A stretch of 63,963 nt of DNA, filler included, from Intoshia linei (Eukaryota; Animalia; Orthonectida): assembly GCA_001642005.1 (NCBI GenBank). It is 9 parts of 9 records of this genome, joined end to end, with 100 filler letters (N's around TTAATTAATTAA, not from the genome) between each part and the next. Parts side by side here need not be neighbours in the genome. Positions count along the whole stretch, not along the records: positions 38,797 to 44,704 come from LWCA01001742.1; 8 more parts are not named here. One strand, given 5' to 3'. Positions 1 through 63,963 of this stretch are shown in pieces; position 1 is the first letter of the stretch; each line of letters begins with the position of its first letter. Made by a program: the position numbers and the translations under genes. The notes under the pieces are model-generated. The model made no database searches. It saw nothing but the letters and a program-made list of their open reading frames with translations, and was not told where the DNA came from.

Positions 1-152
1 TACTTAATTTGAGTAACGCTACTTTTTTCTCTTCCTTATCATTTGCAAGCGTGATAGTTAATTCAAATTTTTCTATCCAATCCTTTGGATCTTCTCTGAA
101 TTTTTCAAACTTAAAGAAATAATTCTGGTAGTGGTTTCAATATATTGTTCAT
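1..152 (-). mobile_element. decayed retrotransposon gag-like fragment (frameshifted)
   Basis: Minus strand reads, across frameshifts, roughly FEKFREDPKDWIE/FELTITLANDKEEKKVALLKL, resembling the N-terminus of Ty3/gypsy-type Gag; runs off the window edge. Confidence 0.3.
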
Positions 153-533
153 TTTGAGAATTTATTTAAATTGAATTAAAATTGTAATAAAATGTAAGTG
201 TAAAAACGATTTAGTAATTTTAATTCAAAACGATAAAACAAATAATTAAATAATATATGGATACCATATATAGTGAACATGTTTACTACACCCGTATTGT
301 TTTAATTTCTAAAATTCGATCTAAAAGTGGGGGTACGAAATTTTTTTTTTTAGTTTAGGGATACCAACTATGAAGTATGTTGGGAACCGCTGTTATTAGT
401 ACTATATCATGTTTTTCAAAATCACCATAATCGCCCCATGGGGGCAATATGGCCCACTTTGGGTACCCCTGGTCTATGTTAAAAATATTTGAAAATCGAT
501 GAGATATATTATAAAAAAACTAGTTTTACTGTT

Positions 534-1250
534 ATGTACTACGTACACACAGCACCTAGCTCTGCCGAGGGAACATTTTTATTATACCAAAAAAATAAAT
601 TCACGTTGAAAATTTAACTTAAAAATCCACTATTCACTATTATCAACCCTTTAAAGGAGTGGTTGCCATACTTGTTTTAGGTGGAACCGTCATATCACAT
701 TTCTTTTTACTTTAAAGTAAATTATTATATCTTAATTTTGTTTTGTTAACATTTGCGTAAAGAATTTTAAAAACAATTGTTATCCCATTTATTTAATTTA
801 TTAGACAGAATGTGTAAATGTTAATAATTAGAAATAAAGTAAAAAATCAGCCCAATCCTAAAAATTGTCATAAAATTTATCTTCAGAGCCAAATCCACAT
901 ATTACCATTTTTTTTAATGAAAACAGCCCTTGAATTTAAAAAAATTTACAAGTAATAGTTGTATCCTGTTAACACACACAAAAAATTCCAATCTGAATAA
1001 ATGAAGCCTTCATGGTAAAAACAGCATTTTAGTATTTATATATTTTTTTTCCGAAATATTTTTATAACAAAAAATGTGAAATAATTAACTGTCCGAAAAT
1101 TAAAAAAAAGATTTTTCTGATAGAGCTTATTCCAATTGATATAAATATAAAATTTCAAACAGAAATCTACTTTAAAATTTTTAAAATTTAATAAAAATAA
1201 CCATTTTATTTTGAAAAACACGATTTTACCAAATATTATGAGAAAGAACC
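534..1250. repeat. unclassified dispersed repeat family (starts ATGTACTACGTAC..CAGCACCTAG.TCTGCCGAGGG)
   Basis: Close copies at ~35663-36230 and ~57150-57550; the 950-1130 part recurs at ~61660-61826 and inverted at ~57570-57760. Confidence 0.7.
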
Positions 1251-1629
1251 TTTACTTTTTTCATAAATATTTCCTTTTGGGTCCAAAAAAATAAATATTT
1301 TGAAATGTGGTCCCTAAACTATTTGAATCAAAAACAACTGTTCTAAGGCACTTTAATTAAATATTTGCGATTTAATGACACCTGAATCAGCCATTCTCAA
1401 CCTTAGAACAGTCAAATATTTTATTGCTGATCCCATTTAGATTTTGGTTTGCGCAATTAGCTTTATACTACTAAATATCTTTTGAAGGGAGTCTACACTA
1501 AAATTTTAAATTATTTATTAAAACGAAACAATATTTTATATTATAAATAATGTAATTAATAATTACTAATTATAATTATCAAGCAAAAATTTAAAAACAA
1601 TTAAAATAGTTTATTTTTATATTGAAAGG

Positions 1630-1819
1630 GTTCACCATGGGATTCGACATGGTACTGTTTATTTTTAATTATAAAATATTTTATTTTGAAATTTTACATT
1701 CTGTATTTATAAAGTGTTTGAATTCAATGGCACTTTTGAATAATGGTACAGTGACATGCCCTCGAATGAAAGATGAATATGTTTTTAAAACACAAGTAGA
1801 AAAGGTGTTTATCATGTAA
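1630..1819 (+). CDS. MAEA: 3' exons of MAEA/Fyv10 (CTLH/GID E3 ligase subunit); upstream exons not identified
   Basis: Exon 1715-1819 CLNSMALLNNGTVTCPRMKDEYVFKTQVEKVFIM* resembles the MAEA C-terminus (VVCPRTKEVF..QAEKVYIM*); a short preceding exon GFTMGFDM resembles GYVYGYN. Confidence 0.6.
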
Positions 1820-2243
1820 AGGAAAATATGTATTTGTAATGAATAAAATCTTAATTTTACTATAGCATTGAGGCTGTGTTTGATCTAGATTCGAGTGTAT
1901 CATATCTAAACTATCCTTAAAACCTTTGCAACAATTTATTATTTACGGATAATATGAGTGTTCAAAGTATAAAATCATAATTATTAAAGAAAATGTAATA
2001 CTCTTTAGGTGTTTGTACAAACGAAGAAATGCTTAACGCGACGTAATTTTATATTAACGTAAATAAACTACATAATCTGTTTTGTTTTCAAATTGCATTT
2101 GTATATTTGTGGTTTTGGAGTGCTCTTTATCAATAAATAACAAGGTCAAAGATAAAATTAATGTTACAAAATGTTGATGCCTTGGATTAAACTAGTTTAA
2201 AATTACCTTAAGTTGATTTACGTTTTAATTACACTAACCAATT

Positions 2244-5200
2244 ATGGAAAATTTGTCAAACGAAACTGATGATTTTGAGCAAGTGCCATTTAATTTTAAC
2301 GATTTAAAACATATTGATCAATGGAAATCCCATGCGAACTCTATATCCAATGAATCCAATAGCACTTGTTTTAATTTGTATTTTTTTTTTAGTTAAATTT
2401 TTACTTTTTCAAGTGAAGAAAAGTTGAACAATTTATTAAAGCTTTCTGACATAGAGGACATATTATTCGATGCGTTGGCCAATGAAGATGGAAACTTTGT
2501 CAACTTAAACACCTTTTGGAATGTAATTGTCAATATTTAGTTGGAGTTTTAATTCTAGTTTTAGTGTCTTAAATCAGTTGGAATTGATGAATCTGATCCT
2601 AGGTTGACTGAGACTTATAATGCTTTCCGACAATATTTTTTACACAATGAAGCTGATCATGAACAATTGGTGGATCGAAATCTTTTTCGAAAGTTTTTTT
2701 ATTTAAATTTCATAAACCAGCTAATTTTGGGGGTTACTGTGATTTTGATGTTTTGTACCATTTGTTACTACTGGTTTTATTGTCTCTCATCTTGTTTCAT
2801 TTTAGTTCCATTCAGAAAAATATTTTATTAATTGTTCGTGCATTCAAAAAGCACCTTATTATTCCAGACTTTGAACAATTTAAAGAAAAAATTCAAAAGA
2901 TATTTGATACATGCAAGGAAAATAAGACTGGAGAGGTACATTCCACTTGATATGATACGTTTTACGATATTATTTCATCACTATTTTGTGAAATTAATAA
3001 AAACTGCAGGTTGCAAGCTATATACCTCAATTAGCTAGAGTTGATCCAAACATGTGGGCTGTTTCAGTTTGTACTATTGATGGCCAGAGGTATTTTTGCT
3101 GATATAAATTTTTGAACAAATTAAGAAATTTTTACTAACTTTAAATTGTCTACTATTGTATAAACATCCCTTTTTAAATTAAATTAAATTTTTAAATCTT
3201 ACTCTCAAATTTGGAAATTTTGATTTATATCAGGATTTCTGAATCCACTATTAATTAAAAACTAATCTAACCATTTTTTTAATCAATCCTTGTCTTTCAA
3301 TTTGGGCTGATTAGGGTCAGAAAATTAAAAGTTGCTAATTTTAATTTTTCATTAGATTTTTTCAATATGGGGATGTGAAGGGTTAGACAATGTCTATGTG
3401 ACATACACAGATGTTGTACTTATTGATATTTTAATGTGACAGTTAATACTTTTTTTAATTATATTACAGAATTGATATGGGTGACAGCAAAATTCCATTT
3501 TGTATTCAATCCTGTTGCAAACCATTGAATTATGCAATCAGTTTGACTGAACACAATCCTGAATATGTACATAAATATGTTGGGTGCGAACCAAGTGGCC
3601 AAGGATTCAATGAATTAACATTGGACATTAACAACAAACCTCACAATCCCATGATCAATGCTGGTGCAATAGTTATTTGTTCTTTAATAAAAAGACAATT
3701 GTGTAGCTCTGATCGATTTGATTTTGTAATCTTTACATTATGTATTATAATTTATAACATTATTATGTTTTAATAGTTTATCAGTATGTACCATTCATTT
3801 AACGGGTATCCTGAATGATAAATCGCGATGATACGCATTTTTAGGAACCACTGAAATATGACATTGTTTATATCAGCTATTTTGAATCTTTATTACCTTG
3901 TATACTTCTTTAATAAAAATTTTCATTTTCAATTAACCTTGACAGTAGGTATCGTCAAATTTCCGACTAAAAAATGATTTGTTGATGCATGAAAAGCAAG
4001 TGAGATGTCTTAAAATAATAAGAAACTTTTCATGGTTCCAATAAACCAAGGAACCTTAATAATCTTCAAATTTTTCAGATTACAAGATATATATGAATCC
4101 TGTCAAAACCTGAGATTCGGTAAATCAACCTAGGTGTTTATTTCACAAAAGTTTAGTAATAAATAATGTTTCGCTTGGAGATGTTAAATTTTGATGGGAT
4201 GTACCGGGTGAGAAACTGATAATGATGAAAAATGTTTATCATTTTCAATACCAAAAAGAATCATAAAATGTAAATTTTTTCCGGGACTTCAAAATTTTTC
4301 TGTTGGTGGTTCATAATTAAAAATAGATTTACTATATTTTAGTTTTTTTTTAAAGTCATTGCGCCTTCAAAACATAAAAACAGCGGTAAATAAATAATTT
4401 AGCCAATGTAAAAAATTAAAATTCATTATTTTATTGACAAAATGATAACCTTACACAGGTCGAAATATATTCTGGCATTACCATCTTGTTACTTAATAAA
4501 TACAGCAGTGATTTGAATTATTTTTTGTAACTCACCCTTAAATCATGATTTACAATTCGCAAATTATCATCACTATCTCTATAATTTACCGATACATTAA
4601 CCTTTACCCATACAAAATCACGTACAATAATTATAGATACAAAAATCAAATTTAAGCAAATTTTTAACTTGGTCTGCTCACCCGAATTTCAATGTGTCAA
4701 AAATATTTTTTTGTTCGTACTTTGCAGTGCTCTTCACTTTGGTTTAACATGCCTGAAACACAAATCGGCAAAATTTTATTATTTGTTTAACCAAACCTTT
4801 GATGGTTTACTAGGGGTTTTTTGGATTGATGTATTTTTATATATAAATTATAATTTAAATATATATAATTTTAAATATATTATATATAATATAGATAAAA
4901 ATATAATTTACTAAAAATTTTCCGGCCTTAGAGAATAATAACACATTTTCTATATTAGTTTAAATATGACAAATATTGAAATGAAACTCTGTTTTCTTGT
5001 ATTATATGGTCTACATTTCAACATTAAATTGTTCACTTACAAGTTTTTATTGAAATTATTTTGAATATTTTATTCAGTGTCGCAAACATTTGTGTAGCAG
5101 GTTAAAATTTAAACCGCCTTATTATTTATAATGCGAATGCTTAGATTTTTAATCAATACAAGAAAATGTCTGGAAACCAATATGTCGGTTTTAGCAACTC

Positions 5201-7979
5201 CATGTAATTTTGTTACATTAATATCAGTTATAGATTATAATGTTAACATTAGCTATTTGTCGGAACGTGATACAGCTGACAGAAATTTTGCTATGGGGTA
5301 TTTTATGCGACAACACGATGTATGTCAATTATTATGTTATAGATATAGACATGAAAACCTTTCCACGTTGGGTCTAATATTAATTTTAAAATCGTACATA
5401 ATGAATAAAAATCTATTTTGATTAGACTAGAAATTTAACTACTTTTTTTATCACTTAATTGTTGTAGCCTACAACTTGTAGGGCTGCCATGTTTTTTTGA
5501 AATTAAGTTAAGATTTACAACAATGGGCTACCAAATATCACTAAGTCAACTTAAATTTCAGAAAAACTGACTTACAAATAATGTAAAAATTAAAAAAATT
5601 TAATTAAATCTAATTGGAATGTTCCGGTCAATACAATGTATGTAAATATCTATTACTTGTATAAATATTTTTATTTATAAAAATCTAAATTTAATTTTTA
5701 GTGTTTCCCAAAGAATACGGACTTATTAAAGACCCTTGAATTATATTTTCAGGTTTATATGTGGTCTAAACCAGAGGTGGGGAAGCATTCACTGTTTGAA
5801 GGCCGCACTAACGTCCCAAAAAATATAATAAGACCGCTCCTTTCTAAATAGAATTTAATTCAAAATAAATACAGCAGTTCTTCTCATCGGGTGACTGGTC
5901 ACCCCAAGGGGTGAATATGAAAATTTAGATGATTAGGGATGAATCATAAATTTTTAGCATATTTTATATGATTTAGTAAGATCTTATTATAAAAAACCCC
6001 ATTTTACCAAACTTTTAGGTCAAAAATTCCTCTATCTGATCCCAAAAGAAAAAATCGTTATTACCAATATTTTTCTGAAAATTAATATAATAAATAAAAT
6101 AATTTTAAATGAAAAATAATTCAAATCGTTTAGAAGGCCGCACTTTCCCCACTTCTGATCTAAACTATTAATATTTTGATTATATTTAACTATATATAGC
6201 TATGCTCAATAGAATTCACCTCTGAATCAGGTAGCATAATTGCTGCCACATTAGCTAATAGCGGAATTTGTCCAATTACAGGAGATCGGGTAATGGACCC
6301 TGATGCCGTACGAAACACACTATCTCTAATGCATTCATGTGGAATGTATGACTATTCTGGTCGGTTTGCATTTAGAGTAATTTAACATTTTAAAATGCAA
6401 TTAAAATTTTTAAATGTAGGTGGGCCTACCGGCAAAATCAGGTGTAAGCGGTGCAATACTACTAGTAATACCAAATGTGATGGGAATGTGTATATGGTCT
6501 CCTCCATTAGATAAATATGGAAACTGTGTTAGAGGAGTACAGTTTTGTGAAATATTCACTAACCAGTTTAGTTTTCACAATTATGATAACCTAACATGTA
6601 CGAGTTTGAAAGTTGATCCTCGAAGAATAAAACAAGAGGATTATGCGGATGATATTGTGAATATGCTATGTAAAGCTTCTGAAGGGGACGTTAAATCAAT
6701 TTTAAGGTTAATCATGAGTATAATAGTTTATTAATTTTTTGTTAGATATCGTTTGATGGATAAAGATTTATCAGCCTCCGATTATGACGGAAGAACTGCT
6801 TTGCATGTTGCTAGTGCCGATGGCCAATACGTAATATACATAACTAACCTAAAAAAGTAGCGCAGTAATAATATTATGGTAAATTTCTTATGAGAAAATG
6901 GTAACTCCATGGTAAAAAAGTATTGGAACCCTGGATTTTAAATTATCAAATTAAATTCTACAGGGAACGAGGTTGATGGTCCGATTTAAACTGATTATAA
7001 ATGGGTTGTTTTTGATGATTATAAATCTATTTTTCGAATTAACATCATCATTACAATATAAAATGAAGACACATTTAATAATGCATGAAATATATTAACA
7101 GAAATTTAATCTTTTAATGAGATTTAAAGTTATTACATTGAATGAACATTATCTATATCAAAGCGTAAATTAAACGATTGAAATCAATAAATCATTATTA
7201 TTAATCCATTACATGAAAATGTTACATAAATTAATAGCCCACATGTGTAAACCATAAATTTTTATATTAGCTAAAAAATACATTTACGAGTGTTGAATTA
7301 AAAAAAAATGTAAATTAAATAAATTATTACATAAAAAAATATAATATTTATGATTCGATATAATTTCTTCTGGTGTCTGAAACATGTAAAGTAGAATTGT
7401 ATACATTTAATGGGAGAATGTAATGAACCAAATAAAATATAATACAAAGGGAAGGTCTTTATATTGATTATAATTTGGGAAAAATAGTTTTTTGGTACGT
7501 TAAATGTAGAATATAAGTGAAAAAATAACACATCAACTAAGAAATTTAGACAAATTAGATAAATAACGTAAAATAATTTTAAGTTTTGGTTATACTTTTT
7601 TCAGCCTGATTCATAAATTTTTGACAACCTTTGTGAGAATTATAAGAATATAAAATATATCAAATTTGATGTGTTAATTTTTTTAATACAGTATCGTTGA
7701 TATAAATCACATCCTTATATAAAATGGTATTTCCAAAGACTAAGTATTACAAAATAATATACATACATTTAGGAAGTTGTAAAAATACTGATCCAAAAAT
7801 GCAACGTGGATATTAACCCTATAGACAGGTTTAAATGACATGAAAAAATAATAAAAAAATATAGATGGGGTAGAAGACCAATTGACGACGCTATAGAATT
7901 CAAGCACGAAAAAGTTGAAAAGTTTTTAAAAGATTACATGGAAAATAGTTCAGGCGTAGGTGATTCACTAAAGATATAA
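2244..7979 (+). CDS. GLS: kidney-type glutaminase with C-terminal ankyrin repeats, ~14 exons
   Basis: [63 protein letters not shown], ankyrin [12 protein letters not shown] and DRWG; canonical GT-AG introns; stop TAA 7977-7979; exact start uncertain. Confidence 0.95.
5772..6157. mobile_element. non-autonomous hAT (Charlie-type) MITE in a GLS intron
   Basis: TIR CAGAGGTGGGGAA / TTCCCCACTTCTG; 8-bp TSD GTCTAAAC / ATCTAAAC. Confidence 0.8.
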
Positions 7980-8041
7980 AAAGCGAATGAAAGCGGCCAA
8001 ACTTTATATTAAAAAATGTCATTAAATTACAATTTCAACGA

Positions 8042-9597
<1,556 letters not shown>

Positions 9598-11441
9598 TCA
9601 ACTTATTTTATTTTTTCACAATATTCTGGTTTGAAACAAAATTTGAACATTATTTACCATTCTAATTAACTATATGATTTATAAAGTTAAGTATGACTGT
9701 TCTGTTTAAACAATATCCATATTGTTCACTAGTCATTATGAAATATATTACCTATACTAAATGCAAATTTTTCTTTTTGCTATTTCTTTTAGACAAGTCC
9801 AAATTTAATATCACTCAAATTATTAAATTTGTCAATAAAATTTTAGTTTATCATTTAAATGTCTATAACTACGTAGTGTACCGTTTGTACATCAATACAA
9901 TGGAGACAGACTGTCTGAAAATTAACATTGGTACAGAATGGTAACTCCATTCAATCTATGTTTTCAAGTATAGAATGACATCAATCATCATCAATGAGTA
10001 CAATTATAAGTGTTATCAAAGTCGAACCGACTGTACTCGGCTTTATTGGAATTTATAGAGCTTTACGATAGTTACAATTTAAAAAATTGCATTTACTTCA
10101 TTTTGCATACAAGATGGTATTAATTTCTAGTGAGTGTTTCAATTCAATCAACTTTTTTTCAATGCAATAATTAATTAATAAATCTTTTTAAACATGATGT
10201 TTATTGATAATGGAACTGTCAATTTACGTTTTATATAAAAGTTTTAACATTTAATTATTTTTGGCACATGATAAATATTGTAAATAGTTCATGTAATCAA
10301 TAGCGTTATATTTGGACAAATAATTGAGATGGGTTTGATTCTCGAAAGGTATAAATACCAGTCTTTCCGTAGTATCGGAAAAAATTAAATCAGAATATTC
10401 TCCAGACGAAAAAATGTTGAAAATGTTGTCATTTCTAAATTCAATTATTACCATTGCATTTACTTTGTAATACAGGAGTCGGCAACTTTGAACAATTGAC
10501 AATTGGGCTTTGACTAGAACAAGGCTGGTGAAGGCGGCATTCTGATTTTTTTAGGGTCTCCCAAATTTCAGTTTGTAAAATAGCTCAACACCCTTGGACT
10601 AAAAACAAAAAAACATGAAAAATTGTACTATTGTACATTCGAAACAAAGTTTCGAAATACAATAAATTTTCCGAGTACATAGTCGTACGTCAAATAATAA
10701 CCCACAAGGTGAACCAAAAATGTAGGGTGGACAAATAAACTGATTTTATTGTTTGTATTTGTTCGTGAAGTTGACATTTTATGTGATAAAATATAATTTA
10801 TGACAAACTCATAATATTCTTCAAAAAACGTTGTTAGTGTTATGAGATACATCACAAATTTCGCATTTTTCGTATAATATAAATTTACAATAGTTCGCGA
10901 CATATCCAGAATTAACTTACTACACACCTGCTGTAAAGCAGTGTATTCGGCAGTAGGCACTGAATTTCTTTCTAGTCAAACTGTTGTATAATGTGCAACT
11001 TTTGACACAATTTTTAAAAAAGCCCAATAGGTAACAAACATTGACGACTCCTGTTATATACATTTATTACTTTGCAGTAGCGGATTTAAGAGGTGCAGAA
11101 GGCGCAGTTGCACCCCCTAAATTTAAAAAAAAAATTAATTAATGTTTTGTAAAATAACTGAAGGTTTTAATTTCTTAAAACAATATAGATGGCGCATAAC
11201 ATTACATGTCATTACATGAACAATTGATCCTGTGACTTAAGTCCTTTTGTTACATGCACGTCTATAATTGATAATTTTATACAGTAATATCTCGATTTAG
11301 TCACGTTCGATTACTTAGAATTTTACTTATATTTATTTAGAAACAATTTTAAGCCAAAAATATTTTTTGCAAAATATTAGAAATAACTCGCAGAAAAATA
11401 TGAATTATTTTTACCATGCATATCATTAGATGAAGATCTCA

Positions 11442-11541
11442 NNNNNNNNNNNNNNNNNNNNNNNNNNNNNNNNNNNNNNNNNNNNTTAATTAATTAANNN
11501 NNNNNNNNNNNNNNNNNNNNNNNNNNNNNNNNNNNNNNNNN
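11442..11541. other. assembly linker N44-TTAATTAATTAA-N44 (also 26028-26127, 30776-30875, 38697-38796, 44705-44804, 58584-58683, 60502-60601, 61827-61926)
   Basis: Eight identical 100-bp spacers whose core has stop codons in all six frames. Confidence 0.97.
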
Positions 11542-11912
11542 TCTTTAAAAAGTACCAGCATCATTTCTCTCAATACATATACACGAGAAAGGACACGTCC
11601 CATAGAAAGCCAACGAATATCACAATGTATAATAAGATTAGAATATGGAGTTCCCATCTCTTCACATATAATAGAGAAAAATCTTGAATTTGATGACTAA
11701 TTTGATGTTTTATTTATTGATTTTGACTGTAAAACTATCATTTTGGTGATGAATTTAATCAAATTTAGTGAAAAATAACGATATTTTAGTTATGTAAAAA
11801 TTTATTTGGTCACACTATAATATTTACATTATTATTGTTAATATTTTATAAATTTTAAAAAGTTTGGCACACATCTGGAGATAATTGGTGACACACCGGT
11901 TGGAAAGCATTG
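11542..11912 (-). mobile_element. hAT Buster/Charlie transposase remnant
   Basis: RFFSIICEEMGTPYSNLIIHCDIRWLSMGRVLSRV resembles the Buster/SCAND3 LLHTEVRWLSRGKVL motif; TIR-like GGTTGGAAAGCATTG at ~11898-11912. Confidence 0.8.
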
Positions 11913-12184
11913 CAGTTAGTAAATTGATAAAAACCATACGTTTAATTTATTATCCTCTACTAAAGCTTAACTTTTATCTTAAATTACGTTAGAAGATTCT
12001 TCTCGAGGTTTCGACCAAATTTGTCGTAAACGTTTTTAAAAAATTCAAATTTTCAATATCATACATATCAAGTCCAGAGCAGTGGAGAGTAAAAAGTTCC
12101 CGTGATTGCATTTTTCTGTCTGGTCGGAGTGGACCATATCAGATTTTAAAGAATGATTCATAAAAAAAGGCTTGTATTTATAGC

Positions 12185-12475
12185 ATCAGTATTTTAATCC
12201 GTAAAGTGTCAGTATTTTAAATAGTTTGTCAGTAAAAATATTAAATTTTCAGTATTTTAGGTGCCAGTATAAATAATTTATTGACAGTATTTAAATTGGA
12301 AGGGCAGTAAAAAAATTATTTTGTCAGTACTTTAAATATACTGTCAGTATTTAACTTAGTAAAATTATGTTAAATAAAATTAATTATTAAATATGTAATT
12401 GAATACTGACAAAGTACATTTTATTACTGACATTTTAATATTTAAACTGACAATTTTTGTTGAAAATACTAACAA
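12185..12475. repeat. foldback-like array of ~20-bp GTCAGTA units followed by inverted TACTGAC units
   Basis: About ten CAGTA(TTTT/AAAA) units, then inverted units; same motif at ~38556-38665. Confidence 0.6.
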
Positions 12476-12496
12476 ATAAAATAGTGTCTAAAAAAA

Positions 12497-14313
12497 TTAC
12501 TCTACAACAGATTCTCGAATATCATCTTCATTGATAGAACAATTTTCTATTTGGTTTAAGATGTCGTTAGAATCGGTATAATTGGAAGTTGATTCATTTC
12601 TATTACTATCTTTATATTCATTTAAAGATTCTTCAGATGCCTGCACAGCAGAAACTTTTTGATGTACACTGGAACATGGTTGTTCACTTAAAGTTAAATC
12701 CATAATAGGGGCATATATTTCTCTGCTACCACGATAAAGTTTAATTTCCTAAAAATATATTTTTACATTTAATATTAATGTTAATTTATATTTTTAATCG
12801 CGCCTTTTTTAACATTTTTGTTACAGGTAATATATAATCAATTACTGTGACTACTATCACTCTTATTTATATTTAGTGTATATTTTAAATGGTGCCTTTT
12901 TTAACATTTTTGTTACAGGTAATATATACTCAAAAACAATTTAGATAAAATGTATATTTCATGGATAATGTATGTAATCAATGTAAATTGTATATTTAGT
13001 TATATATAATGTGGATTATTCAAAGTAATTTAGTAAGTAAATCTACAACTTTAGCACAATTCATTTTATTCAAACAGTCTAAACGCCTCAAAATACACAA
13101 AACTAGTATATACGTATATTATAATATAAATTACTTGTTGTTTATAAAAGGTGCGACCTTTATCATCTTCCATTTGAATATTAAGAAAAAAATTGACAGA
13201 AAAAAGTTCGCAAACTTCTTCTTGGGTAATAGAAATATTTTTAATGGTTGATAAACGCATTCTGAACGGTATTGATTCCCCTAATAAAAACATTAATTAT
13301 TATAAAATATACATAATTACCTTTATTTGGAGCTCCATCCATAATTTCAATAGAATTTATGACAGATGTTTCGGTATTTGTGGCATTTCCATATCCAGTA
13401 GTTTCGCGCAAAACCAGCTGAAGTTCCATTCTGATAACTTTCATTAAAACTAATTGGAAATGGATGGCCCCAACAATAGTTTCATTTAAAGAATATCTAC
13501 AAGGTATTAAAATATAATGCAGAGTAATTGAAATGTATAAGGTACAAATAGCGTGTATAAAATTACCGAAAATTATCATATTCGTATTCAAGTTGTAAAA
13601 TATTTTCTAATCCTACTTCGGCACTGACAATTTTTGCTTTTTCGGGATATGTACTAAGACTATGAACGATAATATCGCGTTCATTAATATAATTATTCCA
13701 TGTTTTATTAATGACTATACGAACGAAATATCTAAAATGATATATAATAGTTGCCGCGAAATAGGCCATCAATCCTTGAAAAGGTGAAAATTACCTAAGA
13801 CGAACATTAAATCCTGCATAAGATTCATAAGGTTTATTGACGTTTTCAAATTGAAAAGAGTATTCTGTTCGTCCATTTAAAACATCCGATTCAGAAAGGG
13901 TGGTTTGTTTGGATATAAAATGGTAACAACTATTTCTATAGCAAAGAGCTTCTAAACACCAAAAATGGTTACTAAAAATTAAAAATGAACCGATTTGTCC
14001 GAAAAAATGCACTTTAATTCCATTATGTTTAAAATTCGAACCGGATACGCCTGGAATAATGACAATCTTGAAAATTTAAACAATTTATTAACATTTAAAT
14101 GAATATGTTTTTCTAAATCATTTAAAAAAACCTTTCCAGACACAGTTTCACCATCATAATAAATGGGAACCTTTTCCCTGTTCCCGTCATCGAATACCTT
14201 TGTAGCGCTTTTACGATTCAACTCATCATCGAAATAAATTTCCGCTGACACATTATTAACAAAGTCGAATAAACCCTAAAACGATTAAAATAATACTTAA
14301 ATACCAGTACCAT
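12497..14313 (-). CDS. VPS26: retromer cargo-recognition subunit VPS26
   Basis: M|GLFDF..YYDGETVSGKV, FENVNKPYESYAGFNVRLR, EVGLE, EIMDGAPNKGESIPFR, FSVNFFLN..FYKQQ|EIKLYR; last exon 12497-12748 adds an acidic tail. Confidence 0.93.
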
Positions 14314-14458
14314 ATAATGTGAATATGTGAAGTTTTAATTATTGTTTACAATTATGTATTAGTTTGAGAAGCATAATAAAATTCTGTTTATGTTGCAACT
14401 TGCAACCAAGATTTTTATATATTGAACATTCATTTTTAATGAATATCAATATTTTAAC

Positions 14459-15174
14459 ATGGGAAATATTTTTAAAAGAAAATCTCAAATTACTGAAACT
14501 GATCGGGCTTTATTGCAATTAAAAGTTAGTTTGTTAATGGTGTCAATTAACATTATTATTTCAATTCCACAATTTTTAGTTTTTAGGTTTTACGAGACAA
14601 GTATGGTTTACAAGAAAAACAAATTGAAAAAATAGTAAACACTGATAAAGAGTATGCAGTCAAATACAAAAAAATGGGACAAAATCAAAAGGCTCTATTT
14701 TATTTCAAGAGATTTAAAATGAATGAAAAACAATTGGAAAAGTTGTACATTAACATGACATCCATAAATCAATGTATTGACAACGTTCAAGATGCGCAAG
14801 CTGTAACACAATTTACAAAATGTATTTCGGAAGGTAACATTGCTCTTAAAAATGTTTTAAAATACATGTGTGTCAATAAACAAAATATCGAACAACTTGT
14901 TGAAGAAAGCACAGAATTGCACCATCAAGTCGAAGAATTGGAAAATGTTTTTGACGATGTAGTAGATCCTAATGAAAGGAGCCTTTTAGAACAAGAATTT
15001 ATTCTATTGGGAAAATCTGTTTATGATATTAAAAAGGAACACCAAGACAATAAAATTAATAATGAAATTAATAAGCTACCCATGCCTCCAATTGAGATTG
15101 AAAAAGACAAGGAAAACATAGAAATGGAGATAGACTTGGAATCACAAAACGAAAAAGTTTTAATACCAGTATAG
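14459..15174 (+). CDS. CHMP6: ESCRT-III subunit CHMP6/Vps20 (2 exons)
   Basis: MGNIFKRKSQITETDRALLQLK|VLRDK resembles the myristoylated CHMP6 N-terminus; Snf7-type coiled coil; acidic tail with LPMPP. Confidence 0.88.
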
Positions 15175-15217
15175 CTTTATTTTTTGTACATTTTTTAAAT
15201 TTAAAATGAATTCAATT

Positions 15218-18200
15218 TTATTGAATCTTGTTAAATTTAAATTTTAAATGTTTATACTTTTTCATCAATGAATGATATGCCATCTAAAATTATTACATAT
15301 AAAATTTAAATAAAATTTTTTACTTTTGCAATAGCCACCTTTCTACTCCAAATTTTCATTTCTTTATTAATTTGATAAATTTTACTATTTAATGTTACAT
15401 ATTCAGTAACTTGTGGTACTTGGTACAGAGAAAGTTTATTTTTTAGGTTTTTATTTATTTTATCTGCTTTCGTAAGTTCCTTAATTTAAAAATGTTATTT
15501 TATTTTTAACCATTGTTACTTTATTAACCGTTATATTTTCCTCGTCGATTCTACAAATTAAGTCTTTTCGGGTTCTAATTTCAGTGTCCAATTGTCTGGC
15601 TTGAATTAATAACTTGTCTAGTTTTTTCTAAATGTAAAATTTTCAAAAATTTAGCAAATATTGGTAATGTTCAGCTAACCATATTAGATCATTGAATATT
15701 TAGAAAAGACGTAGAAACCAAAAATCACAAAATAATACATTTTTAAGTAAATTTACAGGTCACATGGGATGTGAAATACGCCCTAAAGTATTCATTAATA
15801 TTCATTAGGTTTAGATATGCTCATATATAGGCTATATCACATACGTTGGGAACCACTGTACTATATTATATGCATTAAAAACCCTGTGACTGTTCAAAAT
15901 GGCATGCGTGTTTCCAGCCATCAATTTAAGTCTCAAAAGCTCTTGGTTTAATTCTTCCATTTTAGTCATGTATTGTTTGTTTTCTATCTTCAATTGACTA
16001 AAATCCACTTCGTGTAAGCTTTCTCCAAGGGCTTCTTTCTATTACATCAATTTTTTTCAAATATAAAAAACCTGTAATAAATTATTTGAAGCTTTATTTT
16101 TTTGAATTTTTAGTGCAACATGTTTAAGTCGCAATTTTTCGATTGTGGATTCCTAAAATTATTCAAATTCAAAAAATATTTAAATTAAACCTCTTTTCTG
16201 GTTTTATCCGTAATAAATTTGATAATTTTTGAACTACTAATGGGTTTAAACTTTTTACCCACTTCTGGAGGTTTCATCATTCTTCCAACTTCACGGTTAA
16301 ATTCAAATTGAATTTTATAATTGTCAATTATCCGTATTTCTAATTCTTCAATTGAAGCCTTCAAATTTTAATTATCAAAAATTTTTCAAAATACAGTATT
16401 CTCACTATAACTCCCTATTCTTGGGATTTAGAAAAAGTTATTATTATTATTATATATTATGAACATTTTTTACCAAACTGTCAATAGGGAATTTTCAGAT
16501 TATAGTTTTACCAACCTTAATGGAGTTTTTTTTAAATTTTTTTTACCAATCTTTAAATAATTTTTTGAAGATTATTTTTTAACAAATCTTATAGGGAGAT
16601 TTTTGAAGATTATTTTTTTACCATCCTTAAATGAGTTTTTTTAAATTTTTTTTCAACAAATCTTATAACTAAGGTTTTTGAAAATTTTTTTACCAAATCA
16701 AAATTTTAAAAGGGGAGGTTTTTGAAGATTATTTTTTAACCAATCTTTAAATTTAAAGGGCAGATTTTTTGAACATTTTTTTACAAATCTTATAACCAGG
16801 GTTTTTGAAAATTTTTTTACCAAATCAAAATTTTAAAAGGGGAGGTTTTTGAAGATTATTTTTTTACCATCCTTAACCCTTTCACTGTCTGTGTATTCTA
16901 TACTATACACAGCAATTTCACTTCACACGTCTGTGTATTCTATGATATACACAGCATAATTTGAAAAACTTTAATTTTTTTATTTTCATACAGGTAATTT
17001 AAAAATAATACAAGTTTAGATTAAAACATGAATTCCAGATGTTTGGTGATAGTACATAAAATTGCATCAGACAGTGAAAAGGGTTAAAGGTAGTTTTTTT
17101 TAAATTTTTTTACCAAACCAGAATTTTAATAAGGGAGGTTTTTAAAGATTATTTTAAACAAATTTTGTAGGAGGGTTTTTGAAGATAATTTTTTTATCAA
17201 ACCTTAGAGGAGGATTTTTTAACAAAGCCCTTGAAGAGAAATTTTCAAAAAATAAGCTAAAAATTCTGCTACAAGGGTTTGGCTAAAAAATCTTGCCAAC
17301 CTTTTACTTTAAAGTTTGATAAAAAAAATATTCTAAAAATTCGATTTTGACAGTTTGGCAAAGATAATGTTCGTAATATATAATTGTATTATGAAAATTG
17401 ACTTATTTATATAAAATTAAATATTTTTTTAATTCATTGGACTGTCTGCAATTTGACCTGATGTAGTGCTTCCCAAACTAATGCGCCGCGGCGCTTTAGG
17501 GCACTGGCAGCTGTATCCGATTTTTCTGTAATTATCATTCAAACTTTTAATTAGAAAAAAAAATTATTGCATTTAAGGAGACATTTATTAAAAAAGTTTG
17601 AGAACGACTGTGATAATACACATTTTCAAATATATAAATATATATTCAATGTATAAGTGCGCCGCGAACATAAAAAGTTTGGTAAGCAGTAACCTCGTAC
17701 ATATTGGTTAAAAAATTTGAAATTTACCTTTATATAATCAATTCTTTCATCTGCTTCAGCCGTAATTTTTTTTAATTTAACCTTGTCAAAGTTTACTTCT
17801 TTTTGAGCAATTTCATATTTTTGTTCAAAAGTTAGTTTGTGAGTTCTTTCATTTGAACTATAACTCCTACTGCGAGATTTTCGTTTACTTCCGCGTTGTT
17901 GTACGGTATTTAAGAGTGGTCCAATTGATTCACCACCATCATCCGTTACATTGGAATCGTTTCGTTTGTGAAAAGGATATTTATCTGTCGACGAAGCTGT
18001 ATTTATAGTAGTTTGTGACGAATCTACTCCTGCATTTTTAGTCAATTTCGTCTTAACAAATTCATCATCTTCTAAACGTTTTAAAAAATTTTCAAATATT
18101 CTAATTTCCTTCTCCATTAAATCAGACTCTATTCTGAATAAATTTGTTAATACAGTATATATTGTATTAAATGAATTTATACCCCAATGCATCAATTTCA

Positions 18201-18295
18201 TTCGCCAAATCTACGTCAGTTAGGGTATGCAAACTCTCATTTTGTTCACTGAAACTAGTGTCGTTACTTTTTGACAATTCTTCGTCAGTCGGCAT
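15218..18295 (-). CDS. CCDC113: ciliary coiled-coil protein CCDC113/CFAP263
   Basis: EALGESLHEVDFSQLKIENKQY..NQELLRLKLMAGNT and YQVPQVTEYV..IWSRKVAIAK|M match the CCDC113/CCDC96 (DUF4201) pattern; ATG 18293-18295, stop 15218-15220. Confidence 0.8.
16447..17385. mobile_element. foldback-like element with ~35-bp imperfect TIRs and an internal ~30-bp minisatellite (TTTTACCAA..GAGGTTTTTGAAGATT), in a CCDC113 intron
   Basis: Ends ATTATATATTATGAACATT..CCAAACTGTCAA and its imperfect reverse complement at ~17348-17385; similar TTGGTAAAAT arrays at ~52420-52620 and ~53020-53390. Confidence 0.6.
16877..17083. mobile_element. piggyBac-type MITE nested in the minisatellite element
   Basis: TTAA|CCCTTTCACTGTCTG ... 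CAGACAGTGAAAAGGG|TTAA. Confidence 0.85.
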
Positions 18296-18368
18296 ACTTT
18301 TGTATTTTTAGAAATTAGGTTAATGTTTATACAAGCTTGGAAACAATTTATTTTACATAAATATAATA

Positions 18369-21300
18369 TTAGTGTTTCTTGCGTGAATTTAGTGCTAGGT
18401 TAATTTTGTTGGTTATTTCATTTTGAAGTTTGGATAAAATATGCGGTGTGAGTAGGTTGTATTTTACTATATATTCCATTACTGATTGGTTGTTTTTGAT
18501 CGGTGGAATTTTCTGATCAGTCACTTTTAATTGATTTCGAAAATTGGTCTCTGAAAATTTTGCGTATTTCATTTTATTGAATCTGGTTTTTAGTAAATTT
18601 TCACTTTTTGAAAAGAAACTACTTAAATTGTTTATTCCGGCGTTAATTACAGAATCTAATTCCGTTCTAATTAATTTTACATCATATGAATCACAAAAAT
18701 GACTAGGGAATCTACAACTTAACCATAAATATAGGTCCAATACATCATAGACGTTTTCCAATACGTTTAAATCGTGTAAGCTTTCTGGCACGTAGAATGG
18801 CCAATTTATTTGAGTTTTTAACCATTCGTATGATATAATTTCGTTTTTACTAAATCTTCGTGCCATCTAAATGTTTATTATAGAAATTTAAAAATGCATG
18901 TTATCAATATTTCTATATTAGTGACATAAAGTTGAGTTTTAAGATTAATTTAAAAAAGAGGGTTTGGAGTAATTTTTTTTCTAACTTCAGACCTTTTTTC
19001 GTTTATACAAAATTTAAAAATGCATTTTAACGATTAATGTATTTCTTGACCAAACCAGAAGTATATATGGTTAAGTTGTGGTACTTTGTTCCAAAGTTCG
19101 GAACAAAGTATTTGAAATCCAAACACAGCAAATTAAATTGTTCTAGATCATTCACCTTATTTTTGGCGAATATATAAGATTGTACCTTTAATAAACTATT
19201 GCAGACAAATTGTTGTTTTTTAGATATAGGAGATCTACAAAATTGATATCGCGATTTGAGGTCCAATGGTAAATGTTCCAACAAATCAGCAATATATTTA
19301 AAATCATCAGCCCGACACATGAAAAATTTTTCATTATCAGTTTTTGACATTTTCAAAAAAATGTCCTAAATTAACAATATAATAAAAATATATCAAAATA
19401 AAACTATTGACTTACAAAAATATTTGATAAAGTCAAATTTGGTAAATGATAAGCAAACATTTCAATTTGTTCCGCGGTAGGTTGAATCCCAGCTTTCTAA
19501 AAAGTATACATAAATGTATATTAAATTTTATTACTCATTTAAGACTGCGAAAGCGTCAACAAGTCAATTTTAGGTAGATTTTATCCTAGTCAAAAATATT
19601 ATAGAGGAATGTATAGAATTTTCAAAATATTTGTTGATATTGTGGATGTCAATTTCAGAGATTCACATTTAAAAATAAAACTGATCAAGTATTCAAATTT
19701 TGTTAAAATTTTAGGATTATTAGTCCCTGAATAAATTCCCAAACTGACACTTAAAATTATATACAAGGATAATGAAAAAACCTCTAGTGGTTCAATGTTG
19801 AGAGATAATAGTTCAATTAAATCCAAGAGATGAGATTGGTGAAAGGTTGTAACATATCCAATTTTATGATCACTACGAAATCGACCCGCTCTACCAGAAA
19901 TTTGTTTAGCTACGGATGGTGTTAATTGTTCTATATCAGTTTCTCCTTTTGTGTTTATATTGGGTTTCAATAACGAATAAAATATAATTCTTTTTATGTT
20001 TCTATTATATTAATTACTATTAATATCACATAATCATTGATCATAATTATTACAACCTAAAAATGAAAAAAAATAAAAAATAGTTTAAATCCATGTTCAA
20101 CCGGATTAACACCACGTAATATAACGTCATAAGTCATGATCAAACCGAATATAATTATTAATATACAAGTTAATCCCCATTCCAATTGCGTCGGTAGCTA
20201 CCATAATATTATAATCATTTGATTCGTTAAACTTCAAAGATTGAGCATATTTTGTACCTAAATGTAGATATTAACCATATATGGAGTTTTTAATTCAAAG
20301 TTGAAAATGGTGATTTAGGTCATTTCTGCATAACGAATAAATAACAGAATTATATATTCCAAGTTGGAAATCAAAATGTATAAAAAATGTTTTAGAGTAA
20401 TCTTCTATATTATTTAGATAAAGATACAGTTTCTATGCAATCCCAGAAATTTTCATCTACTCGTCAAAACCACAAATTTCATTATTTTTAAATTATAGAA
20501 ATTTATAGTTTCGAAACAAAAAAAAATAATAATAAAGTGCTTTTTGACCGTGAAAGCGTTACATTGTCAGATTAAATATTTTTTTATAATATTAAATGTC
20601 AACTGTAATTTTTTTTAAAATTCTAGGACTTCATTTTTTAAAAAAGGTAATCTGGGATTTTTTATAATTAAAAAAAAGCAAGACTAATTTCAGGTTTTGG
20701 TCGTGGAAGATGTAAGATTTTGAAATCTTTATTGGATTGTGTATATTTTATAATTCTGTGAATCGTTAGAATTTTAAAGAAAGGATAATTAGGGGATTTG
20801 ACCTTGAAGAACTCAATTTCTAAAAATGAAATTTGCGCTAAAACATCACCCTCAAAAAACTGTAATAGAAATATAAAATTTTGGAATATGTGACTCATCC
20901 TAATTTTTTAAATAAACTGGAACAGACATACATTTTGTACATTTCTAACTACCGTAATATTACTTTAAATATTAGTGGTCTCAGAATTTAAACGAGGAAA
21001 TTGAAACTTTCCAATTCATATTTTGAAATTCTTAGAAGGGGTTTTATTAAAAATTAAAATGAAAGAATTGAAAATTTAAAAGTTGGCATCTCAGAAATTT
21101 GAAAATACCTGGAGGTAGAGTGCCATAAATGACACAATTTTTAGTTTTCAACTTTTCCAATTCGACGTTAACCTTATAAATATCTGATTTTGAGAAACAA
21201 ACAATACAATCGCCAGGTTGAACATTAGCAAGTGAAACTATGAACGAATATAATGTACAATAAATGTGTATTACTAACCTAAAGCTTTTTTGTCGATTTT

Positions 21301-22575
21301 AAGAGGAGTCAGTCTTTTATAGGTATGCACTTCAAACTCGTCTCCACAATCGATTGTCAAGCTTTTAATTAAATTGATCGCAGATTCGTCCCCACAGACA
21401 TGCAATTCCTGGGCACATAAGCCTAAATGTGAACAATATAGTAGAGCGCGTGCGTATACATGTATAAACAATTACCTAAAAAAACACGCGTCCAAGCCCA
21501 ACCTATTTGAAAAAAATTGAAATATAAAAATTAAATCTAAAAAACCCCTTCCGGGATCAGAAATCATTTGAATTTCATCAATAATAGCAACATCATCTAA
21601 AAATTATTAAAAATCCTGTAATCAAAGTAAATCACATTGACAGAGTAGATTAGTCATTTCAACAGTACAAGAAATGTGTTTAGATTCAACTGAATCAGTA
21701 TTAGCGAATAAACGTTCTTCTCCCGTAATTAGATCGCAATTAATTTTCTAAACGTAAATAAACGTTTAACAAAATTGAATTTACATTTGAATTCATTTTT
21801 CGATAAATTTCGTTGGCCAGTAACCTCAAAGGAGCACAATACACTCCACTTTCTGAATCGTACAATTTCTTAAGAGCATTGTGAGTTTTACCACTGTTGG
21901 TTGGACCGGCATGGTAAATAATTTTTCTCTTAATTTTCCTAGCTTCAGAATACCACGAACTAGGTTTAGTTAAATCTGCAACAATAAGCAAATCCTCCAT
22001 GCAATCCAAATGCGGAAACATTTGTTTAGCATGTGATAAAAAATAGGGAAATAAACTATCCACATGACCTGGGAAAAATATATTAATATTAATTGGGATA
22101 AGTCAAATGTTACATTTTTCCAATAGAATTTCATCAATAATAATATTAATGTCATCTGGCAGTTGAGTCGATTCTTTGATAAATTTTTTAAAGCTATTGT
22201 AAACTTGTGGAAATAACACGGCTAAAATAAACGTCAAATCAAACCATGAAACAAATTTAACAATCAATTTTGTGCTGTGAAGCTAATTTCATAATGTTGG
22301 TTGTGGAACGAAATAATTCGAGCTTTTTATTTAATCTACCTAAACATATTTGACAATATTTCAAATTTACCTTGATCAATTTTAATTCTGTTTGGGGAAT
22401 TTTTTACAATAGGTGCAACGTTGACAGGCTTAAACAAGTCTGTGAAATTATTCGAAAAACACCGACCGTAGTAGCCACTGTCCAGATTTTTATTGTTCAT
22501 GATCAGTTTGTGGTAGACACTTGTCTTGTTTAAAATGCGATAAACGTTTAATACGCGTCTTTTCATTAGTAACAT
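18369..22575 (-). CDS. SUPV3L1: mitochondrial RNA helicase SUV3
   Basis: [71 protein letters not shown]. Confidence 0.95.
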
Positions 22576-22638
22576 GAGGAATATAAATTATACTTTATCG
22601 CTCGTATCTCTTGAGAATACAGATTAAAGATTTATTAG

Positions 22639-23679
22639 TTAACAAATTTTTTTTAGTGATGTTCCGTGTTCTTTACGAGCATTTTCTTGTATTAAAGCTA
22701 GATTTACATCTTCTAAAGGTAATTGAATAAATGATATACAAGATCCACGGACAAAAGAATTTCTTGTTGAAAGCTAAATTCAATAAAATTAGATAAAATG
22801 TACTACGATGGTTAGAGGTAGGGGTGTGAATTTTAGTAGTTTTTTTGAAAATTTTATGGTGCAGGAACGGATAAAGTCGGGTATGACAATTTTATGGCTA
22901 CACTGAAAAAAAATGATTTTGGAGAATTTTTTGTCAATACGCTACCATTTTAAAAATGTTCTACAAAAACTAAAATATAACTTTATTTAATGAAATGAAC
23001 AACCAAACATGACGATCAACACAAGACCACTCAAAATATAGTCAACACATTCGATGGTATAATTCTATTAAATAAAGTTGTATTTTAATTATTTAATTAT
23101 TAATTTAAAATTGCAAGCGTCTCAACAAATTCTTATCTAATTTAAATAATTTTTTTGTATTGTCATTTTTGATTAATTACTCAACTTTTTCCGATCCAGA
23201 ACTTAATTTTTAAAATTTTGTGACATTCCTAACGATGGCATCTTATTTACATGTCATTAATTAATGACATGCTGTAAATACTGGTAACAGATAGTCTTTT
23301 TAAATTTGATGCGGCTTCCCAATAAAATAAAAGATTTTATTATTTTAGGATAAGTTAAAAAATTAAAAGTTAAAAATCGTCAAAACCAAAAAAATAAATA
23401 ATTGTTTCCTTGATCATAATAAAAACATTATAATTACCATATGAGGGAATTTCTCTATATCCACCGAAATTTCATTCAATTTAAAATTCATGTACTGATC
23501 AACACTGGAAAGTATGCCAGTTATCCTATATTGTATAAAAAAACAAAAACATAAAATAATTACACCATATCATTTTTAAGTTCAATTATAATTTGTTTCC
23601 CAATTAGCCCTTTAAAAAATGGAAGATAAAACTAAAAATTAAAATCATTTTAAAAAAATATAAAATTCAACTTTACCAT
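22639..23679 (-). CDS. LSM2: U6 snRNA-associated Sm-like protein LSm2 (4 exons)
   Basis: M|FYLPFFKGLIGKQIIIELKNDMV|ITGILSSVDQYMNFKL..KFPHM|LSTRNSFVRGS..QLP..QENARKE; absent from the ORF track. Confidence 0.9.
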
Positions 23680-23739
23680 AATTCTATTGACGATAAATGG
23701 ATACCTTAAATAAAATAAACTTTACTTTAATTTATTAAA

Positions 23740-24367
23740 ATGGAAATTGACTTGTTAATTCAAAACCAAATCAGAACCACCAAATTAGAGCCTAAAATGG
23801 CATCACATTTCGATCCATACGATATGAATGGAGGGTAATAATACTTTTAAATATTTTATTGGCGAATGTAACGTTTTCCTTACATACACAATGTGTTTTA
23901 GTTTATTTTTATTTTTTTTCAAATTTTCTGTAATTTTATCAAGTTGATATCAAATTATGTGAATATTAAATATTTAATTTACAAAAGTCGACACAATGTA
24001 TATATAGTTGAAATTTGAATTTTTAAACAGGTTTGTATGGCATACAAAGTATTCCCTCACAATGTTATCCATATTACATACCATTATCTATATTTTTTCC
24101 ATTTTATTTATATATTTATAATTTGTTTTGTTAGATCCGTGGTTGCTATTTCAGGTGATAATTTTGCCATTATTGGATCGGATACTCGATTAAGTCAAAG
24201 TTACAATATTCTTTCTCGGAATGTACCCAAAATAAGTACAATGTAATTTTATATGCATATATTTTTATATAAATTTATTTTGTAGAGGTAATGATATTGC
24301 GATTGGAATGTCTGGATTTCATGGGGATATTATTACGTTTAAAAAAAAAATTAAAAGTATTGTGAAG
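23740..24367 (+). CDS. PSMB1: 20S proteasome subunit beta type-1 (beta6), first three exons; rest not in contig
   Basis: FDPYDMNGG|SVVAISGDNFAIIGSDTRLS..|GMSGFHGD. Confidence 0.88.
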
Positions 24368-25019
24368 GTATAGATCATTATTTTTAACGGTATCTTATGT
24401 ATAATAATAGGGTTCACATTAGTGCTCGCAATCGGGAAAAATTTTTCGATTAATTTTTTATCTATAAATAAACATTTTTTATCTATTAATTTTGGCAAAA
24501 ATTCAATTTTAGCAATTTTTTTGAGAAAAATCGAATTTTAACAACCCGTGAAAAAAAATTTTTTCAAAATGGAATGATAAACTATGAGTGTCTACTTAAA
24601 TTCAACCATTTTTGCTAAAAATCAAAATTTACTAACACTAACAGGAAAAATTCAGTTTAAACAACCGTTAAAGGAAAAATCCGGTTTCACCAACCCTAAA
24701 AAGAAAATTCTAGTTTTAGTTATCTGGTGTGAACACCATGGAATATTTCTAATTTTTTTGTAAAATGGTATTTTAATATTTCAGTTTTAACTTGGGTCTT
24801 TAGTGGATGATATAACTCAAAAACTCGATTTTTCCTAATCGAAACATTACTGTACTGCGATTTGTCTAGTTCCATCTTCTATTCAAAAGACCCAAAATTA
24901 AGTTATTTGACATGAGTAACAAACAAAATTATTATAATTAAAGATTTATTATAGTAATTATTATAAAGTATTAAAATTTTACATTACAATAATTAATAAG
25001 AACACATTAGTATAATTAT

Positions 25020-26027
25020 ACTAATTTGTTCTTTCTTGTTTATTTTCAATTATTTCTAAAAACCGAGGAATTTTGTTACTCAATGCAATTCTTAGGTCGT
25101 GAGATGCATTAAGTCGGTTTCTGTATTTGTTTTTGAGATATAGTAAACTAGAAAATCCTTTTTTACACAAATATGTAGTGGAAAATTAAATAAGGACATT
25201 TAATGCCTTGGTAGATAGATTAGGATAAGTGGACAATTGTGAACTCCAAAATAATTGCAAACATTGGTCATCGAATTTCATTTTAATCAAAGAATTAAAT
25301 CTTTTATCAATGTATAATCTGTCAAATGATTTAATTTAAATAAAAATGGATCGCGTATCCAAAAATTGCAAGTTCTCAAATGAAATAGATAATGAGCTTA
25401 ATGTATTAAGATTGCCAATTTTACGTTTTTATTGAAAGGTTTCGATTCTTTCATTTTTCATCTAAGCTAGGAAGCCTAGATACGTTTTCATGTTTAATAT
25501 TGTCTTCCCACAATGATATTTTATCTTTAAATACATTTAGCTTTTCATACGCCAATATTACGTTCATATTTTTGCTTTGAAGAAAAATATTTACATCGTT
25601 CAATTTGCAAAAAATATCAGTTAAATATGCTAAAAATTGTTCAAATTCCAATGAATCTGGAAACATTATATCAATATTTTGTTCTTTTATAAATTCTTTA
25701 ATTTCTATTCGTAGCTCAAATACTAATAATAAAAAGAAATTTTAATATTAGTCATACGTAATTATAACATTTGGTATTTTCTTTTTGATCAGAGCTGCAA
25801 AACCAAATTTATTGCCTAACATGGCAGGTGCCCCATCTGTACAATCAGAACCTATACAACAAATATCCAAATCATGATCAATAAAGAACTGGCATAACAA
25901 ATTGAATACGTTCTGTGCTTTAGAAGTTAAATTTAATGTTTTACAAAATAAAAACTCCTCTGTGATATTTCCGTCTTCAATAAATCTAACAAGAGCAATT
26001 AATTGACAGCAATTGGCAACATCTGTA
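25020..26027 (-). mobile_element. decayed hAT Buster/Charlie transposase in a PSMB1 intron
   Basis: TDVANCCQLIALVRF..EEFLFC, CTDGAPAMLG, LAYLTDIF, STTYLC..FS..KNKYRNRL; stops and frameshifts. Confidence 0.88.
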
Positions 26028-27449
26028 NNNNNNNNNNNNNNNNNNNNNNNNNNNNNNNNNNNNNNNNNNNNTTAATTAATTAANNNNNNNNNNNNNNNNN
26101 NNNNNNNNNNNNNNNNNNNNNNNNNNNGATCACTATAGATTTTATCACTATAAGTTTTATTATACTAATAAAATACATCAAAGGAAATTGACTTGTAGAT
26201 CTACAATACGTTATGCATTTAAGTGTTAATAAATATTTTATTAATGCAGTGATACTTGAGGATAGTGCAAAAACAATAGTTTCATTAATTCATGGTTAAC
26301 TTTCTAGAGGACTAACTGTATTTTGTTAACCTTAACATTATTAAATTTAAAACTACATTATTAAATTTGAAACTGTAGTAATAAGTATCATTCCATTTAA
26401 TATACACATTTAAGGTCAATAATCTCTTATTTAAATCAAAATTCAACATTACATCAAGAATCAACAATATTGAAATGCTACAACCTTCAATAATTATTAT
26501 TTGAATAATTTTATTAGTCAATCTCACTCAATGTCATTGATAATTGGCTTTTATTGTTAATGCTTTTTTAGGGAATTATAAATTGTGGTAATATAGTTTA
26601 ACTAAAATATTTTTAAACGGCGTCGTCCAATGGAAGAATGAAAAACGCAAAAAACCGGTGTATATTTTAAAAAATGTAAATTCTCTAAATGCTATATCCT
26701 AATTATGTTATACACACATTATGTATAAAGTACATTTGTATATCTGAGTTTTTAAAACTGAGGCCTAAATTTCTAAAAAATTTGGTGAATAATCAAATTG
26801 AAATTGTTATTTTGAATTTATTTTTTGAAAACTATTTTTTTTGATTTGATAATGCCCAAAATTTTAAGAATCCTTGTTTAGCTGACTTAGTGGTTTTATT
26901 TGTTTGTCACTAAATAAATACTTAAAATTAAACTTGGTATTAAATATTAAATAGTTTTGTGAGATGAATTGAAATTTGACATTGGTTAACCTTTAATTCA
27001 TCTTATTTTTTGAAATTTAACATAAAATTAATAGCATCATATACAACTACAATATATATTTTAAAAATACCTCCTTTTTCTAATTTTTGATAAGTCTTTT
27101 TATCAATTGTTTTAGGAGACATTTTAATCCCTATAATATCTTTGAAACTAATTTATAATCCTTTACAATTATTAAATTTACACAATATAAAATTTAAATT
27201 TTTTCTACAATTTAAAACTAATGTTTTAAAAAATAAATATCAATGAGAATTACAAATATTTTAAACTGTTTGCTTATTTTAACTTACAGGTGTGTACATA
27301 ATTCTAATGTTTCCTTATAAGATCCAACTTTGTAAATACATTTAATTGTGTTTTTAACTGAAAATTTTATTTTTATTTTACCCTTTGTTTATTTACGGTG
27401 ATTTATTTTTTTTTTCTGTACAATCTTAATTTTTATATACAATTTATAT

Positions 27450-27789
27450 CAGGGGTGTCAGACTCAATTTGCTTGGCGCGCCAAATGTGAAAAAAATATT
27501 ACGCGGGCCGCACAAAAAAAATTATGTAAAAACTAACAGATTTAATTTATTTATAATAATTTTAATTCATAAAGTAAAATATGAAACAAAAATAGAATAA
27601 ATGTAAAAATAATGTTAAAATTGTAATAATGAATAAATATATCATGAAAAATATATGAAAAAATTGTAAAATAAGAAATATGTGTAAAAAATTGTTATAA
27701 AAAAATAAAAATGTATATTATAACGCGGGACGCACATTCCATAATTGGGGGCCGGAAATGGCCCGAGGGTCGCATAATTGACACCCCTG
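27450..27789. mobile_element. hAT MITE
   Basis: TIR CAGGGGTGTCA / TGACACCCCTG; perfect 8-bp TSD ATTTATAT; second copy at 52668-53013. Confidence 0.9.
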
Positions 27790-29398
27790 ATTTATATAAA
27801 AACATATATCATATTTTTTTAATATATTATTTAAATACTTTTATGTATATGGATAAATTTTTATACGATCTAAAATTTTTAAAGCAATTTCATCGACTGT
27901 TCACAGTCTTGTTCACGGCAACAATTGGAGTAGCTATTTTTTTGTAAAAAATTTTTAAAAATTTTCTAGACACTCCAAAGTTTGTTTATTTAATACACAC
28001 CATAATTTTAGATCAACTGGAGATAAATAAAAAAGTATTAATGTAAATTGTACAAATACAGATGGGCTTTGATAATCTTTCATTGTTTTCTTTTACAGTA
28101 AGTTTTCTAATGTTTAATTTTCATAGATATATGGCTCAGAAACTTTATTCCTTTATCAGTAAATTAACTTTATCTAAAAATGAGATATATCATCACCTCT
28201 AGGGTTTTAATCTTTCTAGACTATGATATAAGTTGATTCTGAACCAAATAATTGTTACGTGGTCGATGGAAACCAAAAAAATTGAGGTCGATGAATTAAC
28301 GAAATTAGTAGGAGATTCGACTAATTAGATTAAAAAATATTTAATTTCCCTGTCTAAGATATTCACGATATTAAGAATGCCATCACATATTCATAAAATA
28401 TTTTTCTTAAATTTCAAGGTTATTTGTATTTACATTGATACAACATAATTAGAATAAAAAATAAATAAATGGAAAACTTTTTGTATAATATATGAAGCTA
28501 TCAATTTTGATAACTTGGTTGGATTTGTGAATCTTTAAAAGATTAACTTTAATTTTACCCCAAAAAACGAAATAATAATACAACCTTTTAACATTTTATA
28601 GTCTAGAACAGGGATTTTCAACATTTTTAGAACTATCGCCCCATAAATAAAAAAAAATATATTTTTTTAAAATTATCACCCTTCCCAAAAAATTTATCAT
28701 GGGTTCTTTAATAATTAAAAACTATCAAAAAATGTTCAAATTAATACTTTTGTGCATTATAATAATTTTTGATACAGTATATTTAGACGCATTTTTAAAA
28801 TTAGTGTTTTAACAAATTGCTTGCTTGTTAAGTTGACTTCATTTTTCTCATAATAACAGTATTTTTATGTGACTTTGCAGAAATGAAATAGAAACGAATC
28901 AAACAAAAAAACTATAATCTCAAAATTATGTCTAAAATATCAGAAGCAACACAATTTAATATTTTAAAATTTACTTATTTAAATTTGTTAATAAGAAAAT
29001 AATACATCTATCATGTGTATCAATGTATCAATCTGAAAATGAATTTACTTTGAAAATAAACCGCCCCAATATTAAAAAATTGCCCAACATGGGCGATATC
29101 GCCCACGTTGATCCGAAAAAAAATTGAGAAACACTGATATAAATCATGACATGTAAGTTTAAGCTATATTAATTTATCGTATCCAATTAACACAAATAAT
29201 TTACAATGTTAATACCATTTAAATTTTGTAGAAGTGAAACTAACAAACTGATAATTATCAGTTAATTACTACAATTTATTGAATTAATTGTAATGAAATA
29301 AATACATGTAGTAATTATAGTACTATAGTAACACACAGTAGTTCATTGTATAGTGTTGGTGTAGAAACTGTTACACAAAATAAAATTAGTCAAACCTA

Positions 29399-29988
29399 AT
29401 GGCAAAAAAACGTAAATCTAATAAAAAAAGAGTAAAGAAGCCAAAAATCATTTTGGATAAAATATTCGATTGTCCATTCTGCAATCACGAAAAATGTTGC
29501 TCAGTTAAATTGTAATCAAGTTTATATTTTAGTATTTACCATATATTAGAGATAAAGACACAAACAGCGGAGCTATACATTGCACAATTTGCCTAGAATC
29601 TTACCACACATCAACTCATTGTAATTTATTTATCTCTAGTTTTGTGATTGTCAATTTTAACCTCGAATAAGTACCAAAACGCCTCGACAAATTTTTTTGT
29701 AAAATGGAGCTTCATTTTCCAGATTAAGCATTAAAAAATTATCTTCTTGAATATCATAACTATTTTGTGTTAAATTTCAAATGTCAAGTCAAGAGCCTTG
29801 TAGAGATAGCTAGATGTTATATGAAAACTCATTGTTTTTTTAATGCCAATCTTTAAGCAGCCTATTTTTCATTTATTATTAGTAGTGTTTTTAGTATATT
29901 TCATAATTAATTGAACTTTTTAGATCTTACAGAACCAGTCGACGTTTATTGTGATTGGATAGACGCATGTGAAGCAGCAAATTCATGA
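29399..29988 (+). CDS. ELOF1: transcription elongation factor 1 homolog (3 exons)
   Basis: MAKKRKS..FDCPFCNHEKCC..CTICLESY..LTEPVDVYCDWIDACEAANS*; absent from the ORF track. Confidence 0.95.
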
Positions 29989-30250
29989 ACCAATTATTTA
30001 TTTTACTTTGTAAAGTAAATGATAATTCTGTACATTTAATGTTATTTATGTTTATAATAAATAAATATTAGTTATTTTATCTAATTCGATGAAATTAATT
30101 CATGTCTTTATATCGTATTCCTATCGATTTGCACTACATTTTGTATTTTGTAAACAAAAATTCATTTATCATAGTTTTGTTAAAATTTAAATTGCACAGA
30201 AAAGTCACAAAAGGATTCGGTAACGATATAGATTTGCATGTTATCTAAAT

Positions 30251-30775
30251 CGATGCTTCTCACACTTTTTAACTCACGACCCTTTTTCATCTAATAAAAT
30301 TATTCGCGACTCCTGTTCATAAAAATAATATACATGTCATTAAAAAAATTACTAGTTAATAGCCTAAAAATGTACATAAAATAATTGGAAATGAAGACAC
30401 GAAAATAACGCTTATCAATAAAATAAAAATAATTATATAGATTTTAATGATACATATGTACGTAATTTGTTGCTTATTACATAATAAATTAAATTTAGGC
30501 TTAAGGTTTGTGACTGTTGATTTTAGAACCATTTCTATATCCTTAAGAAGAGAACGATATTTTGTCTTTATTGCGGCATATTTGAAAAGGCTGATTCACA
30601 TACTTAAGTGGTAAAAAACGGAAAAAGAATCGTTATAGCTATTTTTGATAGAGATGGAAATTCTTTCTCCATTAAAAGCCAAAAAATATCTAATGATTTC
30701 TGTTTAAATAGAATTTTAAAACATGCTATGTACGCTGATAAACCTATTGAATTTTTTGAAAGAAAATTAGAATCA
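30251..30775 (+). mobile_element. left end of a hAT Buster-like element
   Basis: Long subterminal inverted repeat matching ~45100-45270; degenerate N-terminal transposase (KHAMYADKPIEFFERKL). Confidence 0.75.
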
Positions 30776-33700
30776 NNNNNNNNNNNNNNNNNNNNNNNNN
30801 NNNNNNNNNNNNNNNNNNNTTAATTAATTAANNNNNNNNNNNNNNNNNNNNNNNNNNNNNNNNNNNNNNNNNNNNTCAACCAATATTTTTCAAATATTTT
30901 CATTAAAATAAAAATTGAAAATGTAAATATTGATCCTATAATTTCAAAACAAATGTTTATTGAACGTCTACACATTTCCAATAAAAAAATATGGGTGAAA
31001 ATGTATATAATTCATTCCTTCGGAATTTTTTTCATTGCTACACACACACCATAACTCGCGTAGCATATTATATAAGTAATTAAAAAATTGTGCATCAATT
31101 ACAGTATTCACTTAAATAAATCTCCTCATTTGGGTGTACGAGTAATTTTTATTTTTATTTTTTAAATATTAAATGTTTTCGAATTTAATCATTGTTTATA
31201 AAGAAGTAATATTTTTTAACAAGTGCCAGTTTAATTTGCTCGGCACTGTATATGGAATGATTATCATTTAACTTTTTATTCCTTATTTAAATTATAATCG
31301 ATATTGAATGTATTGGTATTTTTGGTAACGTCAATAATTATTCACATTAAATGTTAATTAATATTTTAGTCAGTACTTTATCAAAATTTATTCTTTTCGA
31401 TAATTTATTAAAAAATGTATATTATTATACTTAAATTTATAGAAAACAGTATATTTTTATTTTTACAATTGTGTATTTAGAAAATATTATTCCATTTTTA
31501 GTTTGTAATGAATACGTTATTAAATATTAATAATTTAATCCTTCGAAGCTATCGATCTGATTAGCCAAAGTATTTATATAAATATTTAATTGTACATTGT
31601 AATCACAAACTTCAGTGGTTGATATTAAAGTGAACGGTGTCCCAGGATGCCGGAGCTTTATTATTACAAATACATGTAATAATATTGATATCAAATGAAT
31701 ATTACATTAATATTAATATTACAATTTATATTACAATTTACATTTTATAAAAATTTAATTAGGGGTGTGATTTTTTACCCTTTTTTTTTTGGAATTTTTG
31801 TGGTCCAAATACTGATAAAGTTGCGTATGATAGTTATATGATAATCGTGAAAAAAAGAAAAAATTTTTAGATGAAGAGCTTGCCATTATTACGTAAAAAA
31901 AAGTTAAATTTTAATTATTTTAGAAGATTTTCAACATTTTTCAGTTATTTTACAAAACATTAATTAAAACTTTTTTTAAAAATTTAGAGGTGCAACTGAA
32001 CCTTCTGCACACCCTTGAATCCGCCCTGATTAATATAATTTTTTGGAATTGTCATTTTTTATCAATTGCTCAATTTTATCCGACCTTGGACATAATTTAT
32101 AAAACTTTGGAACACCCCTATTGGTCATGTGGTTATAATGAATATATTAGGATCTTGTTTGTTCGAAGTACATAACAGTCAAGTTAGTAGGTTAAATAAA
32201 TCATTTTTCTGGTCACTAACACGTTTCTATAATTTTAAAATATAATTTGCATAGAATAATGAAAAGTTGTTTTATATTTTATTTGCAAAATAATATTTAG
32301 AAAATATTTTCTCATTATTTATTTTATTTCTTCCTTCGAAATTGGAAATAAATAAAGCATGGTGGGACTGCGATACGTTACAACGAGTTTTGACAGTGTC
32401 AACTTGATACCTTAATATTTTATTATTATAAATTATAGTGCATAATGATTACATTTAATTTTTGAACTACATAAAAAAAATTTAGTTAATTTTTTCATCT
32501 AATCATTCGTCAATAAAAGGATTCAATTTATTATATAATTAAGCATATAATTGTATATTGTAAATACACATTTAGCTGGTATTTAAAAAAAACATGTTTA
32601 TTATTATTAACAATTAATATTATGAATGTGTAAAATAATGTGTAATATAGTCTGTAAATATTATAGTTATTCAATATTGTTTAACAAGTATTAAATATAT
32701 CATTATTAATACAATAACAATCTAATTGATTAAATATTTCAGATTGTAAATTCATGTTTATTTCGGCTGATCAAAAGGTCATTTAGAAATAAATAATATT
32801 ATTTTTTTTCATTTCTAAGCATTTATTTCAAATTTATAAAAATTTTCTAAAATCAATATTATCATTGATCAACATATTTGTCAACATACATATCAGATTA
32901 TATGTAAAACTTACTTGCAAACTCATACATTTTAAAATATTTAAATCATGGTGGTATCAATACACCATACGATATATGCTTAATAAGCTGAATTCATCTA
33001 AAACTTTTAGTCGGTATCAATAAAATCATAAACAAATGTAATAAAATTAATTTAGAGGAATCAAAAATAGTATTCAAAAGAAATGAGTGAAATATGTGAA
33101 TAGCGACAAAATTATAAAAATTAATAAATAAATATTAATACATACGCAGTACTCAATCTTTACTATATATAATGTATATAATACTATTTAGCTTGACTGC
33201 TATATACTTTGTATAAACAGTAGCTCTGCCGAGGGCGGACTTTATTACCGGAATGAATTGACCAAATTAATCGATGAGTTTTGGAAGACATAGGAAATGT
33301 GGCGCATGGTATGTAAAAGGTTGGCCACCTCTGAGTTACACACTGACACATATTTTTTAGCATTTTTATCATTATCATACATTTTACTTGTAATTAAAAA
33401 CAAGTTTAATTAGCAGTAGAAATAATAAAATTAGCAGTAGATTTATAAAACTGGCAGTAACATTTAACACAAATTGACAGTATTATATTTAAATTTAACA
33501 ATAATATTGTTGATTTTTACAAAATTTTGCAATGATTTAAACTTTAAGGGCACAATTTTGTAATTTAAATTAGAGTATATGAGATAGAAAAAAAGTGGAT
33601 AGTGTTCATGGTCATTATTAAACTTTTTAACAAAAGTCCAGTCTGACACAACTCTAACCTTGTTGATTTGTGTAGTAATTAGCACAATGATATCTTTAAA

Positions 33701-34116
33701 CGAAGAATTACTTTCATAATAATCAATAATTATTATAATCATGCTTAATTTAACGATAATATTAGTTTACGCGGTAACTGCTAGTTTAAATGTATCCCAT
33801 TAAAAACATATGTATAAATATCTCTAACAATACTTTTGTTAATGATATATATTATACCAGTTTTTTATCTAAAATTTTATAATTTGTAGTGTTTGTACAA
33901 TAAAAATATTAAAACAAGCAAACTGTAATAATACATTTCTTATAATTATCATTTATATTTATATTACTATTGATAATATTTAAATTTCCGTAATATTAAT
34001 TTTTACTACTACATGTGTATAATGTTTTTATTTACTCCGAGGTTTAATCGCCATCATTATTATAAAATTCATTTTAAAATTACAAACCAAATTTATTATT
34101 TTAATTGAAAAGTAAA

Positions 34117-35547
34117 ATGAAAATACATTTTTCCATTATAAAAATAATCGCATATGCCATTATTTTACCAAAGTTGTTCTTTAGTCAACAATGTAATGTT
34201 TCAAATTGTCGTTTGTGTAGAAAAGACAATAGTAATAAATGTTTGAGATGTAATGATAGCTTTACTCCATCAAGTGACCGATCAATATGCGACTGTAATT
34301 TTTTCATGTTATCATTAAATTCTATAAAATTTTTACTTCTTATAATATAACGGTTTCCCCAACCTTTTAGAAGCCAATTGAATGATCTTTTTTAATAATG
34401 ATTAAAATTTTATTTTATTTTAATTTAAAATCATCATTATTTTAAACATCTGAACATGAAAACATCCAGTTTTTTTTAATAACACGTCACAGATTTAATA
34501 ATTGAATCTAGAACCTCAATTTATTTAATTATTGCAAATTGCAATAATGGTATCAGTATGAGTGTAATCGTATAAGAAATGCTAACAAATTTCAAATGTT
34601 AGTAAACATATATTACCTGAACACTGAAAAAAATTTATTTCGTAGTTAAAGGATTAATTAATATTTAAATAATAATATTAATAACTGTCATTTATGTAGT
34701 TACATACATTTAAACCAGTGATTCCCAACCTGTGGGTATTTACCCACGACTGGGCAATTTGATATTTTTCATGGGTAATCTCGAAATTTGTTCTAAAAAA
34801 ATAGGAATTTTTTTATTTTTTAGCGTCGCGTGCACAGTAACGTATGAAATATAATTTTTACCATTGAGTCCTTCAGTGTCAAAAACACAATTTCCCCTTT
34901 ATTTTACTATTTTGTAAAATTAGTTTTTTAAAAAATTTTAATTTAAGTTTACTATTAAAGAATTTATATGGTTTATTCTAAAAACCTGACTAATGTAGTA
35001 AAAAAGGTTGGGAAACACAGATCTAAACTAATATATAAAATTGATTCACTCTTAAATGAATTACCGTTATTATATAAAATCAAATAATTATTGTCTAATT
35101 TGTACCTTACGTCTAATAAAATCAAAAAATCTATCAAATTTAAACCATTTCGATAAAAGTTGAAAAAATGTATAACATGCGTTGATTATTCTTTATGTTG
35201 GATTTTAAATGTTGTCTATTTTTTAAATATTAATACTTAATTTAAAAAAAATTTGGATGATAAATAATTTTTTGTCATGGGATTATATTTTCGTTTTTTT
35301 GTTTAGATTGCACTGTAAAAAAATATCTCAGAAATTCTTTAAAAAATCTATGATTAGAGTAAATTTTGCCATTTTTTTTTAAAAAGATAATTATATAATT
35401 ATAATTAATTCGAATAAAATGAATAATATTTAATTATAGATTGTGATAGGATAATTCCAAATTGTCAAGCATGCAGTACCACGAAATCAGAATGTCTCAG
35501 GTGTTTTCTTAGTTATGTTAAGGCAATTGACATTTAAAAATGTGTTA
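34117..35547 (+). pseudogene. secreted CxxC (furin-like/VSP-like) repeat protein; exon 2 has an in-frame TAA
   Basis: Exon 1 34117-34294: signal-like N-terminus plus CNVSNCRLC..KCLRCNDSF..C; exon 2 35440-35547 (108 nt, phase 1-1) CDRIIPNCQAC..ECLRC..I*KCV. Confidence 0.55.
34716..35020. mobile_element. hAT Charlie-type MITE
   Basis: CAGTGATTCCCAACC ... GGTTGGGAAACACAG; TSD ATTTAAAC / ATCTAAAC. Confidence 0.8.
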
Positions 35548-38133
35548 GTAAGTCTCTTAAGCATATATAATGTTATATTGTTACATTACATTACAAATTG
35601 TACACTATTAATGTACAATTTACATTGTTACACATAAATTATATTGTACTAGGTAGACTTTTATGTACTACGTACAAACAGCACCTAGGTCTGCCGAGGG
35701 CACATTTGTATTGTACCAAAAAAATAAATTCACGTTGATAATATAACTGAAAAGTCCTACTATTCATTATTATCAATCCTTTAAAGGAGTGATTCCCAAA
35801 CTTGTTTCAGGTGAAGGTCATAACATATTACTTTTTATTTTAAAGTCAATTATTTCATCTTAATTTTGTTTTGTTAACATTTGCGTAAAGAATTTTAAAA
35901 ACAATTGTTATCCCATTTTTTTAATTTATTAGACAGAATGTGTGTATAATATTAAAAATAAAGTAAAAACAGTGTAATCCTCAAAATNTAACATTTGCGT
36001 AAAGAATTTTAAAAACAATTGTTATCCCATTTTTTTAATTTATTAGACAGAATGTGTGTATAATATTAAAAATAAAGTAAAAACAGTCCAATCCTAAAAA
36101 TTGTCATAAATAGCATAAATTTCAGAAAAAATAAAATTATAAAAATCTATTTTGTCATTTTCAATGTGATGATATATATTCAGTACCAATTTAATAAATA
36201 CTTAAAAATACCAATTATGTATCAATAATTAACGGAGTCAGAACTTTATAAACAATATTGCAAAGGATTGTAATAAATATAAAAATGATATTAACAAAAT
36301 TGTTTTAGTTTCGTTGTTTAGTTTTTATTTAAATTTGTATTCAAAATATTTTAAAAATGAGAATTTGAATTTTAAAAATTGCGTAGCAATGAAAAAAATT
36401 ACGAAGGAATGAATTATATAGATTTTCACCCATATCTCTTTATTGGAAATGTGTAGACGTTTACTGCATATTTATTTTTGAAATTGTAGGATCGATATTT
36501 ACATTTTCAATTTTTATTTTAATCGAAATATTTTGAAAAATATTGGTTGATAATATATTAAAAATTATTTTTGACCGGGAATGCGTAGATTTCTGGTATT
36601 GTAATTTTGTATTTATATTAACTGGAATAAAAACAACTGAGATAAAATTTCGAATAAGATAATCCTGAGATTTAAATACTTTAATTTAAAAAAATTACAA
36701 TATTTTATATTATTAATTTTCAAGTATTAAGTTATGCAGGATTATTATTATAGGGTTTAATAAATTTATAAACAACCATTACATTGTTATAATTTTTGAA
36801 ATCCAGTTGAACCTTGACATGTTGATGCTTATTTGTATCCAAACAATTAATTTAATATAATTTGATTATAATCAAATAATTATCCCACTGATATCAAAAA
36901 TTATTAATAGATAGTAATTAAAACCAATAGATAAATAAATAATAAATAAAATACTAGATAGTCTGTTGTGTAATTGGTACGAACGGTAGTTCCTACCTAA
37001 AGGGTTCTACCATATATTTATATCAATCTATAATTTTAAAATTTATTAAACGTATCGAATTTTTTAAAATGTTAAAAATTTACTGTGTATTTTGTTTTAC
37101 TCTTCTGCAATAAATCACACACAATATTAAGTCATGGATTGATTACACTTATGCGATATTAATAATATAAACATCGTAAATTTTATACACTTTTTAATTT
37201 ATTTTTAATTTTCAGTTTAAATTAGAATGTTAATTATTATTTTGATATTAAATTTTAATTTTAAACCTGAAAATTTGCATTATTTTAAACAATTAATTTT
37301 TAGTTTGTAAATTTTTTGCTTTTAATTAAAAGAATTACAAAATTAATCATTACTCATCATAATATCACACTGAAGGTGGAGAATTTATCATTCCAAACAC
37401 CCCTTAAATATTATTATTTATTAAAAAAGATTTTTTATGGTAAAAACCATTTTTTGTTTATATACAATTTGTGTTTATTTATTTTTTTATTTCTCCTTTA
37501 TGGTCCGTTTAGTATTTGTTTTATCAAGATTTTTTAAAAATCGAATTTATAATGATTGGTATTACAGACATGAATCTAAATTTTAGATGGTAAAATTTAT
37601 TCATTATTAATACCTATTTTACATTTTACCAATTACCTTACTTGTATAATATGCTATAAAATATTTGTTGGTGTGTGTCTTACCGTTTATTTCAATAACT
37701 ATCAGTCTTAGATTTTTATAAAGTCCATATTTCATTTACAATTTTTTCCGGCAGTATTAGCAAAATAAAGTCAGATTTTTCAGTGAAAAAGTAAGATAAA
37801 TTTCAATCTCAGAAACTTATATCTTCACGATCAAAAACCCCATTTATCATTTTTTTAAAAAATAAAAATAATTCTATATAATAAAATGTATATAAAAATA
37901 TTTTATTTAAAAAAATTATAATAATTTTAATAATTTTCAAACAGTTATCTCCAAAAATGAATACAAAAAATATTAATCTTAATTTATTTTAAAAATATTA
38001 ATCCATAATTGTTATTTTTCCAATTTTGTGGCTACTAAAATTTAACTAGAATGTATTCAAATTACAATTGAAATATTTATAGTTTGTAATATTATTATGT
38101 TTATCCTACTTATATAAAATAAAAAGTGTCAGT

Positions 38134-38555
38134 TAGGGATTTTTACGATTTCCCGGGATTTCCCAAAAAAATTGAGACATATTTGTATTTGATTCATGTT
38201 TGTTGAGTTGATGTTGAGTTGTTACGAACTGGAACGCTATCGTCAAGATTGTTACAATTAAAGGAAGCCATTATGACCGTTCAACCTACGTCAACACAAA
38301 ATGAAAGAAATTTCTCTACTGCTTCTAATTTCGTTACAAAACGTAGAACGCGTTTAAATAACGAATCTATCAATATTATGTGTGTTTTGAAACACTTTTT
38401 CAACAATCTAAAATAAATACATTTTTTTCTAATTAAATTTCTTTTTGTTTCTAAAATTAATTAAGGTCTCTAAAATTTTTATTTTTCCCGGGAAATTTAA
38501 TTTTTAATTTCCCGGTTCTCGACTTTTGTCGTTTCCCGTGAAATGACAATCACTA
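38134..38555 (+). mobile_element. Ac-like hAT internal-deletion derivative carrying the dimerisation domain
   Basis: TIR TAGGGATT / AATCACTA; perfect 8-bp TSD GTGTCAGT; ORF with QPTSTQNERNFSTA..KRRTRL. Confidence 0.88.
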
Positions 38556-39049
38556 GTGTCAGTATTTTAAATTTTTTTAGGTTAGTATTTTTTTTACTGA
38601 CAATTTAATATTATTACTGTCAGTTTAATATTTTTACTGATGATTTAATTTTTTACTGACAAAATATTATTTTATAAAATGTGTTTATTTCTATATNNNN
38701 NNNNNNNNNNNNNNNNNNNNNNNNNNNNNNNNNNNNNNNNTTAATTAATTAANNNNNNNNNNNNNNNNNNNNNNNNNNNNNNNNNNNNNNNNNNNNCAAA
38801 AGAACGTAAAATTGGAGCGGCAAATTTTAGGTACATCAAATTAAATGAGTTAAAATATAAATTTATAAAATTGACGTCAAAAATATGAATATAAATTATT
38901 TTTTTAAAAAGTAAATTAATTACTAAGACAATAATTCATCCGATTTAAATAATAAACTTTTATAAAATCTAGCGGTTGTCTATAGTTTTGCTAGAATCTA
39001 GCAATTTTTGGCAACTCTGTCGGTAAGTCACATCATAATGCCTCTGATA

Positions 39050-40650
39050 CTAAATACAGTTTGTAAAGATTTATTATGCATTAATATAGACAATTCTTCC
39101 TGATATTTGATATTTACATTTAATAAGTCCACCAAAAAAGGTTGTGTCAACCACAATGGAAAATGCATAAGTTAAAACGTATATTAAAATCATTTTTCAT
39201 TATTTTTAAATGATTTAATATAGTTTTTTACTAATTCTGTAACAGGATTTATTTAACCAAAAGAAATGACAATAATTATAATTATTGGATGAAATATTTT
39301 CTATATAAACATCTAATAGTGACATAAATCCAAATATTTGATTTTTTGATTATACCAGAGTCTTATCTCTTTCTAGTAGATTCTCATTCACATGTCAATG
39401 TATTTAATTTTTTAAATATATCAGTTAAATAGCTCATATGTTTTTCCATCAGTAGTCAGAAGGTCTAATTCAGGTTTATTTTCTAAAAATTGACTGATAA
39501 AACCAAATAACTCCATAAACCCCTTTAAAAAATTCCCTTTGATAGCCATCTAATATCAGTGTATAACAATAATTGCACATGTTCTTCATTATTATCAATA
39601 CAGAATTTTTTGAAAAGGCGTTCATATTCAGCATTTCTTAGAATTTATGCAACTTATTATCGAATGAAGAATTCTATGTAAAATTGGACATAACTTTTTA
39701 GCAATTAAATTTTCTCTATGTATTATATAATGCACAATCAACATATTGGGATTTTGATCTTTAATTATATTCAAGCAACCATTTTTTCACCCCATCATAA
39801 CGGGTGACCCATCTGCTGCACATGAAGTTATGTTTTGGTATATTTTTTTCATTCAAATAATCATTTAACTTCTTAAATATATCACCTGAAGTTATGGTCG
39901 TATCCAAAGATTTACAAAATAACATTTCTTCTTTGAATTGTTCTTGGTCAATATATCTCACATAAACCATTAAAAGAGCTTCACTGTCACGAAAAGTTGA
40001 CTCATCCATTTGTAATGAAAATTTCCTCGTTTTTAATTTATCAATGAATTGTTCTGCAATGCACTTGATTATATCATCAATTCTATTACTGATGATGTTG
40101 TTACTCAATGGCATTTGTTCAACAACATTTTAAGTTTTAACAAATGATGAAATTGCAGGCTCTATTAATTATTACATATTATATTATTAATTTTTCAGCT
40201 ATTGTATGACTCTTTCCATTTTTTGATATCCACAGAGCAATTTCATAACTAGATTTAAGCATTCGATTAATTTGTACAAATTTTACTTTCAACGATTTAA
40301 AATAGTCTATTGAATTTTCATTGTTAGAATGTTTCGATTCCAAATGAGAGAGAAGACGACCCGGTTTTATTGACTCATTGGATAANCAAATTTTACTTTC
40401 AACGATTTAAAATAGTCTATTGAATTTTCATTGTTAGAATGTCGATTTCGATTCCAAATGAGAGAGAAGACGACCCGGTTTTATTGACTCATTGGATAAT
40501 GTTTTTTCACATAACAGACAAAAATGTAAGTGTTTATCAATAATACAAGCTATGAAACCATAGTTCAAAAATTTATCTGAATATTGGCGAACCCTTGTTT
40601 TATTGGTGTACTCATTATAGTTATATAAATTAATTTCTCTAAAATACAAT
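39050..40650 (-). mobile_element. decayed hAT Buster/SCAND3-like transposase
   Basis: RQYSDKFLNYGF, CLLCEKTLSNESIKP, MPLSNN, FSLQMDESTF, EEMLFC, IRWLSKG; many disablements. Confidence 0.9.
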
Positions 40651-41804
40651 AAAAAAAATTAAAAATTAATATTAACCTGTATAATGAAAATAATGTAAAA
40701 TAAAATGCAAACTTTTTTTAGTTTTTTTAGACAAACATATAAACGTAAGTGTTATATTTTTGTACTAAACTTTAATCTAACGTGGCACTAATATTTCTTA
40801 GAAACACAAAAACTAAATGAATGTAAAACTTTAAAAAAACAATTTGGTGATGCGATTATTTTAATTTGTTAGAGAGAATAATCTTAAAAGTAAAGCATAA
40901 AAATTGAGCATTACAAAAATGTCAAGTCAAGAATATTAGAGGTTGTTAAGGAAATCGTTTTGATCGTTTTATAAATTTTTTATGGCATATATTTCATTTT
41001 AGGTAGGCTGAACATATTTTTGTTGTACTAAAAGTAGTACTTTTATTGCTTAGAAACAAAATATGTATTTGATTAATTTTTCATTAGAAATGTAATGATA
41101 ATATCATTATACTAAACTTTAACCAAAACAGTTACCATTGTAAATATTGTATACATTTATTATCGTAATCAGAAACATAATTTGTATTTCACTGATTAAA
41201 CATCTTCATTTTCACTACAAGAAAAATGAAAATTTAAGTTAAATTTCAATTTATAAGTTTATTTAGTTTTGAAAGGTACGACTTTGGAACAGTGCCATAA
41301 AGTAATACTTCTGGTCGAACTATTTTAAGGTGTGTTTCGCTGTGCATAAAATCTGACTCAGCTTTATTTACATTTAAATTAATTGTTAAATGTTAATTGA
41401 AATTTTAAACGTTTGTTAAAATTAAATACGAATTAAACCTAAATGTTAAATGATATTAATACTATCAATACATGTAGTTAATTAGAATACTAACATGTAA
41501 ATAAAATATTTAATGAACGAACTGAAAGAAATATCCAAGACATTAAAATACACTGGGAAAATAATGTAAATATTTTAAACGGTAGTAAAGTAACATTGCT
41601 ACCTAGTGAACATACAAACGTTTGAAATGTACAATTGCCATGCCGTTCAATGTATATTTATTTTATTGAATTTGAATGTGAATAAAAACATTATACAACT
41701 GCTAAGTTTATCTATAGAAATACTCAATTTTTGGACGAATCAAATACATTACTTGATTCAAATTAAAGATTCTAGTTTTATAACACTATCGGCTTACATT
41801 AATT

Positions 41805-43663
41805 ATGAGCAATTTATTAAATAAACCAGGAAATATACTCGACGACAGCGGAAATTTAGCTGTGAACCCTAATGATTGGTTTGACGAATTTGAAGAATAC
41901 TGGACACTTTTATGCATTACAAATAACAAATGGGACTCTGCGTCTAAAAAAATATTAATGAAGCATCTTTTAGGACAAAAGGCTAAGGAAAGGCTGAAAA
42001 TAAACGGAATTGATTTAAACTGTGTGAGTATTGATTGCATCAAGAAGAATGTTTTATCGTGGAAGAGTACCAACATATCCTTAAATAGATTGAATTTCTT
42101 GAATGCCATGCGCAAGTGTGACGAATCCATGAGTGTGTTTATTGATCGACTCGTTTTTCTTGCTAAAGGGTGTAATTACAAATCATATACAAGGGACATG
42201 ATTCGTGATAAATCCATTCACGGGTGTAATAATGAAAAATTACAAAATTTCCTCGTTCAAAAACAAAATTTAAATTTGTACGAAGTAGTTCAGGTAGCAA
42301 AAACGTATATGAATAAACCTCAAAAAATTATTAAAATATTACGACCAGTACACCAGAAACGAATAACGGTAGCGACGACCCCAGTGATTAGAAATTTGGA
42401 ATCTGATAAACTCTGTGAAAAAAAACCAGATCCTTATTTGTCCAATTTAATTTCATCTAATGGTATAATAATCAATTCAACCAATCAAAAAAAATTTAAA
42501 TTTCATATGAAAACAAATAACAAATCAAGTATATCTTTTGCTAGAGATGTGAAATCTGCTGTAAGCGATATACCACATTCTAATACACTAACCTGCAGTC
42601 AAAAACCAAAATTGGTAGACATGGAAAACACTGATGAAACTTATTCAGAAGATACTGATGAATTAACCTCGGATTCAAATATTGAAATCAACACACCTAA
42701 GGACATGTCAAACTTCAAATCAATTAAAGTGTATGAAAAGTGGCACAGAAAGTTTCTTATTTTTATTAGTGAAAACAAATTACCCGAAACTTTGGATAGT
42801 ATAATTAAATATTTTATCGAAATATCAAAAATATATTCAACTTCAACTCTTTGGCAAGCCTATAGTTGCCTCAATAAACATTACGGAATGAATAAGTCAT
42901 GGGCTTCATTTAATGATTGTATTATTCTCAAAAACATTATTAGAAATAGTCCTAATGAATCGTTTGTTAAAAAACAGTCTAGAATTTTGACTAAAGATCA
43001 AATCATTCAATTTATTTCAATTTCATCTGAACATCCAAAATTTTTGGTTAGAAAAGCAATAGCTATTATTGGTTATTATGGCGGTTTAAGTTGCACAGAT
43101 TTGACACACTTGACATTTTCCGATGTTATCGTGAAATCAAAGAATATTAAAATATTTATTCGTAAAAGAAATTTTGATTCCAGCGATAATGTAAATTTTT
43201 ACTTCTTAATTCCTAAATCTGAAATGTATGCCCAATATTGCCCTTTTGATATTTTAAAACAATATATTAATGCTAGTAGTAGAAAAACTACTCGATTTTT
43301 TCAAAATTATAATATCAAGACAAACGATTTTGTTGGTCAGCCTATGGGTAAAAATACAGTCTCGTCTATTCCAAAGTTTATTGCAACAAGCTTGAATTTA
43401 GAAAATCCTGAAATGTACACCGGGTATTGCTTTAAAAGATCAGCAGCATGTGGCTATTTTGATGAGGGTTTATATTTTTGTTGTATGTTTAGATTAAATT
43501 TAATTATTGTTTAGATGGCATGACAGTTTCGTTAAAGAGGAAATATCATAATGATATTTATAAATCAACTAAAAGGACGAAAAATTATGTTGCAGACACG
43601 ATAGAACAAGATTTGAAGGTTTATAATTCTCTGAATGTAAAGATGGTTGATGAAAATCAATAA
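41805..43663 (+). CDS. Gag/capsid-like plus Crypton-type tyrosine-recombinase-like fusion protein (~603 aa; predicted intron 43468-43514)
   Basis: N-terminal F..AMRKCDESMSVFIDRLVFLAKGCNY..DMIRD..IHGCN (retrotransposon Gag-like); C-terminal STLW..YSCL, ILTKDQI, QPMGKNTV..IPKFIA..LNL.NPEMYTGYCFKRSAA (Crypton-like YR); exon 2 continues LKR..KS..NYVAD. Confidence 0.75.
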
Positions 43664-44469
43664 ATTTGATGTAATGTTCTAAAGTTGTTTATATTATTAT
43701 AATATATTAAATTTTTATTATAATGTGTAGTTTTAAAGTTTTATTTTAATTTTTGGTCAGATATACATGTAATTAATAATTATTATTAACCAATTTTGGT
43801 ATTACCTACTGATTTATAATATATCACTATCGTCCTATTCGAGATTTGAATATATCCTATTATAATAACTATATATTAAGGGTGTATCTTAACATTTTTT
43901 ATGTGTGGCCGCACTTGGAAGCATTTAACATTTTTTGGTGCATAACAAAATCATAATGTTTATATTTGTTGGATGTTTACTGAAAATCTTGACTATAGCA
44001 TCAGTTTTTGCACGGAAAAACTGGAAATTTAAGAAAAAAAGTTGATTCGGTAAAAAAATTGTATTGAAAAAGAAGGTAAGAAAAACAGCTATTGTAGTAT
44101 GTTAGTAGTATTATAGTACCTTTTCTAGGTGATAGACTACAGCTCGTTTCAAAAATAACGCAACATAATTAAAAGCTCTGTAATAATTTTTACAATTATT
44201 TTTGTGCTCACAGATTAAATTTGACATTAGTACAAATGATATTACAATAATATTTAATAATTTGAATAATCACAAAATATTTTAATTAAAAAATGTTATA
44301 GCAAAAAAACTAAATTTTAAATAATAAATGTTGTTTCAAAAATAACGCAACTTTTTAATTATCATCCACTGTTACGCTTTATTTGATATTAATTGTAATT
44401 ATTTTTTTTATTTAATGATCACATGATATTTTTGTACATAACAATTATACAATATTTAATTTTTAGCTT

Positions 44470-44704
44470 TATGACAGATAGAAAAACTCATTTATATATA
44501 GGGAACATTCAAAAGGGGATTTATGATATGATTAAACAATAACAAATTGTCTGAAATAGCGTCAACCTTTAATGTTAATAAATCGACCATTCATAGAACC
44601 TGGAAAAAATAAAATAAGCCCGACAAAAGAGGTAGGCCAACTAAAATAATACTAAAATAACACCTACCCTTGAACGATCGATAATAAGAAATGCATCTAA
44701 TTCT
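44470..44704 (+). mobile_element. possible Tc1/mariner N-terminal HTH remnant
   Basis: Fragments IASTFNVNKSTIHRTWKK and KRGRPTK; truncated by the linker. Confidence 0.4.
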
Positions 44705-44804
44705 NNNNNNNNNNNNNNNNNNNNNNNNNNNNNNNNNNNNNNNNNNNNTTAATTAATTAANNNNNNNNNNNNNNNNNNNNNNNNNNNNNNNNNNNNNNNN
44801 NNNN

Positions 44805-45271
44805 GTCCATTTTTCGATGAAATCAGTAACGTTGATCACTTAGAATTAGAGGTACAAGCAGAATTTGCAGTTCTTTCAAAAATAGCTGTAACGATTCTTC
44901 TTCCGTTTTCTACCACTTATCTATGTGAATTAGCCTTTTCAAAGATGACCGCAATAAAGACAAAATATCGTTTCAGTCTTAAGTATATATAAATGGTTCT
45001 AAGACCAACAATCACAAACATTAAGTCTCAATTTAATTTATTATGTCAAAAGCAACAATTACGTGCATATCATTAAAATGTATATAATTATTTTTATTTT
45101 AATGATAAGCGTTATTTTCATGTCTTCATTTCCAATGATTTTGTGTGTACATTTTTAGGCTACCAACTTAGTTATTTTTATAATAACATGTATATTATTT
45201 TGATGAACAGGGATCGCGAATAATTTTATTAGATGAAAAGGGGTCGTGAGTTAAAAAGAGTGAGAAGCCCT
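44805..45271 (+). mobile_element. right end of a hAT Buster-like element
   Basis: LLPFSTTYLCELAFSKMTAIKTKYR C-terminus; terminal sequence is the reverse complement of 30251-30320. Confidence 0.85.
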
Positions 45272-45454
45272 CCTCTATTGAATATCAATAAAATTTATTG
45301 ACATTGATTTGTGAATGAATGAATTAAACGATTAATTTTTACACAATTAATACGTTAATCCAAATGTATCACAATGAGAAAATCAATTTAGTTCATTTGT
45401 ATTTGTATACAATATTTTACCAAGGAAAATCTAAGGTAACTACAACTATCAGAC

Positions 45455-45817
45455 ATGAATCAGCTTCGAACTTTCTCTATTTTGAAACAACAATTACAAA
45501 GATGGTCAGAACTAACCCATAAAACTAGAAATTACCGACTAATGATTATTAATCGAAATAAACCAGATATTCGTTTGATGAGCACTGCAAACAAGCAACT
45601 ACCACCACCATTTCAACCTGTTGAAGCACGTCCAAAATATTTTGTCCTTCTTTGCACAATTATTGTATTTGGTGGAGTATACGTAGGATCGATCATGAGC
45701 AAAAACTGTAAATTAATTTTATCTAACCCATCTAAACTACATGTATTATTTTTAATACTAAATCTAGTTGCCAGCATGCTAATGGAAAAGAATATATTTG
45801 TCCCAGAAGATGATTAA
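45455..45817 (+). CDS. SMDT1: essential MCU regulator EMRE (60-nt intron 45708-45767)
   Basis: Arg-rich presequence-like N-terminus, TM ..YVGSIMSKN|FASMLMEKNIFVPEDD*, resembling EMRE YVGTLISKNFAALLEEHDIFVPEDD. Confidence 0.85.
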   Translation: MNQLRTFSILKQQLQRWSELTHKTRNYRLMIINRNKPDIRLMSTANKQLPPPFQPVEARPKYFVLLCTIIVFGGVYVGSIMSKNCKLILSNPSKLHVLFLILNLVASMLMEKNIFVPEDD

Positions 45818-45853
45818 ACATGGTTTATTAAAAATTGATGTACAAATAAAAAT

Positions 45854-46978
45854 TTATAATTTTAACCTTGTAAACTGAGTGCAATCTAGGTAATTGGCTT
45901 TACAAGCATTAAAACTGTACAAATGGATAAACCCATCACTACTGACGGCGAGAAGGTTGCCACAATTGGTAAATGAGACTGCGCTAATTTGTTCAGTGTA
46001 CAATGGAAATTTAGTCATTCCATATAATGAATTTAAATACGGACTAAGAAATCCAATTGAATTGATGATTGATTTTTTATTGAGAGAAGCTTCAGTAACG
46101 GAAAAAATATGAACAGTTCCCTTATCACTACTACAAATGATGTACGTATCATGCTTGAAAAATCTCAGAGAGTGCATTGTAGCATGATCAATTCCTCTTC
46201 TAAATTCGTGAGTATGAGTAGTGGATTCATTGACAGCATTGAAGATTCTAATAATGTTACCCAAAATTGACGTGACACAAATCATGTCCCCTTTATTACT
46301 AAATACTAAAATATTGACAGCTTCAGAAAAAGCACTGATAATTTTTGGACTTGCAGATTGTTTTGGGTTGCTTATAAGCCGTCTAATTTCAATTGAACCC
46401 ACTCTAATCGAGGGGAAAGCAACTTTTAGTGTATTTTCATGAAAGCTACATAATCCATAAGTGTTGTAAGGAGTTATAATTACAAACTTTGAATGTTTAT
46501 CGAATCTTTCCATCATTGGTAAATGTGTATCTGCTGCATATTCTGTGTAATTAAAAACTATAATTTTTCGAGTGAAACTTATAATAAAATAAGTTTTTGT
46601 AATAAACACATTGCGGAGTATATTTGGCTCATGACGAATATCTGCCAAGAGTGGATTTATGTGATCTGGTATAGATTTTTTTGCAAATATATCCGTGTCA
46701 TCTTTTCCCGTTATAGGTTGAATTATATCAACGTTCACATGCCGAGACAAATCATACAATATCAATTTTTTCAAATTTCCAGGTATAGCTATAATTGCCA
46801 CCATTAAATTTGAACTGTCCAATAAACGTGCCATAACTGGCACCCCGCCAAGTTGAGTGTTTGTTATTGTGTATATTTTTGCAGCCGGTTGTACACTGTA
46901 TATGCTAATATCTGTTGACATGCAGCAGCAAAAAAATGTCCCGGTCTCGTTTATAGATATGTTTTTAATTTCTTGCAT
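45854..46978 (-). CDS. WIPI3/WIPI4 (WDR45-like) Atg18-family PROPPIN, single exon
   Basis: GNIIRIF, EFRRGIDHAT, SSDKGTVHIF phosphoinositide-binding beta-propeller motifs; 374-aa ORF. Confidence 0.88.
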   Translation of the reverse strand: MQEIKNISINETGTFFCCCMSTDISIYSVQPAAKIYTITNTQLGGVPVMARLLDSSNLMVAIIAIPGNLKKLILYDLSRHVNVDIIQPITGKDDTDIFAKKSIPDHINPLLADIRHEPNILRNVFITKTYFIISFTRKIIVFNYTEYAADTHLPMMERFDKHSKFVIITPYNTYGLCSFHENTLKVAFPSIRVGSIEIRRLISNPKQSASPKIISAFSEAVNILVFSNKGDMICVTSILGNIIRIFNAVNESTTHTHEFRRGIDHATMHSLRFFKHDTYIICSSDKGTVHIFSVTEASLNKKSIINSIGFLSPYLNSLYGMTKFPLYTEQISAVSFTNCGNLLAVSSDGFIHLYSFNACKANYLDCTQFTRLKL

Positions 46979-47323
46979 TATTCTAAAATCAAAAATTTAG
47001 AATTCATCCATTGTTTACACTTTATTACTTTATAAAATTTAGAATTTCTCCTCAATGAGGATTGTTAGAAAACTAACAATCTAGTTTTACAGTTTATTGT
47101 ATCCTAGATATTTAGTATCTATTAGATAAATTCTATACTCTAAAGTTTATTATGAATTATAATGAAGACAATTGTTTTCATTAATTGTAATGAATTGACT
47201 GTGTAAATAAATAAATACAAACATATATGTTAGATTTATTACTAGATATTTGAGGAATTTTGACCAGAGAAGATTTGTCAAAAATCTGACAAGGAAAGAA
47301 AGAGTTCATATGATTACTGTTTG

Positions 47324-48247
47324 TAGAGCCGTTTTAAGGCATGGCAATATGGGCTGTAGCCCAGGGCCACTCATTAAAAAGGCCCCAAATTAATAAAAGT
47401 ACTTTACATTTATATCTTAAAAAGAGGCCCCAATTTATTAAAAAATACTTCATTTATATCTTGAGGAAACAGTTTATAAGTTTTGAAGTGTGAGAATTCA
47501 AATAGGTAGAAAGAAAATAGTTTAAAGAATCCAAGTTCTGATAATTATTTAATTTAATGTTATAATCTTACAGCAGCTTATAGCAAAGATTTGGAAAAAA
47601 ATGATTTAGTAATAGAATGTTAACAATTTAAATATTATTTTGATGGGGAACAAACAAGCAATAACATTTTTGATATGTATAAAGTTATAAAAAATGATAA
47701 ATTGGAGTCACTGTTTTCTAATATTGAAATCTGCATGAGAATGTTTCTTTCAATGATGTTTGTAAATTGCAAAGGTGAAAGAATTTTTATTAAACTAAAA
47801 ATAATTTATGAATGAACTGCGAAATTGCTTAACTCAACCTCGTTTGAATGCGTCCTCTTTAATGTCAATTGAGACTGATATTTTAAATATCAGTTTTGAT
47901 AATATCATATCTGATTTCTCTCAGAAAAACTTAAATAACAATATTTGTGAAGGATTGTCAAGAATTTTTTGTGACTGCATGGTGCATATTTTCAAATGAA
48001 AAAGTAAACTTTGTTTATTAATTAAGTAAGTTTTTGTAAAAGAAATAAAAGTTACTAGAAATCTACATAATATTTTTTAATGCTTTTATTACAACTCAAT
48101 GAAATAAGACTCTAAGTCTCCAGCCAACAGTATACCCTGTCTTCTAAAAAAAACCCTAATTTTTTTTTATCGCTTCGCTCAAAACTTTAAAGGGCCTTCG
48201 GCCCTTTGCTTTAGCCCAGAGCCACGAAGTGGCTTAAGATGGCTCTG
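47324..48247 (+). mobile_element. hAT (Tip100/ZMYM1-like) deletion derivative
   Basis: TIR TAGAGCCGTTTTAAG / CTTAAGATGGCTCTG; perfect TSD ACTGTTTG; dimerisation remnant FSNIEICMRMFLS..GER..LRNCLTQPRLN. Confidence 0.88.
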
Positions 48248-48929
48248 ACTGTTTGTGATCGAAATGTCTTCATAGTGGCGTGAAATTATAACAATGTTGA
48301 TGAAATATCATTATCAAAAAATAAATGTATCTTTGTGCTAACTAAAAAAAAATCAATCTGGAGGGAAGAATAAACCAACCTGTTGGAAATTTTTACCTGA
48401 TCAATATGATATGATGCAATTGATCATATAAAAAATTCAAAAACTCCAATAAGTTGTCAATTATGTCAAAAAACAAGAGAATTATTTGCTTTAAGTTTAA
48501 TCTATATATTTATGAATAATAAATTTTTATTTTTGTCGAGAAACCTCCAATGTTTCGAAAATAAAACATTTGATACCCTTGGGCTAGTAACTTGTAGGAT
48601 GAAATTTTTTGTAGGTGACTTAATTACTACATATTGGACAACATATGTGAGTAAAAGAACCAATTACAATTACCATTTCACTAAATAAATGAGAATAACA
48701 CAAATTAAATCAAAATTTTTATTTTTTTATATTACTACAATTTCAGAGTAAATGAGAAAGTTTTTCATATTTGTCCTTCAATATTATTATTCATCATTTT
48801 ATGCAATATTTATAGTTTCAATGAGTATAGCTTACCAATATCAAATATAATAGCGATTATTTCAATATTGCTCAGTAATATTTAATAATTTTTTTTAAAT
48901 GAATATATTTTAATTAATAATAATTGGGG

Positions 48930-49300
48930 CAGTTTTATATGGCAAAATGCCATTTTTTATACGATAATCAACACGAAATTACAAGCATCATGATATCAAT
49001 ATTATGTTTATTAATTAACTAATTAAAAATTTATAAAGTCAATAAATGCCATTAAATGCCATAAAGTAAGTTTTTTTTAAAGTATATTCGACTTAATCAA
49101 ATGATATTTATGATATAATTAACAATAAAATTGAACAAATGCCACCTTATCTATACAATTTATTAAGAAAAGCGCCATCTACCACAAATAGTGTTGAATG
49201 GAGTTTCAGCTTGTTAAAAAAATTGCTAATTAAACAGGCAATTTTTACCAGATAATGTTAAGAAGTATATTATATTATACTACAATAAACATTAATAATT
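48930..49300 (+). mobile_element. hAT-like transposase C-terminal remnant
   Basis: KAPSTTNSVEWSFSLLKKLL resembles the hAT-type T-x-x-x-VERSFS motif. Confidence 0.45.
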
Positions 49301-49580
49301 TTCAGTTTCTTGTTATTCATATTTATTATTACACGCATAAATATTCCTTATTTCAAGTTTTATTCATATTAATTTATTATGTAAAGTGAAAAATTGCCTT
49401 GATAATAATCAAGCTAAAGATTTTGGATTTGAAATTTATACCAATACTAATGATTTTATAATCTTTATCAATTTTTAGAAAAAGTCTGGTTAATAAATAC
49501 AGATAAATTAAATTTTAATAAAAATTAACATTAAGTAACAAATAAATATAACAAAATTATTAAGGGGTACAAACTGTAAT

Positions 49581-50818
49581 TTAAATATCTATTCCTAATT
49601 CAACATTAGGAATCTTTATTTGAGTATCATTGAAGTCGTCACCATTGACATTAGATTTCACACAAATTTTATTCCCATTTTTTTCAATATCTGAATTTTG
49701 AGAGTTTGCATTAATGTGATTATGTGTGTTACTGTTACAATCTGAGTAAATATTGGGTTGTGGTAGATTCATCATATTTATATCTAGGGTACTTAAATTT
49801 TGTTCAGTTTTAACTGAGCATGGACAATCCATATCTTTATGTTTAAAGCTAATATTGAAAAATTCATGTCCATCAACACTTGTCAATTTAGTGACATTGA
49901 CAATTCCTATACTGTTAAACGCATCTGTTGAAATGGATTCTCGTAAATGTAAAGGTATATGTCTTTTAATGTGAGTTTTGCATTTGTCCCTTCGGTAAAA
50001 GTTTTTTTTGCATACTTTACATGCAAATCGGCGTAACCCTGTGTGTATTGGTCTATGTCTAAGAAGACTACTCTTTGTCGTAAATTTTTTCGTACAACTG
50101 TGACAAATATATGAATTGTGTACCAATATGCAGTGTTTAAAGTACTCGTTTACGCATATATTCACTTTACAAATATGACATGGTATTTTTGAATCAATTT
50201 CTAAACCTTCTCCCAAATATTCACCAACTTCTTCCTGGTTTAATTGTTCTTCAGTCATTCTACGACGTTTTGGTTGAGATTGCACAAATGAACCATTTAA
50301 TTTGCTGGTTGGAAAATCATGTGTAAATGTTGTTAGTAAATTACTGACTGTTGAATTTGACAAGTCTATTAACACACCGTTTTGTTTAATAGAGGTTTGC
50401 AAGGGTCCACATTTTGATGTAGTTACATTTTTTACGGCTTTGATTGTAGACCATTTCACTGGCGTGCCAACTTTTCTCTTGTTTTTTTGCTTTGTTGCTT
50501 GCTCATTTCCATTTTGATTTATTTTTACATCTAATGAAAATATTACATTGAATAAATAAAAATAATAATTGATTTTTAAATTAATTAATAGGAATGTATA
50601 TAAATCCCCAGAGTAACCTTTTCCTAACGGGAAATCACCAAAAGGTAAAAAAAAGAAAAATATAAAAAACCTGGGTTAATCAATGTATTGTTGAACTCTA
50701 TATAATGTACTTGATCGTCTGTTGTCAGTGCCAAAATACCCATAATGTCTAATTTATCAGAAAAGGGTAAATTATCTGCACACATTTGTAAGATTGCACT
50801 TTTAAGTGATTCATTCAT
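49581..50818 (-). CDS. C2H2 zinc-finger transcription factor (exons 50671-50818 and 49581-50530; an upstream exon is possible)
   Basis: CHSCTKKFTTKSSLLRHRPIHTGLRRFACKVCKKNFYRRDKCKTHIKRH plus an atypical first finger; NLS-like PKRRR; phase-1 splice keeps frame. Confidence 0.85.
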
Positions 50819-52667
50819 CTAGTTTTAATGTGAGAGAAATCAATGAAACAAATCAAAAACTGAAATGGAATTAATTCGGATATCAGATGGAAAACTAAAT
50901 TATATTGAGTGTAGCTTATACCAATATGGTTACTTCGCACCAGAAATAATCGCGGATTGTGTTCAAGTGGGATGTGTATACAAATAACTAGCAGACACTG
51001 AGCGTTTGTAAATATGCATATATTTCACGCATCATAATCAGGTCTACCACAAAATTAAATTACGTACCTTATGAATACGAAATATTACACAGTGTATAAT
51101 TAAATTAGTACATATGTAATCTTGGTTAGGTAAAATTATCAAATCAGTTTCTTTAGATACACATATGTGTGGCATTGTAATACAGCAACCTCGTTGTTCG
51201 CCGGTTTCCATGTAACAAATTTTATTGATTATCTGTGTTACGCGTGTAGCTACAATGTAGAATCTGCATTTTAGATATTATTTGTATTACAATTAACTAA
51301 CCTAAAAATGTATTATCAGCCTATATTATCTATTAACATTATTTTGGGATTCAGATAGCATTCATACAATTTTATGAAATATTAAAATGCTAAAATTATC
51401 TGAAGTAAATTTAAATGTATCTCAGTGGCTTTGGCAGAATGTCTCAAATATCTCACTTTTAGTGTTTGACTTATTTCAACAAATTTTATGTCCTATTTTC
51501 CATATATTAATTTAATCTTTTTAAAACAGGTCCATAATCAATATCTGATTCTTCAGAGAATTCGAAAAAAATTTTTCGATATTCCAATAAAAAGTGGATC
51601 AGTCTTTTCTCCAGTCATAGACCCACCAAATAAACTGTTGTCCTCTACATCTTTGTTTTACTACAAATATTATGATTTCAGAAGTGGCTAGAGTTTTTTT
51701 AGATCCCCGTGTATAGTATAATTCAGTTTCATCATAATTCCATACATCGTCTGGCTTATATTCAATAATTTTTTTTATTATATTATTTGAAAAAGAATTT
51801 GAAACGTTTAATAAAAAATACAGTTAGAAAAAAGTGATTTTTAGAAATGAGTTAATACTGACGTAGAAAAATAGAAATTTTGACCCATATAATACTGATT
51901 AGATAAGATCTTAGAGATTATATAATATGACCATATAAGATGATTATTTACTTTTTCATTTTTATTTTTAATTCAACACTTGAAAAATATTGGTTCATAA
52001 AATATTAAAAATTATTTTTCACCGGCAATGCGTAGATTTCTGGGGTTAAAATTTTGTAATTATATCAACTGGAATAAGATGTATCAGAATTATTTTTTTT
52101 TTATTGTACGACTGTTAATTATTTTAAATTTTAAGTTTAAATTATATAGTTTTATATATATTGATATTATTTATAAAATATTTAATAGATAAATAAGTTT
52201 CCAGAAAATAGACTTATCTTATTTTAAAATTAATAATTTATGTATTATATCTTTCAATATTTAAATAATATTATTATTTGCATAGATTTTTTATGGCAAT
52301 GATATTTAAATTAAATTGGAAACATGATGAAATAATTGAAATTTTTTTGAGTTAATGTCAAATTCAACAATTTATCTAAGAGTCTAAGGTTTTGATAAAA
52401 CAATTTAATTAATTTAATTTTTTGATTTTGGTGAAATATTTAGATTAATTATTTAGTCATGTTTTTGGATTTTATCACCATCGAGAGATTCATTAAACAT
52501 ATAACTAACCTAAATTGAGTTAGTGTCGTTCTCTTAAATTACACAGTATTTCGATTTTATGTTTATATTCAAAGGGTTTGGTAAAATTACATTATTACTA
52601 AATTTAGATTTAATCTAAATTTTTTTTTCTAATAATTATAAATAAAAAAAAATTGTTCACTAAAGAG

Positions 52668-53013
52668 CAGGGGTGTCAGACTCAATTTGCTTGGCGGGCC
52701 AAATGTAAAAAAAAATTATTACGCGGGCCGCACAAAATAAATCCTTATTAAAAAAATTATGTTAAAACTAATAGATTTAATTAATTTATAATAATTTTAA
52801 TTCATAAAATAAAACATAATATAATAAAAATGGAATAAGTGTAAAAATAATGTTAAAATTGTAATAATGAATAACTGAATCATGAAAAAAATATAAAAAA
52901 ACTGTAAAATAAGAAATCTGTGTAAAAAAATGAAAATTTATATTATAACGCGGGCCGCACATTCAATAATTGAGGCCGCAAATGACCCGAGGGTAGCATA
53001 ATTGACACCTCTG
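52668..53013. mobile_element. hAT MITE (same family as 27450-27789)
   Basis: CAGGGGTGTCA ... TGACACCTCTG; TSD CTAAAGAG / CTAAAGAA. Confidence 0.88.
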
Positions 53014-54228
53014 CTAAAGAAGTAAGGATTGGTAATAATTTATTTTGATATTTTGATTTTGGGTTGGAATAAGACTTTTTTTCATAAGATTTGGTAAAAT
53101 TGTGTTTTTCAAAAAAATATAAGAAAAAGAAGATTTTCCCTTAAGGCTTGGTAAAATTTAATTTTTATTGTTTGGTTGAAATAAGAGATTTTTCTTATAA
53201 TATTTGGTAAAATTTGCTTTTTATAAAATATTTTGGAAAAAGGGAATTTTCCCTTTAATGGTTGGTAAAATTGGATTTTTTACTATTAGGTTTGATTAGG
53301 TGAATTTGCACATCAGGTTTGGTAAAATCGGATTTTATAAAAAATTATTGTAAAACGTGGATTTTTTCTTAAAGGTTTGAAATTGTATTTTTTATTAAAT
53401 ATTATTATATTTTATTAAATGAAAGGCTAAATCGCAATAAAATGTAAATTATAACACAAATTGTAAAATTTTATAAAAAATAATTAAAATCTATCTTATC
53501 AAAAAATGGGTTTACTAAATACAGTATAATGATATTCAATACCAATTTAATAAATACTTAAAAATACTAATTATGTATTAATAATTAACTTTTTTTAACC
53601 AATTTTTTTAAATTTAAATTTATTGATTTATGATATCGAGATTAAAAAAATTAATATTATGAAAAACTAAGAAATAATTTTATTATTATTTTTCTAGTTA
53701 TAAAATATTCCATATTTCTGCTTGTTTGTTTTTCTTTAAATATTCCGGCTTACAATCTTATAAATTTACGAAAAAATAAAATAATAAATTCAGAAACATG
53801 CATTTTATTATTATAAATGGAATGATAACAATGAAAACCTATCGGGTAGTTTACATTTAAGTATTTGTGTATACAAATGCATTTACATGTTAATATTATG
53901 TCATTGTTGCATTTTTCTAAATTGTAAATATAAAATAAAACATATACAATTAACTAATATTACATAATAAAAATATTCTAACATTAAATGCATGAATCGT
54001 CTTCTCAAATGTAGGTAGACTGGAATAAAATAACACAAATTTCCATTATTAATAAAATAAATAACAAAGAAAACTTTACATATATATTAATTAAATATGA
54101 ATAATAGAATTTTGGGAATAATTGCGACTATATAAGAAATAATATTGTTTGTATTAACCATTTTAATTTTATCTTGTTCTATAGTATTTCGATTATAAAT
54201 TTACTTTTAATATTTTCAAAATAAAAAT

Positions 54229-57200
54229 ATGCATCTTCTAATCAATGCTACTATTTTGTTGCTGATAATCTCATGTTCAATTTCGGCTCAGACAGATATT
54301 GGAGGTATACACATTTTAATAAATATTTTAATATTATATTAACGTTTGACTTTTTACAATATTGTATTTATGCAGCTTTGTATATATAATATAATAAATA
54401 ATTTTGGCTGTCCGCTCATTTCATCGTAAACCGTTTCATAGTATTTTTTCATTGTAACTCATAACATTCATATTATATTTTTTATGCTTTTGAAATCTTC
54501 AGTAATCGTGGAGCTAACGAAACCAAACTGAAAATCTATATAACGCAATAAAAAATATTAACTTAATAATATTGAGCTTTTAACATAAAAGTCATCTGTA
54601 AAATCCAAATGGATTGAATTTGATATTTTAAAATAACAATAAATATATCAAAGTCAAAATCTACAGTGCAAATTTAGTTTATTATATTTTTTATTAATAT
54701 ATTCCTAAGACTAACTGTTTTAAGAACTGATTTAATTTAATTAACAATAGTTTGATTTATGTTTAAATATAATTTTTATAATAATGTAGGGTCATGTTAC
54801 ATGTCAATGAACGAACAAGATTGTCTATCACTTGATTGTAATTGGAATCTTTCTTATATGTACTGTCAAGGTAATAATAATTTAATAATAATAGTTAATA
54901 AGACTTATTATTATTATTTATTTCAACACAATAATTTTTAGATAGACATAATTTCATATTGCAAAATGGTTGCCTACATAAATAATTTAAGATTTCCCTA
55001 TATTTTATTTTATCAATAGTTAATAGATTTATATTATATTTTATACATCTTAAAGTTAATTAAAATTCTAATAATAATGTATGAACTGTCACACTTCATC
55101 CAGTACTCCAGTTGATTCCAGTTTTTAGTTTTGGACAGTGTACAAATATTAAAATGTTGTTTGCGAATCGAATACTTATTTTTTATTCTTATAAATTCGA
55201 ATTACTATTTATGTTAGCACATTTTAGCGTATAACATATTAAATTCTAAAATTTCCGTAAAATATACTTAATTTCTATGTTCAGAGAGATGCGATACTGC
55301 CGCTGATTACCAAGAATGTATGTGTAAGGGTTGCTTCTGGAGTTCATCATTGATGTTCTGTATTGGTAATATTAACTAAAAAATGCACTATATATTATAT
55401 ACAATATACCAGTGATTCTCAACCTGTGGCCCGTGTAGCCATTATGATGCTCGTTGAATATTTTACATAATTTAATTTAAATTTATTCGTACTAAAGTAG
55501 TGTGCCTAGTAGGCATACTTTTACATTACAACTACAGAAATTTTTCAATTTAATAAATAAATTTGAAAATCTTGTTTCCTATGTGCGAAATATTTTGTGT
55601 ATGTCTAAGCTATTACTTGGCAAAATATTTTATAAAAGTAAGATCAGATGCAACCGACAACTATGAGCGGCGAGATAAAAGTTAAGGAATTCACGATTTA
55701 TTTTTTATTATTATCATTAATAATAATAATTAATAATAAATTAATAAATAATAATTAAATAATAATACAATGTATATAATTAATAATGATAAATAATGAT
55801 TCATTATTTATTTGAAATAGAACCATGCTACCGACATGATAATGAAAAAAATTGCAACTCAGGGAATTGTCGATGGGATAATCTTAATATGTATTGTCAA
55901 GGTGAATAAAAATTATAGTCAAATATTATAGCATAATGGGTTGTAAACAATTTAAAACTCTGATATGTTCAATAATCAATTCATATTTGTCTTAGAAATA
56001 TGCGATTTGGCCAATAATGATCAAGACTGTATGCAGAAGGGATGCCAATGGAGTTCATCGTTAATGATCTGTAACGGTAATTTTAATACTATGAAGTGAA
56101 TATATACATTAACCAGCATGAATGTTATGTACTTTGTATTAACATCAGCTATCTCTACGAAAGATGGACTTTTTAATTTAAGACGATTTTTTAATTATTA
56201 TAGACAATGTGTGTGTATTATCCTATTTCCTCAAACACATTTTTTAAGAAATACCGAAGCTTTTCAGCTAAACGAACCATTTCTGACCAACCTGCCATTT
56301 CAGAATGTCCTGTTCAGAATATATTTATAGCTTTTGTTGCTCGTTATTATCAGACTGATTATATCAATTTTCCAGAGTTCGGTAAATGAGTTGCATGCAA
56401 CATGTTTAAGTGTCTTGGAATGCTTGTGATTTTCATGTATCATGAGACTTGACATTGGTGACAATTGTTAACCATTTGAGTGATGTTGGCGGAAATGTTA
56501 GGAAAAAAAATTTTTGTTTAAGAATCATGTAAATTTCATTATTTCAAGATGACATAATATAGATTCGTGAAAGGTTTATATTAATTTATTTGTATTTTTA
56601 ATAGGAATTAGCGTTTTTCGTTATTTTTTCCTTTGAACATAAGGAAATTATCATTATAAAATATGTTTTATCCATATTTATAAAATTTGTTAGATCTATT
56701 CAATTTTTCGGATAACTTGAACTAATATAGTAAGATAACTAAGTTTGAAGAATTTATATTAAATATATTAATGGGTCAATATCTGAAAAATATTGTTTGC
56801 TTTGAGACTTATATATAAATATTCATTTTTGTATATTAAATTGTATATTTGAATGGTGTTATCGCCGAATCTATTTAATTTAGAGTCTACCCTACATAAT
56901 TTCCATTAGATATGTATGCAATAGATCCATCGGTGTCCCACACTCTAAAATTTTGTATTTCTATAGATTTTACATACTCTGTATTTTGTTTCCTATTCAG
57001 TGTGTAACAAAATTATTAATAATTGTCGTATACCAAACCAGCAACCGATAGATAAACTAATACTATCATTTATAATTTAAAATATAGTTCAGAATCTGAA
57101 CTTCAGATTTAATTTAGTATTTTAAACAGCACAATTTATTTATACTTTATGTTAAAAAAAATAAATTAACGTTGAAAACCTAACTTAAAAATCCTTTTAT

Positions 57201-58508
57201 TCACTATTATCAATCCTTTAAAGCAGTGGTTCCCAAAACTGTTTTAGGTGTAACCGTTATATCACATTACCTTTTAATTTAAAGTCAATTATTCCACATT
57301 AAATTTATTTTGTTAACATTTGTGTAAAGAATTATTAAAAAAATTGGTATTCCATTTTTTTAATTCATTAGATAGAATGTGTGTATAATATTAAAAATAA
57401 AGTAAAAACAGATTAATCCTAATAATTGTCATAAATAGCATAAACTCCAGTAAAAATAAAAATATAAAAAACTATTTTGTCATTTTTAATGTGATAATAT
57501 ATATTAAGAATCAATTTAATAAATAATTAAAAATACCAATTATGTATGTATTTATATCAACATAAATAAGTTCTATCTTATAATTTTCGGACCGTTATTA
57601 TTTCACATTTTTTGTTTTAATAAAATATTTAAAAAAAAAATAATATGAATACTAAAATGCTTCAGATTGAATTTTTTTGTGCTAACAGGATAAAAATGAA
57701 CCACATGTAATTTTTTTTAAATTATAGGGCTGTTTTCATTTAAATAAAAAATGTAATTTGAAGTTTTAGCCCTGAATATATATTTTTTTAAATTCTAATC
57801 CTATCCGTATCAGATGGGATATTTTTTTAAATTCTTGAACTCGTTTGATTTTAAAAAAAACATAATTGACCAAAACTTAGCTTTATTGTTTTATACTGGT
57901 TAATTTTTTTCTATATAATATGTAAATTATATTTTTTCTACTATATTTCTATTAACATTCACATATTGTTTTGTTTTTATGTGAATATCTACAAAAAACG
58001 ACTTTTAAATTTGATCGATACATTAACCATTTTTTGAAATAGAAGGTTCGTAAGATTACAGATAAATTATAATTAATACAATTGTTTATAAAATAAATAA
58101 TAATGATGGTAATAAATAGTTTCGGAAAAAATAAATACTAAACTGCTTTTTTGACCGTGACAGCGTAACTTCAGAATTTATGTTTTATACACTTGTAGTA
58201 ATTTTTTTATTTTTAAAAAAATGGATAATTTGGTGTTTTGACAATAAATATAATATTTTCTAAAGCTGAGTTTAACGACAATGTTATTGAATTTAAAACG
58301 AGCAACAGAATTTATATTTTTTTATTTTTTAGAAATTTAATTTATTAAAATAATCGGTAACATTCAATTTGATATAAGTATACTTTTAATAAGTAATAAT
58401 ACTAAATTTAAAATTGATATCACATAGAACCATGCTACAAAGCAAATAATGAACAAGATTGTATTATATTAAACTGTAGTTGGAATACTTCTAGTGTGTA
58501 TTGTGAAG
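54229..58508 (+). CDS. secreted protein of tandem 27-aa cysteine modules, each on an 81-nt exon; 3' end lost at contig end
   Basis: Signal exon 54229-54304; phase 1-1 exons 54790-54870, 55285-55365, 55821-55901, 55996-56076, 58428-58508, all with AG/GT ends, no stops, motif C-x8-C-x4-C-x-W-x6-C. Confidence 0.85.
56130..56510 (-). mobile_element. LTR-retrotransposon integrase remnant in an intron
   Basis: FPNISANITQMVNNCHQCQV (second half of the HHCC zinc finger), then ELWKIDII and YKYIL across frameshifts. Confidence 0.5.
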
Positions 58509-59442
58509 GTAAGTTTAAAATTATTCAATTTAATCATTTAAAAAAATTTAAAATTTTAATTATACAGTAAATATTTCTGTTTANNNNNNNNNNNNNNNNN
58601 NNNNNNNNNNNNNNNNNNNNNNNNNNNTTAATTAATTAANNNNNNNNNNNNNNNNNNNNNNNNNNNNNNNNNNNNNNNNNNNNCATTATTTGAATTAATC
58701 GTATACCATAGCGTATTACATTTTAAAAATTATTAAATTTTATTATAATAAAATTAAATTTTTAGTACGTTATTAGTACGTTTTTATCAGTGTTGCCTAG
58801 AACGTACTTTTACAAAAAAACGTACTTCTGACAGCTTTAACTTAGTTGAAATTTTTCTCTCATTTTGGAAATAATTATTTTTACATTGAAAATAGTTATT
58901 TTTATATTGACTGTGACTATTCTTACTTTGAATGTAAATATAATAATTTTCAAAATGAATTTATATTTTTATTTCGAAACTATATTATGGTTAAATGAAC
59001 CTGCGAATAACATAATTGAATTTTTAACAATTTAAACTCAAAAAATTCGATATTAAATATACAATTTAAACATAAAAAAATATATTATGGGTAGTGCGAT
59101 TGAACCATATTACGTTTTCCGTTAATTACAATTTAATTGTTGGTCAAAATATACCAAAAACCCTTATTAATTTGATTATCTCTTTAAATATACAATAACA
59201 CAATGTAGCAATAATCACATAATAATTGCTATTATCATATTTCTTGTGGTGATTTTATTCTCTTGCAAAATGTCCTCACATTAAATTTAGTTATTATCAC
59301 ATGGGTTGTAATTATTAGCATATTGATAATGAAATGGTATAGTTATGCAACCGTTTGAATTGACAAAAGTAAGCATAACAACTAATAACTAGTGGCGATC
59401 GAAGCAATTCCTTTAGTGTTAAATTTACAACTTTTACAAGGA

Positions 59443-59727
59443 ATGAAACCAAAAACGTGTGTTTTGTTGGCTAGTGGATTTGAAGAATTGGAAGCTGTTA
59501 CAGTTATTGACGTTTTCAATAGAGCTGGGGTATAATTTTGAAAGTTTGAAACTCAATTTTAGTTGGATAACACTGTCATAAGTTTATTTGATGATTTAAT
59601 TGTTATCGGAGGTCAACAAATTCCAATTAAATGCGATGAAACGTTTATGAATATTGTAAAAAAGGATCAACTTTTTGATGGAATAGTGATACCTGGTGGT
59701 TTAACTGGAGTACAATACTTTATTTCG
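59443..59727 (+). CDS. PARK7: DJ-1/PfpI family glyoxalase/deglycase, first two exons
   Basis: VLLASGFEELEAVTVIDVFNRAG|..FDGIVIPGGLTG; 33-nt intron 59530-59562; remaining exons not found before the linker. Confidence 0.85.
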
Positions 59728-59830
59728 GTAAGTTTTATGGTTTAACTTATTCATTTTTTTTAATATCCTAATTTAACTTATTTCGTGAAATTAAATTTAC
59801 ACGTATATGTGTAATGCATTCCTCAAAGGG

Positions 59831-60199
59831 TTATAAAATCTGGACACTCTACATTAGACACCAAAATAGCTTATGTGAGATTTTAAAATGACAAGATATA
59901 TAAAATGTAAGTATAAAATGAGATTTCTATCTTAGGCATTAGACTATAAACACGCCCATTTATCTATTATTTTTAATTTTTTTGAACGCATGAAATAATT
60001 TGAATTGATGACGTGCCATTTTGGTTAGTAAATTAAATTGTTTGTTTCAAATATTAAAGTGTCAACATTCCATTTTAATCATTTTTGTTATAGCACCACA
60101 CTTTTTGATAGAGGCGTGTTTATTCTAAAACTAGTTTATTCTTACTATTGTATTTAAATTTTTGACATTTAGCTTATCTAGAGTGTCCAGATTTTATAA
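59831..60199. mobile_element. MITE-like inverted-repeat element in a DJ-1 intron
   Basis: Perfect 21-bp inverted repeat TTATAAAATCTGGACACTCTA / TAGAGTGTCCAGATTTTATAA; internal AAACACGCC / GGCGTGTTT. Confidence 0.65.
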
Positions 60200-61956
60200 A
60201 TACTAAATAAGTACTTTTCGAAATGTCTTAAAAACAAAAAGAACAATAAAATTTGATTTGAAAGTTCTAACAATTTAAAATATGAAATATAAATGTTAAT
60301 TTTATTGGTATTAATCATTGCAAATTATTTTTTTACATAATTCACAAATTTGAAGTGATCCAAATTAAACGATATAAGGTGTGTTTTTATAAAATATAAA
60401 TTTATTAAAACTTCACTTTATTAAGAAAGTGAAAAATTACAAGTAAAATAGACTAAAATTATCTATGGTATTTATGGAGTACGTATTTAGTACTTATAAA
60501 ANNNNNNNNNNNNNNNNNNNNNNNNNNNNNNNNNNNNNNNNNNNNTTAATTAATTAANNNNNNNNNNNNNNNNNNNNNNNNNNNNNNNNNNNNNNNNNNN
60601 NCTTGTAGTAAAAAAATTCATTAGTAGCCACTAAAATACAATATTAATTTCATAGGCTTTTAACACATGGGAAAAAGTATTGCACATTTACATAATATTA
60701 ATCTAAAATCACGTCTTGCATGCTATCGACGAGCTTGTGGCAAAATCGCACATTCTCATATTTAATTTAAAAATAATTTTATTTGCGTTTCTCATGTAGT
60801 TGCTAAATTAACAATGATAAACGTCATTTATTGTTAATTTAACATCCAATTACAGAATTAACAGTGTTGAATGAGGTGATTTGAGAATACAGAAATATTG
60901 ATCCTAAAGAAAAAAAACTAGATTCGAAGCATGAGATGTATACCTCACACCAGTGCTTCCCAAACTTTTATGTTCGCGCTGCACAAAAAAATAAATAAAA
61001 AAATAAATAAAAAAATTGCGACGCACTATATACATTGAATATCTATATTTATATCTTTAAAAATGTGTATTATCACAGNCGAAGCATGAGATGTATACCT
61101 CACACCAGTGCTTCCCAAACTTTTATGTTCGCGCTGCACAAAAAAATAAATAAAAAAATAAATAAAAAAATAAATAAAAAAATAAATAAAAAAATTGCGA
61201 CGCACTATATACATTGAATATCTATATTTATATCTTTAAAAATGTGTATTATCACAGTCGCTCTCAAACGTTTTTAATAAGGGTCCCCTCAAATGTAATC
61301 CTTACTTATATAAAATGTTTTGTTTGTCTGTATGTTATCGTTTATTTCTATAACTACCAGGTTCGGAATTTTACAAAGTCCACATTTCAATTACAGTTTC
61401 TTCCGTGGGTTAGCAAAATAAATTTCAACGTCCCAAACTCACATCTTACTAGTCAAAAAGCCCAATTGTCCTTTTTTTTGAAAATCAAACGAGTTCGAGA
61501 ACTTATAAGAATATACACTCTGATACGGATTTTAAAATCATAATATTATCATAAATTTGAATTTAAAAATATATAAATATATAATCAGGGCCAAAATCAC
61601 AAATTACCTTTTTTTTTAATGAAATTTTAACCCTAAAAGTTAAAAAAATTTACAGGTGGTACAGTTGTATCCTGTTAACACACAAAAAATTTAAATTCGA
61701 ATAAGTGATGACTTCACGGTCAAAAAAGTATTTTAGTATTCATATATTTTTTTACCGAAATATTTTATTAACAATGTGAAATAATTAACGGTCCGAAAAT
61801 TAAAAAAAAAATTATTCTGATAGAGCNNNNNNNNNNNNNNNNNNNNNNNNNNNNNNNNNNNNNNNNNNNNTTAATTAATTAANNNNNNNNNNNNNNNNNN
61901 NNNNNNNNNNNNNNNNNNNNNNNNNNTGTGTTAATAAATATTATTTATTTGTTTAG

Positions 61957-63319
61957 CATGTAAAACAGAATCGAATACAATATATTGCGACGGAACAAAT
62001 GTTAAAAAAGGTAAACAATTATAAATCTTATATTACAGCATAACGATTGTTATAAACCCTACTCAACGGATAATAAAATTTGTATAGGTATATATTATGA
62101 AAAAGAGCCAACTAAGTTTAATTTAAATATTTGCTGAAATTTTTATTCTATATCAACTCGAATAAATTGTATCAGGATAATATATATAAAAATTCTAGAA
62201 ATATCAGTTATGTACAGTATTTTTTTTTAATAAATACAAAATAAAAAAATCAATGTCAAATTACATTTTTGATCGTTGAGGCAATAATTTTTTATATTCA
62301 AAATTGGTTTGTATACAAACTGAAAAGTAATCTATGATCTGTTATATTTTTTAAAATTTATAGATTAGGTTTTGTTATTTTTTAAAATTATTAAAATTTT
62401 TTGATAAAAAACAAAAAAACACGGTTTTTGACTGTAAATATCTCATTTCTAGAATGGTTTTTGATATTGCATCACCTTTAAAGAACTTACTAGAAATTCT
62501 GTATATGTAGAGCTATTAATTTTTCAAAAAGAAATACGAAAAATTAATTTTTTATAAGTGAAAAAATTAATTTGAAGTATAATTAAAAAATTTATTTTCG
62601 GTAGAACGGCAGTGGTCGCTCCTTCAATATAACAATATGTAATAACATGTATACAAATAAGTTCAATATAAATTCTTTCTGAAATTTTTTTTCGATATCA
62701 GCTCGAATAAACTGTATAAGGATAATATATATAAAAATTCTAGGAATATAAGTTAATACCTTATTTTGTTTAAATAAATACGAAATAAAAAAATCAATAT
62801 CAAATTACATTTTTAATTGTGAAGGCAATAATCTTTTATATTCAAAATTGGTTATTATACAAACTGAAAAGTACTCTATAATTTGTGATATTTTTTAAAA
62901 TTTCTAGACTAGGTTTCGTTAATTTTCAAAATACAATTACAACAATTCAATTTTTTATAAATGAAGAAATTAATTTTTAGTATAACTAAACAATCTATTT
63001 TTGTCAAAACTAGCTATTGTTTCAATTATTTAATTATATATTATGTATATCAAATTAATAAGATTGTCACAAGGCACATAAAAATTGTGTCAAATGTAAT
63101 AAAACTGGATGTATTCAATGCAACGCTTACAGTACTCGCTTAGAAAAGGCAGAGAAAGGTTTTTGTCAAAGTAAGTTATGTTTTAGGTAATATTTACGTT
63201 ATAATATAGAAAAATATGGACGTAATAGAGTTTATTGTAAAGCTTGTAACAAATTAACGTATTATACGGGATTGTCTTTTTGTGTTATATTTGTAATAAT
63301 TTTAATGTTAAAATTTTAA
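61957..63319 (+). CDS. 3' exons of a CxxC-repeat surface protein ending in a hydrophobic GPI-signal-like tail
   Basis: Phase-1 exons 61957-62010 (CKTESNTIYCDGTNVKK), 63063-63170 (CHKAHKNCVKCNKTGCIQC..GFCQ), 63243-63319 (TCNKLTYYTGLSFCVIFVIILMLKF*). Confidence 0.65.
62135..62930. repeat. diverged ~250-bp direct duplication (~62135-62385 and ~62680-62930)
   Basis: Shared GGATAATATATATAAAA..AAATTACATTTTT..GGCAATAAT..ATACAAACTGAAAAGTA. Confidence 0.7.
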
Positions 63320-63963
63320 GTGGTTATGGACAACGAAAATGTTGATTAATTTACAATCTCGACTAATCATCTGTAGATAACCACTTATTCAATATATTTA
63401 TTTAGTTAATAATTTTATTATTCTAGACGGAAAGTTTTGACTATGGAGATATATACTGTGGAACTCAAAATTCTTTCTGTTATAGACATTTAAAATTTTT
63501 GAAAGTATTGTCATGTGCTTTAGTACCAGTTGCCTTTTTATATTTATAAATTATAATAATAAAATTCTGGGACTTCATATTTAAAAAAATCGTAATTTGG
63601 AGATTTGACTATGAAGATGTAGAGTTTTGAGACTGAAATTTACAACAAAGTTAATGACTTTAAACGCGTTCGGTTTGTTTTTTAAAAATTTAGGGCTGAT
63701 GATCAGTGGTGGTATTATTGAAAAAAAAGAAATTTGGGTTTTTGATCCTGAAGAACTTAATATCTAAAAATAATTTGCATATAAACGTTAATTTTAAATC
63801 ACAGTATTAAAAATTTTGTTTTTTTAAATTCTACGAAATTCAATTTTTTAAATAAACGGAAATACATTCACACATAAGTAACAAATTTAAATGTTTTTAT
63901 TTGAAAAAGGAAAGTAGTACCAACCGTCAATTACATTTTAAAATATGACGCCATAGTGAGGAT

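Follow-up and report, generated by a model that had tools for sequence, protein, structure and literature searches.

An intron-containing gene of Intoshia linei with a Cre-like tyrosine recombinase unit, a substituted active site and an N-terminal extension: a candidate exapted Crypton-type transposon

Gene structure and coding signal

The window analyzed here is a stretch of 63,963 nucleotides from Intoshia linei, whose genome is among the most reduced in animals, and one of its parts is a complete 5,908-bp contig of this species. An open reading frame (ORF) of 569 codons before splicing runs along this contig from 41805 to 43514 on the plus strand. The spliced product of 603 amino acids is the public I. 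linei model A3Q56_07695 (labeled P0001 below), which is already known to the databases as a hypothetical protein. The public sequence was retrieved by protein search and is 100% identical to the translations of both exon 1 and exon 2; this record was the input for all full-length searches and for the structure model, while the two exons were searched separately. The features of the gene, in window coordinates, are as follows.

41805–43467 (+): exon 1, codons 1–554 and the first base of codon 555, corresponding to P0001 residues 1–554
41862–42314 (+): N-terminal region, residues ~20–170, predicted to be all-helical (the stretch read earlier as 'Gag-like')
42315–42620 (+): linker, residues ~171–272, Ser/Thr/Lys/Asn-rich by composition and predicted to be disordered from the AF2 model
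42621–42623 (+): Met273, aligned with the start Met of the ~350-aa relatives
42699–42983 (+): SAM-like N-domain of the recombinase, for core binding, residues ~299–393, aligned to the Cre N-domain
42984–43467 (+): first part of the catalytic-fold domain, residues 394–554, with a weak Phage_integrase match at residues 394–458
43089–43091, 43170–43172, 43425–43427 and 43434–43436 (+): substituted active-site codons for S429, N456, Y541 and K544, respectively
43468–43514 (+): 47-nt GT-AG intron, spliced out in the public model
43515–43663 (+): exon 2, which completes codon 555 and encodes residues 556–603 ahead of the TAA stop
43559–43561 and 43586–43588 (+): codons in exon 2 for Y570 and for Tyr579 (the nucleophile position); the exon also encodes an LKR motif

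The stop codon that ends the unspliced ORF sits inside the intron, which begins with GT at 43468–43469 and finishes with AG at 43513–43514. Removal of the intron reunites an Asp codon divided between the exons (g at 43467 and at at 43515–43516), after which exon 2 continues for 48 codons to the TAA at 43661–43663. At 47 nt the intron is host-sized, the median I. linei intron being 57 bp (PMC6543705). Relatives of the gene do not have an intron at this site, as tblastn matches in four of their loci (L001, L002, L003, and L005) are unbroken across it. A sequence-only reading of the window had proposed the ORF, the 47-nt intron, and a second exon that adds a C-terminal segment with the catalytic-position Tyr. 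The public model, identical in both exons, agrees with each of these proposals, and exon 2 does carry LKR and Y579. An AATAAA sequence (43659–43664) overlaps the stop codon.

The coding signal across the gene is strong. At the ~0.088 stops per codon expected for DNA of 26% GC, about 48 stops would be anticipated in the 569-codon ORF and none is observed (P ~1e-22), ruling out a chance ORF; the five other frames contain 22–75 stops each. Upstream of the first codon (Met1, ATG at 41805), the frame has a stop 8 codons away and many more beyond.

Whether the protein begins at Met1 was weighed against a start at Met273, in which case the 5' end of the annotation would be an artefact and the upstream 272 codons would not be translated. 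In alignments, Met273 and the acidic stretch after it fall at the N-terminal ends of the relatives, in which a median of 27 residues precede a conserved KS motif, versus 305 in P0001. Because Met273 aligns with the start Met of the relatives, translation of the recombinase ORF probably began at this codon ancestrally, and the part upstream of it has no supporting homologue. Against a present-day start at this codon, the chance of 272 codons without a stop is 1.4e-11 in this composition, and the frame closes just before Met1 and is stop-rich beyond. In addition, the in-frame codon usage of the N-terminal part (score –0.01) is common to the C-terminal half of P0001 and unlike that of the flanks and of the off-frames (–0.3 to –0.5). 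An annotation artefact is thus very unlikely, and we infer that translation starts at Met1 rather than Met273.

The tyrosine recombinase (YR) is the only enzyme encoded in the 5.9-kb piece, as in animal Crypton transposons. Searches of the piece for a reverse transcriptase (RT), RNase H, long terminal repeat (LTR), or terminal inverted repeat (TIR) found none, just as had been noted from the sequence, and Rfam, tRNA, and tandem-repeat scans of it returned nothing relevant. The contig is not human DNA. It is short, and the gene lies in a typical repeat neighborhood, 1.2 kb downstream of the decayed remnant of a hAT-like element. P0001 is found on one contig in the protein libraries searched and forms a cluster of one member.

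The recombinase unit and its active site

Searching 1.84 billion representative sequences with P0001 (phmmer) resulted in 1,488 matches with E-values down to 1e-71. The best 150 of these matches all cover only P0001 residues ~240–600 and are typically ~350 aa long. The nearest other relative is 44% identical to P0001, the alignment between P0001 and P0002 extends to residue 597, and those relatives that carry a name come from the insects Solenopsis, Pseudolycoriella, and Ignelater. Sequence similarity places the recombinase unit in a large family of animal proteins of ~350 aa that consist of a YR only and that we call Crypton-type on the basis of homology and context; our tree covers P0001 and relatives from the protein searches.

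Two sets of sequences were used for comparison, an alignment of 25 proteins (P0001 and 24 relatives) and a larger set of P0001 with 108 relatives. In the smaller set, 24 of the 25 proteins match the Pfam model Phage_integrase (PF00589) at E ≤ 0.01, the exception being P0001 itself, which scores 13.8–15.6 bits and falls under the gathering cut-off of 27.1; Phage_int_SAM_4 is matched by five of the 25. The family profile matches Cre with an E-value of 3e-15. When AF2 was supplied with 109 sequences, pLDDT exceeded 90 across residues 290–600, and the top Foldseek match of the resulting model was again Cre (E 7e-11, TM 0.61–0.65) over ~320 columns that include both domains. According to this model, residues ~273–603 are a complete Cre-like two-domain tyrosine recombinase unit, composed of a core-binding and a catalytic-fold domain. 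The tyrosine-recombinase-like region recognized in the sequence-only reading is therefore upheld by both the fold match and the family search.

At the six active-site columns, the relatives have R-K-H-R-W-Y and P0001 has S-N-Y-K-Y-Y, with five of the six residues replaced (Arg to Ser429, Lys to Asn456, His to Tyr541, Arg to Lys544, and Trp to Tyr570) and Y579 alone kept. Y570 follows a 3-residue insertion and stands where the family has Trp. We take the replaced positions to be equivalent to R173, K201, H289, R292, and W315 of Cre. Conservation of the six columns in the 108 relatives is 95% (R), 92% (K), 94% (H), 97% (R), 86% (W), and 86% (Y); all six residues are intact in 79 of the 108, and the close relatives of P0001 as well as the fragments keep theirs in every case. 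When the comparison is limited to columns with 90% conservation or more, P0001 has lost four of four catalytic residues versus none of eight others (Fisher p = 0.002), and the same comparison for columns at least 80% conserved gives p = 0.007. On this sequence comparison, the residues that determine the fold are kept in P0001 while the active site is lost. By analogy with Cre, XerD, and Flp, the replacement of five of six active-site residues would leave P0001 unable to cleave or rejoin DNA. The earlier proposal of a catalytically disabled recombinase, encoded by an uninterrupted frame and an intron of host size, is in line with these data. Specifically, it had listed a change of the box-I Arg to Ser and of H-x-x-R to Y-C-F-K, which correspond to S429, Y541, and K544, and the alignment adds N456 and Y570.

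No orthologue with the same active-site substitutions was found among the best matches. In the tree, the end branch of P0001 exceeds the branches of its sisters, P0002 and P0152, about threefold. As Intoshia is fast-evolving, such a branch need not signal a changed function.

The N-terminal extension and the Gag/capsid reading

Residues 1–272 are unique to P0001 among the 109 family members. AF2 predicts helices at residues 22–39, 45–66, 76–84, 94–120, 144–150, and 158–168 of the N-terminal region with a pLDDT of 30–70, the full-length model giving 30–60 for this part, and a single-sequence prediction of residues 1–200 has a pLDDT of 46.6. The linker that follows (residues ~171–272) is without predicted secondary structure (pLDDT ~31–37). 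It had been described as acidic and of low complexity; acidic residues do mark its last ~25 positions, the stretch that aligns with the N-terminus of the relatives, but the rest is Ser/Thr/Lys/Asn-rich.

The sequence-only reading had assigned residues ~20–170 to a retrotransposon Gag/capsid fold, so that the gene would join a capsid to a dead recombinase, either by double domestication or as a new chimeric element. Such a reading is consistent with a region that is predicted to be all-helical, with ~6–9 helices as in capsid domains, and with a 272-codon extension that is genuine coding sequence as judged by its open frame and codon usage. The spacing of motifs within residues ~20–170 presumably resembles the usual LTR-retrotransposon Gag pattern, which is a lead and not a test. 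Homology searches did not bear the assignment out. Pfam searches with residues 1–200, 1–272, 20–110, 90–175, and 20–175 gave no Gag, capsid, Arc, PNMA, or SCAN family at E ≤ 10, and, with whole P0001 or its N-terminal fragments as query, the only matches to this part were sub-threshold and of the kind expected by chance (YfjL_C, Di19_C, and KH_KRR1). A sequence search of the PDB with the N-terminal part found no match, and no N-terminal homologue was recovered by word-indexed protein searches (with the 1–210 region of P0001 and with a 200-aa piece alone) or by scans of metagenome and viral contigs. Because none of the best 150 matches of the exhaustive phmmer search includes the N-terminal part, no match to it has an E-value below ~2e-15. 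Likewise, the N-terminal part has no phmmer match among 158 collected proteins and no tblastn match in the loci of 13 relatives, and phmmer comparison of the two halves of P0001 revealed no internal duplication or degenerate second recombinase copy.

At the level of structure, Foldseek was run with the low-confidence N-terminal model against PDB and BFVD and returned neither a capsid nor any match at E < 1; with a model this poor, the outcome does not weigh as a negative. A CCHC zinc knuckle (C-x2-C-x4-H-x4-C), which is common although not universal in retroelement Gag, does not occur in the ORF translation. None of these tests supports a Gag/capsid fold, and the ideas of a 'double domestication' and an 'oligomerising capsid' that depend on it are likewise without support. 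We consider a fusion of capsid and dead recombinase unlikely, and it is quite doubtful that the helical region derives from a Gag/capsid-type domain by strong divergence. If the N-terminal part did prove capsid-like, the architecture would be new: it would be the first protein in which a self-assembling capsid module is joined to a dead Crypton recombinase. Such a fusion could have arisen as a host gene assembled from the proteins of two different mobile elements, or it could be what is left of a type of element not yet described.

Origin of the gene and comparison with known systems

The intact ORF, the disabled site, and the host-sized intron fit a maintained non-catalytic protein and not an active transposase. 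We favor, with somewhat more confidence than doubt, an explanation in which the gene encodes an exapted non-catalytic protein and goes back to a Crypton-type DNA transposon of animals, with an added N-terminus and intron. The recombinase of such a transposon would have been taken up in the I. linei lineage, 272 codons encoding a ~150-residue helical region and a disordered linker would have been joined to it in frame on the upstream side, and a 47-nt spliceosomal intron would have been gained near the 3' end. Most likely, the recombinase unit would bind DNA or protein without catalysis, as has been proposed for the DUF3504 genes discussed below, and a further interaction function would come from the N-terminal part. 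Domestication in this sense, with selection for a host function, is proposed here, as is DNA binding by P0001.

Two other origins were considered. If the gene were a dead or non-autonomous transposon copy without host function, its ORF could have remained open through recent inactivation or mobilisation in trans. The short contig, the repeat-type neighborhood with its hAT-like remnant, and the absence of an orthologue among the proteins found all speak for such a copy, and animal Cryptons do have non-autonomous derivatives (PMC3212892). However, the five replacements, the 3-residue insertion, the intron, and the 272-codon extension all need time, during which a neutral ORF of this length and composition would gain stops fast. 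The losses also hit catalytic columns and spare structural ones, and the protein libraries contain no second copy or close paralogue, the next relative being the one with 44% identity. We therefore judge a transposon copy to be rather unlikely. A deletion derivative of a DIRS/Ngaro-type retrotransposon would naturally have both gag and a recombinase, as DIRS-type elements are known to carry the two together (PMC3212892; see also PMC6681497). This origin is extremely improbable and was rejected: the family of the recombinase unit consists of stand-alone ~350-aa proteins, the piece has no RT, RNase H, or terminal repeats, none of the four relatives' loci with usable flanks (L005, L009, L012, and L013) has RT or RNase H beside the YR ORF, and no test supported reading the N-terminus as gag.

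If exaptation from a Crypton-type transposon is correct, the gene would be a separate, young, and lineage-specific case in a highly reduced animal genome, and three features would distinguish it from the known cases: retention of the nucleophile Tyr with the rest of the site lost, the acquired intron, and the newly added N-terminal part. To our knowledge, the role of the dead recombinase fold in Crypton-derived proteins is poorly understood, and P0001 would offer a compact test case for why such a non-catalytic fold is retained.

Compared with Arc, PEG10, PNMA, and the Gag of LTR and DIRS elements, the likeness of P0001 is limited to a predicted all-helical region of similar size and a motif resemblance; it differs in that neither a sequence-family nor a fold match was obtained and in having no zinc knuckle, protease, or RT. 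Cre of phage P1 is the best match by structure, for both domains, and by family profile, with an identity of only 11–13%; in contrast to Cre, P0001 is the product of an intron-containing eukaryotic gene. In animal Cryptons, a YR is the sole encoded protein and terminal repeats are absent (PMC3212892, Kojima and Jurka 2011). The unit in P0001 resembles CryptonA and CryptonI in being a stand-alone Cre-like YR of ~330–350 residues that lacks both a neighboring RT and terminal repeats. The Crypton-type relatives keep a full active site, whereas P0001 has lost five of its six residues and lacks the N-terminal Cys-rich motif and the C-terminal NC-x-N tail of its sisters. The 272-residue N-terminal extension and the intron also set P0001 apart from animal Cryptons, and this arrangement has been seen once.

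Exaptation of Cryptons has occurred repeatedly in animals and fungi, giving rise to the DUF3504 genes and to yeast Gcr1 and Cbf2/Ndc10 (PMC3212892). The DUF3504 genes encode YRs without the catalytic tetrad, the Tyr and second Arg being lost (PMC3212892). P0001 is like these genes (KCTD1, KIAA1958, ZMYM2-4, QRICH1, and WOC) in that a Crypton-type YR fold without catalytic residues is joined to other parts in a longer, host-type protein. The Pfam DUF3504 model has no match in P0001 (E ≤ 10) or in the 25 aligned proteins (E ≤ 0.01), and the two differ in what has been lost, as P0001 keeps the Tyr and lacks both catalytic Arg residues as well as the Lys, His, and Trp. The partner of the recombinase is a zinc finger or BTB domain in the DUF3504 genes and an orphan sequence in P0001. 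As no conserved orthologues of P0001 are known, its origin would be an event separate from the DUF3504 genes and specific to its lineage, and on the sequence comparisons P0001 is most likely a non-catalytic DNA-binding protein of the DUF3504 kind that was exapted, or retained by selection, in this lineage.

Gene structure and the predicted intron

Places 38797-44704 of the window represent one complete contig of the orthonectid Intoshia linei (5,908 bp; GC content of the DNA, 26%); the DNA is not of human origin. This contig encodes P0001, a public 603-aa protein annotated as 'hypothetical protein A3Q56_07695 [Intoshia linei]' (UniRef name: 'Tyr recombinase domain-containing protein'). The sequence-only reading had proposed an open reading frame (ORF) joined by a GT-AG intron to a second exon. 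Exons 1 and 2 were searched separately, full-length analyses being run on the public record; both are 100% identical to P0001, and as exon 2 corresponds to residues 556-603, the proposed join is the public gene model.

Features of the P0001 gene
41805-43514, + strand, ORF of 569 codons
43468-43514, + strand, predicted intron (47 nt, T-rich; GT at 43468, AG at 43514)
43515-43663, + strand, exon 2 (48 codons after the joined Asp codon; TAA stop at 43661-43663)

The ORF contains no stop codons, against ~48 predicted at 0.088 per codon for this composition (P ~1e-22), and the remaining five frames over the same stretch contain 22-75; the ORF has not arisen by chance. Its frame is open for just 8 codons ahead of the first ATG and is stop-rich further upstream. 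In the protein libraries the P0001 cluster consists of a single sequence, from a single 5,908-bp contig, and as far as these libraries show the gene is intact and single-copy.

With the 47 nt removed, g (43467) and at (43515-43516) would together form an Asp codon, and the GT-AG boundaries restore frame and alignment with no residue gained or lost; without splicing, the protein would stop at residue 569, without the LKR...Y segment. The size fits Intoshia linei introns, for which the median is 57 bp (PMC6543705). When P0001 was compared by tblastn with the DNA loci encoding relatives, matches spanned the intron site unbroken, for example in L001 (residues 390-594), L003 (305-594) and L005 (275-594). 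It follows that the 47 nt were added in the P0001 gene, and the predicted intron appears to be newly gained.

An AATAAA at 43659-43664 overlapping the TAA stop is a possible poly(A) signal, unremarkable in DNA of 26% GC, and a 114-aa antisense ORF (41786-42130, - strand) runs across the gene's 5' end, with nothing suggesting that it is itself a gene. Elsewhere on the contig, at 39421-40649 (- strand), several short ORFs in differing frames resemble hAT/BED-finger transposase remnants; the one supporting match, to zf-BED at 40437-40649, is sub-threshold (E 0.06), and neither Pfam nor PDB gave a match to the 117-aa ORF at 39761-40114. At 40277-40499, two blocks lying side by side (56 and 54 nt) recur exactly at distances of 110 and 114 nt downstream, marking a recent ~110-bp tandem duplication within the decayed remnant.

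The recombinase unit and its active site

An exhaustive phmmer search of P0001 against 1.84 billion representatives (threshold E <= 1e-3) resulted in 1,488 matches, mostly proteins of ~350 aa, the best 150 of which are all confined to query residues ~240-600. The closest among the matches listed, P0002 (44% identical, E 1e-71) and P0152, are from SRA/ENA assemblies, and the relatives with names come from insects (Solenopsis, Pseudolycoriella and Ignelater). In A1, an alignment of P0001 with 24 relatives, Pfam Phage_integrase was matched by 24 of the 25 proteins and the SAM-like N-domain by five, with P0001 below threshold. A profile built from 109 family members matched Cre recombinase (E 3e-15). 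AlphaFold2 with the 109-member alignment gave pLDDT > 90 across residues ~290-600, and Foldseek returned Cre as the first match (E 7e-11, TM 0.61-0.65 on target, ~320 columns covering both the core-binding and catalytic domains), followed by Xer, integron and Tn1549 integrases, bearing out the tyrosine recombinase (YR) fold that had been claimed. A quick maximum-likelihood tree placed the unit together with P0002, P0152 and the relative P0005 (SH-aLRT 94-96), on an end branch of 1.13 versus 0.36-0.41 for its sisters.

Signature positions in P0001 and 108 aligned relatives
429: Arg in 95% of relatives; Ser in P0001
456: Lys in 92%; Asn in P0001
541: His in 94%; Tyr in P0001
544: Arg in 97%; Lys in P0001
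570: Trp in 86%; Tyr in P0001, following a 3-residue insertion
579: Tyr in 86%; Tyr kept in P0001

The catalytic substitutions noted earlier hold: P0001 retains one of the six signature residues, whereas all six are present in 79 of the 108 relatives, and they are retained in every close relative and fragment. With the conservation threshold set at 90%, 4/4 catalytic columns are lost in P0001 versus 0/8 others (Fisher p 0.002), and at 80% 5/6 versus 4/22 (p 0.007); the loss is selective for catalytic columns. By the chemistry of Cre, Xer and Flp, a protein that lacks the two Arg along with Lys and His has no means of strand cleavage and exchange. Because these residues are gone, P0001 would be catalytically inactive, incapable of either step. 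The C-terminal 330 residues are thus a Crypton-type, Cre-like recombinase unit with the active site dismantled and the fold preserved.

Several features of the relatives were also observed. P0002, P0152 and a further relative, P0007, share a Cys-rich N-terminal motif (HFDCDC...PC) ahead of the core-binding domain, which may bind zinc, and a C-terminal 'NC-x-N-V-x-I-N' tail found family-wide; P0001, unlike these sister proteins, has neither. P0136 (539 aa) has a BTB/POZ match at residues 20-116 (E 6.5e-4, short of the cut-off by 0.2 bits) upstream of its recombinase-like part (271-521) and may be another fusion or domestication, the pair being that of KCTD1 isoform b in reversed order. The closest metagenome relative from the contig scan (L001:27-967; identity to P0001, 41-45%) aligns as two segments in different frames, with their junction at base 371, suggesting a frameshift in that copy. 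Upstream of another relative's recombinase ORF, L009:229-972 (+ strand) encodes a 248-aa ORF with a Cementoin repeat match (E 1.9e-10), probably a low-complexity repeat protein. PDB chain 9i5v_14 (401 residues) matched the family profile over ~280 residues (E 7e-8), at odds with its label, 'Ribosome-associated translation inhibitor RaiA'.

The N-terminal extension

The stretch ahead of the conserved KS motif is 305 residues in P0001, the longest of 109, versus a median of 27 among the relatives. Met273 aligns with the relatives' start and the acidic run that follows with their acidic N-termini, so the ancestral ORF probably started there, with 272 codons added upstream. The chance of 272 codons without a stop is 1.4e-11. 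When codon usage in the C-terminal half serves as the scoring table, the extension scores -0.01 per codon in its own frame, compared with -0.3 to -0.5 for the other frames and for flanking DNA. The helical part and the linker both show this, and the extension is coding-like. AlphaFold placed helices at ~22-39, 45-66, 76-84, 94-120, 144-150 and 158-168 and no structure from there to residue ~298, at low confidence (mean pLDDT 46.6 in the fragment model, 30-60 in the full-length model).

Word-indexed protein searches with the N-terminal part found no homologue (candidates 110-1,055 aa), and nothing matched it in metagenome or viral contigs, in the DNA surrounding 13 relatives or in P0001's own C-terminal half. 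The best 150 of the 1,488 phmmer matches include no N-terminal match, so there is none with E < ~2e-15. By these comparisons the 272-residue extension appears novel.

Interpretation and alternatives

The best explanation, though not proven, is that the recombinase fold was exapted in this lineage, or at the least kept by selection, as a putative non-catalytic DNA-binding or protein-binding module. A dead element copy without function is unlikely beside the open frame and the selective catalytic losses. Somewhat less probable still, and additional to the main explanation, is the Gag fusion of the sequence-only reading. The likeness of N-terminal motifs to Gag is a lead; Pfam searches of the region, whole and in fragments, gave sub-threshold noise and zero Gag/capsid families, the PDB sequence search gave no match at E <= 10, Foldseek of the low-confidence fragment model (pLDDT 46.6) against PDB and BFVD gave no capsid and nothing with E < 1, and P0001 has no CCHC knuckle. 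Of the earlier account, the gene structure and catalytic substitutions stand, as does the dead Crypton-type unit with its fold kept; the Gag/capsid half, matching no family or homologue in these searches, is not supported. A mis-called start at Met1 is highly improbable given the coding-like extension, and a DIRS-type derivative is the least credible of all. As the sequence-only reading had stated, the 5,908-bp piece contains no reverse transcriptase (RT), RNase H, LTR-like or inverted terminal repeats, and at the four loci of relatives whose flanks could be used, neither RT nor RNase H adjoins the recombinase ORF.

Animal Cryptons have YR as their sole recognisable domain and lack terminal repeats (Kojima and Jurka, PMC3212892); P0001 and its relatives at those four loci are alike in having YR without RT or RNase H nearby, and the P0001 piece is likewise without terminal repeats. 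'Crypton-type' is here a descriptive label for this content, not clade membership. Exaptation in P0001 would be the same kind of event as in the DUF3504 genes, the domesticated Crypton recombinases, but an independent one, because a different set of residues was lost and P0001 has no DUF3504 match. P0001 would thus be a catalytically inactive Crypton-derived gene of a known kind, here with an orphan partner domain.
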